NCBI GenBank assembly: GCA_034189385.1
Contig: JAXHVD010000022.1
Span: 8,005 to 72,004 of the forward strand
From: Thermodesulfobacteriota bacterium
GTDB taxonomy: Bacteria > Desulfobacterota > Desulfobacteria > Desulfobacterales > C00003060
DNA: 64,000 nt
Direction: 5' to 3'
The notes under the pieces are model-generated. The model searched no databases. It saw only the letters and a list, made by a program, of their open reading frames with translations, and was not told the origin of the DNA. Position numbers and translations under genes: made by a program. Shown in pieces: positions 1-64,000 of the stretch. Position 1 is the stretch's first letter. Each line of letters begins with the position of its first letter.

Positions 1-914
1 TCTTGGTAGAAAAAAAGTGTTACCCCAGAGGTGCGGGGGGTCAGCATCCAGACCTCCTTCCCAGGGGGTTCAAAAGCGTCATATAGATCATAGAGCATCC
101 CAAAGGCGCTTATGCGAAGCCGAAGGTGTCTCTTCAGCCAGCCGCTGGATACACGATGATGAAAGACGTAGAGCCCCTTGTCAAGGATCGGCATCTGTTC
201 TGACCTGTTTAGGGTCAAATTTACCAGGCTCCCAGAAGCAACAGGGTGTCCAGCCAAGGGCCTTTGACCTACCACCACATCTTTTGGCAGGTTGCTCTTC
301 TGGACAGAGCGAATCTGGCCCAGGTTCAGTTGAGATCGCTCCAATATAAAGATGGCATCTTCCACGGTAAGACCATCCAAGTAGGGCATCTTAAATCTCA
401 CCGGCCTTCGGCCAAGGCTGATCAACAAGTCTATAGGAGTGCCCCGCTTGACCTTTGTGCCGGGAGGCGGTGCTTGGCCCATGAGTTCGCCCCTCGTGGC
501 CCGTTGGCTGTGTGTTTTGGAAACGACCCCTTCTGCAAGCCCATTCTCTTCCATGATGATATGGGCTTCACGTACGTCCATGCCCACCAGATTGGGTACA
601 AGCACACTCTTGGGCCCTTTGGACAACACAATTCTTATGTCTCGGTCTTTCTTTACCTCGGCACCGGGTCTGGGGTCCTGATAGGCCACATGGTTCTTGG
701 GAAGGTTGGCCCTATATTCGAAACCGCTTATCTTGATATTGAGTCCCAGGTCGGTGAGAATCTCCAGCGCATATACCACATCTTTGCCTCCAAGATCGGG
801 CACGACGACGACATCCTCACTCCTGATAATGAACCTCAGGGTGAGATAGCCAGTGGCTCCTGCAATGACGGCAAAAAGCCCAAAGAGTATCCCTATCCTG
901 AAAACAGCCCTCAC
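1..914 (-). CDS. PASTA-domain membrane protein (about 3 PASTA repeats), 3' end runs off the window
   Basis: Not in the ORF track (no stop in window). Manual translation from GTG 914, overlapping the rsmB stop: MRAVFRIGILFGLFAVIAGATGYL (TM helix), then VPDLGGK, VPNLVGM and MPYLDGL repeats with Q-x-P-x-(P/A)-G motifs. Confidence 0.85.
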   Translation of the reverse strand, partial: MRAVFRIGILFGLFAVIAGATGYLTLRFIIRSEDVVVVPDLGGKDVVYALEILTDLGLNIKISGFEYRANLPKNHVAYQDPRPGAEVKKDRDIRIVLSKGPKSVLVPNLVGMDVREAHIIMEENGLAEGVVSKTHSQRATRGELMGQAPPPGTKVKRGTPIDLLISLGRRPVRFKMPYLDGLTVEDAIFILERSQLNLGQIRSVQKSNLPKDVVVGQRPLAGHPVASGSLVNLTLNRSEQMPILDKGLYVFHHRVSSGWLKRHLRLRISAFGMLYDLYDAFEPPGKEVWMLTPRTSGVTLFFYQ

Positions 915-2287
915 GGCCCAATCCTCTCTAGGCGAACGGCAAAGAACCCGTCCATGTTGTGTTGGTGCGGCACTGTTCTGAAGATGCCTGACCTATCAAC
1001 GACGTGCTCATTCATGTCAGGAAGCGTGCAAGGTGAACGACTTATAGCAAAATCACGGTGATTTTTCAAAAAGGCGTCTACCACGCTATCGCCTTCTTCT
1101 GGCTCAAGACTGCACACGCAGTAGACCAGCCATCCTCCTCTTCTTACCAGGGGCGCTAGGGCGGCCAACAAGCGGGACTGTTGGCGTTGAAGTCTCAACA
1201 GGTCTTCTTCCCTTTTTTTCCATTTTATATCTGGGTTTCTTCGAACCACTCCCAGACCCGAACAGGGGGCATCCAGCAAGATCCGGTCAAACGTGGCGGC
1301 AAGGTTGTTGGGCACCGGCAACGACAGGTCGTGGCGCCAAGTGGTCACCATAGAGATGCCAAGCCGTTTCATGGCTGTCCTCAGAGAGCCCAGTTTCCAG
1401 GCCTCTCGATCCATGGCCTGCAAGACGCCTGAATTCTTCATGAGTTGGGCCATGTGCCCTGTTTTACCTCCGAGGCCCGCGCAAGCGTCCAAGGTGGTCT
1501 CGCCCCCCTTGGGGTCGAGGAAATAGGTGATGAGTTGTGCGGCTTCATCTTGGACCTGAAACCAGCCCTTTTGAAAGGGCGACATCTCGTCGACGGGCTG
1601 TTTCAGACCCGTGAGGGCAAGGCCTTCGGGGGCAAATCTTGTTTCCCTTATCTTCCTAACATGGGCGATGAGAGACCGATGCAGTTTTTTTCGAGAAACC
1701 TTCAAGGTGTTTGCCCGAATGGTCACAGGAGGGATTTGATTGTTTGTCTTGCAGAGCCGTTTTGTCTCTTCCACGCCCAGGTGCCTGACCCACCGCTTGA
1801 CCATCCAAAAAGGGTGCGATTCTCCTATGGCGATGGCGGCCACCGGATCATCCCGTTCATCGGGCAAGGGCACGTCCTGCGCCTTCCTCACGGCTGCTCG
1901 CAGCACTGCATTGACAAATCGAACGGTCCAGAGAGGGGCCTTGCCTTTGGCCAGTTCGACAGAATCGTTGACAGCCGCAAACACGGGAATGCGTGAAAGA
2001 AAGAGTATCTGATAGAGACCTAACCGGATAATGTTCAGGACCGGCGGATCGATTTTGTCAATAGGGGTGTTTGACAGGTCTTTAATCACCCAGTCGAGGC
2101 GGGCCTGCCATCGGAGGACCCCGAAGACCAGGTTGTTGGCCAAGGCACGGTCGGTTTGAGCCAGTCGGGGCCTCTTTTCGAAGGCTTGGGTGAGGAGGCT
2201 GTCCAAGGTAATGTGAGGGTCGTCAAGAGCATTCAAGACGCAAAGGGCTATCTGTCGCGCGATGGCGGCCATGACCTGGCTATCCAA
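911..2287 (-). CDS. rsmB: 16S rRNA m5C967 methyltransferase RsmB/Sun
   Basis: NusB-like N-terminus; QVQDEAAQ, LDACAGLGGKT, DAPCSGLG and YCVCS motifs; follows fmt. Confidence 0.97.
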   Translation of the reverse strand: MDSQVMAAIARQIALCVLNALDDPHITLDSLLTQAFEKRPRLAQTDRALANNLVFGVLRWQARLDWVIKDLSNTPIDKIDPPVLNIIRLGLYQILFLSRIPVFAAVNDSVELAKGKAPLWTVRFVNAVLRAAVRKAQDVPLPDERDDPVAAIAIGESHPFWMVKRWVRHLGVEETKRLCKTNNQIPPVTIRANTLKVSRKKLHRSLIAHVRKIRETRFAPEGLALTGLKQPVDEMSPFQKGWFQVQDEAAQLITYFLDPKGGETTLDACAGLGGKTGHMAQLMKNSGVLQAMDREAWKLGSLRTAMKRLGISMVTTWRHDLSLPVPNNLAATFDRILLDAPCSGLGVVRRNPDIKWKKREEDLLRLQRQQSRLLAALAPLVRRGGWLVYCVCSLEPEEGDSVVDAFLKNHRDFAISRSPCTLPDMNEHVVDRSGIFRTVPHQHNMDGFFAVRLERIGP

Positions 2288-3233
2288 GAACGGTGCCAGG
2301 TGGCACAGGACAGCCCCTCAAGAACGTCTCCATAGGGAGCCGTTTGCCGGATTCAAGCTGAACCTCTGTCAGGCTCAGCACCCCACGGCCCGTTGCCACA
2401 TCCAGCTCCCCAGGGAATCCCTCCAAAACAGTGCCTGGTTTTTGGCGGGACCCCTTCTGGGATATCTTGCAGCGAAACACCTTGAGCCGTTTACCCACGA
2501 AAGAAGTAAAAGCTCCAGGCCACGGATTCACCCCACGAATGTATGCATCCAAAGAGATCGCGTCCTTGGACCAGTCGATGCGTCCATTCTCTTTCTTGAG
2601 GAGAGGCGCATAGGTGGCCTCTGACTCCTCTTGAGGGGTACCCGAGATGGCCCCGGACGCTAACTGCTCCAATGTTTGGACAAGGAGTTTGGCACCGACC
2701 TCGGCCAGTCGGCCGTGGAGGCTTTCAGAGGTCTCCTCCGGACCGATCGATACCTTGGCGGTCATGAGCAGGTCTCCTGTATCCATGCCTTCATCCATCC
2801 ACATAGTGGTGACGCCCGTCTCTTGTTCCCCATTGATGATCGCCCACTGTATGGGGGCGGGCCCTCGGTATTTGGGAAGAAGAGAGGCATGGATATTGAT
2901 AGCACCCAAGCGGGGAATAGCAAGGACCGATCCAGGCAAGATATGACCATAGGCAACGACAACAAATAAGTCTGGGTCAAGGGCGATAATCTTTTCCAAA
3001 AAGGGCTGTTCTTTGATCTTTGCAGGTTGCAACAGGGGATAGCCGAGGCTCATAGCAGCTTGCTTGACAGCAGAGGCCTTCGTACGGCGGCCACGCCCTC
3101 TTGGACGGTCGGGCTTGGTCACGACGGCTAGGACGTCATAATGGCTGTCATGGAGCCCCTTAAGGGTTGGAACCGCAAATGCTGGGGTTCCCATAAATAC
3201 GATTCGATAAGGGCTCACAGTCACACTCCGCAA
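2280..3233 (-). CDS. fmt: Methionyl-tRNA formyltransferase
   Basis: IVFMGTPAFA and NIHASLLPKYRGPAPIQW motifs; true start may be a few codons downstream. Confidence 0.98.
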   Translation of the reverse strand: MRSVTVSPYRIVFMGTPAFAVPTLKGLHDSHYDVLAVVTKPDRPRGRGRRTKASAVKQAAMSLGYPLLQPAKIKEQPFLEKIIALDPDLFVVVAYGHILPGSVLAIPRLGAINIHASLLPKYRGPAPIQWAIINGEQETGVTTMWMDEGMDTGDLLMTAKVSIGPEETSESLHGRLAEVGAKLLVQTLEQLASGAISGTPQEESEATYAPLLKKENGRIDWSKDAISLDAYIRGVNPWPGAFTSFVGKRLKVFRCKISQKGSRQKPGTVLEGFPGELDVATGRGVLSLTEVQLESGKRLPMETFLRGCPVPPGTVLG

Positions 3234-3436
3234 AGCGGCTCGGCGTCATCGGCCTCTGGCAGATCAACACCTATCAAAAATTTAAGATTATCCTTCACCC
3301 CGGTCTTCACCGGGGTGAGGAGCTTTTACGATTGCATCAGTTTTAAAGCCCTCCAAAAACGCGGTGCGTCAGGAGGCATCAAACCCTGACACCAGTAAGA
3401 TCCGCCTCATGTCTCTTCCCAAAACCCTTAGGCCTG

Positions 3437-4462
3437 CTAGAAGATGTCAATGCGAACAGGCACTTCCAGGAACTCCAGGCCTTTTTGGTTCGTATAGATC
3501 TTCAGGGTATCCATGTTTACCCCCTTCTTAAGCTTTTCGGCGATGGGTTCAACGAATACCCGCACTGTGCGGCCGGGAGTCAGTACCGTAACAACGGCCT
3601 TAAAGAGCGATTTTTCCAATTCCGCCTTATTGATTTTCAAATCATTGCCCTTGTTTAGAACAATCGTCACGGGACGCCTGGCAAACCTATCGCCGGTCTT
3701 TGCCTGCGCCACCCGCTCCTGTGACAGGCGGCCAAAACTCACTGTTCTTGGCCGTGCTTCCACAGTGGCCCTGACGTTGCCTGATATCCGGATCACGATC
3801 TGGGGCTTTTCCGGATAGTTGGTGCTCAACGTGATCTGGCCGCCGTAAGTTGTTTCTTCTTTGACCTTGTTTTTAACCGTCAGTTTGTAGGTGCGTCCCT
3901 TGTCCGTCTCCTCCAACTCTGCCGTCACCTTGTCCGGAACAGAGACAGACTCCAGTTTGACCGTCAATGGCTCCTTTTTCTTCGCCTGCACATGAACAAC
4001 CTGTTTGATCTCATCACCCACGATCCCCCTTAGCTGCACGTATCGCGGTTTGAGATCGATCGGGGCCCAAATGTTGCCTTGCATACTGATGGTCATCTGG
4101 GGATTCTTGGGGTCATTGGTCATCACCCGGGCCGACTTGTTCATCCTGCCTTGATAACCCTTTGTGCGCAACTCTAACGTAATCTTCCCCTCACCTCCGG
4201 GGGGGATGGTCCGGTCAAACCGGGCCACACTGCAGCCTCAACCCGGTTTGACGCTCTTGATCTCCAGGGGAGCATCGCCGCGGTTAAAGACCCGGAAGTC
4301 GTGTTTTACCACCTCGCCTTGGGAGACCTGAGAAAAGTCATAGGTGGGTTTTTCTATCTCCACGGCCGGTACGGCCTTTTGTTCCTCTGCTGCTTGTGTG
4401 AACCCGGCCACAACCATGAGCGCCAGCCATCCCAAGAGCATACCTCTAACGAACCGCATCAT
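3437..4462 (-). CDS. Secreted DUF1573/Ig-like repeat protein, candidate selenoprotein (UGA at 4240-4238)
   Basis: ORFs 4238-4462 and 3437-4228 share a frame and read ...IKSVKPG-TGA-G-C-S-VARFDRTIPPGGEGKI; the TGA sits at the first Cys of the DUF1573 CGC motif. Signal peptide present; hairpin downstream. Confidence 0.8.
4206..4228 (-). promoter_or_regulatory. Putative bacterial SECIS hairpin
   Basis: mRNA GUGG-C-CCGGU-UUG-ACCGG-A-CCAU begins 9 nt after the UGA; small G-containing loop about 20 nt from the UGA. Confidence 0.65.
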
Positions 4463-4646
4463 CTTCTTCCTCCTTCACTGAACTGGTTGAGTCTGTGATC
4501 AACAGGGCTGTGTCGTCGGAGAGCATTTCTTGGTCTCCTACCACAAATTCTTGCTGTTTCGGCAACGGCCTGTCAACAATAATAATGCCTTTTGGCGATA
4601 CTTCAACCATGCTGACAGACCAAAACCGGTCTCATGTGTATTCCCT

Positions 4647-4786
4647 GAGCCCCTTTTTACACCCCTTCTCACTTCAGGCTGTGAGCTTTTTGATCCGCCA
4701 AGGCGGACCGCTCATCCCGACGGAGTCTGGAATGGGTGCCCCAAAAAGCCCAAAATGAATGTTCGAAAGAGAGACACAACAGCCTC
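4647..4786 (-). repeat. Structured intergenic repeat family B, copy 1
   Basis: Shares the core GGCTTTTTGGGG(C/A)ACCCATTCC...GGTCCGCC(T/C)T(G/T)GCGGATCAAAAAGCT and equal flank lengths with 22196-22328. Confidence 0.7.
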
Positions 4787-4810
4787 TTCGTGCCACCATG
4801 GCCTGTGCCC

Positions 4811-5512
4811 CTACGTGTTCACCCTATCCAGATGGCCATCTGCTTCAAGGCGATGCCGGTTCACGGCGAGGTGGGCCTGACGCACGGGTTCCGGCAGTCT
4901 ATATCCCCTGGAGCAATCAAGGATTAAGCTGATGGCTTCTGCCAGGGTAATGGCATGGCCGGAAGAGACAAAAACCGGTTTTATCCCTGCGCGAGTCCTC
5001 ACTACGGCCCCCACCATCCGTCCCTGGTAGTTTAAGGGGGCTGTGCTTCCTTTTGCCTGGCCTGGTGGCCGGTGAGAGCCTACCAGGCGTGTCTTGGCAC
5101 AGCCGATGGTCGGACAGTCAAGAATTAAACCCATATGGGATGCCAGGCCCATGCCCCTGGGATGGGCGATCCCCTGGCCGTCAAAGATAATCACGTCGGG
5201 CGTTGTGGCGAGTTTGCTGAAGGCCCTTTCCAATACAGGGGCCTCGCGAAAAGAGAGCAGACCGGCCACATAGGGAAATGACGTGGTATCTGAGGCCAAG
5301 GCCCTATCCGTTAGCACAAGATCTGGAAAGGCGAAGACAAGAACCGCTCCATAAACGTCACGACCCCGGGGGTGATAGGAGACATCAGCACCGGCTACGG
5401 TGCGAATCGGCCTCGACAGGGGTTTCTCGCAAATTTGGCGGGAAAGGCGCTCTTGAACGGCCAGGGCTTCCCTATACTGCAAGTTCCAGGGGTGCAGTGT
5501 GCGGATTTTCAT
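4811..5512 (-). CDS. nfi: Endonuclease V
   Basis: VAGADVSY, PYVAGLLSFREAP, DGQGIAHPR and IGCAKTRL motifs. Confidence 0.97.
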   Translation of the reverse strand: MKIRTLHPWNLQYREALAVQERLSRQICEKPLSRPIRTVAGADVSYHPRGRDVYGAVLVFAFPDLVLTDRALASDTTSFPYVAGLLSFREAPVLERAFSKLATTPDVIIFDGQGIAHPRGMGLASHMGLILDCPTIGCAKTRLVGSHRPPGQAKGSTAPLNYQGRMVGAVVRTRAGIKPVFVSSGHAITLAEAISLILDCSRGYRLPEPVRQAHLAVNRHRLEADGHLDRVNT

Positions 5513-6075
5513 AGATATTGAGCGGCCATCAACATGTACCACAGACCGGCAGCTATCAAATCCCCCCTTGAGGATGCTTGCTCAAAGAAGGAGGCCAGTT
5601 TGTCCTTTCTGACACGATGGACCTCAATCTTCTCAGATGGCTCCAATTCCTGTGGTTGTGGGGTGGCATCTTCTTCCAGTTCCACCACCACGCAGTATCC
5701 AGTCTCTCTGACCAAGGCACTGTTTAACGTAAGCCCTGGAGATATATGAACGATTTTTCCTGTGTAACCGGTCTCCTCCTGGAGCTCTCGAAGGGCGCAT
5801 GCCTCCACGGTGTCATCATCTAGGACCCCTGCAGGAAAAGCAATCACGTACCTGTCAAAGACTACCCGATATTGTCTGATGAAAAGGAGGTCACCAGATT
5901 CCTTGAACCGGGCCATGATGAGGACCGACGTGCGGGTATGGGTACGCTCAATGTAATCCCATTGAAGGATGTCTCCTGCATCGTTTTTGTAGATCACCCT
6001 TTTGGGTTGGATCCATTGACTTTCCGAACAGTTAACCGTCTTTAAGATATTCACGGCAAGCCTCGTCTGTTTCAT
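5509..6075 (-). CDS. NUDIX hydrolase (ADP-ribose pyrophosphatase-like)
   Basis: Nudix box PAGVLDDDTVEACALRELQEETGY; start uncertain. Confidence 0.9.
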   Translation of the reverse strand: MKQTRLAVNILKTVNCSESQWIQPKRVIYKNDAGDILQWDYIERTHTRTSVLIMARFKESGDLLFIRQYRVVFDRYVIAFPAGVLDDDTVEACALRELQEETGYTGKIVHISPGLTLNSALVRETGYCVVVELEEDATPQPQELEPSEKIEVHRVRKDKLASFFEQASSRGDLIAAGLWYMLMAAQYL

Positions 6076-7198
6076 TGGTATATGGTGCCTTGGTCCCAGG
6101 ATTCTCCTGCAAGCACCCACCTTCAACTTCCACCTCCACAGCCGTTCGCACCATCGTCATTCCAATGATAGTCAATGAAACCAGTCCCAAAACGATGGCC
6201 GGGACCATCTGAAAGACATGATTAGCCAAGGTGAACCCAGCCGCTTCACCTGCCGGGATACCGAAGATAAGAAGCCCGAACACGCCCCCTGCTTCCCAGA
6301 GGCCCCAGAAACCGGGGGCAGAGGGAAGCGAAATAAAGAAGCAGAGGATAACCATGACTGCATACATTTGAAAAAAAGAGAGCTGAATGCCAGGACAACC
6401 AAAGGCCATGACGTAATGAGAAGCCCCGGCCGCGGCCCACACAAGGACGGAAAGAACCAGGCAAAGCCCAAGCTTTTTGGGACTTTTAAGAAGTTCAAAC
6501 CCTGCGGCTAGGTTGTCGATAATCCGAACAACAGGGGTACAAAGCCTCTCTCTCATCACTTGGCGGAGGGATGGGCTAAAAAAGAAAAGGAGGTTCGGCA
6601 GGTTCAGCACCACCCGCGTCATGGCCGTCCGGGTCTTTCTGAAACTCACTAGGGCGATGGCCAACACAAGTCCGATAAGCAACTTAAGGGTCGTCATGCC
6701 ACTCATCTGAAGAGTGGCTTTGTCCAGATGATAGCCGGCGAAGGTCAAATGAAGGCTTGAGCTGATTTCAACAGTGGCAAAGACGATGACAAAAGAGACG
6801 ATCAGTATAATGACGTCTAGGGCCCTTTCAACGCCGACCGTGGCCAGCACCTTGGTGAAGGAGACGTTTTCTCTCTTGGAGAGGACCGCCGGTCTGACCA
6901 GCTCTCCTAGCCTGGCCGGCAAGAGGCAATTGGCCATGAAGCCTATCATGGTGGCATGGTATGCACTGGGAAAGGCGGTCCTTCGGACCGGAGCCAGGAG
7001 GAGCTGCCACCTCACGACCCTGATCGCGAAACTCATGATGGCAAGAGACATTGAAGGGATCGCCCACCAGTAGTTCACCCTCTTCAGATAGTCTACAAGT
7101 TCGCCAAGGGGGATATTCTTAAAGGTAAAATAAAGGGCAAAAAGAGACAGCAACAGCCCTGCCAAGAGAGACAGACAGCTTTTCTTGTTCCAAAACAT
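6032..7198 (-). CDS. UPF0104 / lysylphosphatidylglycerol synthase TM-domain (flippase-like) protein
   Basis: Multi-TM; RWQLLL, NCLLPARLGE, ERALD and PSAPGFWG motifs. Confidence 0.88.
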   Translation of the reverse strand: MFWNKKSCLSLLAGLLLSLFALYFTFKNIPLGELVDYLKRVNYWWAIPSMSLAIMSFAIRVVRWQLLLAPVRRTAFPSAYHATMIGFMANCLLPARLGELVRPAVLSKRENVSFTKVLATVGVERALDVIILIVSFVIVFATVEISSSLHLTFAGYHLDKATLQMSGMTTLKLLIGLVLAIALVSFRKTRTAMTRVVLNLPNLLFFFSPSLRQVMRERLCTPVVRIIDNLAAGFELLKSPKKLGLCLVLSVLVWAAAGASHYVMAFGCPGIQLSFFQMYAVMVILCFFISLPSAPGFWGLWEAGGVFGLLIFGIPAGEAAGFTLANHVFQMVPAIVLGLVSLTIIGMTMVRTAVEVEVEGGCLQENPGTKAPYTNETDEACREYLKDG

Positions 7199-7268
7199 GC
7201 TCTGGCAGGGCCCCTTGTGTGATGTGGATAGCTCAATGCGCAGGGAAACTCAGGCCAGACAGTGTCCC

Positions 7269-8201
7269 TCATGGCCTCGATAGAATCTCTCTGGCTTGGG
7301 TAATATCTTTGTTGATTTGGGTGGCAAGGGCCTCTGGCCCCGAGAATCTCTTTTCTCCTCGTAGCCGATGGATGAAGTTGACGCGGATCGGTTGATCGTA
7401 AATGTCCTGGTCAAAATCAAGGATGTGGACCTCTATGCTGAACTCCCCATTATCAAAGGTTGGGCTGTACCCGATGTTGGCCACACCCTCGTAAGTCTTG
7501 TCTTCAACCTCCACCGTCACTGTGTACACGCCACCTTTGGGGCAGAGCTCATCCGTGAGCCTGAGATTGGCCGTGGGAAATCCCAGCAATCTTCCCCCTC
7601 GATCCCGGCCCCGTATCACCGTGCCTCGAACCTGATAATAGCGGCCCAGTAGTTGCCTGGCTTCCACCATCTGTCCTTCCGCTACCAAGTTTCGAACCTC
7701 CGTGCTGCTGATGCGTCGAGGCCCGGCTTCAACCCATCCAGAGACAATCACTTCAAACCCATAGGTCCTGCCCATGTCCTTGAGCAATGCGATGTTTCCC
7801 TCCCGCTTCTTGCCAAAGGAGTAGTCCTGCCCTACCACCACACCTTTCATGCCAATCACATCGCAGAGGATGTCTTTGACAAATGCGCGGGCCGGGGTCG
7901 CAGCAAAGGCACGGGTAAAGGGGACACATATCAATGTGTCTATACCTGTGGCGGCAATCAACTCTACCTTCTGCTCATAAAGGGTGATGAGACGGAAGTG
8001 TTTGCCACAGTTAAGGACCCGGATGGGATGGGGCTCAAAGGTCATGACTACAGAGGTGCCATTGATGCTGCGTGCCTTTTCCATGACCTGACGGAAAAGG
8101 GCTTGATGTCCAAGGTGGACGCCGTCAAAATTGCCTATGGTGAGGACGGCGTTGTTAAGTGGCGCCGTAATTTCTGCTACATCAGTGATAAGTTCCATCA
8201 T
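7269..8201 (-). CDS. ribF: Riboflavin kinase / FAD synthetase
   Basis: IGNFDGVHLGHQ, ISSTEVR, GFPTAN and EVHILDF motifs. Confidence 0.98.
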   Translation of the reverse strand: MMELITDVAEITAPLNNAVLTIGNFDGVHLGHQALFRQVMEKARSINGTSVVMTFEPHPIRVLNCGKHFRLITLYEQKVELIAATGIDTLICVPFTRAFAATPARAFVKDILCDVIGMKGVVVGQDYSFGKKREGNIALLKDMGRTYGFEVIVSGWVEAGPRRISSTEVRNLVAEGQMVEARQLLGRYYQVRGTVIRGRDRGGRLLGFPTANLRLTDELCPKGGVYTVTVEVEDKTYEGVANIGYSPTFDNGEFSIEVHILDFDQDIYDQPIRVNFIHRLRGEKRFSGPEALATQINKDITQAREILSRP

Positions 8202-8220
8202 GATCGTTCCATTATGTCCC

Positions 8221-8249
8221 TTGACAATGAAGTCAAATCCCTATATATA
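8221..8249 (+). promoter_or_regulatory. Sigma70-type promoter of tRNA-Leu
   Basis: TTGACA-N17-TATATA upstream of the tRNA. Confidence 0.55.
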
Positions 8250-8292
8250 AAGCATTTCATACATAAAATCAATAATTTTCTTCCTTATAGGT

Positions 8293-8379
8293 GCCGAAGT
8301 GGCGGAACTGGTAGACGCGCTAGGTTCAGGGTCTAGTGGATGAATGTCCGTGCGAGTTCGAGTCTCGCCTTCGGCACCA
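8293..8379 (+). tRNA. tRNA-Leu(CAG)
   Basis: Acceptor GCCGAAG/CTTCGGC, anticodon loop TT-CAG-GG, long variable arm, T-loop TTCGAGT, A73, encoded CCA. Confidence 0.98.
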
Positions 8380-8390
8380 GCAATAAAAAC

Positions 8391-8423
8391 AAGGGGTTAC
8401 GTGTATTCACGTAGCCCCTTTTT
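8391..8423 (+). terminator. Rho-independent terminator after tRNA-Leu
   Basis: AAGGGGTTACGTG-TATT-CACGTAGCCCCTT followed by a T-run. Confidence 0.85.
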
Positions 8424-8441
8424 CGTAGACGCAATTCTTGC

Positions 8442-8461
8442 TGGCTACAAAATGGCTAAAG
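8442..8461 (+). repeat. Tandem arm-type integrase-binding-like repeat (left)
   Basis: TGGCTACAAAA-TGGCTAAAG, 11-bp period; same motif at 9401-9422. Confidence 0.65.
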
Positions 8462-8532
8462 TTTGTAAGTCAGATTAGATATATTTTATTTGATATCGGG
8501 TGGTTGAGAGTTGTTACAGGTTAAAGAAAAGT

Positions 8533-8940
8533 TCAGTTTTTTAGCTCTGTTGGATTTTCGTATGTATTACCTATTATTTTAAATGTGTCTGCTGCTTTTA
8601 CTTCTTTTATATGTCCGAAAAATGGTATTTTTTCTTTTCTTCCAATTACATCAACATAAAAAGCTCCATCTTTATACTTTATTATTCCTTTGAAATAATC
8701 TGTTCCCCAAGAAAAGCCATTACTATATCCATAATTAATAATATCTTCCTCATATATTTCTTTTCCATTCTTATCTTTAAGACCTGTGTATTGCATTAAG
8801 ATAAGATTTAAATCATTTGCCATATCAAAAAACTCATTCAGGCTTTTTGTTATTCTTACAGAGCCCTTAATACCTATTCTATCGCCACTGGTCATTTTCT
8901 TTTTTTCTTTATCCCAAGCTCTAAATCTAAATTCTCTCAT
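8533..8940 (-). CDS. YopX-family phage protein
   Basis: MREFRFRAWD...MQYTGLKDKNGKEIYEEDI...IIGNTYENP, the YopX family signature. Confidence 0.95.
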   Translation of the reverse strand: MREFRFRAWDKEKKKMTSGDRIGIKGSVRITKSLNEFFDMANDLNLILMQYTGLKDKNGKEIYEEDIINYGYSNGFSWGTDYFKGIIKYKDGAFYVDVIGRKEKIPFFGHIKEVKAADTFKIIGNTYENPTELKN

Positions 8941-9069
8941 AAGTTTTTGAACAAAAAAGGCGGAACTTAGCAAAGGGAGTAACCACTAACCTTCACCGAG
9001 TTTCCGCCGTTTCTGTTGGTTACTAATTAAAAATAGTTTTAAAAACGTGTATATAAGGACACACAATAC

Positions 9070-9097
9070 ATTATAACATACTGAAATAATTTGTCAA
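9070..9097 (-). promoter_or_regulatory. Consensus sigma70 promoter facing yopX
   Basis: Minus-strand TTGACA-N16-TATAAT. Confidence 0.75.
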
Positions 9098-9166
9098 TGT
9101 GCATAAAACCTCTTATTTTTTAAGCAAAATCCTTCAAAAAAACTTCCTCATGGCCTATTTTTTCTC

Positions 9167-9195
9167 TTGCAATACACCATATGTAGTAGTATAAG
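9167..9195 (+). promoter_or_regulatory. Sigma70 promoter of the island tRNA, overlapped by an NrdR-box-like motif
   Basis: TTGCAA-N17-TATAAG; the spacer contains ACACCATATGTAGT. Confidence 0.6.
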
Positions 9196-9247
9196 AGGCA
9201 AAATAAAAAAGGAGACCCAATATAGGGGGGTCTCCTCTGTTCTAGGT

Positions 9248-9325
9248 GCCCTCGTAGCTTAAAGGATTAAAGCAACGATCTCCCGAATCGTTAGAATCCG
9301 AGTTCGAATCTCGGCGGGGGCACCA
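9248..9325 (+). tRNA. tRNA with anticodon CCC (nominal Gly) on an Arg-like body
   Basis: Acceptor GCCCTCG/CGGGGGC, D stem GCTT/AAGC, anticodon stem ACGAT/ATCGT with loop CT-CCC-GA, T arm CCGAG-TTCGAAT-CTCGG, A73, CCA. Confidence 0.88.
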
Positions 9326-9400
9326 TCTGTAACTGTAAGTTCATTCTCTGCAAAAACTTGACTATTTGTCAACTACTTTTTTGAAAAGTTTAAAAACTTC

Positions 9401-9422
9401 TCGCTAAAGAATGGCTACAAAA
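9401..9422 (+). repeat. Tandem arm-type integrase-binding-like repeat (right)
   Basis: TCGCTAAAGAA-TGGCTACAAAA, 11-bp period. Confidence 0.65.
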
Positions 9423-9539
9423 AACTTTCCTAACCCTTCCTTTTTAGGGTGTTCCCTTCCTAAATCTTCCTATAACTTTTTTAAGGTAATTTAGTTAGTT
9501 AGGTAATATTAGGCGGTTAGAAAAATAGGTGAGAAAACT

Positions 9540-9594
9540 TTCAGGGTCTAGTGGGTGTACGCCCGTGCGAGTTCGAGTCTCGCCTTCGGCACCA
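9540..9594 (+). repeat. att repeat: displaced 3' half of tRNA-Leu
   Basis: Identical to 8325-8379 except in the variable arm (GTGTACGC vs ATGAATGT). Confidence 0.93.
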
Positions 9595-9907
9595 CGCCTA
9601 TCAAGGCCCTCAGGCCGCACTAGCAGTGTGAGTGTCTCTCCGCCAGCCCAGTGGCTGTTGGAAAACCAATTAGGGTTCTATTAAGCACCGCCAAGGAGTC
9701 TGTCAACCCGGCCCCCGGGAGGGAGCAAATCCGAGAAGGGGCAAAGACTTGACAAACCCTTTGCTATCACATACCCAGTCACCAGGATCTGGTTCGCCGA
9801 GGAGCGGTGGGCTTCAGATGCAACCTCTCATGGGATGAGATACAGATGCTGCGTCTCCGGGCCTTTGACCGGCCATCAGCGCATTGTTTAGAATGCAAGG
9901 GGGAAAA

Positions 9908-11227
9908 ATGAGACCAACCCTAGGAAGACTGGCAACGTTGTGGGTCTTGATGCTGCTTTCGGTTTCTCTTGTCTCGTGCAACGGAAACGGAGGCGACAGT
10001 GGCGCTTCATCGCAGACAGTCCAAGGGGCCTTCATCGCCTCTGAGAGGGAGCGGAGCATGGTCCCCGCAACCAGTCCATGGGATGTAGATGAGCTTGTTG
10101 AGGGGAACACGGACTTTGCCTTTGACCTGTATCAGGCCCTGCGAGACGAAGATGATAATGTGATCTATTCGCCTTACAGCATTTCTCTGGCCCTGGCCAT
10201 GACCTTTGGAGGCGCCAGACATCAGACAGAAATGCAGATGGCAGAGACCCTCAACTTCACCTTGGGCCAAGAAGGGGTCCACCCTGCCTTTAATGCCCTT
10301 GACTTGGAACTGGAAAGACGCGGAAAAGGTGCCCAGGGCAGTGATGGAAAAGGATTCCGGCTTCATGTCGCCAACGCCATTTGGGGGCAGGCCGGCTATT
10401 CGTTCCTTTCAGATTTTCTTGATACCCTGGCCGAGAACTATGGGGCCGGTTTAAGGTTGCTCGATTTTGCCGCCGTGCCGGAAGAATCCCGCCTTACGAT
10501 CAATGACTGGGTCAGTGATGAGACTGAAGAAAGGATCCCAGATTTGCTTCCCCCGGGGTCTGTCACCTCCCTTACCCGGCTGGTCCTCACCAACGCTATT
10601 TACTTTAATGCTGCCTGGAATTTTCCCTTTGACGAGTTGGGAACCCAACCGGGTTTGTTTCATCTCCTAGGCGGCGGTGAGGTCACAGCGGACATGATGT
10701 CCCAGGTGGAGCACTTCAACTACTTTAGGGGGAGCTATTATCAGGTAATCGAACTCCCCTATGATGGCCATGAGCTTTCCATGGTGATCTTCATCCCCGA
10801 TGAAGGGTGGTTTGAAGCATTTGAAAACGTCTTGACGGCGGACAAGGTGGACGAGATGGTAAAAGGACTGTCTCCCGAAAACGTGAGCTTGACCATGCCC
10901 AAATTTACGTTCGACTTTGGCCTCAGCCTGAATCAAATCCTGGCAGCCATGGGGATGCCTGACGCCTTTGATCCCACGGCGGCCGATTTCTCGGGCATGG
11001 ACGGTTCCCGCAGCCTTTTTATCTCAAATGTTTTGCACAAGGCCTTCATCGCTGTGGATGAAGAAGGCACAGAGGCTGCTGCTGCAACGGCAGTGGTGAT
11101 GGAACTGACCGCTGTGCTTGATCCTCCCATTGTGGTGTCCATTGACCGGCCCTTTGTCTTTATGATTCGAGACTTGGAGACAAGGACAGTGCTTTTCATG
11201 GGCCGGGTCTTGCATCCTGAGACTTGA
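9908..11227 (+). CDS. Serpin-family protease inhibitor, probable lipoprotein
   Basis: SPYSISLALAM, LVLTNAIYF, hinge DEEGTEAAAATAV, DRPFVFMI..LFMGRV; lipobox-like LVSC. Confidence 0.95.
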   Translation: MRPTLGRLATLWVLMLLSVSLVSCNGNGGDSGASSQTVQGAFIASERERSMVPATSPWDVDELVEGNTDFAFDLYQALRDEDDNVIYSPYSISLALAMTFGGARHQTEMQMAETLNFTLGQEGVHPAFNALDLELERRGKGAQGSDGKGFRLHVANAIWGQAGYSFLSDFLDTLAENYGAGLRLLDFAAVPEESRLTINDWVSDETEERIPDLLPPGSVTSLTRLVLTNAIYFNAAWNFPFDELGTQPGLFHLLGGGEVTADMMSQVEHFNYFRGSYYQVIELPYDGHELSMVIFIPDEGWFEAFENVLTADKVDEMVKGLSPENVSLTMPKFTFDFGLSLNQILAAMGMPDAFDPTAADFSGMDGSRSLFISNVLHKAFIAVDEEGTEAAAATAVVMELTAVLDPPIVVSIDRPFVFMIRDLETRTVLFMGRVLHPET

Positions 11228-11389
11228 TGGTTTCGTAAGAAGTCTTTTGCAAAAGAGATTGAGTTCGCCGTGGCGGAGGAGAAAAGCATTGGAGATGCTC
11301 GGCGTTAGAAAATATCCCGATCGTCGGGATCTCAGGGCCCTTTCTCAAAAAAAGAAGGGGGATCGGAATTTGCTTGGAAGGGAAAGAAA

Positions 11390-11424
11390 GTGCCTGCCTG
11401 TAAAGACGGACTCCAGGCAGGCAC
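11390..11424 (-). terminator. Terminator downstream of adk
   Basis: GTGCCTGCCTG/CAGGCAGGCAC 11-bp stem followed by TTTCTTT on the minus strand. Confidence 0.7.
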
Positions 11425-11442
11425 AAGTCGCAGTTCGGTGCT

Positions 11443-12117
11443 TTAGAGTTTTGACATGAGCTCTTCTGTCACTTCTGTGACGCTGGGCGCTCCGTCAAGG
11501 GTGATGTACTTGATCTTGCCTTCTTTTTCAGCTAGGTCTTTGAAATAGTAAGCAGCGGCCAAGGTGCCGGTGTCCGTATCGTAGTAAATAGCGTGGCGTT
11601 TGTCGATCGCCCCTTCGTCTTGATCATCCGATCGGGCCGAAAGCTCCCCGCCGCACACGCGGCATTTGTCGCCATTTGGTTTAATGGCATCGATGAAGAT
11701 GTTATTCGGATGGTTGTTGTCGTTGGCACAGAGCCTGCGGCCCATGATGCGGTTTTTGGCAATCTGTCGATCCAGAAGCACCTCGACAACGATATTCAGA
11801 TCCAAACCCGATGCCTTAAGGGCTTCGTCCAGCTTGATGGACTGTGCCTTGCTCCTGGGGAACCCATCGAGTAGCCAACCATTCTTGCAATCGTCTTGCT
11901 TCAGACGGTCCAGGATCATGGGAATGGTGATTTCATCTGGCACCAGTTCCCCACGGTCTATATACTCTTTGGCCTTCTTGCCGATGTCCGTGCCTTTGCC
12001 GATGTTTTCTCGAAAGATCGCACCTGATTCAATGTGAGGCAGGTTGTACTTGTCCTTCACGATCGCTCCCTGTGTTCCCTTGCCACTGCCGTTTGGTCCA
12101 AACATCAAAATGTTCAT
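11443..12117 (-). CDS. adk: Adenylate kinase
   Basis: GPNGSGKGTQ, WLLDGFPRS, LID region, RSDD. Confidence 0.97.
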   Translation of the reverse strand: MNILMFGPNGSGKGTQGAIVKDKYNLPHIESGAIFRENIGKGTDIGKKAKEYIDRGELVPDEITIPMILDRLKQDDCKNGWLLDGFPRSKAQSIKLDEALKASGLDLNIVVEVLLDRQIAKNRIMGRRLCANDNNHPNNIFIDAIKPNGDKCRVCGGELSARSDDQDEGAIDKRHAIYYDTDTGTLAAAYYFKDLAEKEGKIKYITLDGAPSVTEVTEELMSKL

Positions 12118-12346
12118 ACACCTCTCCTTTCTTGACTATTTTTTAGCGGAAATGCAGATGTGAGGTCTGACCTGGAGATTAGAGTTGATCTCGCACAGTG
12201 GCTCAGGTATAAGAATTTGGACAGTTTGTCAAGAAGTTTGAGTTGCTTGAAACCAGGTGCCCTATTTTTTTCTTGACAGGGCAAGGTAAGGAGATTTAAA
12301 AGAATGGGTTTTCAAGCACCTTACAATCAAAAGAAGAGAATGGATT

Positions 12347-12781
12347 ATGAAAACATACAGCGCGAAAATAGAAGAAGTTGACAGGGCATGGCACGTCATT
12401 GATGCCAGCGGGTGCGTGTTGGGCAGACTGGCTGCCCTCGTTGCCACCCGCCTCAGGGGAAAGCACAAGCCCACGTACACGCCTCATGTAGACACAGGCG
12501 ATCACGTCATTGTCGTTAACGCGGCAAAGGTGACCCTGACCGGTAGAAAACTGGACCAGAAGATGTACTACCACCACAGTGGCTATATGGGGGGGCTGAA
12601 GTCTGCCACGGCCAAGCAGCTCTTGGAGAAGCGGCCTGGAGATCTGGTCATCCATGCCGTGAGAGGGATGCTTCCGAAGAACAGGCTCGGCCGCAAGATG
12701 CTCAAGAAGCTCAAGGTGTATGCTGGGCCCGATCATCCACACGTGGCACAGCAACCACAACCACTGCAACTTCAAGTGTAG
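12347..12781 (+). CDS. rplM: 50S ribosomal protein L13
   Basis: [17 protein letters not shown] and [10 protein letters not shown] motifs. Confidence 0.99.
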
Positions 12782-12790
12782 GAGAATTCC

Positions 12791-13180
12791 ATGCCAGAAG
12801 TCTATTATGGTACCGGTAAACGGAAAACATCCGTGGCCAGGACATGGGTCAAACCGGGAAGCGGAAACATTACGATCAACAGGCGCAGTATTGACAATTA
12901 TTTCGGCAGAGAGACGGCCAAGATGATTGTAGAACAACCCCTCGTTTTGACGGATACTTCCGGCAAGTTTGACATTACTGTCAATGTCTCTGGCGGCGGT
13001 ATTTCGGGCCAGGCGTCAGCCATTCGGCACGGTATCACCAAGGCCTTGCTGCAGGTGAATCCCGAATATCGACAGGTCCTGAAGAAGGCCGGTTTTGTGA
13101 CACGGGATCCAAGGATAAAAGAGAGGAAGAAATACGGGCAAAGAGGGGCCCGTGCCCACTTCCAGTATTCCAAGCGATAG
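12791..13180 (+). CDS. rpsI: 30S ribosomal protein S9
   Basis: [17 protein letters not shown] and QYSKR motifs. Confidence 0.99.
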
Positions 13181-13208
13181 ATCAAGGGGCCTTTTGGTGA
13201 ACAGCTTT

Positions 13209-13242
13209 AGGGAGGGGGTTTAGGGCTTCTTCCCTTTTTTTT
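13209..13242 (+). terminator. Probable terminator after rpsI
   Basis: G-rich/C-rich imperfect stem followed by a long T-run. Confidence 0.5.
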
Positions 13243-13326
13243 CTCTTTTAAGGGACGTGTTGGAGGGGCGTTTAGGGCGTCAAACCGCTAGAGTCCATAG
13301 GAACGACAGACGGAGGTGAATCGATC

Positions 13327-13551
13327 GTGGCCAAAGAAGAAGCTATAGAGGTCCGTGGTAAGGTCATCCAGGACATGTCACACGGCACCTACAAGGTGGA
13401 GCTGGAGAACAAACACCAGATACTTGCCCATCCCTGTGGAAAGATGCGAAAGTATTCGATAAAGATCCTTCCTGGAGACATGGTGAAGGTGGAGCTGTCG
13501 CCCTATGATCTTTCCCGTGGGAGGATTACGTATCGTTTTAGCGGCCGTTAG
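13327..13551 (+). CDS. infA: Translation initiation factor IF-1
   Basis: [14 protein letters not shown] and [16 protein letters not shown] motifs. Confidence 0.97.
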
Positions 13552-13933
13552 GACGAGGGGCGCAAAAATGAGTCATCCCCTTTTCTGCCTCTGTCTTGGC
13601 TTTCACTGTTGCCTGCTTCTAATGCCCAGCGTCTAAACGGCAAGACAGGCCTTTCTGACCATGATCTGAGCCCTTTTTTCATCACGCCTCTTTTCCTTCC
13701 ATAAGAAACTGTCTCCCCCATCCTGGGCACGCGCCCACGAAATCGTGACAACGCGCCGCGGCATGCCTCGGATGCCCCTGCAATCAGCGCGTGATGCCAC
13801 GGGAGGCTCAAGACCATCGGGCCCACGGTCTGGCCATTGTCCGGATGAGGCACAACGGCCTGCCATAAAAAGACTCCTGGCAAGGTGGACCGGGCTGTAG
13901 ACTAGACGGTGCCCTTTGGAGGAGATTTTTGAT

Positions 13934-13962
13934 TTGACAAGTCTAGGGCTTTCCCATAAAGT
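13934..13962 (+). promoter_or_regulatory. Sigma70-type promoter of argC
   Basis: TTGACA-N17-TAAAGT. Confidence 0.55.
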
Positions 13963-14040
13963 CGTTTTACAAGAATAACTGGTGGTTAGGACGAAATCAG
14001 GCCATCAAGGCTGAGCGTCCCCACGCTCCTAGGAGGCACG

Positions 14041-15078
14041 ATGGTAAGAGCAGCAGTCATTGGCGCAACGGGCTATGCAGGGGCCGAGTTGGTGCGGCTC
14101 CTCTCTGGTCATCCTCATGTAGAGCTGTCCATGGTCACCTCCCGCCAGCATGCGGGCACCCCCTTTTCCCATATCTACCCGGCCATGGCCGGAAAGGTGG
14201 AATTGACCTGTGCATCCTTTTCTCAAGAGGCTGTGTGTGAGGCCGCTGACGTGGTCTTTACGGCCCTTCCTCACAAGGCATCCATGGATGTGGTGCCGGG
14301 ACTCATTGACGGGGGCAAAAAAGTCGTTGATCTGAGTGCCGATTTCAGGTTCAAGGACCCCGCCACCTATGAGGCCTGGTATGAACCCCATCAGGCAAGG
14401 GACCTGCTCAAGACTGCCGTCTACGGGCTTCCTGAAGTCTATTCCGATCAGATCCAAGGCGCCTCCCTTATTGGCAATCCAGGCTGCTATCCTACCAGCG
14501 TCCTTCTTCCCTTGCTGCCCTTGGTCAAGGCGTCCTTTGTGGATCTTGACAGCATCGTGGCAGACTCAAAATCCGGCACAAGTGGCGCTGGGCGAGCAGT
14601 AAGCCTGGGCACCCATTTCTGCGAGGTCAACGAAGGCTTTAAGGCCTACAAGGTTGCAGAGCATCGTCATAACCCGGAGATGAACGAAGTCTTGAGCCTC
14701 TTTGCGGGACGGACGATGCATATTACTTTCACACCCCATTTGGTGCCCATGACCCGTGGCATGCTAACGACCACGTACGTGGGGCTGAACGAAAGGATTG
14801 CCCCCGAGGAAGTGGCTTTGCGTCTTGATTCCTTTTATGGGGAAAAGCCTTTTGTTCGTATATGTCGGCCCGGTACCTTTCCCAACACAATGTTCGTCAA
14901 GGGGACAAATTATTGCGATATTGGGTTGAAAGTGGCCCAGGACACGGGACGACTTGTCCTTGTGTCTGCCATCGACAATCTCGTGAAAGGGGCTTCGGGC
15001 CAAGCCGTGCAGAACATGAACCTCATGTTCGGGTTTCCCGAGACGGCAGGTTTGGATCAGGTTCCCTTTCCTCTGTAG
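14041..15078 (+). CDS. argC: N-acetyl-gamma-glutamyl-phosphate reductase
   Basis: GATGYAGAEL, DLSADFR, NPGCYPT and DNLVKGASGQA motifs. Confidence 0.99.
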   Translation: MVRAAVIGATGYAGAELVRLLSGHPHVELSMVTSRQHAGTPFSHIYPAMAGKVELTCASFSQEAVCEAADVVFTALPHKASMDVVPGLIDGGKKVVDLSADFRFKDPATYEAWYEPHQARDLLKTAVYGLPEVYSDQIQGASLIGNPGCYPTSVLLPLLPLVKASFVDLDSIVADSKSGTSGAGRAVSLGTHFCEVNEGFKAYKVAEHRHNPEMNEVLSLFAGRTMHITFTPHLVPMTRGMLTTTYVGLNERIAPEEVALRLDSFYGEKPFVRICRPGTFPNTMFVKGTNYCDIGLKVAQDTGRLVLVSAIDNLVKGASGQAVQNMNLMFGFPETAGLDQVPFPL

Positions 15079-15240
15079 TGGCGTCCATGAGGCGGGCTGG
15101 AGGGAACGTCCACCCTGGAAGCTTCGATAAGGTCTAACCCCCTTGCCGTGCCGGCACGCTTTCCGGTCTGATCATCGTTGATAGGGCATCTCTGCCTGCT
15201 CTCTTGGACAGAGGCTCACGCCTTAACAGGTTGCCATTCG

Positions 15241-16011
15241 ATGAAGCGAAACTTTAAACTGGTCATGGAATACGACGGCACGGGCTATCATGGATGGCAG
15301 CGCCAGAAAGAGATTCCAACCATTCAGGGGACCATTGAGACGCAATTAAAGACCATGACAGGGCAGTCCGTGACTGTCATAGGGTCAGGCCGCACCGATG
15401 CCGGCGTGCACGCCCTGAACCAGGTAGCCAACTTTGTGGTGGACACCCAACTCACCGCCGACATCTTCAAGAAGGGTCTGAACAGTCTTCTTCCCGCAGA
15501 CATCGTGATCAAAGAATGCCAGGAGGTGGACACCGCCTTCCATGCGCGATATGATGCGTTGAGCAAGACCTATGATTATCGCCTATTGAATCACCCTGTG
15601 CGGGCAGCGCTCCTTCGGCAGTTCGCCTGGCACATCAGAAAACCCCTTGACGAAAAGGCCATGAGGGTGGCCATGGAATGTCTCAAGGGCGAACACGACT
15701 TCTCAGCCTTTGAGGCCGTTGGAAGCCCCAGGTCCCACTCCAGAAGGACCGCCCTGAATGTGGGCCTGACGGCAAAAGATCCCAAGGGTTACTTGGTTTT
15801 TAGCATGGAGGCTGATGGATTTTTGCGCTCCATGGTCCGCAACGTCGTGGGGACCCTGGTGGATGTAGGTGTGGGGAGAATGTCCCCAGAGGGGTTTGGA
15901 GATGTCTTGGCTTCAAAGGATCGTAAACAGGCAGGGATCACGGCCCCTCCACAGGGCCTGTTCCTAAGGGAAGTAAAATACCAGCACACTTCCGGTTCAA
16001 CGGGCTGGTAA
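15241..16011 (+). CDS. truA: tRNA pseudouridine(38-40) synthase
   Basis: YDGTGYHGWQ, GSGRTDAGVHA and TAPPQGLFL motifs; stop codon lies in the MITE end. Confidence 0.98.
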   Translation: MKRNFKLVMEYDGTGYHGWQRQKEIPTIQGTIETQLKTMTGQSVTVIGSGRTDAGVHALNQVANFVVDTQLTADIFKKGLNSLLPADIVIKECQEVDTAFHARYDALSKTYDYRLLNHPVRAALLRQFAWHIRKPLDEKAMRVAMECLKGEHDFSAFEAVGSPRSHSRRTALNVGLTAKDPKGYLVFSMEADGFLRSMVRNVVGTLVDVGVGRMSPEGFGDVLASKDRKQAGITAPPQGLFLREVKYQHTSGSTGW

Positions 16012-16171
16012 CGTTTAAGAGTTGAGGCAAATCCTCTTAGCAGGCAGCTAAGAGGATAGGGAGGATAATGGTATGCGGGCTACTTAAAGGCATTGGATGC
16101 CGAAGAGAAGCGATTCGCCCTATCGGGAAGTCGTGTGTCCAGAAATAGACTGTCACAATCTGAACGTTACT
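16007..16171 (-). mobile_element. MITE family A, copy 1
   Basis: Ends GGTAACGTTT/GAACGTTACT; perfect 8-bp TSD AACGGGCT (15999-16006, 16172-16179); reverse complement matches 34131-34334. Confidence 0.9.
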
Positions 16172-16194
16172 AACGGGCTGGAAGCGGTCATTTC

Positions 16195-18456
16195 TCATCG
16201 GCCCTTGTGGCTGCGCTTAATGACAAAATCGTCATAGGTGGACATGATATCCCTTCGGCTGATGACTCCAAGGAGGCGCCCGGGATCCTGTGGGTGGACC
16301 ACAGGGAGGATGGAGAAATCTCCTTGGGTAATTCTGGTGAGGCCTAAAAAGAGACTATCTTCTTCTGTCACCGTGACCAGATTGCGTGTGGCGATGTCTT
16401 TTGCAGTGAGCCCCTTTTCTCTTTCCCCCTCAGAAGCCTTCTGGCAGTCTGATAAAGAGATGATGCCAACGAGTCGATCATTGGCGTCCATGACACAGAA
16501 GCTGTTGAACTTGCTTTTGTAAACGAAGTCCTGGAGGCTCTTAAAAGACATGTCAGCGTCGACGGTTTCAGCTCCCCGTCTCATGGCCGCTCCCACTGGG
16601 ATGTTCTTCAGCTGACTGATTTCGCGATCAGATTCAATATCCACCCGTTGGTGACTTGATTTTATCTCTTCTACTCTCTGGTTATAATACTCAATGACTT
16701 CCCTACGGTCCAGCATGCCCAGCAACACCCTGTGGTCTTCATCTTTGACAACAGGAAGCCTTTGAATGTTGCGAACGGTAAACTTTTTGAGCACCTCATT
16801 GAGATCTTCAGAGGGGGTTGTCACGATGATGCCTGGGTTGGCCACATCCTTCATGACGATGAGGTCTCCCATGGACTGGTCGAAGATGATTCCCCGAATA
16901 TCGTTTATGGAGAATATGCCGGTCAACAATCTTTCTCTGTTCACGACTGGGAAGTAGTGCTGATCCGTAGAAGAGAAGATGTCCCTGAAGGCCGTCAAGG
17001 GCATATGTTCAGGCACAAGCTTCACATGTCTCACTTTGGGCATGAGCTCGTTGACCCGAATCGTGCCAAGGACGTCTACGAAGAAGTCACCGCGATGGGC
17101 ATTGGAGTCTATTCTTGTGGATACCTGTTTTTCGTAGATGGTCCATTTCTTGGTAAGCAAGTAAGCCAGAGAGCAGACAAGCAGACTGGGCAAGAGTAGA
17201 TGATAAGAGTTGGTCATCTCACTGACAAAAATAATGGTGGAGATGGGGGCGTTGGAGACGGCAGCAAAGAAACCGGCCATGCCGACAACGACAAAGGCAC
17301 CCGGCTCGGTCACAACGCTCGGTATGATGCTGTGGAAGATCCTCCCCACAGCTCCTCCAAAGGCCCCGCCGATGACAACAGAGGGGCCGAAAACACCACC
17401 ACTTCCGCCTGATCCTATAGAAAAAGAGGTAGTAAAAATTTTCCCAAAGGCCAGACCGAGGAGAAAGAGGGTAGGCAGTGCATTGTCCAGGGCCATCTGG
17501 GCGGAACCGTAGCCAAAGGCAAGGGTTTCTTTCATGAAGAAGCAGCCGATAGCACCGGTGCAAAGGCCCCCAATGGCCGGCTTTAGATGATTTGGGACGT
17601 TCCATTTACTGAAAAGCCGGTGCACTCCGTAGAAGGATTTCACATAGAGAATCCCACCGCCCGCTAGGACGAAGGCCAGCACGATGTAAGGTCCCAGCTC
17701 AATGGGGTTGCGAAAGACGAAATCCGGTGACTGAAACAGGGACCCCCATCCAAAGACGAGACAGAAAAGACAGTAGGCAACAACAGAAGAGATGCCTGCA
17801 GGTATAATGACCTCTGCCTCGAATTCAGGCTCACGGTAAAGGACCTCAGCAGCAAAGAGTGCCGCTGCCAATGGGGCGCGAAAGATGGCTCCAACGCCGG
17901 CACCGATACCGGCTGCCAACATGATACGACGTTGCCGGTCAGAGAGCTTGAGTCTTGTGGCAAGATAGGAGCCAAAGCCAGCTCCTATCTGGGCGATGGG
18001 CCCTTCCCGGCCTCCTGAACCGCCCGTCGTGATGGTCACAGCGGAAGCGATGGTCTTTATAAAAGGGATTCTCCCTCGAACGAACCCTCCCTTGTTATGG
18101 TAGGAGTCAATGGCGGCGTCTGTGCCGTGACCTTCAGCCTCAGGGGCAAAGGTATAAACCAGCCATCCGCTAAAGAGGCCGCCTAGAGAGGGCATGAGAA
18201 ACAGCATCCAGGGGTTCAAGGGTTTGCCTGAAGGCAGAAAAAGGTGGGCCTCTCCAGCCGGGCCATGGGGACGATAGCCGGCCATCATCTCTAAGAAAAC
18301 ATATAGGCCCACTTGGCACAGATATTGAAAAACAATAGCGCCCAGCCCTGCAATGAGACCTATGAGGATGTAATAGAAGGTCCATTTGCCTGCGGAGGTG
18401 ATGCGGGCAGTTGTCAGTCCGGCTGCGAAGTGAGTTGCCGAAGCCTTATTCTTCAA
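16195..18456 (-). CDS. ClC-family chloride channel/transporter with two CBS pairs
   Basis: GGSGGREGP, GSGGVFGP and APISTIIFVSEMT motifs; four C-terminal CBS domains. Confidence 0.95.
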   Translation of the reverse strand: MKNKASATHFAAGLTTARITSAGKWTFYYILIGLIAGLGAIVFQYLCQVGLYVFLEMMAGYRPHGPAGEAHLFLPSGKPLNPWMLFLMPSLGGLFSGWLVYTFAPEAEGHGTDAAIDSYHNKGGFVRGRIPFIKTIASAVTITTGGSGGREGPIAQIGAGFGSYLATRLKLSDRQRRIMLAAGIGAGVGAIFRAPLAAALFAAEVLYREPEFEAEVIIPAGISSVVAYCLFCLVFGWGSLFQSPDFVFRNPIELGPYIVLAFVLAGGGILYVKSFYGVHRLFSKWNVPNHLKPAIGGLCTGAIGCFFMKETLAFGYGSAQMALDNALPTLFLLGLAFGKIFTTSFSIGSGGSGGVFGPSVVIGGAFGGAVGRIFHSIIPSVVTEPGAFVVVGMAGFFAAVSNAPISTIIFVSEMTNSYHLLLPSLLVCSLAYLLTKKWTIYEKQVSTRIDSNAHRGDFFVDVLGTIRVNELMPKVRHVKLVPEHMPLTAFRDIFSSTDQHYFPVVNRERLLTGIFSINDIRGIIFDQSMGDLIVMKDVANPGIIVTTPSEDLNEVLKKFTVRNIQRLPVVKDEDHRVLLGMLDRREVIEYYNQRVEEIKSSHQRVDIESDREISQLKNIPVGAAMRRGAETVDADMSFKSLQDFVYKSKFNSFCVMDANDRLVGIISLSDCQKASEGEREKGLTAKDIATRNLVTVTEEDSLFLGLTRITQGDFSILPVVHPQDPGRLLGVISRRDIMSTYDDFVIKRSHKGR

Positions 18457-18643
18457 AGGAATTGCCTTTTACTTCCATATTTGTTACTGGACGGGTCGTT
18501 CTGCGAACACCCCTATTGGCTATCAAAATATGTGTTCTTTGATTACGGGATTGACCAAATACGTGTGTCGACATAGACTTATAGTGACGGCCACAGCGTG
18601 GGTCAAGTGAAAAGCCCCAAAGAAACAGATGGGAGGGATGATC

Positions 18644-19837
18644 ATGTTGGTGTCCGAACGAATCAAGGCTATCAAACCGTCTCCGACCCTGGCCATGAAC
18701 GCAAAGGCCCTGTCTATGAGACAGGCAGGTGTGGATGTGATCAGCTTTGGTGTTGGAGAACCCGATTTTGACACACCTAAGCACATCTGCGAGGAAGCGG
18801 TCCGGGCCATGGAGGAGGGGTTTACGAGGTACACGGCCGTAGGGGGGGTGCCAGAGCTAAAAGATGCCATTATAGAGAAATTTGGGCAGGACAATGGCCT
18901 GCACTATGAGCGCGAGGAAGTCATGGTTTCCTGCGGAGGCAAACACGTGCTCTATAACTTGGCTCAGGCCACCTTGAACCCTGGTGATGAAGTTATCATT
19001 GCTGCACCCTATTGGGTTTCTTATCCTCCCATTGTGGTTCTGGCGGGGGGGAGACCTGTCATTGTGGAAACAAAGGAGGCTGAGGACTTTAAGTTGTCTC
19101 CCCATGCCTTGGAGGATGCCATCACACCTCGAACCAAGCTGTTGATTCTAAATAGCCCTTCCAATCCCACGGGATCGGTTTACACCCAATCTGAACTGGA
19201 GGCCTTGGCCGAAGTGGTCTTAAGGCACGACATATGGGTCGTCTCAGATGACATCTACGAAAAGCTCATTTTCGACGGCAAGCCCTTTTTCTGCATCGCA
19301 CAGGCAGGCGAGGAGGTCAAATCAAGGACGCTTGTTGTCAACGGGTTGTCCAAGGCCTATGCCATGACGGGCTGGCGTATCGGGTATGTGGGCGGGGCCC
19401 GTGAAGTCATTGCGGGGATGACAAAAATACAAAGCCAGAGCACATCAAATCCCAATTCCATCGCTCAGAGGGCTGCCATCGCGGCATTGAGGGGGCCGCA
19501 GGATTTAATTCCGGAGATGATGCAGGCCTTTCACGAGCGACGTAAGTACCTGGTAGATCGATTGAATGGTCTGCCTGGGGTCCAGTGCAACATGCCTGGG
19601 GGGGCTTTCTACGCCTTTCCCAATTTTAGCGCGTATTTCACAGACAACATGATAGACGGCAACATAGAAGGCTCTGCCAGTCTTTGCGAGTACCTCTTAA
19701 CCGAGGCACGGGTGGCCCTTGTGCCGGGCGTTGCCTTTGGCGCAGACGATTTCATCAGATTCTCTTTTGCAACAAGCCTGGAGGTTATAAAGGAAGGGCT
19801 AGAGAGAGTAGAGGGGGCACTTCACAGGCTGGGGTAG
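18644..19837 (+). CDS. PLP-dependent class I aminotransferase (aspartate aminotransferase-like)
   Basis: GVGEPDFDTP, NSPSNPTG, SDDIYE and SKAYAMTGWRIG motifs; alternative starts at 18629 and 18638. Confidence 0.95.
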   Translation: MLVSERIKAIKPSPTLAMNAKALSMRQAGVDVISFGVGEPDFDTPKHICEEAVRAMEEGFTRYTAVGGVPELKDAIIEKFGQDNGLHYEREEVMVSCGGKHVLYNLAQATLNPGDEVIIAAPYWVSYPPIVVLAGGRPVIVETKEAEDFKLSPHALEDAITPRTKLLILNSPSNPTGSVYTQSELEALAEVVLRHDIWVVSDDIYEKLIFDGKPFFCIAQAGEEVKSRTLVVNGLSKAYAMTGWRIGYVGGAREVIAGMTKIQSQSTSNPNSIAQRAAIAALRGPQDLIPEMMQAFHERRKYLVDRLNGLPGVQCNMPGGAFYAFPNFSAYFTDNMIDGNIEGSASLCEYLLTEARVALVPGVAFGADDFIRFSFATSLEVIKEGLERVEGALHRLG

Positions 19838-19869
19838 GCAATATTTAGTGCTGACAACTGGGGCATTGC

Positions 19870-20037
19870 ACGGGCTGTTGCCCAAATTCCTTTTCGTTTG
19901 GTCCAAGGTATCTTCTGATCACGCCCGGAGAGACCCAAGGCTTGCTCCGGTGACACGTCAAAACAAGACAGGCCAAGATTTGGCGGCAAAGACTTTTTGG
20001 TGATGGCCCAAAGGAATCTGTTTGGGCAACAGCCCGT
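19870..20037. repeat. 168-bp element bounded by a perfect 17-bp inverted repeat
   Basis: ACGGGCTGTTGCCCAAA ... TTTGGGCAACAGCCCGT between convergent genes; no TSD seen. Confidence 0.65.
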
Positions 20038-20074
20038 TGTACGAATGACCACTGACAGATGGTGAGCGGTGGAA

Positions 20075-20353
20075 CTAGTGGGCATTTCGCTTGGATGCCT
20101 TGAGCGGGTTGATCTTTGCACCATTTTCCCTGGCAGACGTCTTCACATGGGTGGCAAGGTTACATTTGCCGTTTTTCCATTTGAGTGAAGGGTCGGGGCA
20201 AGCTGTGCAATACCATCCTGAGACACATTCTGAGGCGCGGTCACAGCCCTCGCATTGTTCCACAATGGGATGGCACGTACCGCCATTGAAAGAACACCCG
20301 TTCTTGGTCATAAATGGACACTCTACGCCGGGCTTTACAGTTGTACAGTCCAT
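20075..20353 (-). CDS. PxxKW-family cysteine-rich protein
   Basis: CPFM..GC..NGG.C..IVEQCEGC, PSLKW, CNLATH and KINPLKASKR motifs. Confidence 0.9.
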   Translation of the reverse strand: MDCTTVKPGVECPFMTKNGCSFNGGTCHPIVEQCEGCDRASECVSGWYCTACPDPSLKWKNGKCNLATHVKTSARENGAKINPLKASKRNAH

Positions 20354-20826
20354 TGGAATCACCCCCTTTTCTTTCTAATTCTGTAGGCTCATGAACAGGG
20401 CCCAAGAAGCGTCCTTTCATATGAACGAAATGGTCCTTTGTCAACAAGATTCCCAGACCTTCGTTCTTTTTTCTTCATGAGGCGCTCTTTTATTGTTGCG
20501 TCTCGGTCTCTTCCGGGAACGCGATCGTTGGAATGAGTCTTGCATGTCTTTCCTTTGCAGCACGTTTTTTCTCTTTGGACAAACCAAGGGAAGGTTCAAG
20601 CGCTTTGGTTGTGGACATGTCCCTTGTTTGCTAATAAGCCTTCAAGGTAGCAGGGACGCAGTTGTGTGCTCTGGTAAAGGCAGTCTTTCGGCTTTCCGTC
20701 CAGGCATGCCTCGATTACAGGTGGCTGTATGAGAGAGTCACTTGGCGTCAACAAATTGTCACCCGCACCCAGGGAGGGCTTGAACCGAATAAGGGAGCGC
20801 AATCTCCACAGGAGACGAGGTGGCTT

Positions 20827-22038
20827 ATGCCGATCTATTTGTGGCGAGGAGAAGACAGAAAGGGCATTATCCAGAAGGGTGAAGTAGAGGCTGATGACCA
20901 GAAGGCCGCAGAAGCCCAAGTGCGGCGCATGAACATCAGGGTCACCAAAATAAAGAAAAAGCCCAAAGATTTGTTTGAAAACGTCGGCTTTTTGCAGCCT
21001 CGGGTACGCAACGCTGATGTAGTTGTATTTGCAAGACAATTTGCAACCATGATAAACGCCGGACTTCCACTGATTCAGTGCCTTGATATCTTGCAGGCAC
21101 AGCAAGAAAACAAAACCTTCAAGACCATGTTGAAGGATATCAAGGAGTCTGTAGAGAGCGGCTCAACCCTTGCGGATGCCTTGGGGAAGTATCCGGCCAT
21201 ATTTGACGACCTTTTCGCAAACATGGTAGCGGCGGGAGAAACAGCCGGTATCTTGGACACCATCTTAAACCGACTTTCAGAGTACATGGAAAAAGCTCAG
21301 AGGCTCAAGAAGCAGGTCAAGTCGGCCATGACGTATCCCATTATAGTCCTTGTCGTTGCCGTCCTTGTGATTAGCGTCATCTTGGTCTTTGTCATTCCCG
21401 TCTTCAAAGAGATGTTCGAGGACTTTGGGGGAGCCCTCCCTGTACCCACTCAGATTGTCGTAAACATGAGCGAGTTTGTTCAGAGTAACATCCTGTATGT
21501 CATTGTCGGCATTGTCATTTTTGTCTTCTTATTTAGAAAGTTTTATGCCACTGAAAAGGGTCGTGCCATCGTAGACAACTATCTGCTGAAGATACCTATT
21601 TTTGGCGCACTCTTGCGTAAGGTGGCGGTGGCGAAATTTACACGAACCCTTGGCACCATGGTCGGCAGCGGGGTGCCCATCTTGGACGCGTTGAATATTA
21701 CGGCAAAGACCTCAGGCAACAAGACCGTTGAGACGGCCATCATGAAGACGCGGTCGGCTATTAGCGAGGGGCAAACCATGGCAGCCCCCCTGGGTGAGAC
21801 TGGGGTGTTTCCTTCCATGGTGTGTCAGATGGTGGCGGTGGGAGAATCTACAGGGGCCTTGGATTCCATGCTTGCCAAAATAGCCGATTATTATGATGAA
21901 GAAGTGGATGCCGCAGTCGCAACCCTCACGTCTATGATTGAGCCCTTTATGATGGTGTTTCTGGGTGCTACCATTGGCGGGTTGGTTATTGCGATGTACT
22001 TGCCCATTTTCCAGATGGCTGGTGCTATTGGTGGATAA
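20827..22038 (+). CDS. pilC: Type IV pilus / T2SS platform protein (GspF family)
   Basis: FARQFATMINAGLPL, AMTYP and IAMYLPIF motifs. Confidence 0.93.
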   Translation: MPIYLWRGEDRKGIIQKGEVEADDQKAAEAQVRRMNIRVTKIKKKPKDLFENVGFLQPRVRNADVVVFARQFATMINAGLPLIQCLDILQAQQENKTFKTMLKDIKESVESGSTLADALGKYPAIFDDLFANMVAAGETAGILDTILNRLSEYMEKAQRLKKQVKSAMTYPIIVLVVAVLVISVILVFVIPVFKEMFEDFGGALPVPTQIVVNMSEFVQSNILYVIVGIVIFVFLFRKFYATEKGRAIVDNYLLKIPIFGALLRKVAVAKFTRTLGTMVGSGVPILDALNITAKTSGNKTVETAIMKTRSAISEGQTMAAPLGETGVFPSMVCQMVAVGESTGALDSMLAKIADYYDEEVDAAVATLTSMIEPFMMVFLGATIGGLVIAMYLPIFQMAGAIGG

Positions 22039-22195
22039 TGCACAGTCTAAGGCCAAGCCCTTTGTGCCCATGCCGTGCGTCTTGGGGGCTTGAAGCCGAT
22101 TCCCCTTGCCAATAGCAAAGGGATGTGCAAACGTGTCCTCAGATCCTGCACGCGCCCCTGTTCATTTCAATCTCCCCTTTTCAACAAGACTCAGC

Positions 22196-22328
22196 GAGGG
22201 CTTTGCATAACCGGTTTGAGCGGCCATTACAGGCTTTTTGGGGAACCCATTCCGGCGAAGCGAAGGGTCCGCCCTTGCGGATCAAAAAGCTTGTAGGAAG
22301 AAGCGAAAATGGGTTTTGCAAAGGTCTC
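22196..22328 (+). repeat. Structured intergenic repeat family B, copy 2 (MITE-like)
   Basis: Imperfect terminal IR GAGGGCTTTGCATAA / TTTTGCAAAGGTCTC (12/15); core shared with 4647-4786. Confidence 0.7.
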
Positions 22329-22438
22329 TTGGCAACGAGGGATCTGGGCCCCCGTGGTCTCTGACCCTTCCCCACCTGCCGGGCCTTTTATCTTGACACG
22401 TTGGGGCAAATAAGTTAGCAGGAATCCTTTAAACTTTT

Positions 22439-22640
22439 AGTAACGTTCAGAGGTTGTGGCATCTTGTAGGCCGGAGCAGACCATTTGACGATAGGGACGC
22501 GGATCTCTTCGGCATCTCATGCCCTTGAGACGCCTATGTCATTGGCGCAGATGCAACAAGGCTGTGTGCCTGTGTTGTGCGCTTTTTTCTATTACCCCAA
22601 CTGCTGAACAACTGGGCTTGGTTCAACGCTTGAACGTGCC
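22439..22640 (+). mobile_element. MITE family A, copy 2 (older, diverged)
   Basis: AGTAACGTTCAGAGGTTG...CAACGCTTGAACGTGCC; TSD AAACTTTT/AAGCTTTT (7/8); internal GATAGGG..TCTCTTCGGCATC shared with the other copies. Confidence 0.8.
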
Positions 22641-22666
22641 AAGCTTTTCCATGAGGTGGCTATCCA

Positions 22667-24142
22667 GTGGACGAATCTGATGTTTTCCGTCAGCGACGAG
22701 AGAAGGCAAAGATCCTAACTGATCGTGGTATTGAGCTCTATCCAAACGACTTTAGGGTTTCACACACCGTAAGGGGCGTGAAGGCATGCATTGAGAAGGA
22801 CAAGGAGGCTGGAGACTCTGGGGCTATTTATGCCATGGCCGGCAGGATGATGGCGCTCAGATCTTTCGGTAGGGCAGCGTTCCTGCACTTCAAGGACCAA
22901 ACGGGCAGGCTTCAAGCCTACGTCAAACAAGACGAGATTGGCAAGGAAGCCCATGCCATGTTCAAACAGATGGACATTGGTGACTTCATCGGGCTCAGAG
23001 GCACCGTGTTTCAGACCAAGACGGGCGAATGGACCCTTTTAGCCAAAGAGATTCGATTGCTTTGTAAGGCCGTTCGGCCGTTGCCTGAAAAGTTCCATGG
23101 ACTGAAAGATCCGGAAAAGCGCTACCGAAAGAGGTACCTGGACCTCATTATGAACCCGAGTGTTCGGGATATCTTTGTTAACAGGGCACGGATCATTCAG
23201 GCGTTTCGGGAGTTCCTGCTGGCCCGGGACTTCCTGGAAGTAGAGACACCGATGATGCAGCCTATTCCCGGAGGGGCTGAGGCGACTCCTTTTAAGACCT
23301 TTCACAAGGCCTTGGGGATGGAACTCTTCCTGCGAATAGCTCCGGAGCTTTACCTAAAACGATTGGTTATAGGGGGGATTGAAGCCGTTTTTGAAATAAA
23401 CAGGAATTTTAGGAATGAAGGGGTCTCAACGAGACACAACCCAGAGTTCACGATGCTGGAATTCTACCTGGCCTATGCCACCTATGACGACCTGATGACC
23501 TTGACTGAGGAGATGTTCAGATTTGTAACCCGGAGAATATTGGGAGAACCCCATTTCACATACCAAGGAAACCAGATTGATTTGGACGGTCCTTGGCGCC
23601 GATTGACCCTCAAAGACGCCCTGAGTGAGCTGGGGGGGGTCGATCCTCTTCTTCTCAGTGACAAGGAAGGATTGCTCGATTTTGCCCGGTCCAAAGGGAT
23701 TCAGGTGACAAAGAGACGACGGCTTGGCAAAATCTTGGCCAAGCTATTCGAGGTATTGGTGGAGCCCAAGTTGATAGCGCCCACTTTTGTTGTGGACTAT
23801 CCGGTAGAGATTTCACCCCTTGCCAGAAGGAGCAGGTCAGACCCCGGTGTAACCGAGCGATTCGAGCTGTTTATTGGAGGCAATGAGATAGCTAACGGGT
23901 TTTCAGAGCTAAACGATCCCATCGACCAGAGAGATCGCTTTTTGGACCAGGTGACAGATCGTCAAGACGGTGACGAAGAGGCCCATTACATGGATGAAGA
24001 CTATGTGACGGCTCTCGAATATGGAATGCCTCCTACGGCGGGAGAAGGTATCGGCATTGACAGGTTTGTCATGTTGCTAACCGATGTTGCTTCCATCCGT
24101 GAAGTTATCCTTTTCCCCTTGTTAAGGCAATTTGATCGTTAG
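22667..24142 (+). CDS. lysS: Lysyl-tRNA synthetase class II
   Basis: PLPEKFHGL, LRIAPELYLKRL, HNPEFTMLE and YGMPPTAG motifs. Confidence 0.99.
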   Translation: MDESDVFRQRREKAKILTDRGIELYPNDFRVSHTVRGVKACIEKDKEAGDSGAIYAMAGRMMALRSFGRAAFLHFKDQTGRLQAYVKQDEIGKEAHAMFKQMDIGDFIGLRGTVFQTKTGEWTLLAKEIRLLCKAVRPLPEKFHGLKDPEKRYRKRYLDLIMNPSVRDIFVNRARIIQAFREFLLARDFLEVETPMMQPIPGGAEATPFKTFHKALGMELFLRIAPELYLKRLVIGGIEAVFEINRNFRNEGVSTRHNPEFTMLEFYLAYATYDDLMTLTEEMFRFVTRRILGEPHFTYQGNQIDLDGPWRRLTLKDALSELGGVDPLLLSDKEGLLDFARSKGIQVTKRRRLGKILAKLFEVLVEPKLIAPTFVVDYPVEISPLARRSRSDPGVTERFELFIGGNEIANGFSELNDPIDQRDRFLDQVTDRQDGDEEAHYMDEDYVTALEYGMPPTAGEGIGIDRFVMLLTDVASIREVILFPLLRQFDR

Positions 24143-24315
24143 TGCGTGCCCATCTGCACGCCCTGCAAGGAAGCGGGCACTAGTGTCATGCACCAGAAGT
24201 GCCATTAGTCACGGTGCAGCCGAAAGTCTTTTAGGTGCGACATTGAGTATTTTCGGAAGTTATTGTTGAGAAGCCATCGTGGCTTTTTGAGACCTCAGAC
24301 AAAGAAGCTTTAGAG

Positions 24316-25572
24316 ATGTCCTTTGAACTATTTGTCGGCCTTCGGTACCTTCGGGCAAAACAAAAAGAGGCCTTCATTTCAATAAACGCCTTTATATCTA
24401 TCGCAGGGGTCATGCTCGGCGTGACGGCCATGATGGTGGTTTTGGCAGTCATGACTGGGTTCAGTGCGGACATTAAATCGAAGATCCTGGGCATGAATGC
24501 CCATATCCGTGTCATGAGCCAGAGCGGGAACCTAAAGGACTATGGACAGGTACTGAAGAAGATTGAGGGGGTGCACGGGGTGACGGCTGCGGCTCCTTTC
24601 GTCCACAGTCAAGTGATGCTTCGTGGTGGGTCCCATATTTCCGGGGCAATCTTGAAGGGAATCGACCCGTCCAGGGCTGGTCGGGTATTGGATTTGGAAA
24701 AAAATATGAGGGACCATGATCTGCGCGCACTCAGCCAGCCAGAGGGCACACAGACAGATGGAGGCGTCGCCCCCGTTCCTGGCATTATCTTGGGACAAGA
24801 GCTTGCCAGGTTGCTGATGGTGGGTCCTGAAGATGAATTGCATGTCATCTCTCCCACAGGGGGCAGCCTCACGCCCGTCGGAGGGCGGGTGCCCTACATG
24901 AAAAGATTTAGAGTCGTGGGGCTCTTTGATTCAGGGATGTATGACTACGATACATCCTTTGCCTATGTCTCTATTGAATCGGCCCAGCGGCTGTTGAGGC
25001 TTGGAGATTCAGTCAATGGGATCGAGGTGAGGGCCGATGACATCTATCGTGTTGGTCCTATCTGCCAGACTATTTTGGAGGGCCTTGGCCCTGGTTATTG
25101 GACGCAGGACTGGATGGAAATGAACAAGAATTTCTTTTCTGCCCTGAAGCTGGAAAAGACCGTCATGTTCATCATTCTGGTACTCATCATCTTGGTGGCT
25201 GCTTTCAACATCGTCAGTACGCTGATCATGATGGTCATGGACAAGACCAAGGAGATTGCTATTCTCAAGTCCATGGGTGCAAAGGGGAAGAGCATCATGA
25301 AGATCTTCATGTTCGATGGTCTTATAATAGGTATAGCGGGGACTATCTTGGGCCTTATAGGAGGGGGCTTGCTGTGCTATTTGTTAGAGCGTTATGAATT
25401 TGTCAAGCTTCCAAGTGATGTCTACTATATTTCCACCCTCCCTGTCAGAGTCCAGGTGTTAGATGTGGTCCTCATCGCCCTGTCGGCAGTGGCCATTAGC
25501 TTCTTGGCGACCCTCTACCCGTCCTATCAGGCGTCCAGGTTGGATCCAGCTACAGCTATTAAGTATGAATAG
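24316..25572 (+). CDS. Lipoprotein-releasing ABC permease (LolC/E/F type)
   Basis: [26 protein letters not shown] and TLYPSYQA motifs; upstream of lolD. Confidence 0.95.
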
Positions 25573-26257
25573 GCAGCTTCGGCCATTGGTGAGCGTTGTA
25601 GACGTCCACAAATCCTTTGCCACAAATGGCAACCGGGTGGACGTGTTGCGGGGGGTTTCCTTGGAGATCCAGCAGGGAGAAATGATTGCCGTTGTGGGTG
25701 CCTCTGGCGTGGGCAAGTCCACATTGCTTCATGTCTTGGGAACCTTAGAACGACCCGATAGTGGAGATGTCCTTTATGGAGGTGAGGAGGTTTTCAGCTA
25801 CGATGACGAGAAACTGGCCTCTTTCCGCAACGAGTCTATCGGCTTTGTCTTTCAGTTTCACCACTTGTTGCCGGAGTTTAATGCCCTGGAAAACACGATG
25901 ATGCCTGCCCTTATCAAGGGCATGAATGTGACAGAGGCGAGTGAACAGGCTGAAACCATATTGGTCCGCGTTGGCCTGAAAGATCGGCTTCGCCATCAGG
26001 TGGGCGAGCTTTCAGGAGGCGAACAACAGAGGGTGGCTGTGGCTAGGTCTTTGGTCCTTCGGCCATCGGTCCTCTTGGCGGACGAACCGACCGGTAATCT
26101 TGATACAAAGACTGGTGAGACCATACACGATCTTCTGATCTCCTTGAACCGTGATGACGATGTGACGGCTGTCATCGTGACCCATAACATGAAGTTGGCT
26201 GAAAGATTATCCCGTCAGGTGACCCTGATTGACGGGAGGGCAGTCTCGGTAGATTGA
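25565..26257 (+). CDS. lolD: Lipoprotein-releasing ABC ATPase
   Basis: [27 protein letters not shown] and ADEPTGNLD motifs. Confidence 0.96.
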
Positions 26258-26258
26258 G

Positions 26259-28904
26259 GTGCGTATGCTAAGGCGATGGTTGTGTGCTGTGCTGATCTTG
26301 TTGCCCGGCTGGATAAGTGTCATAGCCCAGGAGCACTTGCGAGTAGTAGTTCTTCCCTTTGAGATACACGCCCCTCAAGGGGGAGAAGGCCTGAAAGGCC
26401 AGATTCGGACGCTCCTTGCAAATCAACTCAAAGAGGAGGGGATGGTGGTTGTGGAACCGTCGATCCCCCATGAGGCCCCACTTGTTTCCAAAGACTTGAG
26501 ATTGGAACAGGTCCGCGCATTGGGCTCAGGGGCAGGCGCCGACTTCGTCATATGGGGAAGTCTTACTCAGATGGGGCAGCAGTACAGTCTGGATGCCAAG
26601 ATGGTGAGAGCCTATGGCGAGAAGCCGCCAGAGATTCTATACGTTGCAGGGGAGGGTATGGAGAATTTGTTATACTCTGTTCGGCAGCTTGGACAGGACA
26701 TCAGCATGAGGATGTACGAGAGGGACAAGGTGGCCGAGGTCTTGCTCACAGGCAACAAGCGGATAGAGTCTGAGGCCATCAAGCGGGTGATGAAGACCAA
26801 GAAGGGTGGTGTCTATCTAGCCAAGCACATCAGGGCTGATGTGAAGGCCATTTATGGGATGGGCTATTTTGGTGACGTCCGCGTCGAGGCCGACACTACG
26901 CCTGAAGGAAAGGTGGTCACTTTCCAAGTTGCAGAGAAAGAGACCGTTCGCAACATCAAGACACGGGGGAACAACGAGTTTGACGACGAAAAGATCAAAG
27001 GCTTGATTCGTACCAGGAAGGGGAGCGTCTTGAACATCAACAGGCTTCGCGATTCCGTAAAGGAGATTGAGAACCTTTACAAGGAGGAGGGCTACCATCA
27101 TGTGAAGGTGACCTATGTGACAAAGCCTGTTTCAGAGGGCCGTGTGGATGTTGATTTTGTAATTGAAGAAGGCGACAAGGCTTTCATCAAGTCCCTCTCT
27201 TTTGAAGGCAACCACACCTATGATGATGATACGTTGAAGGACCTGATGAAGACCAAGGTGAAGGGTTTCTTTTCATGGTTTACCTCGTCGGGAGATTATG
27301 ATCCTGAGGTTCTGGAACAAGATTTGTCTAAGGTCGCTGCTTTTTATCACAATCATGGCTACATTCAGGCAAGGGTTGGAGGGCCGCAAGTCACCTATAA
27401 GGGTAACTGGATTCATATTGCCATGAAGATAGAGGAGGGGCCGCAGTTTACGGTTGGTGATGTGGATATTGCAGGAGATCTCATACAGCCTAAGCAGGTC
27501 CTGCTGGAGAAGATAGAGACTGCCACAGGCCAGGTTTACAACCGTGAACTGATAAGGAGTGATATACTCAGTTTGAGAGACGCCTATTCCGATGCAGGAT
27601 ATGCGCACCCTGATATCTCCCCACAGGTTGACAAGGATTTTGAAAAACACAAGGCTCATATTACCTATGTCGTCCACAAGGGGCCAGTGGTCTATTTTGA
27701 AAAGATCATGATTGCGGGCAACACCAAGACGCGGGACAAGGTGATTCGCAGAGAGCTCCAGGTCTACGAGCAAGAACTCTTCAGCGGGAGACGGTTGAAG
27801 AGAGGCGCGCGTAACTTGTATCGCCTTGATTATTTTGAAGACGTAAAGGTGAACCCCACAAAGGGGACGGCCGATGACAAAATGATCCTTAAGATCGACG
27901 TGACGGAAAAGCCCACCGGTGCATTTAGTTTTGGCGGTGGCTACAGCTCCGTAGACGACGTGTTTCTTATGGGATCGATTTCACAAAGAAACTTCCTCGG
28001 CAGAGGGCAAACTCTTAGCTTGCAGGCCCAGTTGGGCGGCCGAACCAACACCTTTACATTCAGCTTCACGGAACCATGGCTGTTTGACACGCCACTGACA
28101 GCAGGTTTTGATCTCTACAATACGGAAAGGGACTATGATACCTATGACAAGGATAGCATAGGGGGCACCGTTCGTTTCGGCTATCCTGTCCTGGACTACA
28201 CCCGGGCCTTCTTTTCCTACAACTATGACCGGGGCGACATCAGGAACCTCACAGAAGAGGCTTCTGCTGCCATCAAGGATCTTGAAGGATTAAACGTGGC
28301 CCACACAGTGACTGCGGTTTTAAGCCGGGATTCAAGGGACCGTGTTTTTCAGCCCACTGAGGGCTCGGACAACAGCATTACCGTCAAACATGCTGGAACG
28401 CCCTTTGGTGGCGATATTGGGTACACCAAGTATGTTCTTGATTCTGGATGGTATTTCCCCCTTTTTTGGGATACCGTTGGTCTGTTGCATGGTCGTACAG
28501 GCTTTATCCACGGTGACCCTGTGGGCAAGGTGCCCTTGTGGGAGCGCTTCTACCTGGGAGGCATGGGTTCTGTGCGGGGTTACGAGTGGCGGGATATCAG
28601 CCCCAGAGACCCGGAGACGGGGGACGAGATCGGGGGAAACAAGATGCTACAGTTTAATGTGGAGTTCATGTTTCCCCTCATAAAGGAATCAGGCCTGCAA
28701 GGGGTCCTGTTCTGCGATGCGGGAATGGCCTATGATAATGGAGAAGACATGGACCTCGGTGAGTTGAGAAAGAGCATAGGCTACGGTATCAGATGGTATT
28801 CTCCAATAGGCCCCATCCGTTTGGAATATGGATACATCTTGGATGACAAAGAAGGGAAAAAAGGCGATGGAGGGTTTGAGTTCACCATGGGGGCTGCGTT
28901 TTAG
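26259..28904 (+). CDS. bamA: Outer membrane protein assembly factor BamA, with an extra N-terminal domain
   Basis: POTRA repeats (GNTKTRDKVIRRE), VRGY motif, SPIGPIRL, terminal Phe. Confidence 0.97.
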   Translation: MRMLRRWLCAVLILLPGWISVIAQEHLRVVVLPFEIHAPQGGEGLKGQIRTLLANQLKEEGMVVVEPSIPHEAPLVSKDLRLEQVRALGSGAGADFVIWGSLTQMGQQYSLDAKMVRAYGEKPPEILYVAGEGMENLLYSVRQLGQDISMRMYERDKVAEVLLTGNKRIESEAIKRVMKTKKGGVYLAKHIRADVKAIYGMGYFGDVRVEADTTPEGKVVTFQVAEKETVRNIKTRGNNEFDDEKIKGLIRTRKGSVLNINRLRDSVKEIENLYKEEGYHHVKVTYVTKPVSEGRVDVDFVIEEGDKAFIKSLSFEGNHTYDDDTLKDLMKTKVKGFFSWFTSSGDYDPEVLEQDLSKVAAFYHNHGYIQARVGGPQVTYKGNWIHIAMKIEEGPQFTVGDVDIAGDLIQPKQVLLEKIETATGQVYNRELIRSDILSLRDAYSDAGYAHPDISPQVDKDFEKHKAHITYVVHKGPVVYFEKIMIAGNTKTRDKVIRRELQVYEQELFSGRRLKRGARNLYRLDYFEDVKVNPTKGTADDKMILKIDVTEKPTGAFSFGGGYSSVDDVFLMGSISQRNFLGRGQTLSLQAQLGGRTNTFTFSFTEPWLFDTPLTAGFDLYNTERDYDTYDKDSIGGTVRFGYPVLDYTRAFFSYNYDRGDIRNLTEEASAAIKDLEGLNVAHTVTAVLSRDSRDRVFQPTEGSDNSITVKHAGTPFGGDIGYTKYVLDSGWYFPLFWDTVGLLHGRTGFIHGDPVGKVPLWERFYLGGMGSVRGYEWRDISPRDPETGDEIGGNKMLQFNVEFMFPLIKESGLQGVLFCDAGMAYDNGEDMDLGELRKSIGYGIRWYSPIGPIRLEYGYILDDKEGKKGDGGFEFTMGAAF

Positions 28905-28910
28905 GCCAAG

Positions 28911-28988
28911 GGTCATTGGCCATTGGTCATTTGTCATTGGTATGCCGTTGTTTGCTGCCTGTGACAGATGACGAGTGACAAATGACAA
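28911..28988. repeat. Two inverted arrays of heptamer tandem repeats
   Basis: GGTCATT-GGCCATT-GGTCATT-TGTCATT ... GTGACAG-ATGACGA-GTGACAA-ATGACAA. Confidence 0.75.
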
Positions 28989-29013
28989 TTGATGAAAAGG
29001 GGAGGTTTTTCTC

Positions 29014-29553
29014 ATGAAGGCACCTACCATGTTTTTGGTTTTGACCCTATGTCTGTTGGGTTTTGCAGGGAGCGTCTGCGGGGCTGAGGTGGCAAAGATA
29101 GGTGTGATCGATTTCCAGGTGATCATTGACACTTCCAATGCTGGAAAGCGGTCCGCCGGTGAGATGAAGTCGCAGGGAAAGGAAATGGAGCAGACCCTTA
29201 AAGAAAAAGAGGCCGAAGTCGAAGAGCTCAAGAAGGCCTTAGAGCAGAAGGCCCTCGTCATGAGTGAAGAGGCCCGAGAGAAAAAGGAGCGGGAGTTGCG
29301 GATCAAGGCCATTGATTTCGATTCTCTCAGGAAGAAGTACCTGGAGACTTTAAAGGATCTGAATCTCAAACTCTCTGACAGGATCAAGGAAGACGTTTTT
29401 CACATTGTTGAGGACATAGGAAAGCGGGAAGGTTACTTGTTGATTTTGGAACGGAGGGTTGGAGGCGTTGTCTATGCGCCTCATGCGATTGACATCACGG
29501 ACAGGGTCATAGAGGCCTATAACAAACAAGATGCGCAACGAGAGAAGCAATAG
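29014..29553 (+). CDS. skp: OmpH/Skp periplasmic chaperone
   Basis: KIGVID, coiled coil, DITDRVI; lies between bamA and lpxD. Confidence 0.95.
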   Translation: MKAPTMFLVLTLCLLGFAGSVCGAEVAKIGVIDFQVIIDTSNAGKRSAGEMKSQGKEMEQTLKEKEAEVEELKKALEQKALVMSEEAREKKERELRIKAIDFDSLRKKYLETLKDLNLKLSDRIKEDVFHIVEDIGKREGYLLILERRVGGVVYAPHAIDITDRVIEAYNKQDAQREKQ

Positions 29554-29555
29554 AA

Positions 29556-30611
29556 ATGACTGAACTTTCCATAAGCAAGATTGCGGAGTTGGTAAAAGGT
29601 GAAGTGATCGGAGATGCCGCCCTTGTCGTTGGAGGCGTTGCCCCATTTGATGACGCCGGCCGAAACGATCTCACCTTTGCCACGTCTGCAAGCTTCAAGC
29701 AGCGGATTGACGAAACCGGCGCCGGGGCAGTGATTGTCCCCCTTGATGTCCTCCAGTCCCGGAAGGTTCTTGTCCGTGTGGAGAATCCCTATCTGGCTTT
29801 CGCCAAGGTTTCGGCCCTGTTCCATGCCACCTCCCGGTCGGTGGTTGGGATCAGTCCACGGGCCACGGTAGGGAGGAATTTCAGGTGCGGCAAGGATATC
29901 TCCGCCTATCCGGGTGTTTTTATTGGAGACAATGTGACCGTAGGTGACCGTGTCACCTTGGAGCCGGGCGTGATGGTTGGGCACGGCGTAAGGCTGGGAG
30001 ATGATGTTGTTGTCCGTCCCAACGTCTCCATTTTGGATCGTTGCCAAATCGGCAACAGGGTTCTAATTCATGCCGGTTCCGTCATCGGCAGCGACGGCTT
30101 TGGTTTCGCCTCAGATGGGGACAAATACTACAAAATCCCGCAGGTTGGTATTGTGCGCATTGACGATGATGTGGAAATAGGCGCATGCAATACGATTGAT
30201 CGAGCTACCTTTGGCCAAACGTGGATCAAACGGGGGGTCAAGACAGACAATTTGGTCCACATTGCCCACAATGTAGTGGTGGGCGAAGATACTGTTCTGG
30301 TGGCGCAGGTAGGGATATCAGGCAGTGTAACCATTGGAAACCATTCTATCCTTGCGGGCCAGGCGGGGGTGGCACAACATGTTACTATTGGCAGTCGCGT
30401 AACCGTTGGGGGTCAGTCCGGGATTGGTAAGTCTATACCAGACGGTCAGATCGTTTCTGGAACCCCGGGTATGCCACATCGCCTTTGGCTGAGGGCCTCC
30501 AATATCATCCCCAAGCTGCCTGACATGAGAAGGAAAATGACAGAGTTGGAGAGGCGAATCCAGAAGCTGGAGAAGCTGGAAGAAGCCCTAAAAGACGAAG
30601 ATGAGTCATAG
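29556..30611 (+). CDS. lpxD: UDP-3-O-acylglucosamine N-acyltransferase
   Basis: NPYLAFA, hexapeptide repeats, GSDGFGF and DNLVHIAHN motifs. Confidence 0.98.
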   Translation: MTELSISKIAELVKGEVIGDAALVVGGVAPFDDAGRNDLTFATSASFKQRIDETGAGAVIVPLDVLQSRKVLVRVENPYLAFAKVSALFHATSRSVVGISPRATVGRNFRCGKDISAYPGVFIGDNVTVGDRVTLEPGVMVGHGVRLGDDVVVRPNVSILDRCQIGNRVLIHAGSVIGSDGFGFASDGDKYYKIPQVGIVRIDDDVEIGACNTIDRATFGQTWIKRGVKTDNLVHIAHNVVVGEDTVLVAQVGISGSVTIGNHSILAGQAGVAQHVTIGSRVTVGGQSGIGKSIPDGQIVSGTPGMPHRLWLRASNIIPKLPDMRRKMTELERRIQKLEKLEEALKDEDES

Positions 30612-30640
30612 ACACCTTGCCTGCCCGAAAGGAATGATTC

Positions 30641-31087
30641 ATGGAGATGGTATACGACATTCAAAAAATCATGGAGTTCTTGCCTCATCGATATCCCTTT
30701 ATTCTGGTGGATCGCATTTTGGAGGTGGTGCCGGATCAGCGTATCTTGGGCTTGAAGAATGTGACGATGAATGAGCCGTTTTTTCAGGGCCACTTCCCGG
30801 GAAGACCGGTCATGCCAGGCGTGTTGATTGTTGAGGCCATGGCGCAGACTGGAGGGGTTCTGGTCTTTGCCTCACTTCCCGAAGACCAAAGGACCGGTCC
30901 GATCTACTTCATGGGTATTGACAAGGCCCGCTTCAGAAAACCTGTGACACCAGGAGACCAGCTCATTTTCGACATAGTTTGGACTAAGAGACGGGGAAAT
31001 GTCTCAAAGATGTCCGGCAAGGCTACGGTGGACGGAAAGGTCGTTGCAGAGGCTGAAGTAACGGCCATGATCGGAGACAGGGCATGA
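30641..31087 (+). CDS. fabZ: 3-hydroxyacyl-ACP dehydratase
   Basis: [13 protein letters not shown] and [11 protein letters not shown] motifs. Confidence 0.98.
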
Positions 31088-31857
31088 TACATCCCACTGC
31101 TGTGGTGGATTCGAATGCGGAGATAGAAAGGGATGTAGAGGTCGGGCCCTATGTTGTCATAGGCCCTGACGTGAGAATACATGCCGGCACTGTTATCGGT
31201 CCCCATGCCACTATTGATCCGTACACCACAGTCGGTCCGAAGTGCACCATATTCCAACACGCGGCCATAGGTGGGGTTCCTCAGGCCCTGAAGTACAAGG
31301 GAGAAAAGACGTTCGTAAAGATCGGCGGAGGGACCACCATTAGAGAATTTGTGACTATTCATCGGGGCACGGAGTTCGGGGGGGGGATGACGGAGGTTGG
31401 AGAAGAGAATTATCTCATGGCCTATTCCCATATTGCTCACGATTGCTTCACCGGTCGAGGGGTCATTTTTGCCAATGGGGCAAGCCTGGGTGGGCACATT
31501 CGGGTGGGGGATTATGCCACCATGGGGGCCTTTGCGGCAGTTCACCAGTTTGCGCGGATCGGAGACTATGCCTTTGTGGGAGCCGTCAGTGGGGTCACAA
31601 AGGACATTCCACCCTATGTGCTTGCCTCAGGGACCCCCCGGGCCAAACTTCACGGCCTGAACTCTGTTGGGCTCAGGCGGCATCACTTCGCAGCCCCGAC
31701 TATTCAAGCCCTCAAAGGGGCCTATCGCATCGTCTTTCGCCTCGGATTGACCTTAAATGAAGCGATAGAGAGGGTGAGGGCGGAGGTAGAGCAGATCCCT
31801 GAGGTGATCCATTTTATAGAGTTTGTCAAGTCATCGGAGCGAGGAATTACCAGATAG
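31084..31857 (+). CDS. lpxA: UDP-GlcNAc acyltransferase
   Basis: IHPTAVV, IREFVTIHRGT, HIAHDC and HQF motifs. Confidence 0.98.
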   Translation: MIHPTAVVDSNAEIERDVEVGPYVVIGPDVRIHAGTVIGPHATIDPYTTVGPKCTIFQHAAIGGVPQALKYKGEKTFVKIGGGTTIREFVTIHRGTEFGGGMTEVGEENYLMAYSHIAHDCFTGRGVIFANGASLGGHIRVGDYATMGAFAAVHQFARIGDYAFVGAVSGVTKDIPPYVLASGTPRAKLHGLNSVGLRRHHFAAPTIQALKGAYRIVFRLGLTLNEAIERVRAEVEQIPEVIHFIEFVKSSERGITR

Positions 31858-31903
31858 TGCTTGGTCGCGTGTTACTTATGGGGAAACCGGTGGGCAGCAG
31901 TAC

Positions 31904-32722
31904 ATGACTACCATGGAACGGATTGGACTCATCTCGGGGAGCGGGCAGTTCCCCGTTGTCTTTTCAAGGGCTGCAAGGAAAAAGGGACTGAAGGTCTATG
32001 CCATAGCCCATGAAGGAGAAACAGAGCCCCGTTTGGAGACCTTTGTGGAGGCCATGAAGTGGATCAAGATCGGCCAACTGAATCAACTCATTTCATTCTT
32101 CAGGGGCCATGGCGTGAAGGATGCCGTGATGGCAGGGGCCATCACCAAAACCAAGATGTTCTCTGATGTGAGGCCCGATTTAAAAGCCCTGAAGGTTCTT
32201 GCCACGATGGACCACACACAAGATGATGGCCTCTTGCGGGCCTTTGCCAGGGAGCTGGAACGGGCGGGAATTACCATCCACGCCTCAACTTTCTTGCTTC
32301 CAGAGCTCTTGGCGCAGAAAGGACGTTGGACGCGGCGTAAACCCTCCAAGTCTGAGATGTCTGATGTGCGTTTTGGATGGGGTATCGTCAAAGAGATCGG
32401 AAGACTAGACATCGGTCAAACGGTCGTTGTCAGGGATGGGTCGGTGATGGCCGTCGAGGCCATTGACGGCACCAATGCTACCATAAAGCGAGGGGGAACG
32501 CTTGGAAGGGAAAAGACCGTTGTGGTGAAGGCAAGCAAGCCCAACCAGGATTTGCGCTTTGACATGCCTGCCGTGGGAGTGGAGACTATCCTGACGATGG
32601 GTGATGCTAGGGCCTCGGTCTTGGCTGTTGAGGCCGGTAAGACACTGGTTTTTGACAGGGATGATATGGTAGAGCGTGCCAATGAGCAAGGTATTGCCAT
32701 CATAGGTATAGATTGGGAGTGA
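31904..32722 (+). CDS. lpxI: UDP-2,3-diacylglucosamine diphosphatase LpxI
   Basis: LDIGQTVV, AVEAIDGT and KPNQDLRFDMPAVG motifs; lies between lpxA and lpxB. Confidence 0.95.
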   Translation: MTTMERIGLISGSGQFPVVFSRAARKKGLKVYAIAHEGETEPRLETFVEAMKWIKIGQLNQLISFFRGHGVKDAVMAGAITKTKMFSDVRPDLKALKVLATMDHTQDDGLLRAFARELERAGITIHASTFLLPELLAQKGRWTRRKPSKSEMSDVRFGWGIVKEIGRLDIGQTVVVRDGSVMAVEAIDGTNATIKRGGTLGREKTVVVKASKPNQDLRFDMPAVGVETILTMGDARASVLAVEAGKTLVFDRDDMVERANEQGIAIIGIDWE

Positions 32723-32991
32723 GCGTTCACCGAGGTGCCCGGTGTCTCCAAAGTCAGTTCAAGTGGTCCTCCATCCAATTGTATAGCTCTTCGACGACCT
32801 TTGTTGCAGTCCGACCTTAAAACAAGCTGCAAGAGAATAATCCTTTGACAGCACCGGTACAGGTTGAGGGTTGAAGGGTTCCACCAAGGGGATCACCTGC
32901 ATGCATTCTGAAACTTTGCAGAGAAGCGGGAATGATTGCCTTTCGAAGTCGGTGCGTGTCATCTAATGGCAGGCCTATTCATGGGAAGGTC

Positions 32992-34128
32992 ATGGACGAG
33001 AAGAGAAAAATCATGATTGTGGCCGGCGAAGCGTCCGGTGACATGCACGGTGCACGCCTCGTTAAGGCTATGCAGGCGCACGATCCCGGCCTCGGCTTTT
33101 TGGGCGTAGGGGGAAAGGCCCTTCGACAAGCTGGCGTTCGCATAAGGGTTGACAACTCTGAAATAGCGGTCGTAGGGCTTTCGGAGGCCCTGTCCAAGCT
33201 TGGAGTCCTTTTCAGTGCCCTCAGGACCGTGAAGGAGGATCTAAGAAGCATTCGTCCTCACCTTGTCATTGTCATCGATTTTCCAGACTTTAACCTACGG
33301 GTTTCCAAGATGGCCAAGAGGCTTGGTATCCCAGTCATGTACTACATTAGCCCTCAGATATGGGCATGGCGCACCGGCAGGGTAAAGAAGATCAAAAAGG
33401 TAGTAGACCATATGGTGGTGATCTTTCCCTTTGAAACGGCGTTTTACGAGAAATGGCATGTGCCGGTGACCTTTGTTGGGCATCCTTTGCTGGACAATGT
33501 CAGTTCCGGGACATCTGAGGGGGCCAGGGAGGATCTTAGGGGGAAAGGCCCCCTCATCGGATTGCTCCCTGGCAGCCGAAATGAGGAGATTCGCCACCTC
33601 CTTCCTACCATGGTTCAAGCGGCAGACATATTGTCGAAACATTTGTCGGATGTCCGGTTTGCTATCCCCGTGGCCTCTTCCGTGGACAAAGGCTTGGTGG
33701 AGGCTATTACGAAGCAAGGGACGTCGCGTTTTCTGATCGTGTCAGATCGGCTTCATGACATATTGGCGGAGGCTGCACTGGCCGTAACGGCATCTGGGAC
33801 GGTGACTTTAGAGGCGGCTATTGCAGGCACTCCCATGATTATTGTGTATAAACTATCGGGTTTCAGCTACCGGGTTGGGAGGTGCCTGATTCGCGTAGAG
33901 CACATTGGCCTGGTGAACTTGGTGGCAGGTAGACGGGTTGTTCCGGAGTTGATTCAACACGAGGCTTCGGCAGAGAATATTTCCCACCACGTATTGGAGA
34001 TGCTGGAAGATGAACATGCCCTTTTGACCATGCGGCGGCAGTTAGGTGATGTGGTGAAGCGTTTGGGCCATCCAGGGGCCTCAGAGCGTGCTGCAGAGGT
34101 GGCCATGGGGTTGCTCGCCAGAAACTGA
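32992..34128 (+). CDS. lpxB: Lipid-A-disaccharide synthase
   Basis: AGEASGD, IDFPDFN, SPQIWAWR, LLPGSR and SGTVTLE motifs. Confidence 0.98.
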   Translation: MDEKRKIMIVAGEASGDMHGARLVKAMQAHDPGLGFLGVGGKALRQAGVRIRVDNSEIAVVGLSEALSKLGVLFSALRTVKEDLRSIRPHLVIVIDFPDFNLRVSKMAKRLGIPVMYYISPQIWAWRTGRVKKIKKVVDHMVVIFPFETAFYEKWHVPVTFVGHPLLDNVSSGTSEGAREDLRGKGPLIGLLPGSRNEEIRHLLPTMVQAADILSKHLSDVRFAIPVASSVDKGLVEAITKQGTSRFLIVSDRLHDILAEAALAVTASGTVTLEAAIAGTPMIIVYKLSGFSYRVGRCLIRVEHIGLVNLVAGRRVVPELIQHEASAENISHHVLEMLEDEHALLTMRRQLGDVVKRLGHPGASERAAEVAMGLLARN

Positions 34129-34130
34129 TT

Positions 34131-34334
34131 GGTGACGTTCAGAAGTTGTGACATCGTGTATTCATGGACAAACAACTTGCGGATAGGGCGAATCGCTTCT
34201 CTTCGGCATCCAATGCCTCTAAGTAGCCTATATCATAGGCGTAGATAGAAATGGCTGTATGCCTACGTTCAGCGATCCTCCCTATCCTTTTAATAGCCTA
34301 TTAAGAGGGTTTGCCTCAACTTTTGAACGTTACC
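34131..34334 (+). mobile_element. MITE family A, copy 3 (204 bp)
   Basis: TIR GGTGACGTTCAGAAGTTG / CAACTTTTGAACGTTACC; perfect 8-bp TSD AACTGATT (34123-34130, 34335-34342). Confidence 0.92.
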
Positions 34335-34352
34335 AACTGATTCGGTTATCGT

Positions 34353-35030
34353 ATGGATAGAGAAAGATCACAAAGGTCCGGGTTGAAGTGGTGGCTCGTG
34401 GGCTGGCTTGGCAAGGGTTTGGTCGACCTGATTTGTGGCACTATCAGGATTTCCGTTGTGGGCCTTGAGAAGGCCAGGGCAGAGATCGAGTCGCGGCGGT
34501 TTATCCTGACCTTTTGGCACTCGAGGATCGCCGTCATCAGCTACTTGTACCAGAGGTGGGGGGCGGCCATACTGGTGAGCAACTCTAAGGACGGAGAGAT
34601 CATGGCGCAGATACTCCAACGCCAGGGCCACGAGCCCATCCGTGGGTCAACGTCAAGACACGCCGTCCGGGCCCTGGCGAGATTAATCAGAGCACTAAAG
34701 CAGGAGAATCGTCCTGGAGTTATTGTCCCAGACGGCCCCCGGGGACCACGATTCAAAGTCCAGCCCGGCGTCATTACCTTGGCTCAGAAGACAGGGTATT
34801 CTATTGTGCCTGTGACTTACAGCGCAAAGAGGGTGAAAGTTTTTCAAAGCTGGGACAGATTCATCTTCCCTTACCCTTTTACCGAGGGTCGTGTTATTTT
34901 CGGCAGACCCATGTCCACGCCTTCCACACTGGCCGCGGAGGAGCAAGATGTCTATCGGGTCAGGCTAGAAGAGGAACTCAATCGGATCACCAGGGCTGCA
35001 GACTGCTACTACGGACATCAAATAGACTAA
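34353..35030 (+). CDS. DUF374 acyltransferase (LpxJ-like lipid A late acyltransferase)
   Basis: FWH, SKDGEI, RGST, PDGPRGP and SWDRF..PYPF motifs. Confidence 0.9.
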   Translation: MDRERSQRSGLKWWLVGWLGKGLVDLICGTIRISVVGLEKARAEIESRRFILTFWHSRIAVISYLYQRWGAAILVSNSKDGEIMAQILQRQGHEPIRGSTSRHAVRALARLIRALKQENRPGVIVPDGPRGPRFKVQPGVITLAQKTGYSIVPVTYSAKRVKVFQSWDRFIFPYPFTEGRVIFGRPMSTPSTLAAEEQDVYRVRLEEELNRITRAADCYYGHQID

Positions 35031-35097
35031 ACCCGTTGCATAAACAACATGGCAAAAGGTCCTAAAAAGCAACGTTAGGGTAAAATGACATCGAGCT

Positions 35098-36876
35098 ATG
35101 GCTGTAAAGAGAAGAAATCGTAAAGACCTGCTGGAGGTATGCCGCCGGGTTCTGGGCCTCGTGAGATCGCAGTGGCGTCGTCTGGTATTGGCCATGTTGT
35201 GCATGCTGATGATAGCGTTGCTGACTCCTGCAAAAGCCTATCTCGTGAAGCCAGTCGTTGACGATATCTTTGTCAACAAAAACATGAGAATGCTGAAGCT
35301 CATTCCCTTTGCCATCATCATGATCTACGTATTGGAAGCGCTGTTTCTTTTTGGTCAGGCCTATCTCATGAACTACGTGGGCCATGGCCTTATCAAACGA
35401 CTGCGGGACCGGCTGTACAGCCACATTCAAATGTTGCCTTTGTCTTTTTTTCATCAACGCGAAACCGGCGTCCTCATGGCAAGGATAACAAATGACGTGA
35501 GCATTATTAAGGGCATGGTTTCCAATGCTGCTGCAGGGATGGTGAAGGACGCTTTTAGCATCATAGGCCTTCTGTGCCTCATCTTCTACCTAGAGTGGAA
35601 GCTGGCCATCATTGCAGTCACTGTCTTGCCTCTGGCCGCAGTCCTTATTGTCCATTTTGGCAGAAGAATGCGCAAACTGAGCACTCGGCGCCAGGAAGCC
35701 ATGGCGGACATGAGTTCCCTGGTCCATGAGACCTTTACCGGTACCAGAATTGTAAAGGCTTTTGGAATGGAACCTTATGAGAACAAGCGTTTTTTTGACA
35801 AGACGCATCGGCTCTTTAAGTATGAGATCAGGGCCGCAATCGTAAGATCCATGTCCTCGCCTGTGATGGGATTATTGGGTGGCACCGGTGTGGCCCTTAT
35901 TGTCTGGTATGGAGGGGGAAGGGTGATTGACGGGGTATCGACGCCGGGCACGTTCTTTTCTTTTATGACTGCCCTCTTGATGTTCTACCAGCCGATCAAG
36001 GCCATCAGTAAACTGAACAATACCATTCAAGAAGGGCTGGCAGCAGCAATTCGCGTCTATGACATCCTGGATACCAATTCGGATATCGAAGAGCGCCCTG
36101 ATGCTGCAGAACTGGAGCCGGGCCATCATAAGATTGTTTTTCGCCACGTCTCTTTTAAGTATGACGATCAGATGGTCTTAAGAAACATCAATCTTCACGT
36201 TAAGAGTGGAGAGGTTCTTGCTCTGGTGGGCATGAGCGGGGGGGGGAAGAGCACCTTGGTGAATTTGATCCCTCGCTTTTATGACGTATGGGAGGGGGAT
36301 ATCCTTATTGACGGGTGTGACATCCGGGATGTCACCATCAAATCGCTGCGAAATCAGATAGGGATGGTGACCCAAGATCCCATACTTTTTAATGACACCA
36401 TTCGAAACAATGTTGCCTACGGCAATCTCAATGCCTCCGAAGAGGAGATCATTGGAGCCGCCAAAGCTGCCTATGCCTATGATTTTATACAGGGCTTCCC
36501 CGACAAGTTTGAAACCGTGGCGGGCGAGAAAGGCGTGCGACTTTCTGGCGGGGAAAAGCAGCGCATTTGCATTGCCCGTGCCCTTTTGAAAAACGCACCT
36601 ATCCTGATCCTTGACGAAGCCACCTCTTCACTGGATACGGAGTCGGAAGTGGCTGTCCAGCAGGCCCTTGAGAACTTGATGAAGGGTCGCACGACCTTTG
36701 TCATTGCCCATCGACTTTCTACTGTTCGCAATGCTGATCGGATCATCGTGATTGTAAGGGGCCGGATTGTGGAGGAGGGCACACATGAAGAACTCATGGC
36801 CCTTGATGGAGAGTATTGTAAACTTCACGAAATGCAATTTGAAAACAAGAATCATCGCATCGCTTCTCCCTTATGA
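35098..36876 (+). CDS. msbA: Lipid A export ABC transporter
   Basis: TMD+NBD fusion, NLIPRFYD, LSGGEKQR; LPS context. Confidence 0.92.
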   Translation: MAVKRRNRKDLLEVCRRVLGLVRSQWRRLVLAMLCMLMIALLTPAKAYLVKPVVDDIFVNKNMRMLKLIPFAIIMIYVLEALFLFGQAYLMNYVGHGLIKRLRDRLYSHIQMLPLSFFHQRETGVLMARITNDVSIIKGMVSNAAAGMVKDAFSIIGLLCLIFYLEWKLAIIAVTVLPLAAVLIVHFGRRMRKLSTRRQEAMADMSSLVHETFTGTRIVKAFGMEPYENKRFFDKTHRLFKYEIRAAIVRSMSSPVMGLLGGTGVALIVWYGGGRVIDGVSTPGTFFSFMTALLMFYQPIKAISKLNNTIQEGLAAAIRVYDILDTNSDIEERPDAAELEPGHHKIVFRHVSFKYDDQMVLRNINLHVKSGEVLALVGMSGGGKSTLVNLIPRFYDVWEGDILIDGCDIRDVTIKSLRNQIGMVTQDPILFNDTIRNNVAYGNLNASEEEIIGAAKAAYAYDFIQGFPDKFETVAGEKGVRLSGGEKQRICIARALLKNAPILILDEATSSLDTESEVAVQQALENLMKGRTTFVIAHRLSTVRNADRIIVIVRGRIVEEGTHEELMALDGEYCKLHEMQFENKNHRIASPL

Positions 36877-36975
36877 GATAGACGGCCAACAGAAGGGTCA
36901 GGCTTTTAGGGACAGAAGCCGTTGGCCTTTGTCATGGGCCGCAAGTTTATCCCATGAGTCTGGATCAACGGCAAG

Positions 36976-38208
36976 ATGACGTTCATGAGAATTAACAGCA
37001 TCATCAACAGGTATGTCTTCAGGGAGATGATGCCCCCCTTTCTCATTAGCCTGGTTTTGTTCACCTTCCTTTTTTTCATGGCCAAGATACTGGACGTCAC
37101 CGACCTTGTCGTGAACCACGGGGTGAGCCTCTCCTTCGTCTTCTTACTGCTCATCTGCTCCATTCCTTCTTTTCTGGTCTTTGTCTTTCCCATGTCCACC
37201 ATGATGGGTGTGCTCCTTGGTTTCTTGAGGATGTCCAATGACAATGAGATTATTGCCATGAAAGGGGGCGGGTTGAGTCTCTATAGGCTTCTTCCTCCTG
37301 TGTTTGTTTTTTGCTCAGTGGGCTTCGTCGCAACAGCTTTCATGTGTATCTATGGATCTCCATGGGGAAGACTCTCCTTTAAGGCTGTACTCCTGAAGGC
37401 CGCTACATCGAATATTAGTATTGGCTTAAAAGAGCGCACATTTAACGACAGTTTTGAAGATGTGATGTTGTACGTAAGCAAGATTGACGGACGAGAGAAT
37501 ACCTTGACAGACGTCTTCATCGAGGACCGGCAAGCGTCTGGAATTGTGAGTACGGTTGTCGCGCCAAAGGGAAGGTTCCTTTCTGATTCCGAAAACAACA
37601 ACTTGCGGCTAACCCTGTTCAACGGGATTATCAACAATGTGAAGCAAAAGGACAAGACTGTTCATTCCGTCAGCTTCGATACCTATGACTTTGATCTGAA
37701 ACTGGCCCAGGTGCTCTCCGCGAAAAAGCATAAACGAAAAAATAGAAAGGAGATGAGCCTGGTCGAATTGCGCCAGAGTCTGAGTGAGACCGATAAGAAC
37801 AGTCCGAGGCACAAGGCGATCCTCATGGAATACCACAAGAGGTTTTCCATCCCAGTTGCATGTTTTGTGCTGGGGATCATAGCAGTTCCACTGGGCATTC
37901 AATCAAGGCTTACAAAACGATCCTTTGGAATGGTCCTTGGCCTGTTTTTCTTTCTGATTTACTATATCCTTCTGTCTGCCGGCTGGGTTGCGGGAGAGTC
38001 CGGGATCTTACCTCCTGTTGTTGGCATTTGGAGCCCCAACGTAGTGATCGGCGCTGTTGGTCTATATCTTCTAGTGTCCAGTGCAAAGGAACGTCCTGTA
38101 GTGACGAGACTGACCGGCTTCGTTGGGACACAATGGGAGAAGATCAGCAGGGGAAAAGGTTTACCCTTTGCCGTTTTCCGTTCAGCGAAGGACAAAAAGC
38201 GCAGGTGA
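36976..38208 (+). CDS. lptF: LPS export permease LptF
   Basis: IINRY, RMSNDNEIIAMK.GG and IWSPN motifs; first of the pair. Confidence 0.9.
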   Translation: MTFMRINSIINRYVFREMMPPFLISLVLFTFLFFMAKILDVTDLVVNHGVSLSFVFLLLICSIPSFLVFVFPMSTMMGVLLGFLRMSNDNEIIAMKGGGLSLYRLLPPVFVFCSVGFVATAFMCIYGSPWGRLSFKAVLLKAATSNISIGLKERTFNDSFEDVMLYVSKIDGRENTLTDVFIEDRQASGIVSTVVAPKGRFLSDSENNNLRLTLFNGIINNVKQKDKTVHSVSFDTYDFDLKLAQVLSAKKHKRKNRKEMSLVELRQSLSETDKNSPRHKAILMEYHKRFSIPVACFVLGIIAVPLGIQSRLTKRSFGMVLGLFFFLIYYILLSAGWVAGESGILPPVVGIWSPNVVIGAVGLYLLVSSAKERPVVTRLTGFVGTQWEKISRGKGLPFAVFRSAKDKKRR

Positions 38209-38332
38209 TGATGCATCTTCAACGGAGACTCTGCGAAAGAGATGGCGGCGACAATAGGGTCAAACTGAGGGGAAGTGGAGGACCGACGGCGGTCGGCGGC
38301 CAGGGACTAGTAAGTAACGGTGAACGGTTACC

Positions 38333-39409
38333 ATGACGATCATTCATAGATACCTGACCAGGGAATTGCTCAAATACTTCTCAATTGTTCTAGCCTCTGT
38401 TGTGGGTATCTATCTGACTGTCGATTTCTTTGGGAAAATCGACGACTTTTTGGAGGCCAAGCTTCCGCTTTCACTGGCCCTTCAATTCTTTTCACTGAAG
38501 GTGCCCCTTATAGTGGGGCAGGTAATCCCCGTTGGGGTTCTATTAGCTGTTCTCATAGTCTTCGGCCTCATGGCTAAGAGTAATGAGATATTGGCTTTGA
38601 AAAGCGGCGGGGTCAGTGTCCGAACTCTCCTCAAGCCTGTGTGCGCTATGGGTCTCATAGCGAGTGTCGTGCTCTTTTTTCTAAGTGAAGTGTTGGTCCC
38701 CGTGACCACGGCAAAGTCAAACGAAATATGGCGCACTGAAGTAAAGGGCGAATCTGCAGTCTCGTCTAGGAAGAAAGATATTTGGATTAGTGGTGACCAC
38801 TCCATTCATCATGTGGCCTATTTCAACTTTTCCGATAAGACGATTTTCGGTGTCACATCGAACTATTTTGACAAGGATTTTCGCCTGGTAAAACGACTTG
38901 ACGCCCAGAAGGGTGTTTATGTGGAAGAAGGATGGCGTCTATTCGATGTCCTTGAACAGTCCTTGTTGAGTGGAAATGGTGGCTACGACGTCACCTGTAA
39001 GGATGACACCTTTGTACAACTTGAGTTTGGTCCCGAAGATCTCAGGAGGGTGGCTAAGAAGCCTGAAGAAATGAGTTACGGCGAGCTGTCCCGATACATA
39101 GGTGAGGTTGAAGGCCGAGGGTATGACGCCACGAACCACAAGGTGGATCTTAACTCCAAAATAGCGTATCCCTTGGTGTGTTTGATCATGAGCATTTTAG
39201 GTGGGGGCTTGGCACTTTGGCGGGAAAGAAAGGAGGGCTTTGCCGGCAATATTTTCTATGGCATTGTTATGGCCTTCTTCTATTGGACCCTTCACAGTTT
39301 CTGCTTGTCCTTGGGATATGGGGAGTTCTTGCCGCCTATGGTGGCTGCGTGGATCGCGAACGGTCTGTTCGCCTGTTTTGGGATGTTTTTGTTGTTCCAG
39401 GCCGATTGA
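38333..39409 (+). CDS. lptG: LPS export permease LptG
   Basis: IIHRY, NEILALKSGGVS and PPMVAAWIAN motifs. Confidence 0.9.
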   Translation: MTIIHRYLTRELLKYFSIVLASVVGIYLTVDFFGKIDDFLEAKLPLSLALQFFSLKVPLIVGQVIPVGVLLAVLIVFGLMAKSNEILALKSGGVSVRTLLKPVCAMGLIASVVLFFLSEVLVPVTTAKSNEIWRTEVKGESAVSSRKKDIWISGDHSIHHVAYFNFSDKTIFGVTSNYFDKDFRLVKRLDAQKGVYVEEGWRLFDVLEQSLLSGNGGYDVTCKDDTFVQLEFGPEDLRRVAKKPEEMSYGELSRYIGEVEGRGYDATNHKVDLNSKIAYPLVCLIMSILGGGLALWRERKEGFAGNIFYGIVMAFFYWTLHSFCLSLGYGEFLPPMVAAWIANGLFACFGMFLLFQAD

Positions 39410-39624
39410 ACCAGGTTGAAAAGGGATACTCTTTTTGTGGAACATTGGGCTGAAGGGCTTTTGTGCGCTGGCGCAAGTCCAGGTGCAAGGCGCACAGGGA
39501 AAAAGCGTTGCCAAGTGGCTCATGGTCCACACAGGACTCATCGGCCCCGCCCCAAGGGGATTTGCCTCACTATGCAACAAATGGATTCGGTAGGTTGTCC
39601 GATTTCAAGACACAGTACAATATC

Positions 39625-40905
39625 GTGATCATTCTTTACAATATATTGCTTTCCATGGGCATCGTTTTATGCCTGCCTGTCATCGTCGTAAAGGTGCTGA
39701 CGGACCAGAAGAGGGGCCGCACCGTTTTCAGGAGACTGGGCGTGCATCGTTTTACCAAGGCCCCTGCAACAAGACCGATTTGGGTTCATGCCCTTTCTGT
39801 TGGTGAGGTGCTGGCCGCTACCCCCTTGGTAGAAGAGATACGAAAAACGCACGCCCATTGGCCTGTCGTCGTATCGGTATCAACGCTTACCGGTTATGAG
39901 ATTGCCAAAAGGACCTTGGAAGCCGATGTTGATCAGATCTTTTACTTTCCCTATGACGTGGTTTGGTCTGTGAGAAGGATCATTCGCTCCATCCATCCTG
40001 CCATATTCATCTTGGTGGAATCAGATATTTGGCCGAATTTCGTATACGAGATGAAGAGACAGCACATTCCCTTTGTTCTTGTAAACGGCCGGATTTCGCC
40101 AAGGTCTTTTTCTGGATATGGATATTTTTCTTTCTTCATGAGGCATGTGTTTTCCAACGTGTCCAGCATTTGCACCCAGACCGCCATGGATGCCAGGCGG
40201 TTTCTGGCAATCGGGACTCCACCTGAGAAGATTCACATCACGGGAAATATGAAGTTTGATCAGGCGCCTGTCTTTGCATCCTGTGAAGAGGTCAGTGAAA
40301 TGAGAGCGGCCATGGGCATCACACCAGTGGCTAAGGTGGTGGTGGCAGGAAGCACTCATGAGGGTGAGGAGGCGGTGCTGTCGCGTTGCGTCCGGGCCCT
40401 GAAGAGGAATTTCCCAGACCTTGTGTTGGTCCTGGTGCCGAGAGATCCATTGCGGGCCAAGAGCATTCAGGCAATCCTTAGCCAAACAGGATGTCTTGCT
40501 TTGTTGAAAACCCAATTAGGGAAAATGGAGCCAAAGTACATGCCGGAGGTCATCATTGTCGATACCATAGGCGAACTGAGACGACTATATGCCATGGCTG
40601 ACGTCGTATTTGTGGGAAAAAGCCTGGTAGATCTGGGAGGGCAGAATCCACTGGAACCAGCAGCCTTGAAAAAGCCCATACTCTTTGGGCCTCATATGTT
40701 CAATTTTCAACGCGTTTCCGAGCAACTTGTTCGACAAGGTGGCGCCCTACAGGTGGCAAACGAGGAGGAACTTTTGCATCAGCTAGATGCGCTGCTGGCC
40801 GATGCCGCCAGATCCGAAGCTATGGGAATGGAGGCCTACAGGGTTTTTCAGATGAACCGAGGCGCTGTTGACAACACCTTAAGGGTGATTGAGGAGTTTC
40901 TGTAG
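39625..40905 (+). CDS. waaA: Kdo transferase, copy 1
   Basis: IWVHALSVGE, ESDIWPN, GNMKFD, AGSTHEGEE and GGQNPLEPA motifs; start uncertain. Confidence 0.96.
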   Translation: MIILYNILLSMGIVLCLPVIVVKVLTDQKRGRTVFRRLGVHRFTKAPATRPIWVHALSVGEVLAATPLVEEIRKTHAHWPVVVSVSTLTGYEIAKRTLEADVDQIFYFPYDVVWSVRRIIRSIHPAIFILVESDIWPNFVYEMKRQHIPFVLVNGRISPRSFSGYGYFSFFMRHVFSNVSSICTQTAMDARRFLAIGTPPEKIHITGNMKFDQAPVFASCEEVSEMRAAMGITPVAKVVVAGSTHEGEEAVLSRCVRALKRNFPDLVLVLVPRDPLRAKSIQAILSQTGCLALLKTQLGKMEPKYMPEVIIVDTIGELRRLYAMADVVFVGKSLVDLGGQNPLEPAALKKPILFGPHMFNFQRVSEQLVRQGGALQVANEEELLHQLDALLADAARSEAMGMEAYRVFQMNRGAVDNTLRVIEEFL

Positions 40906-40907
40906 GA

Positions 40908-42020
40908 ATGGCTTCTCTGCGGAGCAAGATCGAGCGTGCCATGACTCAGGGGGGTGGGGCCGCCCGTCCCTTTTCATCACCCTTTGAATGGATACTCTAC
41001 GTTTGTTCCCGGGTTTACGAACTTGCCGTGAGGCTCAGGCTCTGTCTTTACCAAAAGGGCATTTTTCGGCAAGAGGGATTACCGTGCAAGGTGATTTCTA
41101 TCGGCAACTTGACGGTGGGGGGCACTGGAAAGACTCCCATGGTGCATTATGTAGCGACGCTGCTAAAGAAGATTGGCCTTGAGGTGGCCGTGATTAGTCG
41201 GGGATATGGAGGGGATGCCCAGCGATCGGGAGGCATTGTCTCAAATGGTAAGACCACCTTCATGGGACCAGAGGCATCAGGGGACGAACCCCAACTCTTG
41301 GCTTTAAAACTCAAGGGGATTCCATTGCTTGTGGGAAAGAACCGCTGTCGGGAAGCCAGGCGCGTCATTAAAGAATTCGGCGTATCGGTCCTGGTCCTGG
41401 ATGACGGGTTCCAACACCTGCGTATGAAGAGGGACCTCGATCTGTTGCTCCTGGATAGCAAAAGGCCTTTTGGCAACGGCTACTGTCTTCCAAGGGGGAC
41501 CCTTCGGGAACCTGTGAGACAGATGAAGCGTGCCACGGCCATAGTCCTCACGAGATGGCCAGAAACCTGCAGCCTGGCTCCAGAGCGCTCTATTACCGAG
41601 GCTTGTGCCGAAGGACGTCCGATGTTCAAGTGTAGGCATGTGCCTGAGGCGCTATTTCCGGCTGGTAAAGAGGTGCCCCTGGAGCCGTCAAGTCTAAAGG
41701 GGCGAAGGCTTTTTGCCTTTTCCGGCCTTGGCCGAAATGAGTCCTTTCAAGAAACCATTGGCCAACTCAAAGGCCAGCTAGTCGGCTTCAGCGAGTTTCC
41801 GGACCATCATGGGTATTCTCATCGTGACCTGCGTTCAATCTGGAAAAGAGCCAGGGACTTGAAGGTTGACAACATCATCACAACTGAGAAGGATTTTGTA
41901 AAGATTCATACTGAGATTCCGGAAACCCCGCCGCTGTTGGTACTGGCGATTTCGATTTCATTTGGGGATGACGGGAAACGTTTTGACAGGTATGTGAGAA
42001 ACTGGGCCTTGTCTCCTTAA
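40908..42020 (+). CDS. lpxK: Tetraacyldisaccharide 4'-kinase
   Basis: GNLTVGGTGKTP, SRGYG, GDEP, LDDGFQH and TTEKD motifs. Confidence 0.98.
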   Translation: MASLRSKIERAMTQGGGAARPFSSPFEWILYVCSRVYELAVRLRLCLYQKGIFRQEGLPCKVISIGNLTVGGTGKTPMVHYVATLLKKIGLEVAVISRGYGGDAQRSGGIVSNGKTTFMGPEASGDEPQLLALKLKGIPLLVGKNRCREARRVIKEFGVSVLVLDDGFQHLRMKRDLDLLLLDSKRPFGNGYCLPRGTLREPVRQMKRATAIVLTRWPETCSLAPERSITEACAEGRPMFKCRHVPEALFPAGKEVPLEPSSLKGRRLFAFSGLGRNESFQETIGQLKGQLVGFSEFPDHHGYSHRDLRSIWKRARDLKVDNIITTEKDFVKIHTEIPETPPLLVLAISISFGDDGKRFDRYVRNWALSP

Positions 42021-42103
42021 CTGGTTGACTGGCTAAATAGTTGACTGGTTAAGTGCTCGGCGTTGGGCCGTTTTCGCGCTGACTAATGGACTACTCAACC
42101 AAT
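42018..42103. repeat. Degenerate octamer tandem arrays
   Basis: TAACTGGT-TGACTGGC-TAAATAGT-TGACTGGT, then TGACTAAT-GGACTACT-CAACCAAT. Confidence 0.5.
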
Positions 42104-43144
42104 AAGAACATACTCATCGTGAAAATGAGTTCCATCGGAGACGTGATACATACACTGCCGGCGGTGAATGCCCTAAGGGCACATTTTCCAGATGCCCGCA
42201 TTACGTGGTTGGTGGAAGAGGCGGCGTCAGCGATTGTTGCATCCCATGAGGCCGTTGATCGTATGCTTATTTCAAAGAGGAGTCGATGGGTGAGGGGGCT
42301 TTTGGGGGCATCGTGCCTTGAAAATGCTAAAGAGATCTTTCGCTTCGCAGGGGAACTCCGAGACACCAGATATGACTTGGTCATTGACTTTCAAGGGCTG
42401 ATGAAGAGCGCTGCCATGGTGGCCCTTTGCAGAGGAAAGCGTAAGATCGGCTACAACAGGACCAGGGAATGGAGTTACCTCGCTCTTGACGAACGCATAG
42501 AGCCCTATGATATAAATACCCACGCAGTTTACAGATACTTGAATCTGATAAGCCATTTGGACGTTGACACGTCAAAGATAGAGTTCAAGATTCCCTATGA
42601 CGAGAAGGACCTGTCGCGTGTCCAAACCATGCTCCGTGAAGGAGGATGGAGTAGTGGACAACCCGTTGTTGCCATGAACCCGGTGGCAAGGTGGGAGACG
42701 AAGCTGTGGGACGCAGAAAAATTCGCTCATCTGGCAGACAGGCTCATAGCACACTCACGATGCCTTGTAGTATTTACCGGAAACGAGGCCGACAGGGAAG
42801 AAATCGCCAAGATTAGGTCTAGGATGAACCATTCGTGCATGGATTTATCGGGCCGGACCGGTTTAAGGCAATTGGCGGCCCTTTACGCGATATCCACTTG
42901 TGTGGTATCTACGGACACAGGGCCCATGCATCTGGCTGCAGCAACGGAAACCCCTGTGGTGGCCCTCTTTGGTCCCACTGCCCCATGGAGGACAGGTCCC
43001 TTCGGTGAGGGTCACCAGGTCTTACGCTCAGAGATATCCTGCAGCCCCTGTTTCAAAAGAAAATGTGACAGTAAGACTTGCATGCAGGATATTTCCGTTT
43101 CGGGCGTTTTTGACTCTGTTGCAGCGATTCTGAAGAGGAGTTGA
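42086..43144 (+). CDS. GT9 LPS heptosyltransferase (WaaC-like)
   Basis: ILIVKMSSIGDVIH, DFQGLMKS, DTGPMHLA and LFGPT motifs. Confidence 0.92.
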   Translation: MDYSTNKNILIVKMSSIGDVIHTLPAVNALRAHFPDARITWLVEEAASAIVASHEAVDRMLISKRSRWVRGLLGASCLENAKEIFRFAGELRDTRYDLVIDFQGLMKSAAMVALCRGKRKIGYNRTREWSYLALDERIEPYDINTHAVYRYLNLISHLDVDTSKIEFKIPYDEKDLSRVQTMLREGGWSSGQPVVAMNPVARWETKLWDAEKFAHLADRLIAHSRCLVVFTGNEADREEIAKIRSRMNHSCMDLSGRTGLRQLAALYAISTCVVSTDTGPMHLAAATETPVVALFGPTAPWRTGPFGEGHQVLRSEISCSPCFKRKCDSKTCMQDISVSGVFDSVAAILKRS

Positions 43145-43202
43145 GCCATTCGAAGACTAGTCGCATAGTCGAGTGGTTGAGCAGCAAAAGGGAGGTAAAG
43201 GC

Positions 43203-43376
43203 ATGACAATCAGCGAGGAGTTATTGGATATTTTGGCATGTCCCAAATGCAAAGGGGATATTTATCTTAACAAGACAAAAGACGGGCTTATCTGCGATAA
43301 GTGTAAACTCCTTTATGAAATCAAGGACGACATTCCCATCATGTTGATCGATGAAGCCAAGCCCATAGAGACATGA
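43203..43376 (+). CDS. Trm112/YcaR-family protein
   Basis: LLDILACPKCKG...IKDDIPIMLIDEA. Confidence 0.95.
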   Translation: MTISEELLDILACPKCKGDIYLNKTKDGLICDKCKLLYEIKDDIPIMLIDEAKPIET

Positions 43377-43432
43377 GAGGCGGGAAGGCTGTTTATGGCT
43401 GTTTTTTTTAGATGAGACGGGTGTAGGATGAG

Positions 43433-44107
43433 ATGTTCGACTCTTTGAAACTGTCCGATTTGTCCAAAAAGCGTTGTATGCTCCTTCGGCATGGCTCCCA
43501 CACGAGACCTGCTTTGTGGGTGGTGAAAGAACATGGAGTGCGGGCTGTTGTGAAAGACTTCAGTCGAGGGAAGCTGTTCTATCGAGGCATTATTGGAAGA
43601 TTTCTCGTATGGAGGGAAAGGAAGGCGTATAGAAAGCTGCGCGGCCTAAGGGGTATCCCCGCCTTATATGGAGTGATTGACGGTCTGGCATTGGTTCTGG
43701 AGGAAATTCCGGGCAAGAGGTTGAAAAAGCATAAAGGGGATACAGCGCTTTCCAAAGCCTTCTTTGATGCATTGGAAGAGACGATTGAAGACTTTCACCG
43801 AAGAGGTGTGGCCCATTGTGATTTGAAGAATGCAAGTAATATCTTGGTGGGTAACGATGGGATGCCCTACATCGTGGATTGGGCTGCTTCCATTTCTGAG
43901 AGGGAATTGAGGTTCTTTCCCTTGAATCTCATCTACCGAAGATTTGTGTCAGATGATCGCGCGGCCATCACCAAGTTGGAGTTACAATATCGCCCCGATC
44001 TCCTGAGCCCAGAAGAGAAACGGTGTTATCAAGACCGGAGTCTTGTAGAAAGAGCCGTCAGAGGTGTTAGGAATGCTCTCCGCAGGGCGTTGCAGAGAAT
44101 CGCCTGA
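43433..44107 (+). CDS. Kdo/WaaP/RIO-like kinase, copy 1
   Basis: VVKDF, RE..AY, HCDLKNASNIL and VDWA motifs. Confidence 0.85.
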   Translation: MFDSLKLSDLSKKRCMLLRHGSHTRPALWVVKEHGVRAVVKDFSRGKLFYRGIIGRFLVWRERKAYRKLRGLRGIPALYGVIDGLALVLEEIPGKRLKKHKGDTALSKAFFDALEETIEDFHRRGVAHCDLKNASNILVGNDGMPYIVDWAASISERELRFFPLNLIYRRFVSDDRAAITKLELQYRPDLLSPEEKRCYQDRSLVERAVRGVRNALRRALQRIA

Positions 44108-44206
44108 GTGTTTGGTGGGGTCATCGATTGCCCAAAACAGATCTTTTTTACCTCGACGAAACCTTTCTTTCTACACCAAGTATTGCCAGGAACCCTGGAG
44201 GTTAAG

Positions 44207-44797
44207 ATGCTGCGAAATGCAGTGAGTCGCATCCACGAGATTTTCAACGATCGATGGCTGAGATCTTTGCTCAGAAAACTCCGTTACGCAATCTTTTTGG
44301 TCGCTATAGTAGTCTTGATTCCTCAAATAGAGCCTTCTTGGTTCCTGCCTGGATGTTTTCTGTGCCTTTTTGGGGAATCGATTCAGCTTTGGTGCTTCGC
44401 CTCTTTAGACAAAAACACGACACTCGCCGTGAAAGGACCCTATACCTTAATGCGAAACCCCATGTACATTGGCCGCTTCTTTCTTTTACTCGGGTGCCTG
44501 CTACTCACGGGGAATATCTGGATAATCATTGTCTTCACCCTCCTTTACTATTTTTATATGGTGAATCGGGTTCAAAGGGAAGAGGGCAAATTAAAGCGTG
44601 TCTTTGGGGAAGCATATGAGGATTACTGCCGAAAGGTGAACAGGTTCGTGCCGTCCTTTAAAGGAGTCGCCCCTGGATCATTATGGTTTTTCAGATGGGA
44701 ACTTCTTCTGAATAACAACGGACACTGGAACGCACTGGCAGTTATCATCTCTTTCGCAGTCTTCTATTTTTTTACCTTTGTCTATTCCGCGTCCTGA
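44207..44797 (+). CDS. ICMT/PEMT-family membrane methyltransferase
   Basis: LAVKGPY..MRNPMYIG, REE..L...FGEAY.DY and V.RF.P motifs. Confidence 0.9.
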   Translation: MLRNAVSRIHEIFNDRWLRSLLRKLRYAIFLVAIVVLIPQIEPSWFLPGCFLCLFGESIQLWCFASLDKNTTLAVKGPYTLMRNPMYIGRFFLLLGCLLLTGNIWIIIVFTLLYYFYMVNRVQREEGKLKRVFGEAYEDYCRKVNRFVPSFKGVAPGSLWFFRWELLLNNNGHWNALAVIISFAVFYFFTFVYSAS

Positions 44798-44877
44798 GAG
44801 ATCATCTTTGGCAAGGTGAAATCGTCATCCTTGATGGCTTTTCTGTGGATGTAACATCTGCCAAGAGGCAATATATT

Positions 44878-45555
44878 ATGCGCATACTTCTGGTTGAAGA
44901 TGATCTTAAGATTGCCTCTTTCATTCTAAAGGGGTTAAAGGAAGCGGGATTTGCTGTGGACCATGCAGTGGATGGGGAAGAGGGGCTCCATATGGCTTTA
45001 ATGGAACCCTACGACACGGCCATTATTGACATCATGTTGCCCAAATTGGATGGTCTGAGTCTTATTGAGAGATTAAGGCAGAAAAAGACCAAGACACCTG
45101 TTATCATCTTGAGTGCTAAACGGTCGGTAGATGATCGCGTGAAGGGGCTCCAAAGAGGCGGTGACGACTATCTCACAAAGCCTTTCGCTTTTTCTGAGCT
45201 TCTGGCTCGTGTACAAGCACTCATCCGAAGGGCAACGGATGCTTCAGAGCCTTCAAGTCTTTCGGTCGGTGATCTCTCCATGAACCTGCTTACCCGTGAG
45301 GTGGCCAGAGGGGACAAGAAGATCGACTTGCAGCCTCGCGAGTTTGCTCTGCTTGAATATCTGATGCGCAACGCAGGAAGGGTCGTTTCCAAGACCATGA
45401 TCATGGAACATGTCTGGGACTACAATTTTGACCCGCAGACCAACATTGTGGAGGTAAGGATATGCAGGTTGCGAGATAAGGTTGACAAAGATTTCGGGGT
45501 GAAGCTGATTCAAACCATTCGCGGGGCGGGATATGTACTTAGGGAAGCTACTTAG
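44878..45555 (+). CDS. OmpR-family response regulator (CusR/CzcR-like), copy 1
   Basis: MRILLVEDD, DIMLP, DDYLTKPF, HVWDYNFD..TNIVEV and TIRGAGY motifs. Confidence 0.95.
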   Translation: MRILLVEDDLKIASFILKGLKEAGFAVDHAVDGEEGLHMALMEPYDTAIIDIMLPKLDGLSLIERLRQKKTKTPVIILSAKRSVDDRVKGLQRGGDDYLTKPFAFSELLARVQALIRRATDASEPSSLSVGDLSMNLLTREVARGDKKIDLQPREFALLEYLMRNAGRVVSKTMIMEHVWDYNFDPQTNIVEVRICRLRDKVDKDFGVKLIQTIRGAGYVLREAT

Positions 45556-46948
45556 ACTACGCCATACACTGGCGTTCAGACTCACCGTTTGGTACGCGGG
45601 CATATTCATCCTTTCATCTTTTGGGGGTTTTCTCGTCTTCTATCTGATGAACATTTCACTCATTCAGGAGGCCACTGATCAAGAACTCCTTAACGAGCGA
45701 ACCGAATTTGCAACTCTCTTGAAATCGCAGGGTATTGATGCGGTGAAGACAGCAGCACAGCTTGAGGCCGAGTCTGAGGGTGTGGACAGAATGTTTTATC
45801 GCGTTCTCACCCTGTCCGGTAAGCTCCTTTGCACATCCGACATGTCAAGCTGGGGGAATCTAGCTGTCGACAGTGCGACATTACAGGGATTAAGTGGGGG
45901 AACCGGCTACCTCTTGGAAACAATGGCTATGCCAGAACACCAATATGACACCCGGATCCTCTACGCATTGATCGGGCCCGAAACCGTGTTACAGATAGGC
46001 TTGTCATTGGAAGAGAACGCCCAGTTTCTGAAAAAGTTTCAAAGGTTATTTATTGTAATTATCGCTGCCATCGCTGTTTTTGCTGGTTTGATAGGATGGT
46101 TCTTGGCAAGACGGGCAGTGCTGGGTGTGGAGGACGTTACCCGAACGGCACGCCATATATCGGAAGGTGCTTTGGAAAAGCGCGTTCCCGTGAAATCCCG
46201 AGGAGATGAAATCGAACAGCTGGCAACCACCTTCAATAGCATGCTGGACCGGATTCAGACGCTGGTTATAGGCATGAGAGAGATGACTGACAACATTGCC
46301 CATGACCTTAAAACGCCTATTACCAGAGTGCGAGGTGTGGCCGAAATGACCTTGACCACGGGAAAATCCATAGAGGATTACAGAGGCATGGCAGCGAACA
46401 CCATAGAGGAGTGTGATCGTCTCCTTCAAATGATAAGGACGATGCTGGATATCTCAGAAGCTGAGGCAGGAGTCGTTAAGCTGGATATAGAAGAAACGGA
46501 TATTTGCCAAGTCATTTGCGAGGCATGTGAGCTCTTTGAGCCAATAGCTGAGGACAAGGGCATAGACATTGTACATAGATTGCCTCCCACTTGTCTGATA
46601 CGTGCTGATACTCAGAGACTTCAACGAATGATAGCCAATCTTTTGGATAACGCGCTAAAATACACCGAACGCGAAGGCACGGTGAGCATTGCTGCCAATG
46701 GAGATCGACATCAGATCCTCATCTCAGTCCATGACACAGGGATCGGGATCTCCAAGGACGACCTGCCCCATATTTTTGACCGGTTCTATCGGTGCGATCT
46801 GAGTCGCTCAGAGCCGGGTGTCGGTTTGGGCCTGAGTCTGGCCCTGGCAATTGCTCGGGCTCACGGTGGTAACATTACGGCTGAAAGCTGTGTCGGTAAA
46901 GGGAGCACCTTTACGATATCCCTCCCACGAGCGCCTCTTTCTCACTAA
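45533..46948 (+). CDS. HAMP-domain sensor histidine kinase
   Basis: Two TMs, HAMP, AHDLKTP, NLLDNALKY, DTGIGI and GLGLS motifs. Confidence 0.96.
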   Translation: MYLGKLLRLRHTLAFRLTVWYAGIFILSSFGGFLVFYLMNISLIQEATDQELLNERTEFATLLKSQGIDAVKTAAQLEAESEGVDRMFYRVLTLSGKLLCTSDMSSWGNLAVDSATLQGLSGGTGYLLETMAMPEHQYDTRILYALIGPETVLQIGLSLEENAQFLKKFQRLFIVIIAAIAVFAGLIGWFLARRAVLGVEDVTRTARHISEGALEKRVPVKSRGDEIEQLATTFNSMLDRIQTLVIGMREMTDNIAHDLKTPITRVRGVAEMTLTTGKSIEDYRGMAANTIEECDRLLQMIRTMLDISEAEAGVVKLDIEETDICQVICEACELFEPIAEDKGIDIVHRLPPTCLIRADTQRLQRMIANLLDNALKYTEREGTVSIAANGDRHQILISVHDTGIGISKDDLPHIFDRFYRCDLSRSEPGVGLGLSLALAIARAHGGNITAESCVGKGSTFTISLPRAPLSH

Positions 46949-46961
46949 GCCCATCTGAAAT

Positions 46962-46999
46962 ATTACCAAATGGTAATCCCCCGGTAATTTCCTCGTTAG
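46962..46999 (+). promoter_or_regulatory. ATTAC-N6-GTAAT box with 11-bp-spaced GTAAT repeats, copy 1
   Basis: ATTACCAAATGGTAAT at 46962-46977, identical at 50518-50533. Confidence 0.7.
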
Positions 47000-47346
47000 G
47001 TTGTTGTGCTAATCAATCATTTATTGTCAGGGTGCCTACCCCCCTTTTGGCGGGTATCGGTAAACGGCAATTGATGAAGACGCAATGAACACTGTTCTGA
47101 CAGAGCGCAGGGGCCATCTTTATCAGATCCAGAGTGGCAAGAAGTGAAAATGAACAATATTGGTGGGCGCATGGAGAAGGCGAATGGCCTTGAGTTGTGA
47201 GTCAGTGAAATGCGATGACGATCTGATTGATCTTTTCGTCCCGTATCCCCACTGCTCCAGCTCTTCATTGAAGCGGGATGGATCGATCGGACAGAAATGG
47301 CTTGAAGCCAAGGAGTTGCAGAACCTCCAGAAAACAGGCTCAGATT

Positions 47347-48627
47347 ATGATCGTTCTCTACAACATGGTGATGTTGATAGGCAGCGCCCTGGCGCTGCCC
47401 GTTATTTTCGCAAAGATACTCACTTCTGAGAAACGGCAAAAAACGCTTGTCCGGCGTTTCCACCCAGATGTTTGCATTAGGGCTTCTGAGGCAAGACCGA
47501 TTTGGGTTCATGCCCTTTCTGTTGGCGAGGTGCTGGCGTCTATCCCTTTGGTAAGAGAGCTGCGGAAAACGCACGCCCATTGGCCGGTCGTCGTGTCTGT
47601 CTCAACGCTGACCGGTTATGAGATTGCCAAAAGGATGTTGGAAGGCCATGTCGATCAGATCTTCTTCTTCCCCTATGACCTGGTTTGGTCTGTGAGAAGA
47701 ATCATCCGCTCCATCCATCCTGCCGTCTTCATCCTGGTGGAATCAGATATTTGGCCGAATTTCGTATACGAGATGAAGAGACAGCACATTCCTTTTGTCC
47801 TTGTAAACGGCCGGGTTTCACCAAGGTCTTTTTCAGGATATGGATGTCTGTCTTTTTTCATGAGACATGTGTTTTCCAATGTCTCCAGCATTTGCACCCA
47901 GACTGACATGGACGCCAAAAGGTTTCGGGCAATTGGAGCTCCAACTGAGAAGATTCACATCACGGGAAATATGAAGTTTGATCAGACGCCCGTCTTTATG
48001 TCCGGTGAGGAGATCAGGAAAATGAGAGCATCCCTGGGCATCACACCAGCGGCTAAGGTGGTGGTGGCAGGAAGCACTCATGAGGGTGAGGAGGCGATGC
48101 TGAGCCGTTGCTTCCAGGTCCTAAAAAGGAATTTCCCAGACCTTGTGTTGGTCCTTGTGCCGAGAGATCCGGCGCGGGCCAAGAGGATTCAAGAAATGCT
48201 TAGCCAAAACGGATGCCTGGCCCTGTTAAGAACGCAATCACCGAGAATAGACGTAGGACCCGTGCCAGAGGTCATCATTGTCGATACCATGGGGGAACTG
48301 AGACGACTATATGCCATAGCTGACGTGGTATTTGTGGGAAAAAGCCTGGTAGATCTCGGAGGGCAGAATCCACTGGAACCTGCGGCCGTAAGAAAGCCCA
48401 TACTTTTTGGACCCTACATGTTCAATTTTGAGAGCATTGCCGGGCAACTGGTTCAACAAGGCGGCGCCTCGCTGGTGGCAAACGAGGCAGATCTGTTGGA
48501 TCAGCTAGATGCCTTGCTGGCCGATGTGGGTAAGTGTGAAGCCATGGGAATGGAGGCTTACAGGGTCTTCAAGAGAAACCGTGGCGCCGTTGACAAGACC
48601 TTAAAGGTGATTGAGGAGTTTCTATAG
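47347..48627 (+). CDS. waaA: Kdo transferase, copy 2
   Basis: Full-length paralog of 39625-40905 with all motifs intact. Confidence 0.95.
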   Translation: MIVLYNMVMLIGSALALPVIFAKILTSEKRQKTLVRRFHPDVCIRASEARPIWVHALSVGEVLASIPLVRELRKTHAHWPVVVSVSTLTGYEIAKRMLEGHVDQIFFFPYDLVWSVRRIIRSIHPAVFILVESDIWPNFVYEMKRQHIPFVLVNGRVSPRSFSGYGCLSFFMRHVFSNVSSICTQTDMDAKRFRAIGAPTEKIHITGNMKFDQTPVFMSGEEIRKMRASLGITPAAKVVVAGSTHEGEEAMLSRCFQVLKRNFPDLVLVLVPRDPARAKRIQEMLSQNGCLALLRTQSPRIDVGPVPEVIIVDTMGELRRLYAIADVVFVGKSLVDLGGQNPLEPAAVRKPILFGPYMFNFESIAGQLVQQGGASLVANEADLLDQLDALLADVGKCEAMGMEAYRVFKRNRGAVDKTLKVIEEFL

Positions 48628-48636
48628 CAATTGGTG

Positions 48637-48786
48637 TTCATCACCCTTTGAGCGAACACTCTGCGCATGTTTCCTGGTTTAGGAATTGGCCATGAGGCTG
48701 AGGCCCTGTCTCGACCACAAGGGCGTTGCTAGACCAGAGGCGGTTACCGTGCAAGGTGGTTTCCAAAGGTAATCTGACGGAGGGGA
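48637..48786 (+). pseudogene. lpxK: lpxK 5' remnant
   Basis: Colinear with 40973-41122 (TTCATCACCCTTTGA...TTACCGTGCAAGGTG); has a stop and an indel, and is truncated. Confidence 0.85.
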
Positions 48787-48822
48787 AGGGTGTTTTGGAA
48801 AATGACACGGGAAGGGGAGTAG

Positions 48823-49497
48823 GTGTTCGACTCTCTGAGACTGTCTGATTTGCCTGAAAGAAGTTGCGGGATCCTGCGGCAGGTCTCGAACACAAGGCCT
48901 GTCATGTGGGTAGTAGAGGAGAATGGGCTGAGGGCTGTCGTCAAGGACTTCAGTCAGGGCAAGCTATTCTATCGAACCATTGTTGGCAGGTTTCTCGTAT
49001 GGAGGGAAAGAAAGGCGTACAGCAAGCTGAGAGGCGTTAAGGGTGTCCCTGCCCTGTATCGGGTGATCGACGGTCTGGCCTTGGTCGTGGAGGAAATTCC
49101 GGGCAAGAGGTTGAAGAAGCATAAGCGGGACATAGCGCTTTCTGAGGCCTTTTTTGATGCCCTGGAAGAGACGGTTGGACGTTTTCACCGACGTGGCATG
49201 GCCCACTGTGATCTAAAAAATGCGAGTAATGTCTTGGTGGGCCATGACGGGCTGCCCCACATCGTAGACTGGGCTGCTTCCATATGTGACAGGGAATTGA
49301 GATGGTTTCCCCTGAATCTCATCTTTAGGAGGTTCCTTTTAGACGATGAGATGGCCATCATCAAGTTAAAATTGCGACATGCCCCTGAAATGTTAAGCTC
49401 CGACGAAAGGAGGCGCTATGGGCGCCGAAGCAAGGCTGAAAAGGTGGTGAGGTCCGCGAGAGACATGTTGCGGACAAGGCTTCAAAAGATGGTGTGA
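48823..49497 (+). CDS. Kdo/WaaP/RIO-like kinase, copy 2
   Basis: 224-aa paralog of 43433-44107 with HCDLKN intact. Confidence 0.85.
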   Translation: MFDSLRLSDLPERSCGILRQVSNTRPVMWVVEENGLRAVVKDFSQGKLFYRTIVGRFLVWRERKAYSKLRGVKGVPALYRVIDGLALVVEEIPGKRLKKHKRDIALSEAFFDALEETVGRFHRRGMAHCDLKNASNVLVGHDGLPHIVDWAASICDRELRWFPLNLIFRRFLLDDEMAIIKLKLRHAPEMLSSDERRRYGRRSKAEKVVRSARDMLRTRLQKMV

Positions 49498-49533
49498 CCG
49501 CTTCGTTTTCGAAATCTTCCAGAGGTTCTTTTC

Positions 49534-50202
49534 ATGCGTATACTTTTGGTCGAAGATGATTTGAAAATTACCTTCTTTATCTCAAAGGGGTTTAAGGCGG
49601 AGGGTCTTTCAATAGACCATGCGGCAGACGGAGAAGAGGCCCTTCAGCTCCTTTTAAAGAAACCGTACGACGCGGCCATCATCGACATCATGTTGCCCAA
49701 AGTGGACGGCCTGACGGTCATTGAGGAGCTCCGGCGGCAAAATGTCAACACCCCGGTGATTATTTTGAGTGCGAGGAGGTCGGCAGATGATCGCGTGAAT
49801 CGGCTCCGAAGAGATGGTGACGATTATCTGACAAAACCTTTTGCTTTTTCCGAACTCCTGGCCCGTGTGCAGGCATTAGTTCGAAGATCCGGCGGCATTT
49901 CAGAGCCTACGGGCCTTTCGGTCGCTGATCTTTCCATTGATCTTCTCACCCATGAGGTTGTTAGAGGAAAGAAAAAAATAGACCTGCAACCTCGCGAGTA
50001 CGCCTTGCTTGAGTATTTAATGCGCAATGCGGGACGGGTCGTTTCCAAGACGATGATCATGGAACATGCCTGGGACTACAGCTTTGATCCTCAGACAAAC
50101 GTAGTCGAAGCAAGAATATGCAGATTGCGAGACAAGGTTGATAACGACTTTGGGACAAAGCTGATTCACACCATCCCAGGGGCTGGATATGTACTCAAAT
50201 AG
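49534..50202 (+). CDS. OmpR-family response regulator, copy 2
   Basis: Paralog of 44878-45555; phospho-Asp retained. Confidence 0.88.
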   Translation: MRILLVEDDLKITFFISKGFKAEGLSIDHAADGEEALQLLLKKPYDAAIIDIMLPKVDGLTVIEELRRQNVNTPVIILSARRSADDRVNRLRRDGDDYLTKPFAFSELLARVQALVRRSGGISEPTGLSVADLSIDLLTHEVVRGKKKIDLQPREYALLEYLMRNAGRVVSKTMIMEHAWDYSFDPQTNVVEARICRLRDKVDNDFGTKLIHTIPGAGYVLK

Positions 50203-50500
50203 CGGGGTCAGGTCTAGAGAAACCTTGGCTTGCGGTTGTCCCTCTGGTACGCGGGGATCCTTACCATTTCGAGTTTTGTGGGCTTTTCCACTCTTTGTTT
50301 CAGGAAAATGTCCCTCGTCCGGGTGGTTAGAGATCAATAACTGTTGAACGAACGTTGCGAGTTTGCCAGTGTGGTCAGAGCGGTGCGGTGCCAGCTATTG
50401 GTTTGGGCCTCAGCCTAGCCCATGGAAGTAACCTTACGGCCACAAGCTCCGTCGGAAAGGGAAGCTTCACGGTCCACCTGCCTCGAGAGCCTCTCACAGA
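50189..50500 (+). pseudogene. Internally deleted sensor kinase remnant
   Basis: 5' part matches the start of 45533 (ATGTACT...TGGTACGCGGG); 3' part matches its end (GGTTTGGGCCT...GTCGG.AA.GG.AGC); about 1.1 kb missing. Confidence 0.85.
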
Positions 50501-50517
50501 CTGTCTCCATCTGAAGT

Positions 50518-50555
50518 ATTACCAAATGGTAATCTTCATGTAATCTTCTCGTTAA
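50518..50555 (+). promoter_or_regulatory. ATTAC-N6-GTAAT box with 11-bp-spaced repeats, copy 2
   Basis: ATTACCAAATGGTAAT-CTTCAT-GTAAT-CTTCTC-GTTAAT, upstream of the GT2/ArnT-like genes. Confidence 0.7.
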
Positions 50556-50707
50556 TTTGCTGTCGTATCTTCTCAGAACGGAAAATGAAGCTCGGCAAAC
50601 CTCCACATGTGTCTGTAGTGGGCACACCTGCTAACGTCGGTGTGTTTATTGCCTCGCTTTCCGGCAGCTTGGAAATTCCAAAGCTTCTATAAAGAGTACT
50701 GCAAAGG

Positions 50708-51775
50708 ATGGGGACAGTGGAACCCAGGTCTTCTAAGTCATCCAACACGGGCCGTTTAGAGTCGGTGGACCCTATTGCATTCCATAGGAACCCCTCTCTT
50801 TTGTCCGTTGTGGTGCCGGTCTATAACGAGCAGGAGGTGATCCGTGAATTCCATCATCGGCTTTCAGAAGTACTTGAAGGGCCTGACATTACGGCAGAAA
50901 TTGTCTATGTGAACGATGGAAGCACCGATGGCACACTGGATATTCTGTTGGCCCTGAACAGGGGGGATAACAATGTCCACGTAATCGATCTGACACGAAA
51001 TTTCGGCAAAGAGATCGCCATGACTGCCGGGCTGGATCATGCTGTGGGTGACGCGGTCGTCCTTATTGATGCCGACCTTCAGGATCCTCCGGAGATGATC
51101 CCTCACATGGTCAGAGAATGGCACAATGGGTATGATGTGGTTTACATGAAGCGGATCAGTCGCCGGGGTGAGTCGATGTTGAAAAAGGTGACAGCCCGGG
51201 CTTTTTACTGCTTTATGCACAAGGTCAGTCCTGTTGAAATACCCGTAAACGCAGGTGATTTTCGCCTGCTAAGTCGCCGTGCAGTAGATGCGTTGCGGCA
51301 GATGCCGGAGCGCAACCGTTTCATGAAAGGTCTATTTGCTTGGATAGGCTATCGGCAGAAGGAACTGGTTTACCACCGCGACCCCCGTTATGCGGGCCAT
51401 TCGAAGTGGAACTATTGGGCATTGTGGAACTTTGCTCTAGAGGGAATCACCTCGTTCACCGTATCGCCGTTGAAGGTGGCCAGTTATGTGGGGCTGCTTA
51501 CGGCAGCAGTCGCCTTTCTATATGGTCTGCTGGTGGTCCTCAAAACTCTTCTGCTGGGAGATCCGGTACCTGGTTATCCCAGCTTGATGGTAGTGATTCT
51601 CTTCCTAGGGGGCATTCAGTTGATGGCCACAGGCATCCTCGGTGAATACGTTGGACGGGTGTTCATGGAGACCAAGGGGCGACCGCTTTACTTAGTAAAG
51701 GGCCATTTCAGAAGCGCGTCGTCCCAACGTCCCATCAAGATCAGAGAAAAGGCGACCATGAATGTGGTTTCATAG
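50708..51775 (+). CDS. GT2 polyprenol-phosphate glycosyltransferase (GtrB/ArnC-like)
   Basis: SVVVPVYNE, VNDGSTD, RNFGKE, DADLQDPP and GDFRLL motifs; two C-terminal TMs. Confidence 0.93.
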   Translation: MGTVEPRSSKSSNTGRLESVDPIAFHRNPSLLSVVVPVYNEQEVIREFHHRLSEVLEGPDITAEIVYVNDGSTDGTLDILLALNRGDNNVHVIDLTRNFGKEIAMTAGLDHAVGDAVVLIDADLQDPPEMIPHMVREWHNGYDVVYMKRISRRGESMLKKVTARAFYCFMHKVSPVEIPVNAGDFRLLSRRAVDALRQMPERNRFMKGLFAWIGYRQKELVYHRDPRYAGHSKWNYWALWNFALEGITSFTVSPLKVASYVGLLTAAVAFLYGLLVVLKTLLLGDPVPGYPSLMVVILFLGGIQLMATGILGEYVGRVFMETKGRPLYLVKGHFRSASSQRPIKIREKATMNVVS

Positions 51776-53252
51776 TCAACTTACCACCTTTCAGAGAAAA
51801 TATCTTGGCCGTGTGTTGATATTTGTGGCTCTGGTCCGTCTGGTTACACTGGGTGCCTACCCCTTGGCAGACACCACTGAAGCACGATACGCTGAAATCG
51901 CCCGGGAGATGGTTGCAACGGGCAACTGGATCACCCCGCAAGTAGATGGCGGTGTGCCCTTTTGGGGGAAGCCCCCCCTGTCCATCTGGGCCGCCACCGC
52001 TTCTTTCAAAGCCTTTGGCATCAACGAATTCGGTGCCCGTTTCCCCAGCTTTGTTTTCGCGTTGATCGTGGCTTGGCTATGTTATCTCATGGCAGAGAGA
52101 CAGTATGGACACGAGCAGGGGTTACTTGCCGTTATGCTGCTTTCAACGCAGGCCATTTTTTTTGTGGTGGCTGGTTGCGTGATGACGGACCCTGCCCTTG
52201 TTCTTGGTACGACGCTGTCAATGGTCGGCTTTTGGCGGGGGCTGACCGAAACGGGGTTCGTCGGCCGTATGTGGGGTTACCTGTTCTTTGCAGGGATTGC
52301 CATCGGCTTGCTGGCTAAGGGCCCTGTCGCAGTCGTCCTTAGCCTCTTCCCCGTTGGTGTTTGGGTGGTGTGGAGGAATAGATGGGATAGCGTATGGAAA
52401 GGTCTTCCTTGGATAAGTGGATCACTGCTGGCTATTGCCATCAGTCTGCCCTGGTACCTGTTGGCAGAGGCAAGAACGCCGGGATTTCTGGAATATTTTC
52501 TGGTCGGAGAACACTGGAAACGATTTGTGGAAAGCGGTTGGACTGGGGATCTTTATGGGAACGCCCATTCACAGCCCCGTGGCACGATTTGGTTGTACTG
52601 GCTGTTGGCAGCTTTTCCGTGGTCCTTTGTGTTTGTCACGAGGCTGCTACGATTGGCACGGCATGGAGGGACATCAAATGGCATGTCATTCACTGACGAT
52701 CGGTCGGTTTACCTTCTTCTCTGGACGCTTACACCGATGATTTTTTTCACATTTGCCGGAAACATACTGTGGACCTACGTGTTGCCGGGGTTGCCGGCCT
52801 TTGCACTGTTGATGGCCGGGATGGTCCCTTCAGCCGTGGATGTGCGAATGGGGAAGGCTCTTGAATCAAAAGGGGGCGGCGCTATCATCCCTCTAGCGGG
52901 ATGGACGACGCCATTGGTCTTTGTTCTTGTGCTTTCATTGTCGGCTCTTGGTCTTATTTCAACAAAGAAGTGTCACAATCATCTCGTATCTCGATATGAA
53001 TGTGCACGGACAGAGAAAGCGAGTCAGCTCATTTATCTATTCAAAAGGCCTTATTCGGCACAATTTTACACTGGTGGTTTGGCCAAGAGGGTCACGACCT
53101 TGAGTGAGGCCGAGACGTTTCTAGACAATAAGACCCAAGACTTTTTTGCTGTGAAAAAGAGTCGGTTCCATAAACTGCCCGTTACCTTTCGCTTCAGACT
53201 AGAGAATTTAGGCGAATACGCTGGTTACTTGCTCTTACGTGAGCGCGTGTAG
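51762..53252 (+). CDS. ArnT-like (GT83/PMT_2) lipid-carrier-dependent glycosyltransferase
   Basis: EARYAEIAREM, PFWGKPPL, AKGP and YVLPGLP motifs; multi-TM. Confidence 0.92.
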   Translation: MWFHSQLTTFQRKYLGRVLIFVALVRLVTLGAYPLADTTEARYAEIAREMVATGNWITPQVDGGVPFWGKPPLSIWAATASFKAFGINEFGARFPSFVFALIVAWLCYLMAERQYGHEQGLLAVMLLSTQAIFFVVAGCVMTDPALVLGTTLSMVGFWRGLTETGFVGRMWGYLFFAGIAIGLLAKGPVAVVLSLFPVGVWVVWRNRWDSVWKGLPWISGSLLAIAISLPWYLLAEARTPGFLEYFLVGEHWKRFVESGWTGDLYGNAHSQPRGTIWLYWLLAAFPWSFVFVTRLLRLARHGGTSNGMSFTDDRSVYLLLWTLTPMIFFTFAGNILWTYVLPGLPAFALLMAGMVPSAVDVRMGKALESKGGGAIIPLAGWTTPLVFVLVLSLSALGLISTKKCHNHLVSRYECARTEKASQLIYLFKRPYSAQFYTGGLAKRVTTLSEAETFLDNKTQDFFAVKKSRFHKLPVTFRFRLENLGEYAGYLLLRERV

Positions 53253-53262
53253 TGTCAAGGTA

Positions 53263-53370
53263 GAGGGAATATCAGACTTGCAGCTTTTTGAGGAGGCCAA
53301 CCGAGTTTTGAGCAGTGGTCATGATAAGCGCTTTTTTGCCTTCATTCATACATCTGGAAACCATCGACCG
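53263..53370 (+). pseudogene. Fragment resembling LTA-synthase/sulfatase family
   Basis: EGISDLQLFEEANRVL...FFAFIHTSGNHRP resembles the internal D..LF...PFF....T..NH.P segment of that family (from recall). Confidence 0.55.
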
Positions 53371-53423
53371 CTAGGCAGCCTCGGCATGATCGCCCTCGGC
53401 ACCCTGGGATCCACACCCATGTT

Positions 53424-54089
53424 TCATTTCCATAGATCCTCGTAGAAATAGGTAAGACCTGCAAGGCCTCCGAATGCATTGAGCCCATCATTTCTGTTCG
53501 CAATACCTGCATTGGATATATGTTGAAATTGGGCTTCGGCATCGAAAGACCATTTCTCGTTGATCAGGTAATGACAACCCAAACTGCCCTCCAACGTGAA
53601 TTCAATGGCCTGTCCGATGACCGCCTGGGAATGATCCTTATAGGCATCGGTGTATACGATGCCTGCCCCCGCTTGGATATAGGGGACAAGCTTCCAGCCC
53701 GGCTGAACCAGGTTGTACCGTCCGAGGGCTGCCAGACCTCCAATATAGTTGCCAGGGCCTTTATAGATGATTGAGTTGGTAAGTTCCAATATGACCTCAA
53801 GGTTCCCTCTTAGGAGCGACCGTGAGTCGTCTGGGGAGTTCAACATGCGGCTGATGCGTAAGTCTGTCCTTGCATAGTCGAATGCAGGGTAGTGTTGGTC
53901 GGCAAGCAAAGTAGGAGAAAATAAGGCCCCTGAGACAAGTTGAACAGTTACGCGGCCTTTAGTGAACAACTTCGATTGCGGCGGCGTGTTTGGTTCATCG
54001 TTCGACTCTTTGTCGGCGATGGCCAAAGAGGGCAGAATCACAAGGGCTATGATAGAAAAGAGGAGAAGGGCTTTGGCTGGTGGGTTCAT
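53424..54089 (-). CDS. PagL-family lipid A 3-O-deacylase / acyloxyacyl hydrolase beta-barrel
   Basis: Signal peptide, PYIQAGAG, and the catalytic-type motif HISNAGI...NDGLN. Confidence 0.85.
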   Translation of the reverse strand: MNPPAKALLLFSIIALVILPSLAIADKESNDEPNTPPQSKLFTKGRVTVQLVSGALFSPTLLADQHYPAFDYARTDLRISRMLNSPDDSRSLLRGNLEVILELTNSIIYKGPGNYIGGLAALGRYNLVQPGWKLVPYIQAGAGIVYTDAYKDHSQAVIGQAIEFTLEGSLGCHYLINEKWSFDAEAQFQHISNAGIANRNDGLNAFGGLAGLTYFYEDLWK

Positions 54090-54195
54090 TTGAGCTCCTC
54101 CATAAACTGCCTACAGAAAAAACAAAGAGGTACCGGAGACATGGTTCAGACAGGTCTTCATTCGAGCATTGCCAGATGCTATGCCTCTTCCCCAG

Positions 54196-54309
54196 CGTTG
54201 CAAAAGTCGAGGATGCTCCAGGTCCAAGGCGACCAAGGGTGAGGCTGTACTAAGGTACGCCGAATCCTTGGCAACGCAGGAGATGGGGTGTACTCGGCTT
54301 TCCGAAAGG
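54196..54309. repeat. REP/MITE-like long hairpin element
   Basis: CCAAGGGT-GA-GGCTGTAC-[TAAG]-GTACGCC-GA-ATCCTTGG with outer AAAGTCGAG/CTCGGCTTT. Confidence 0.65.
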
Positions 54310-54432
54310 GTAAGAAATATGGCTGTTTTTTACCTGCCTGCTGGACATCACCAATAGTTGATTCCTCGGTGCCGCTCGTAACAACCGCATACGTAGGCCA
54401 TTGCTGTTTTTGAAGATTCTGTGCCATATTTC

Positions 54433-55962
54433 TTATGCAACATTGGGGTCTTCTCTGGTGAAATAGTCGGAGATAACACCCATGAAGGGATTATATTTTA
54501 TGGCATAGTGACGCATCCCCTTTCTTACAAAATGATGGGATATTTCTTTGTCCTCGTCCATGAGGTGAGGCTCTCGCTTTTCCCATTGTTCTGCATTCAA
54601 CGACAACATCTCATCTACTTTTTTCTTGTAGAACTCTGCCACAGGAAGATCTGAATAGGCGTTCACAAACCAAGGCATAGCGCTTCCCACCTTTTTCAGA
54701 AAAAGATTATGCTTCTCTCCAAAGTCAAGGCAAGAACTTTCTGTGAAGTTTTCCATTTGCTCCATTTTTTCGTAATCAATGTGACTGAATTTGGCGCTTA
54801 GTTCATTGGCCTTGGTCCCGGGGAAAGGGAAAAAGAACGACCAGCGATAACGGCCAGGTTTGGCTTGTGCCATGAGTCCAATTGTAGCCATGACATCCTC
54901 ATAGGTCTCGCCAGGAAGCCCGATCATCAGAAAGACGGAGGTATGCAGGCCAAAGGCATGGGCAGTCTCTATGGATTTCACAATCTTCTCGTTTGTCATG
55001 TGGCGGTTTAGAATCTGGCGACGAATTCTAGCACTGCCGCTTTCTACCCCGAACTTGACAATCTTACAATTGGCTTGAGACAGTGCCCGTGCACGTTCCG
55101 TGTCAAAAAAACCCACATGAGCGTTTACCACAAAAGGGATGGAACAGAGTTGTCTATAGGCCTGACAAAAGGCTGATACGTACGGTCGATAAAAAGTGAA
55201 AAGGTCGTCATCAAAGATAAACATCTTGATATTCTTATAATGGGCAAGAAGATACTCAATTTCAGCAATCATCTGTTGAACGTCGAAATGTCTTATATAG
55301 TTGAGTTCCTTAAAGCTACACTGCAAATCTCTACGATAATGCTTTACCATCTGGTGGTTGAAGCAGTAAGTGCAGGAAAAGGGACATCCCCGCGAGCCCA
55401 TCAAGCCAACCCAACCATTTTTGGCATCAATGATTTTCTGAAAGTCGAAAATATCATAGTCCTTGGGAGGTAACTCTTTAAGTTCTGGTAGGGGGCGCAC
55501 CGGATTAATGCAAATCTTGCCGTTTTGGACATATCCCAGATTTCGCACCTGTGCCACATCTTCTTGTCTGGAGAGTTTTTCTACAAATTCCAGGAAGGCC
55601 TCCTCTGCCTCTCCTCGAATAATATAGTCAAATGCCCTTGTTTGAAGAATCTCTTCTGGCGCCGCCAAGGTATGAATGCCCCCACATACCAAGGGGGCAG
55701 AAGTGGCTTCACGGGCCCACTCAGCAAGCTGTCGGGCATAAGTCCATTGATTCGTCACCACAGAAAAGCCCACCACGTCCGGAGCGATTTCCTTTATTCG
55801 GGCGATGAATTCTGCCTTGGAAGGCAGTGCTGCTAGGTCTTCACATAGTTGCCACAAATCCACCGCGTGCCCGGCTTTTTTGAGCACCGCAGACATATGG
55901 GCAATGCCGTAGGCAAATCCTAGCTGCGAGTTAGCGTTAGGATAGATGAAAAGGATTTTCAT
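54433..55962 (-). CDS. B12-binding-domain radical SAM protein, copy 1
   Basis: N-terminal cobalamin-binding domain (GGIHT, RGEAE); SRGCPFSCTYC, DDLF, GVESGS and IGLPGET motifs. Confidence 0.93.
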   Translation of the reverse strand: MKILFIYPNANSQLGFAYGIAHMSAVLKKAGHAVDLWQLCEDLAALPSKAEFIARIKEIAPDVVGFSVVTNQWTYARQLAEWAREATSAPLVCGGIHTLAAPEEILQTRAFDYIIRGEAEEAFLEFVEKLSRQEDVAQVRNLGYVQNGKICINPVRPLPELKELPPKDYDIFDFQKIIDAKNGWVGLMGSRGCPFSCTYCFNHQMVKHYRRDLQCSFKELNYIRHFDVQQMIAEIEYLLAHYKNIKMFIFDDDLFTFYRPYVSAFCQAYRQLCSIPFVVNAHVGFFDTERARALSQANCKIVKFGVESGSARIRRQILNRHMTNEKIVKSIETAHAFGLHTSVFLMIGLPGETYEDVMATIGLMAQAKPGRYRWSFFFPFPGTKANELSAKFSHIDYEKMEQMENFTESSCLDFGEKHNLFLKKVGSAMPWFVNAYSDLPVAEFYKKKVDEMLSLNAEQWEKREPHLMDEDKEISHHFVRKGMRHYAIKYNPFMGVISDYFTREDPNVA

Positions 55963-56034
55963 GTGTTATATGGCACCTTGCGTCTAACCCCTTGCTGAAA
56001 AGAGGGGCCTCCACTCTGATAAAAGGCTGCACTT

Positions 56035-56141
56035 CTAACAGGCACAGGAAGGAGCCCCAGCAGGGGGATGAACATAAGTCCTCCTTGCATGCTCAATACG
56101 GGTAATAATATCTTCTACATCAATGGACGAAGGATTTGTAA
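56035..56141 (-). pseudogene. Duplicated 3' fragment of the GT9-like gene 57922-59451
   Basis: Encodes LTNPSSIDVEDIITRIEHARRTYVHPPAGAPSCAC, identical to that gene's C-terminus. Confidence 0.9.
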
Positions 56142-56319
56142 GTACGCCGAATCCTTGGCAACGCAGGAGATGGGGTGTACTCGGCTTTCCGAAAGGGTAA
56201 GAAATATGGCTGTTTTTTACCTGCCTGCTGGACATCACCAATAGTTGATTCCTCGGTGCCGCTCGTAACAACCGCATACGTAGGCCATTGCTGTTTTTGA
56301 AGATTCTGTGCCATATTTC

Positions 56320-57849
56320 TTATGCAACATTGGGGTCTTCTCTGGTGAAATAGTCGGAGATAACACCCATGAAGGGATTATATTTTATGGCATAGTGACG
56401 CATCCCCTTTCTTACAAAATGATGGGATATTTCTTTGTCCTCGTCCATGAGGTGAGGCTCTCGCTTTTCCCATTGTTCTGCATTCAACGACAACATCTCA
56501 TCTACTTTTTTCTTGTAGAACTCTGCCACAGGAAGATCTGAATAGGCGTTCACAAACCAAGGCATAGCGCTTCCCACCTTTTTCAGAAAAAGATTATGCT
56601 TCTCTCCAAAGTCAAGGCAAGAACTTTCTGTGAAGTTTTCCATTTGCTCCATTTTTTCGTAATCAATGTGACTGAATTTGGCGCTTAGTTCATTGGCCTT
56701 GGTCCCGGGGAAAGGGAAAAAGAACGACCAGCGATAACGGCCAGGTTTGGCTTGTGCCATGAGTCCAATTGTAGCCATGACATCCTCATAGGTCTCGCCA
56801 GGAAGCCCGATCATCAGAAAGACGGAGGTATGCAGGCCAAAGGCATGGGCAGTCTCTATGGATTTCACAATCTTCTCGTTTGTCATGTGGCGGTTTAGAA
56901 TCTGGCGACGAATTCTAGCACTGCCGCTTTCTACCCCGAACTTGACAATCTTACAATTGGCTTGAGACAGTGCCCGTGCACGTTCCGTGTCAAAAAAACC
57001 CACATGAGCGTTTACCACAAAAGGGATGGAACAGAGTTGTCTATAGGCCTGACAAAAGGCTGATACGTACGGTCGATAAAAAGTGAAAAGGTCGTCATCA
57101 AAGATAAACATCTTGATATTCTTATAATGGGCAAGAAGATACTCAATTTCAGCAATCATCTGTTGAACGTCGAAATGTCTTATATAGTTGAGTTCCTTAA
57201 AGCTACACTGCAAATCTCTACGATAATGCTTTACCATCTGGTGGTTGAAGCAGTAAGTGCAGGAAAAGGGACATCCCCGCGAGCCCATCAAGCCAACCCA
57301 ACCATTTTTGGCATCAATGATTTTCTGAAAGTCGAAAATATCATAGTCCTTGGGAGGTAACTCTTTAAGTTCTGGTAGGGGGCGCACCGGATTAATGCAA
57401 ATCTTGCCGTTTTGGACATATCCCAGATTTCGCACCTGTGCCACATCTTCTTGTCTGGAGAGTTTTTCTACAAATTCCAGGAAGGCCTCCTCTGCCTCTC
57501 CTCGAATAATATAGTCAAATGCCCTTGTTTGAAGAATCTCTTCTGGCGCCGCCAAGGTATGAATGCCCCCACATACCAAGGGGGCAGAAGTGGCTTCACG
57601 GGCCCACTCAGCAAGCTGTCGGGCATAAGTCCATTGATTCGTCACCACAGAAAAGCCCACCACGTCCGGAGCGATTTCCTTTATTCGGGCGATGAATTCT
57701 GCCTTGGAAGGCAGTGCTGCTAGGTCTTCACATAGTTGCCACAAATCCACCGCGTGCCCGGCTTTTTTGAGCACCGCAGACATATGGGCAATGCCGTAGG
57801 CAAATCCTAGCTGCGAGTTAGCGTTAGGATAGATGAAAAGGATTTTCAT
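56320..57849 (-). CDS. B12-binding-domain radical SAM protein, copy 2
   Basis: Identical translation to 54433-55962. Confidence 0.93.
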   Translation of the reverse strand: MKILFIYPNANSQLGFAYGIAHMSAVLKKAGHAVDLWQLCEDLAALPSKAEFIARIKEIAPDVVGFSVVTNQWTYARQLAEWAREATSAPLVCGGIHTLAAPEEILQTRAFDYIIRGEAEEAFLEFVEKLSRQEDVAQVRNLGYVQNGKICINPVRPLPELKELPPKDYDIFDFQKIIDAKNGWVGLMGSRGCPFSCTYCFNHQMVKHYRRDLQCSFKELNYIRHFDVQQMIAEIEYLLAHYKNIKMFIFDDDLFTFYRPYVSAFCQAYRQLCSIPFVVNAHVGFFDTERARALSQANCKIVKFGVESGSARIRRQILNRHMTNEKIVKSIETAHAFGLHTSVFLMIGLPGETYEDVMATIGLMAQAKPGRYRWSFFFPFPGTKANELSAKFSHIDYEKMEQMENFTESSCLDFGEKHNLFLKKVGSAMPWFVNAYSDLPVAEFYKKKVDEMLSLNAEQWEKREPHLMDEDKEISHHFVRKGMRHYAIKYNPFMGVISDYFTREDPNVA

Positions 57850-57921
57850 GTGTTATATGGCACCTTGCGTCTAACCCCTTGCTGAAAAGAGGGGCCTCCA
57901 CTCTGATAAAAGGCTGCACTT

Positions 57922-59451
57922 CTAACAGGCACAGGAAGGAGCCCCAGCAGGGGGATGAACATAAGTCCTCCTTGCATGCTCAATACGGGTAATAATATCT
58001 TCTACATCAATGGACGAAGGATTTGTAAGGGTGTCTACGTGCACAATACGGCAACTCCTGCGGCCATAGGCACTCCAACGGCGGATAAAACGCATGTTGT
58101 TAGAACCTGCAAAGATGGTCAAGCACGGCGTTTCTAAAGCCGCCGCAATATGTTGGCAGGCGGAGTCATACCCTATAAATTCGTCACTATTTGCTATGAG
58201 CGCTGCGATTTCTCCCATTCTGGTCTGGACCCCAATAACCCCCCAGGCCATTTCTTCAATGTCCGACGCGTTAAACGCCCCATGTGATACTGGATATCCA
58301 TGCCGATTGATCGCCTCCAGGAGGATGTTTGTGTAAGCGTGTTCTTCGTCACCAAACCCTTTGTCTAGGAGTATTACTGTGTTTGGCTCCTGCAAGAGGG
58401 TTAACAGGAGTTTTCCCTCCAAAGGTTTTCCTACTCTCTTACGGGGATTGCCACCGACGCCGAAGTTGACAGCAATGATCCTACGGGCGCCGTGGTGCCG
58501 AATGCGCTGGCAAAGGGGTTCGGCAATGGCCAGGTAGGACTGGGGTAGCCATACTTTAGGATAACAGAAGCTTTCTTTGCCAAGCAGTTTGTCTAGCCAC
58601 GAATTCGTGAGTTCCGCCATGGACATATTGCTGTCAAAGGAGGTATCAGAGCGACTATCAAAGAAGAAGTAGCGGTGAAGGGGAATCAACGGCAGGATGC
58701 CCAGCTGAGAAAGGCGGGAATCAGGATCAACAAGGACGGTCTCTTCCAGAGGGCAAGAAGCTGTCTCCTCTTGGATAATTCTTAGCACCTGATGCCACAC
58801 GGACAGGCGGGACAGGAGTCCGCCTCTCTTGGAATAGGCGACTTCTCGTATCCCTATTCTGGGATTTCCGCCATAGACTTCTCCCATCTTCTTGTCGCCA
58901 ATAAGGATCAGTTCGGCGTTAGGAAAGATCTTGGCGAGGCGCTGAATGATGATGCTAGTGATGGCCACATCTGCGCCCACGGTCACCCGAGAGAGGAGCA
59001 AAATCTTTTTTACGGATTTTTCAGCCGTTAAAGAATTGTCATTAGCACGCACCTTCTTGATACGTTCAAGAAGGTGCTCAGAAGAATCGATTTTAAAGCC
59101 CTTTAAGGTGAGATCAAGGTCTTTGCCTGCTGGAATCCCTCGGCAATATGAAATGACCTGTGCCATCACCCTATTGTACGTGTCTGTCTGCAATTCCTCA
59201 AAATCGTCACAAAGCGTCTCTACGATGATCCCAAAAAGTGCCTGCGCCCCGGGGCTGTCAAGTCGCGGATTCTGTGAAAAGGTCGTCATCTCACAGAGCA
59301 GATCAATGTACCCTGCTTCATAACGACAATCCTTTAGATAATAATCTAAGAAGGAGTAGGCGATTTGACGCGCCAATCGTCCCAATTCTTCCTGGTCGGG
59401 GGGGCGCCGCTTTAAGGCAGACCATTTATCTCTGTAAAAAGAGGTCGTCAT
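57922..59451 (-). CDS. Divergent GT9-like glycosyltransferase with a ~145-aa N-terminal extension
   Basis: KILLLSRVTVGADV start of the GT-B fold; FIGYDSACQHIAAALETPCLTIF, a variant of the GT9 D-S-G-x-x-H motif. Confidence 0.75.
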   Translation of the reverse strand: MTTSFYRDKWSALKRRPPDQEELGRLARQIAYSFLDYYLKDCRYEAGYIDLLCEMTTFSQNPRLDSPGAQALFGIIVETLCDDFEELQTDTYNRVMAQVISYCRGIPAGKDLDLTLKGFKIDSSEHLLERIKKVRANDNSLTAEKSVKKILLLSRVTVGADVAITSIIIQRLAKIFPNAELILIGDKKMGEVYGGNPRIGIREVAYSKRGGLLSRLSVWHQVLRIIQEETASCPLEETVLVDPDSRLSQLGILPLIPLHRYFFFDSRSDTSFDSNMSMAELTNSWLDKLLGKESFCYPKVWLPQSYLAIAEPLCQRIRHHGARRIIAVNFGVGGNPRKRVGKPLEGKLLLTLLQEPNTVILLDKGFGDEEHAYTNILLEAINRHGYPVSHGAFNASDIEEMAWGVIGVQTRMGEIAALIANSDEFIGYDSACQHIAAALETPCLTIFAGSNNMRFIRRWSAYGRRSCRIVHVDTLTNPSSIDVEDIITRIEHARRTYVHPPAGAPSCAC

Positions 59452-59454
59452 GGA

Positions 59455-60495
59455 TCACAGGAGGTCCCGCATCAGGTTCTCGCTTCCACGAAAGACAGCC
59501 TCAGGATAAATCATGCGCATGCACTCGTGATTGCGGGGACATCTCTTCTGATGACAGGGAGAACAGTCCAATTCCTTACGCAAAACAAGGGTTTTTTCAA
59601 GATTAGCCGCCGTGTAACGGGGATCGGTGGGTCCCATAAGGACCACCACAGGCGTGTCGAAAGCAACAGCATAGTGCCTCGGGCCTGTATCATTAGTGAC
59701 CAGAAGGGCGCATCTTTTGACTAATGGCTTGAGAAGGGCCAAATCAACCCTGTCAGGGGCCGTGTTGATAATAGGCGCTTTGCTTGCCTGAATAATAGAT
59801 CGGGCGATGCCGTCCTCGCCAGGACCTGCAAACAACAGAATTTTGCAGTCCCATTTTTGTGAAAACAATTCAGCAAGTTTTGCAAAATACTCAGGCGGCC
59901 AGCATTTGGATGACCCAAATTTCGCTCCGGGATTCAGGCCTACCACCATATCGCCAGGTTCGATTCCGTAACTAGCAAGGAGCGCGTTTCCCTTTTCTTG
60001 GAGTGCGTGAGACAGAAACAGAGAGGGCCTCACCTTCTGTGGGAGCGTGAGCTTGAGCCAGCGACAGATTTCCATGTAGTAATCCACCATGGGCACAGGG
60101 ACGATACCGTTTCCTGAGCGCATTGGCTCCGGGCCGCCGGTCAGTAGCAGGGATCTATGGTTCCTGAGGTAGCCGTAAATCCTATTGACGCCCCCAAGCC
60201 GTGTGCTCAGGGCAGATCGCATGGAGTTTGGCAACACAATGGCAACATCCGGGTCCAGACAACGGATAGCCTTCACCAGTCTCCAAAATCCCTTGGTAGT
60301 CTTATCATCACAACCGACAATGTGATCAAACCAGGGGCCGTCTTGCACGACGGCGCGCACATAGTTCCTGATGACACCTATCAATCTAGCATCAGGAAAG
60401 TTTTGCCGCAGACAATCCAAAGCTGGAGTCGCCATGACCACATCGCCCACCCAATTGGGGCAACAAACAAGGAGTGTTTCAGCCTGTGTTTTCAC
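59455..60495 (-). CDS. waaF: LPS heptosyltransferase II
   Basis: PNWVGDVVM, LPNS, NPGAKFGSSKCWP and NDTGPRH motifs. Confidence 0.9.
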   Translation of the reverse strand: MKTQAETLLVCCPNWVGDVVMATPALDCLRQNFPDARLIGVIRNYVRAVVQDGPWFDHIVGCDDKTTKGFWRLVKAIRCLDPDVAIVLPNSMRSALSTRLGGVNRIYGYLRNHRSLLLTGGPEPMRSGNGIVPVPMVDYYMEICRWLKLTLPQKVRPSLFLSHALQEKGNALLASYGIEPGDMVVGLNPGAKFGSSKCWPPEYFAKLAELFSQKWDCKILLFAGPGEDGIARSIIQASKAPIINTAPDRVDLALLKPLVKRCALLVTNDTGPRHYAVAFDTPVVVLMGPTDPRYTAANLEKTLVLRKELDCSPCHQKRCPRNHECMRMIYPEAVFRGSENLMRDLL

Positions 60496-60519
60496 AAAAA
60501 TATAAGATCATTCTAAGGT

Positions 60520-61590
60520 TTACGCGATGCCCTGTGTGGCCAGGGCTTCCATAACCTTTTCTTTCACCTTTTCAGGAGATATGAGCCGCATGCACAATCT
60601 GTCAAGGCCGGGGCATTGTTTCTTATAGCAGGGAGAGCAGTCGATAGCGGACTGAACCACAAGATGCTCACTCCCATAGGGTGCGGTTCGCGCAGGCGAT
60701 GTAGGCCCAAATAGTGACACATAGGGGGTGCCCACTGCGGCGGCCAAATGGCCTGGCCCCGAGTCAGGGCCGACACTAACTGCTGCTGCCTTGAGTATGG
60801 CAACAAGTTCAAGAAGCGATGTCTTGCCCACCATATTGACGAGCCGTGGACCATTGATGCTGTCAGAAAGCCTGAGGGCAAGAGTCGTGTCCTGGCCACT
60901 GCCAAGAAGGATGACATACATCCCTTTGACACTCAGGATATCTTTGACCAATTGACAGTAGTGGTCCAGGAACCAGTTCTTGGATTCCCACGAGGATCCC
61001 ATGACCACGGCCACAAAGGGGTGTTCTATCTCACCCAGAACGCTGGTCCTGATATTCTCCAGATCAAGGGAGGCAAGGCCGAAGTCCGGAAATTTTGGCT
61101 CGGACAGTCCGAGGTGGCCCGTGAATTTCAGGTAGTGGCGGAGTTTTGGGAGGTCGTCTCCCGCATTGTCAATATGTTCATTGTTGAAGAGCCAATTGAA
61201 CTCCTTTGCATTGCGCCGATGAAACCCTATCCGCCTCTTCGCCTTTGAAATGAGTGAGAAAAAGCCACTCTTCAGGTGACGCTGAAGGTCCAAAGAAACA
61301 TCGAAGTGTGCTTGAGACAAATCCTTGTACAGATTCCGCACTGCGGAAAGGCCTTTGGGTCGGTTAAAGACGATGACCCTGTCAATATGTGGATGAACTC
61401 TGACGAGCTGGGCCCACTTAGGTTCTATGAGCCATGTCACCTTGCTTCCCGGTAGGCCATCCTTGATATGGGATACCAAGGACAGCCCTCGCGCCACATC
61501 TCCTAAAGACCCCATCAGAACGATCAAAACCGATGGCGCAGAGTTCCGCTGATCAGTAGTGGGGGCCACGGCAAGATCTCCATCGTTCAC
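60520..61590 (-). CDS. GT9 LPS heptosyltransferase (WaaC-like)
   Basis: LIVLMGSLGDV, DLQRHLKS, DSGPGHLA and LFGPT motifs. Confidence 0.9.
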   Translation of the reverse strand: MNDGDLAVAPTTDQRNSAPSVLIVLMGSLGDVARGLSLVSHIKDGLPGSKVTWLIEPKWAQLVRVHPHIDRVIVFNRPKGLSAVRNLYKDLSQAHFDVSLDLQRHLKSGFFSLISKAKRRIGFHRRNAKEFNWLFNNEHIDNAGDDLPKLRHYLKFTGHLGLSEPKFPDFGLASLDLENIRTSVLGEIEHPFVAVVMGSSWESKNWFLDHYCQLVKDILSVKGMYVILLGSGQDTTLALRLSDSINGPRLVNMVGKTSLLELVAILKAAAVSVGPDSGPGHLAAAVGTPYVSLFGPTSPARTAPYGSEHLVVQSAIDCSPCYKKQCPGLDRLCMRLISPEKVKEKVMEALATQGIA

Positions 61591-61604
61591 TCCATTTCAT
61601 AGTC

Positions 61605-62294
61605 TTACTGAAGTGCTGCACTCATCGTGTCACAGAGCACTTTCGGCAGGCCGTGTTTTGTTACCGAGCGCCGCCAACGAGTGAGGTATTGGTGTCGAAG
61701 CCTATTCTTGTCTCCTGGGCAAAGACAGGCCTTGTCAAAATCAACGAGAAATGTGCGGTTATTAGCGTCCACTAAGACATTGCCGGGGTGCAAATCAATG
61801 TGCAGTATGTGATTATCAATAAGAATGCAGACGTGATGGATGAGTTCATCCATGGCAATGCGGGTACGGTCCTGATCCGTGCAACTGAGCTCAGCCAGTG
61901 TTTGGTGTCGCTTAATCAATCTGGTCACCAGCCAGCCTCTGTAAAAGACACTCCCCTTTGAGGCATAGGCGATTGGCTCGGGTGCTCCTACACCTAGGCT
62001 CCTCACTTTGTGAAATACTTCATACTCGATCTGACAGCGGGTCTTTCCTAGCTTCAGGTACCTTCGTTGAACGAGATGTCGAAGAAGGCCTCCACGGATA
62101 TAATATTTAACGACCACCGATCCCACATCTTCGAGTTGAGCAATGGCGACTGAGGTCCTTCCACCTAGCACTGAATGGACACTGTTTGTCGGCATATTAA
62201 AGAGTTGGATGAGCTGCTCAATCTGTCGGTCGGTAAGCTCGGACGACACCCCGAAATGATACGACCCATATGTCCTTGTTAACGCTGGATTCAT
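61605..62294 (-). CDS. Kdo kinase-like protein (KdkA/WaaP family)
   Basis: VVKYYIRGGL, HIDLHPGNVL, LVDFDKA and RWRRSV.K motifs. Confidence 0.85.
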   Translation of the reverse strand: MNPALTRTYGSYHFGVSSELTDRQIEQLIQLFNMPTNSVHSVLGGRTSVAIAQLEDVGSVVVKYYIRGGLLRHLVQRRYLKLGKTRCQIEYEVFHKVRSLGVGAPEPIAYASKGSVFYRGWLVTRLIKRHQTLAELSCTDQDRTRIAMDELIHHVCILIDNHILHIDLHPGNVLVDANNRTFLVDFDKACLCPGDKNRLRHQYLTRWRRSVTKHGLPKVLCDTMSAALQ

Positions 62295-62378
62295 TGAATG
62301 TCCGCCAGGCAGAAGTTTCAAGGCGCGGCCCTTGGCCACAACTAGCTGAAATCAGACACATTTCAGTTTAAACTAGAA

Positions 62379-62407
62379 ATTATAGAGGAATGAAGTCTGT
62401 GTGTCAA
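62379..62407 (-). promoter_or_regulatory. Perfect consensus sigma70 promoter of the kinase-GT9-radical SAM operon
   Basis: Minus-strand TTGACA-N17-TATAAT. Confidence 0.85.
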
Positions 62408-63153
62408 GGAAGTCCCCCGCTCAACATTTGAAGCCTTGCCAGAATGATGACACTTGAGAGGCTGTCTAGTGTCCAAACGCTAGAGGGCTGAGCCTGCACA
62501 GGTGGTAAAGACCAAACAATGTTGGCAAGTTCGCCACCACTCCTTCCAGGTTCGGTGGAAACTGACGCCAGTGCCCACCTTCTTCATGGGCATCTGTGGA
62601 TGGGCACTAGCTCATAGGTACCTCAAGTTTCGCACCCGTATCAACCATTAGAAATAACGGCTAAAAGTGTGCTGGCGTTTCTAAAAAACGGAAGAACCCT
62701 CTTTTTGATGCAATGGGAGCCTCGGCAGTGGGAAATCCGCTTCTCTCCGGCCTCCAATGCCTTTAGCAGTTCTCCGAAGATTCCGGCTCGCAATGGCTGT
62801 AGGCCTTCGTTCACCGAATTTCCCACTCCCTCTGTTGGACGTCCCCGGGGGGGTACAAGTCCTGACAGACCTACCATTAGTGGAAACGCCGAATGCGCCT
62901 CTTTTAAAGCCGCCGGGCGCAAACTTGAGTAGGTACTTTTTCGCGACAATGGCAGGGAACCTCTGTAAATAGTCAATGCTGGGAAGGATTGAGAGGGGCT
63001 TCAGTTCAAATTTGACAGCCGATCTTTTTTTTTCTATCTTCCCAGGGCGGAAAACTGGGTCTGGGCGATGACAGTGCGCGCCAAACGGGATCTTCATGGA
63101 CAGCTTTAGCACATAATCTATGGTCAATTGAGCCTTCCAGAGAGCAGAATCGG

Positions 63154-64000
63154 GTGACACAGCAAGAGAAAGGAGGATGTTCTGCGGACAGCCTCCAGCG
63201 AGAATTCAGGGGGTTTCGGGTAACGACGAGTCCATCAGTCCCACATTTTTCTTTCGACCGGTTGCTTGCCGAAGTCACCCTGTGTGATAAGATCAAGGAC
63301 CGAGTCGTGCGTCAGGTTTATTACTTGGAAGCACCTTACGGGCAGTTTTTTCTTAAACGTAGCACAGTAGTCAGGACCAAAGATCGCCTACGTCACTTCT
63401 TCCTCCCCCGCCGACGCTGGGCGGAATGGCGTCATCTTTGCCGACTGCGAGTCCGTGGTGTGGCTGTACCCGAAGCGCTCTGCCGAGGAGAAAAGGGTGG
63501 TTTAATTCCCGACCAGTTCTTTTTGTTGACTCGAAGGGTGGCTGGTGAGCCCGTATCCTGTCATTCTCTTGAAGAAACAAAAAAGTTGGGCGGCTACGTG
63601 GCCTTCTTGCATTCCTGTGGCGTCTATCATGCCGATCTGCACCCGGAGAACGTTATCATGCAGGAAGATGGCACACCCTGCCTCATTGATGTACAGGAAG
63701 TTTTCTTTCTCCGGTTGCTGCCCACGTGGCTCCGTATTCACAACCTGGGAAAGCTCTGGTTTCATCTTCGAGTCCAAACAGATTCCCAAGATTGCCTGGC
63801 TACGTTCCTCACGGGCTACAATGAAGGGCGCAAAAAGCCGGTAAAGACCTCGGAAGTGATGAAGGCGGCTGACCGTCATCAACAGCGGCACTACTATTCT
63901 CGCGCCAAGCGGTGCTGTAAGAATAGCACTGAGTTTACGGTTATCAAAGAAAAAGGCTTTAGCGGTTATAAGAGAAGAGATTTTCCCTGGGATCTCGAAG
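63154..64000 (+). CDS. LPS kinase (Kdo/WaaP/InaA family), 3' end runs off the window
   Basis: Not in the ORF track. Manual translation stays open to the window end: FFLKR, AEWRHL..L...GVAVP, LHSCGVYHADLHPENV, LID, RIHNL; start approximate. Confidence 0.85.
   Translation, partial: MTQQEKGGCSADSLQREFRGFRVTTSPSVPHFSFDRLLAEVTLCDKIKDRVVRQVYYLEAPYGQFFLKRSTVVRTKDRLRHFFLPRRRWAEWRHLCRLRVRGVAVPEALCRGEKGGLIPDQFFLLTRRVAGEPVSCHSLEETKKLGGYVAFLHSCGVYHADLHPENVIMQEDGTPCLIDVQEVFFLRLLPTWLRIHNLGKLWFHLRVQTDSQDCLATFLTGYNEGRKKPVKTSEVMKAADRHQQRHYYSRAKRCCKNSTEFTVIKEKGFSGYKRRDFPWDLE

Follow-up and report, generated by a model that had tools for sequence, protein, structure and literature searches.

Organization of the element at the tRNA-Leu gene

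The window studied (G000:C15:8005-72004), a stretch of 64,000 nt from a Thermodesulfobacteriota genome, contains a tRNA-Leu(CAG) gene positioned downstream of ribF, the 3' half of which recurs at a spacing of 1215 bp (Table 1). The two copies, designated attL and attR, are 93% identical over 55 nt and both begin at the anticodon loop TTCAGGG, being preceded by a G and a T, respectively. Their four differences are compensated changes and lie in the variable arm, and alleles resembling both versions are present in the host genus. The 3' half of the host tRNA-Leu(CAG) was likely contributed by the element, attR likely representing the original, displaced half. The GC content between positions 8325 and 9594 is 0.354, as opposed to 0.51-0.57 in the flanking windows.

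Within this region, yopX is the sole ORF with a family match, all remaining ORFs being shorter than 63 aa, and the interior appears as a mosaic of a phage yopX gene, a copy of the host nrdD promoter and a tRNA gene with a phage-like body. A preliminary description, made from the letters alone, had reported the repeats, the AT-rich interior, a terminator, yopX with a consensus promoter and no Shine-Dalgarno sequence, and a divergently transcribed tRNA gene, all of which were recovered here; the terminator is evident in the sequence as a hairpin followed by a T run, although the terminator scan did not call it. Hairpins of similar appearance follow tRNA genes elsewhere in the class. Tandem repeats, putatively of the arm type, were found at both ends, sharing an 11-mer that was reached in 10 of 500 shuffles, in agreement with the earlier proposal of a non-autonomous, att-flanked unit formed by crossover at the anticodon loop. 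Directly past attR, the window encodes a serpin with a lipoprotein-like N-terminus (PF00079; 9884-11227, plus strand), a homologue of which is located on a different contig in the relative G013.

Table 1. Features of the tRNA-Leu-associated element (positions refer to the window)
Feature	Position	Strand	Evidence or remark
Host tRNA-Leu(CAG)	8293..8379	+	ARAGORN, Rfam
attL core repeat, 55 nt, from anticodon loop TTCAGGG	8325..8379	+	Repeat search, sequence
Terminator-like hairpin and T run after the tRNA	8391..8423	+	Sequence; uncalled by terminator scan
Left tandem repeats, putative arm-type, TGGCTACAAAA then TGGCTAAAG, 11-nt period	8442..8461	+	
Possible integrase 3' tip relic (reads QLSTTRY...), suggestive only	8475..8513	-	14/16 nt match
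yopX, intact, 135-aa YopX-family protein	8533..8940	-	PF09643; phrog_98; predicted structure
Extended hairpin in the yopX leader, its terminal U tract immediately ahead of the gene start	8949..9018	-	
Consensus sigma-70 promoter match facing yopX	9070..9097	-	12/12
84% copy of host nrdD upstream region	9140..9197	+	E 1.3e-9 to G000:C3:109541-109598
Parts of nrdD copy: -35 TTGCAA; NrdR box; -10 TATAAG	9167-9172; 9174-9189; 9190-9195	+	
Hairpin with degenerate second NrdR-like box (9215-9230; 25-bp spacer)	9205..9241	+	5/6 conserved positions
Cargo tRNA, CCC (Gly) anticodon on Arg-type body (A20, A73, C3:G70, G37)	9248..9325	+	ARAGORN, Rfam
Right tandem repeats, putative arm-type, TCGCTAAAG then TGGCTACAAAA, 11-nt period	9401..9422	+	
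attR core repeat	9540..9594	+	Repeat search; G013 and G010, both relatives, carry a similar allele

The yopX gene and its leader

The deduced YopX protein matches PF09643 with an E value of 3.9e-25 (88.8 bits; curated cut-off 22.4). Its predicted structure (pLDDT 81.9) was aligned to PDB entry 2qyz over 121 residues (Z 13.8, rmsd 2.7), and a fold search returned four YopX structures (2qyz, 2ox7, 2p84 and 2i2l) at Z scores of 13.8 to 9.3, the next match being at 4.3. The protein shares the sequence motifs and, as predicted, the fold of the YopX family (PF09643, phrog_98), and the fold search gave no functional lead past weak SH3/Tudor/KOW-like matches (Z no higher than 4.3). YopX genes are normally found within phage small-gene arrays, whereas the gene studied here is solitary and is preceded by a promoter match and a structured leader of its own.

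The absence of a Shine-Dalgarno sequence is shared with 32 of 65 phage yopX starts according to the same crude test. The leader hairpin is more stable than expected (z -3.76, reached by none of 200 shuffles) and resembles an attenuator or a small RNA; Rfam contained no known leader RNA or meaningful match at this position. Because this strong hairpin with its U tract is situated between the promoter and the start codon, yopX may be attenuated. In two relatives, the beginning of a hydrolase gene matches positions 9094-9121 over 28 bp; this match was marginal (E of approximately 0.004) and was not used.

The cargo tRNA and its captured promoter

ARAGORN assigned the internal tRNA as Gly(CCC); among the host tRNAs it is closest to Arg(CCT) and Arg(ACG), and its loop, CTCCCGA, differs by one base from that of host Arg(CCG), CTCCGGA. 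All three host tRNA-Gly genes, including the native Gly(CCC), possess U73 and GCGGG. When compared with the bacterial identity elements listed in Table 1 of PMC9976931, the cargo tRNA was shown to possess A20, C35, A73 and C3:G70 of the tRNA-Arg set together with C36, lacking the U/G36 of that table (given as U/C36 in the text of the same source). It likewise possesses G1:C72, C2:G71, C35 and C36 of the tRNA-Gly set of that table, but lacks U73 and G3:C70, for which it has A73 and C3:G70. Judged from these positions, it is an Arg/Gly identity hybrid.

Among 19 viral matches sharing its acceptor stem, ten are called as Arg and none as Gly, with other anticodons in eight cases and one left uncalled. 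The exact cargo tRNA was absent from the viral contigs and metagenomes searched, and matches in phage records were partial and limited to the T-arm. The cargo tRNA likely derives from an Arg(CCG) gene with its anticodon changed to CCC, and is predicted to be charged poorly by GlyRS and partially by ArgRS. Since the host already encodes a native tRNA-Gly(CCC), the cargo gene could just as well be a pseudogene undergoing drift. Eight mostly solitary phage tRNAs on viral contigs (L257, L258, L259, L263, L266, L267, L271 and L274) combine an Arg-type acceptor stem and a short variable arm with GCT, ACT, CTA or TTT anticodons; those with GCT or ACT retain C35 and U36, and could insert Arg at Ser codons.

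The region upstream of the cargo tRNA is a copy of host sequence preceding a gene that is nrdD-like by inspection, and is closer to this host region than to the same region of G013 (scores 69 and 36, respectively). Its NrdR box retains all six conserved positions (C4, A6, A8, T9, T11 and G13; PMC13584703), and the host genome encodes nrdR. The second NrdR box of host nrdD, at 16 bp, is missing from the copy, with none at 15-16 bp. According to PMC12051234, tight NrdR binding requires two boxes, with spacers of 15-16 or 25-26 bp, Streptococcus using the 25-bp spacing, which is also that of the degenerate second box (Table 1). From this arrangement, NrdR regulation of the cargo tRNA promoter is possible. 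A second leftward promoter-like site (10/12; 9343-9372, minus strand) is oriented antisense into the cargo tRNA.

Units of the same layout in other genomes

When 401 genomes of the class were searched at the DNA level, a 1305-bp unit was identified at a tRNA-Leu(TAG) gene in a member of another family (G191). Its 55-nt repeats begin one base before the loop, its yopX is oriented towards the tRNA gene and terminates 134 bp away from it, and its cargo consists of two small membrane-protein-like ORFs, without an integrase; among 111 genomes, its tandem arm word was confined to the two ends of this unit. A pattern scan of metagenomes identified a further unit (L183), of 1080 bp at a tRNA-Ser(GCT) gene, in which yopX is separated from the tRNA gene by 103 bp and an 18-nt word is common to both ends, as in none of 500 shuffles. 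In L183, a second integrase-less unit of 781 bp (1165-1944 of the reverse complement) is present in tandem, with a homologous right end and a 134-aa ORF lacking a Pfam or PHROG match.

The three yopX units are thus att-flanked, 1.1-1.3 kb in length and carry yopX ending 100-150 bp from attL, but their cargo is different. Consequently, the tRNA and YopX module envisaged in the preliminary description is unsupported as a fixed combination. That description had also proposed a search for elements with the same ends and other cargo: units of the same shape were indeed found, but their arm words differ. The three YopX proteins exhibit 34-35% pairwise identity, rank 48th to 81st with respect to each other in a set of 93 and are unclustered in a quick tree with weak support. 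No second copy of any of the three units was found.

Nine distinct above-cut-off YopX matches were obtained in the sampled genomes of the phylum, from three overlapping samples (6/401, 2/161 and 4/401, one below the cut-off); two are located in att-flanked units, four in phage-like arrays and three stand alone, and without the genome studied the proportion in such units is one of eight. Forty control regions downstream of tRNA genes yielded no short att-flanked unit, approximately 29 of them being informative and 11 too short or without a tRNA call. The genome pattern scan gave 27 matches, three of them with YopX; one (L165) is the G191 element again, counted once, and the other two (L169 and L173) were rejected as units, since a 210-aa YopX-like gene lies beside a tRNA-Arg gene without an att repeat. 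These two loci (L169 5124-5756 and L173 293-931, reverse complements), from Oscillospiraceae and at tRNA-Arg(CCT), possibly contain a domesticated YopX-like gene. The metagenome scan gave 41 matches, 12 with YopX and three adjoining a tRNA 3' end, among which L183 alone was real; L193, which has a tRNA end in common with L200, was dropped as a weak, non-YopX match. As the scan patterns recover 39/80 and 49/80 yopX genes and 27/43 tRNA/tmRNA genes, most cases are missed. The att-flanked yopX units are rare, the genome-wide pattern having recovered the G191 element alone at a sensitivity of well under half.

Absence of an integrase and candidate relatives

The element contains no integrase ORF, HMM match or Pfam match in any of the six frames. 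The earlier statement that neither an integrase nor a fragment is present stands in this respect, but a possible relic was noted at positions 8498-8513, where 14 of 16 nt match the catalytic-tyrosine region (QISTTQRY) of an integrase fragment in L307. This score, reached by 10 of 2000 shuffles and the best among 39 regions in a post hoc comparison, is suggestive, and the segment may be a relic of an integrase 3' end; it lacks HMM support, and no comparable relic was detected in the G191 and L183 units.

The left end of the element aligns over approximately 170 bp with an end at a tRNA-Leu(GAG) gene in G376, a genome of the same order. This is the closest left end identified, and the G376 sequence then encodes a C-terminal fragment of a tyrosine integrase (PF00589, 1.7e-7). 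The corresponding family (L307 269-532; P0121-P0232) comprises 112 relatives, mostly of 312-320 aa, with the motif H[S/G]LR[H/R]RRASIW, and had no match among phage records. It represents a candidate parent or helper. None of the 11 PF00589 matches of the host genome belongs to this family (best 8.5e-10, versus 4e-34), the arms beside the other att sites of that genome differ from those of the element, and a cognate helper integrase is not apparent in the genome, which is 90% complete. Searches of genomes and viral contigs recovered no integrase accompanied by the arms of the element; among viral contigs, helper and parent searches gave chance matches or nothing, and no parent phage that carried these arms or had yopX adjoining a tRNA end. 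A search for tandem TGGCTACA in 37 genomes of the family gave three matches outside the host genome; an arm-pattern search of 401 genomes proved too loose, matching 157 of them, and was excluded from the results.

Three further att-like arrangements were observed in G000. An att pair at tRNA-Arg(TCG), accompanied by arm repeats of sequence TGTGTGAGAA, lies across a contig break (C10:82397-82473 and C4:485-529), with no PF00589 match beside either end. A tRNA-Sec island (C31:4024-4121 and C15:7070-7094, the latter just before the window) has an integrase at its attR end, and a 23-nt copy of a tRNA-Glu(TTC) 3' end approximately 80 nt downstream of the gene (C56:56314-56496) is possibly a tiny att scar.

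Comparison with known mobile elements

Prophages and islands with tyrosine integrases commonly cross over at tRNA anticodon loops. Phage satellites (PICI, P4 and PICMI) possess their own integrase plus replication or hijacking genes. Loop-crossing prophages and islands with tyrosine integrases (such as L302, L313 and L325) share with the element a core that begins at the loop, a replacement 3' half, a hairpin, tandem arms and a gene oriented towards attL. In such elements, as in the ordinary islands of the class, the attL-facing position is occupied by the integrase gene, whereas it is held here by yopX. With phage satellites the element has in common a small size, a presumed helper dependence and a location at a tRNA gene, but it lacks integrase, replication and helper-hijacking genes; being without an integrase, it fails to qualify as a member of that class.

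Cis-mobilizable elements (CIMEs) and tandem att accretion are presented, in the sections of PMC5704250 on which this comparison draws, as products of ICE and IME decay, with largely Firmicutes examples. As defined structurally in those sections, a CIME retains attL and attR at a tRNA 3' end and lacks integration and transfer genes, features which the element shares, so that it conforms to this structural definition. With regard to decay, its left end is homologous to an integrase-bearing end and its cargo is phage-like, while a parent was not found. Tandem accretion has a look-alike in the L183 array, but no neighbouring element adjoins the unit studied. The yopX units differ from the CIMEs treated in those sections in their length of 1.1-1.3 kb, in carrying a phage gene and in the recurrence of the same gene at the integrase position. 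Integrase-less, att-flanked elements are already known as CIMEs, and the class is not new.

In a survey of proviruses, domestication is associated mainly with loss of the att core, and YopX is unmentioned in the portion of that survey considered here (PMC13626063). No description of yopX mini-islands, or of a tRNA with an Arg body and a Gly anticodon in a mobile element, was found in titles and abstract beginnings of the open-access literature. The repeated occurrence of yopX alone at the usual integrase position appears to be undescribed.

Origin of the element

The preferred explanation, to which we assign a probability of roughly 0.55, is that the element is a CIME-like deletion product, in which a temperate phage or an island of the host lineage would have lost its interior, including the integrase gene, and kept both ends. 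As its layout around yopX is repeated in two unrelated genomes, it likely represents a recurring type of stranded mobile element. A collapsed prophage had been named in the preliminary description as an alternative, and is here the leading origin. It is favoured because the left end resembles the integrase-bearing end in G376 and because of the possible integrase tip. A tyrosine integrase would have crossed over within the 7-nt anticodon loop, supplying a new tRNA 3' half and pushing the old half to attR; exit would now occur only through a related integrase acting in trans or through a neighbour integrating in tandem. The low-GC foreign donor suggested earlier is unsupported, because the attL allele is similar to host-genus tRNA-Leu alleles, the left end is homologous to sequence from the same order and the promoter of the tRNA most resembles that of nrdD from this host.

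Repeated survival of yopX during such collapse may be explained by its frequent location in an early operon near the integrase gene, its multiple copies and a conserved, recombinable block of DNA; alternatively, yopX might benefit the lysogen. Among 80 phage yopX loci, an integrase was encoded in the fetched flank in eight and at least two yopX copies were present in nine; in L101 and L052, yopX is located 0.7-1.2 kb upstream of a co-oriented integrase gene, and its core DNA is 76-88% identical across 60-80 bp between distant taxa. Counting against collapse, three separate deletions resulting in a like size (1080, 1215 and 1305 bp) and layout, with yopX intact, exceed what simple decay predicts; in addition, two of the nine YopX matches lie in such units as opposed to none of the 40 control regions, no parent phage was found in viral contigs and the integrase relic is post hoc.

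The equal sizes, the intact ORFs and the tandem units of L183 keep alive a second explanation, less probable but with a substantial claim, in which the units would form a dedicated family of non-autonomous mini-satellites, composed of att ends, a yopX core and swappable cargo, moved by a helper integrase and served by YopX. It is consistent with the recurrence of one layout with different cargo in G000, G191 and L183, with the restriction of the G191 arm word to the ends of its unit, with the homologous right ends of the two small L183 units and with the U-tract hairpin preceding yopX here and, as a weaker look-alike (z -1.44), in G191. However, the L183 leader contains no such hairpin, the units diverge in their YopX proteins, arm words and target tRNAs, so that no common lineage is apparent, and neither a second copy of a unit nor a cognate integrase in the host genome was found. 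Because the island YopX proteins are as divergent and unclustered as described above, and because phage yopX occurs near integrase genes, in multiple copies and as conserved DNA, CIME-like collapse is favoured over a mobile family. That the yopX mini-islands constitute an undescribed family of helper-dependent cassettes moving as 1.1-1.3-kb units across phyla is rather unlikely.

Assembly and state of integration

One unbranched public contig from run X1, which may be the source sample and is thus not independent, covers positions 8350-9594 with no differences, and the depth of the element (34.5) is near that of its flanks (37.5 and 40.8). Short pieces of yopX, likewise without differences, were also present in two other runs from the study that includes X1, and the element sequence is present in marine metagenome runs. 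The element is real, and misassembly, the other alternative raised in the preliminary description, is unlikely in view of this contig and its depth. The single-copy depth favours an integrated state. Contigs, which drop rare excised forms, contained neither an attP circle nor an empty attB joint; of the proposed cassette mobilized in trans, the non-autonomous character was borne out, but no excised form, and no integrase with matching arms, was recovered. It is most improbable that the element is a free circle of 1215 bp or results from an assembly join: short-word graphs can be read either way across the identical 30-nt repeat tail (8350-8379 and 9565-9594), on which the public contig begins and stops, and no listed piece covers the full stretch, but the depth is near one copy, no replication gene is present, attL and attR differ by compensated changes, the pieces from the two further runs are free of differences and other assemblies contain units integrated in the same arrangement.

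In run X3, a 10-nt loose end at position 9540 fits an intact tRNA gene, and may belong to another organism. Run X1 also contains a second organism, approximately 89% identical across ribF (7577-8317) and of similar depth, the depth of the element being single. No RNA dataset was listed with the element sequence, which has no bearing on expression.

Implications for YopX and tRNA biology

YopX is encoded by a common phage gene and has solved structures but no known function, and the units offer a minimal setting in which this gene has its own promoter and leader. The tRNA with an Arg body and a Gly anticodon, situated behind a promoter with an NrdR box, represents a testable candidate for natural regulated mistranslation. 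The conjunction of a cassette family with such a switch, in which the NrdR-controlled nrdD promoter would direct expression of an Arg-charged tRNA at Gly GGG codons and thereby conditional mistranslation, is judged improbable; if the switch were true, the tRNA would be turned on when dNTP pools drop, for example during phage infection.
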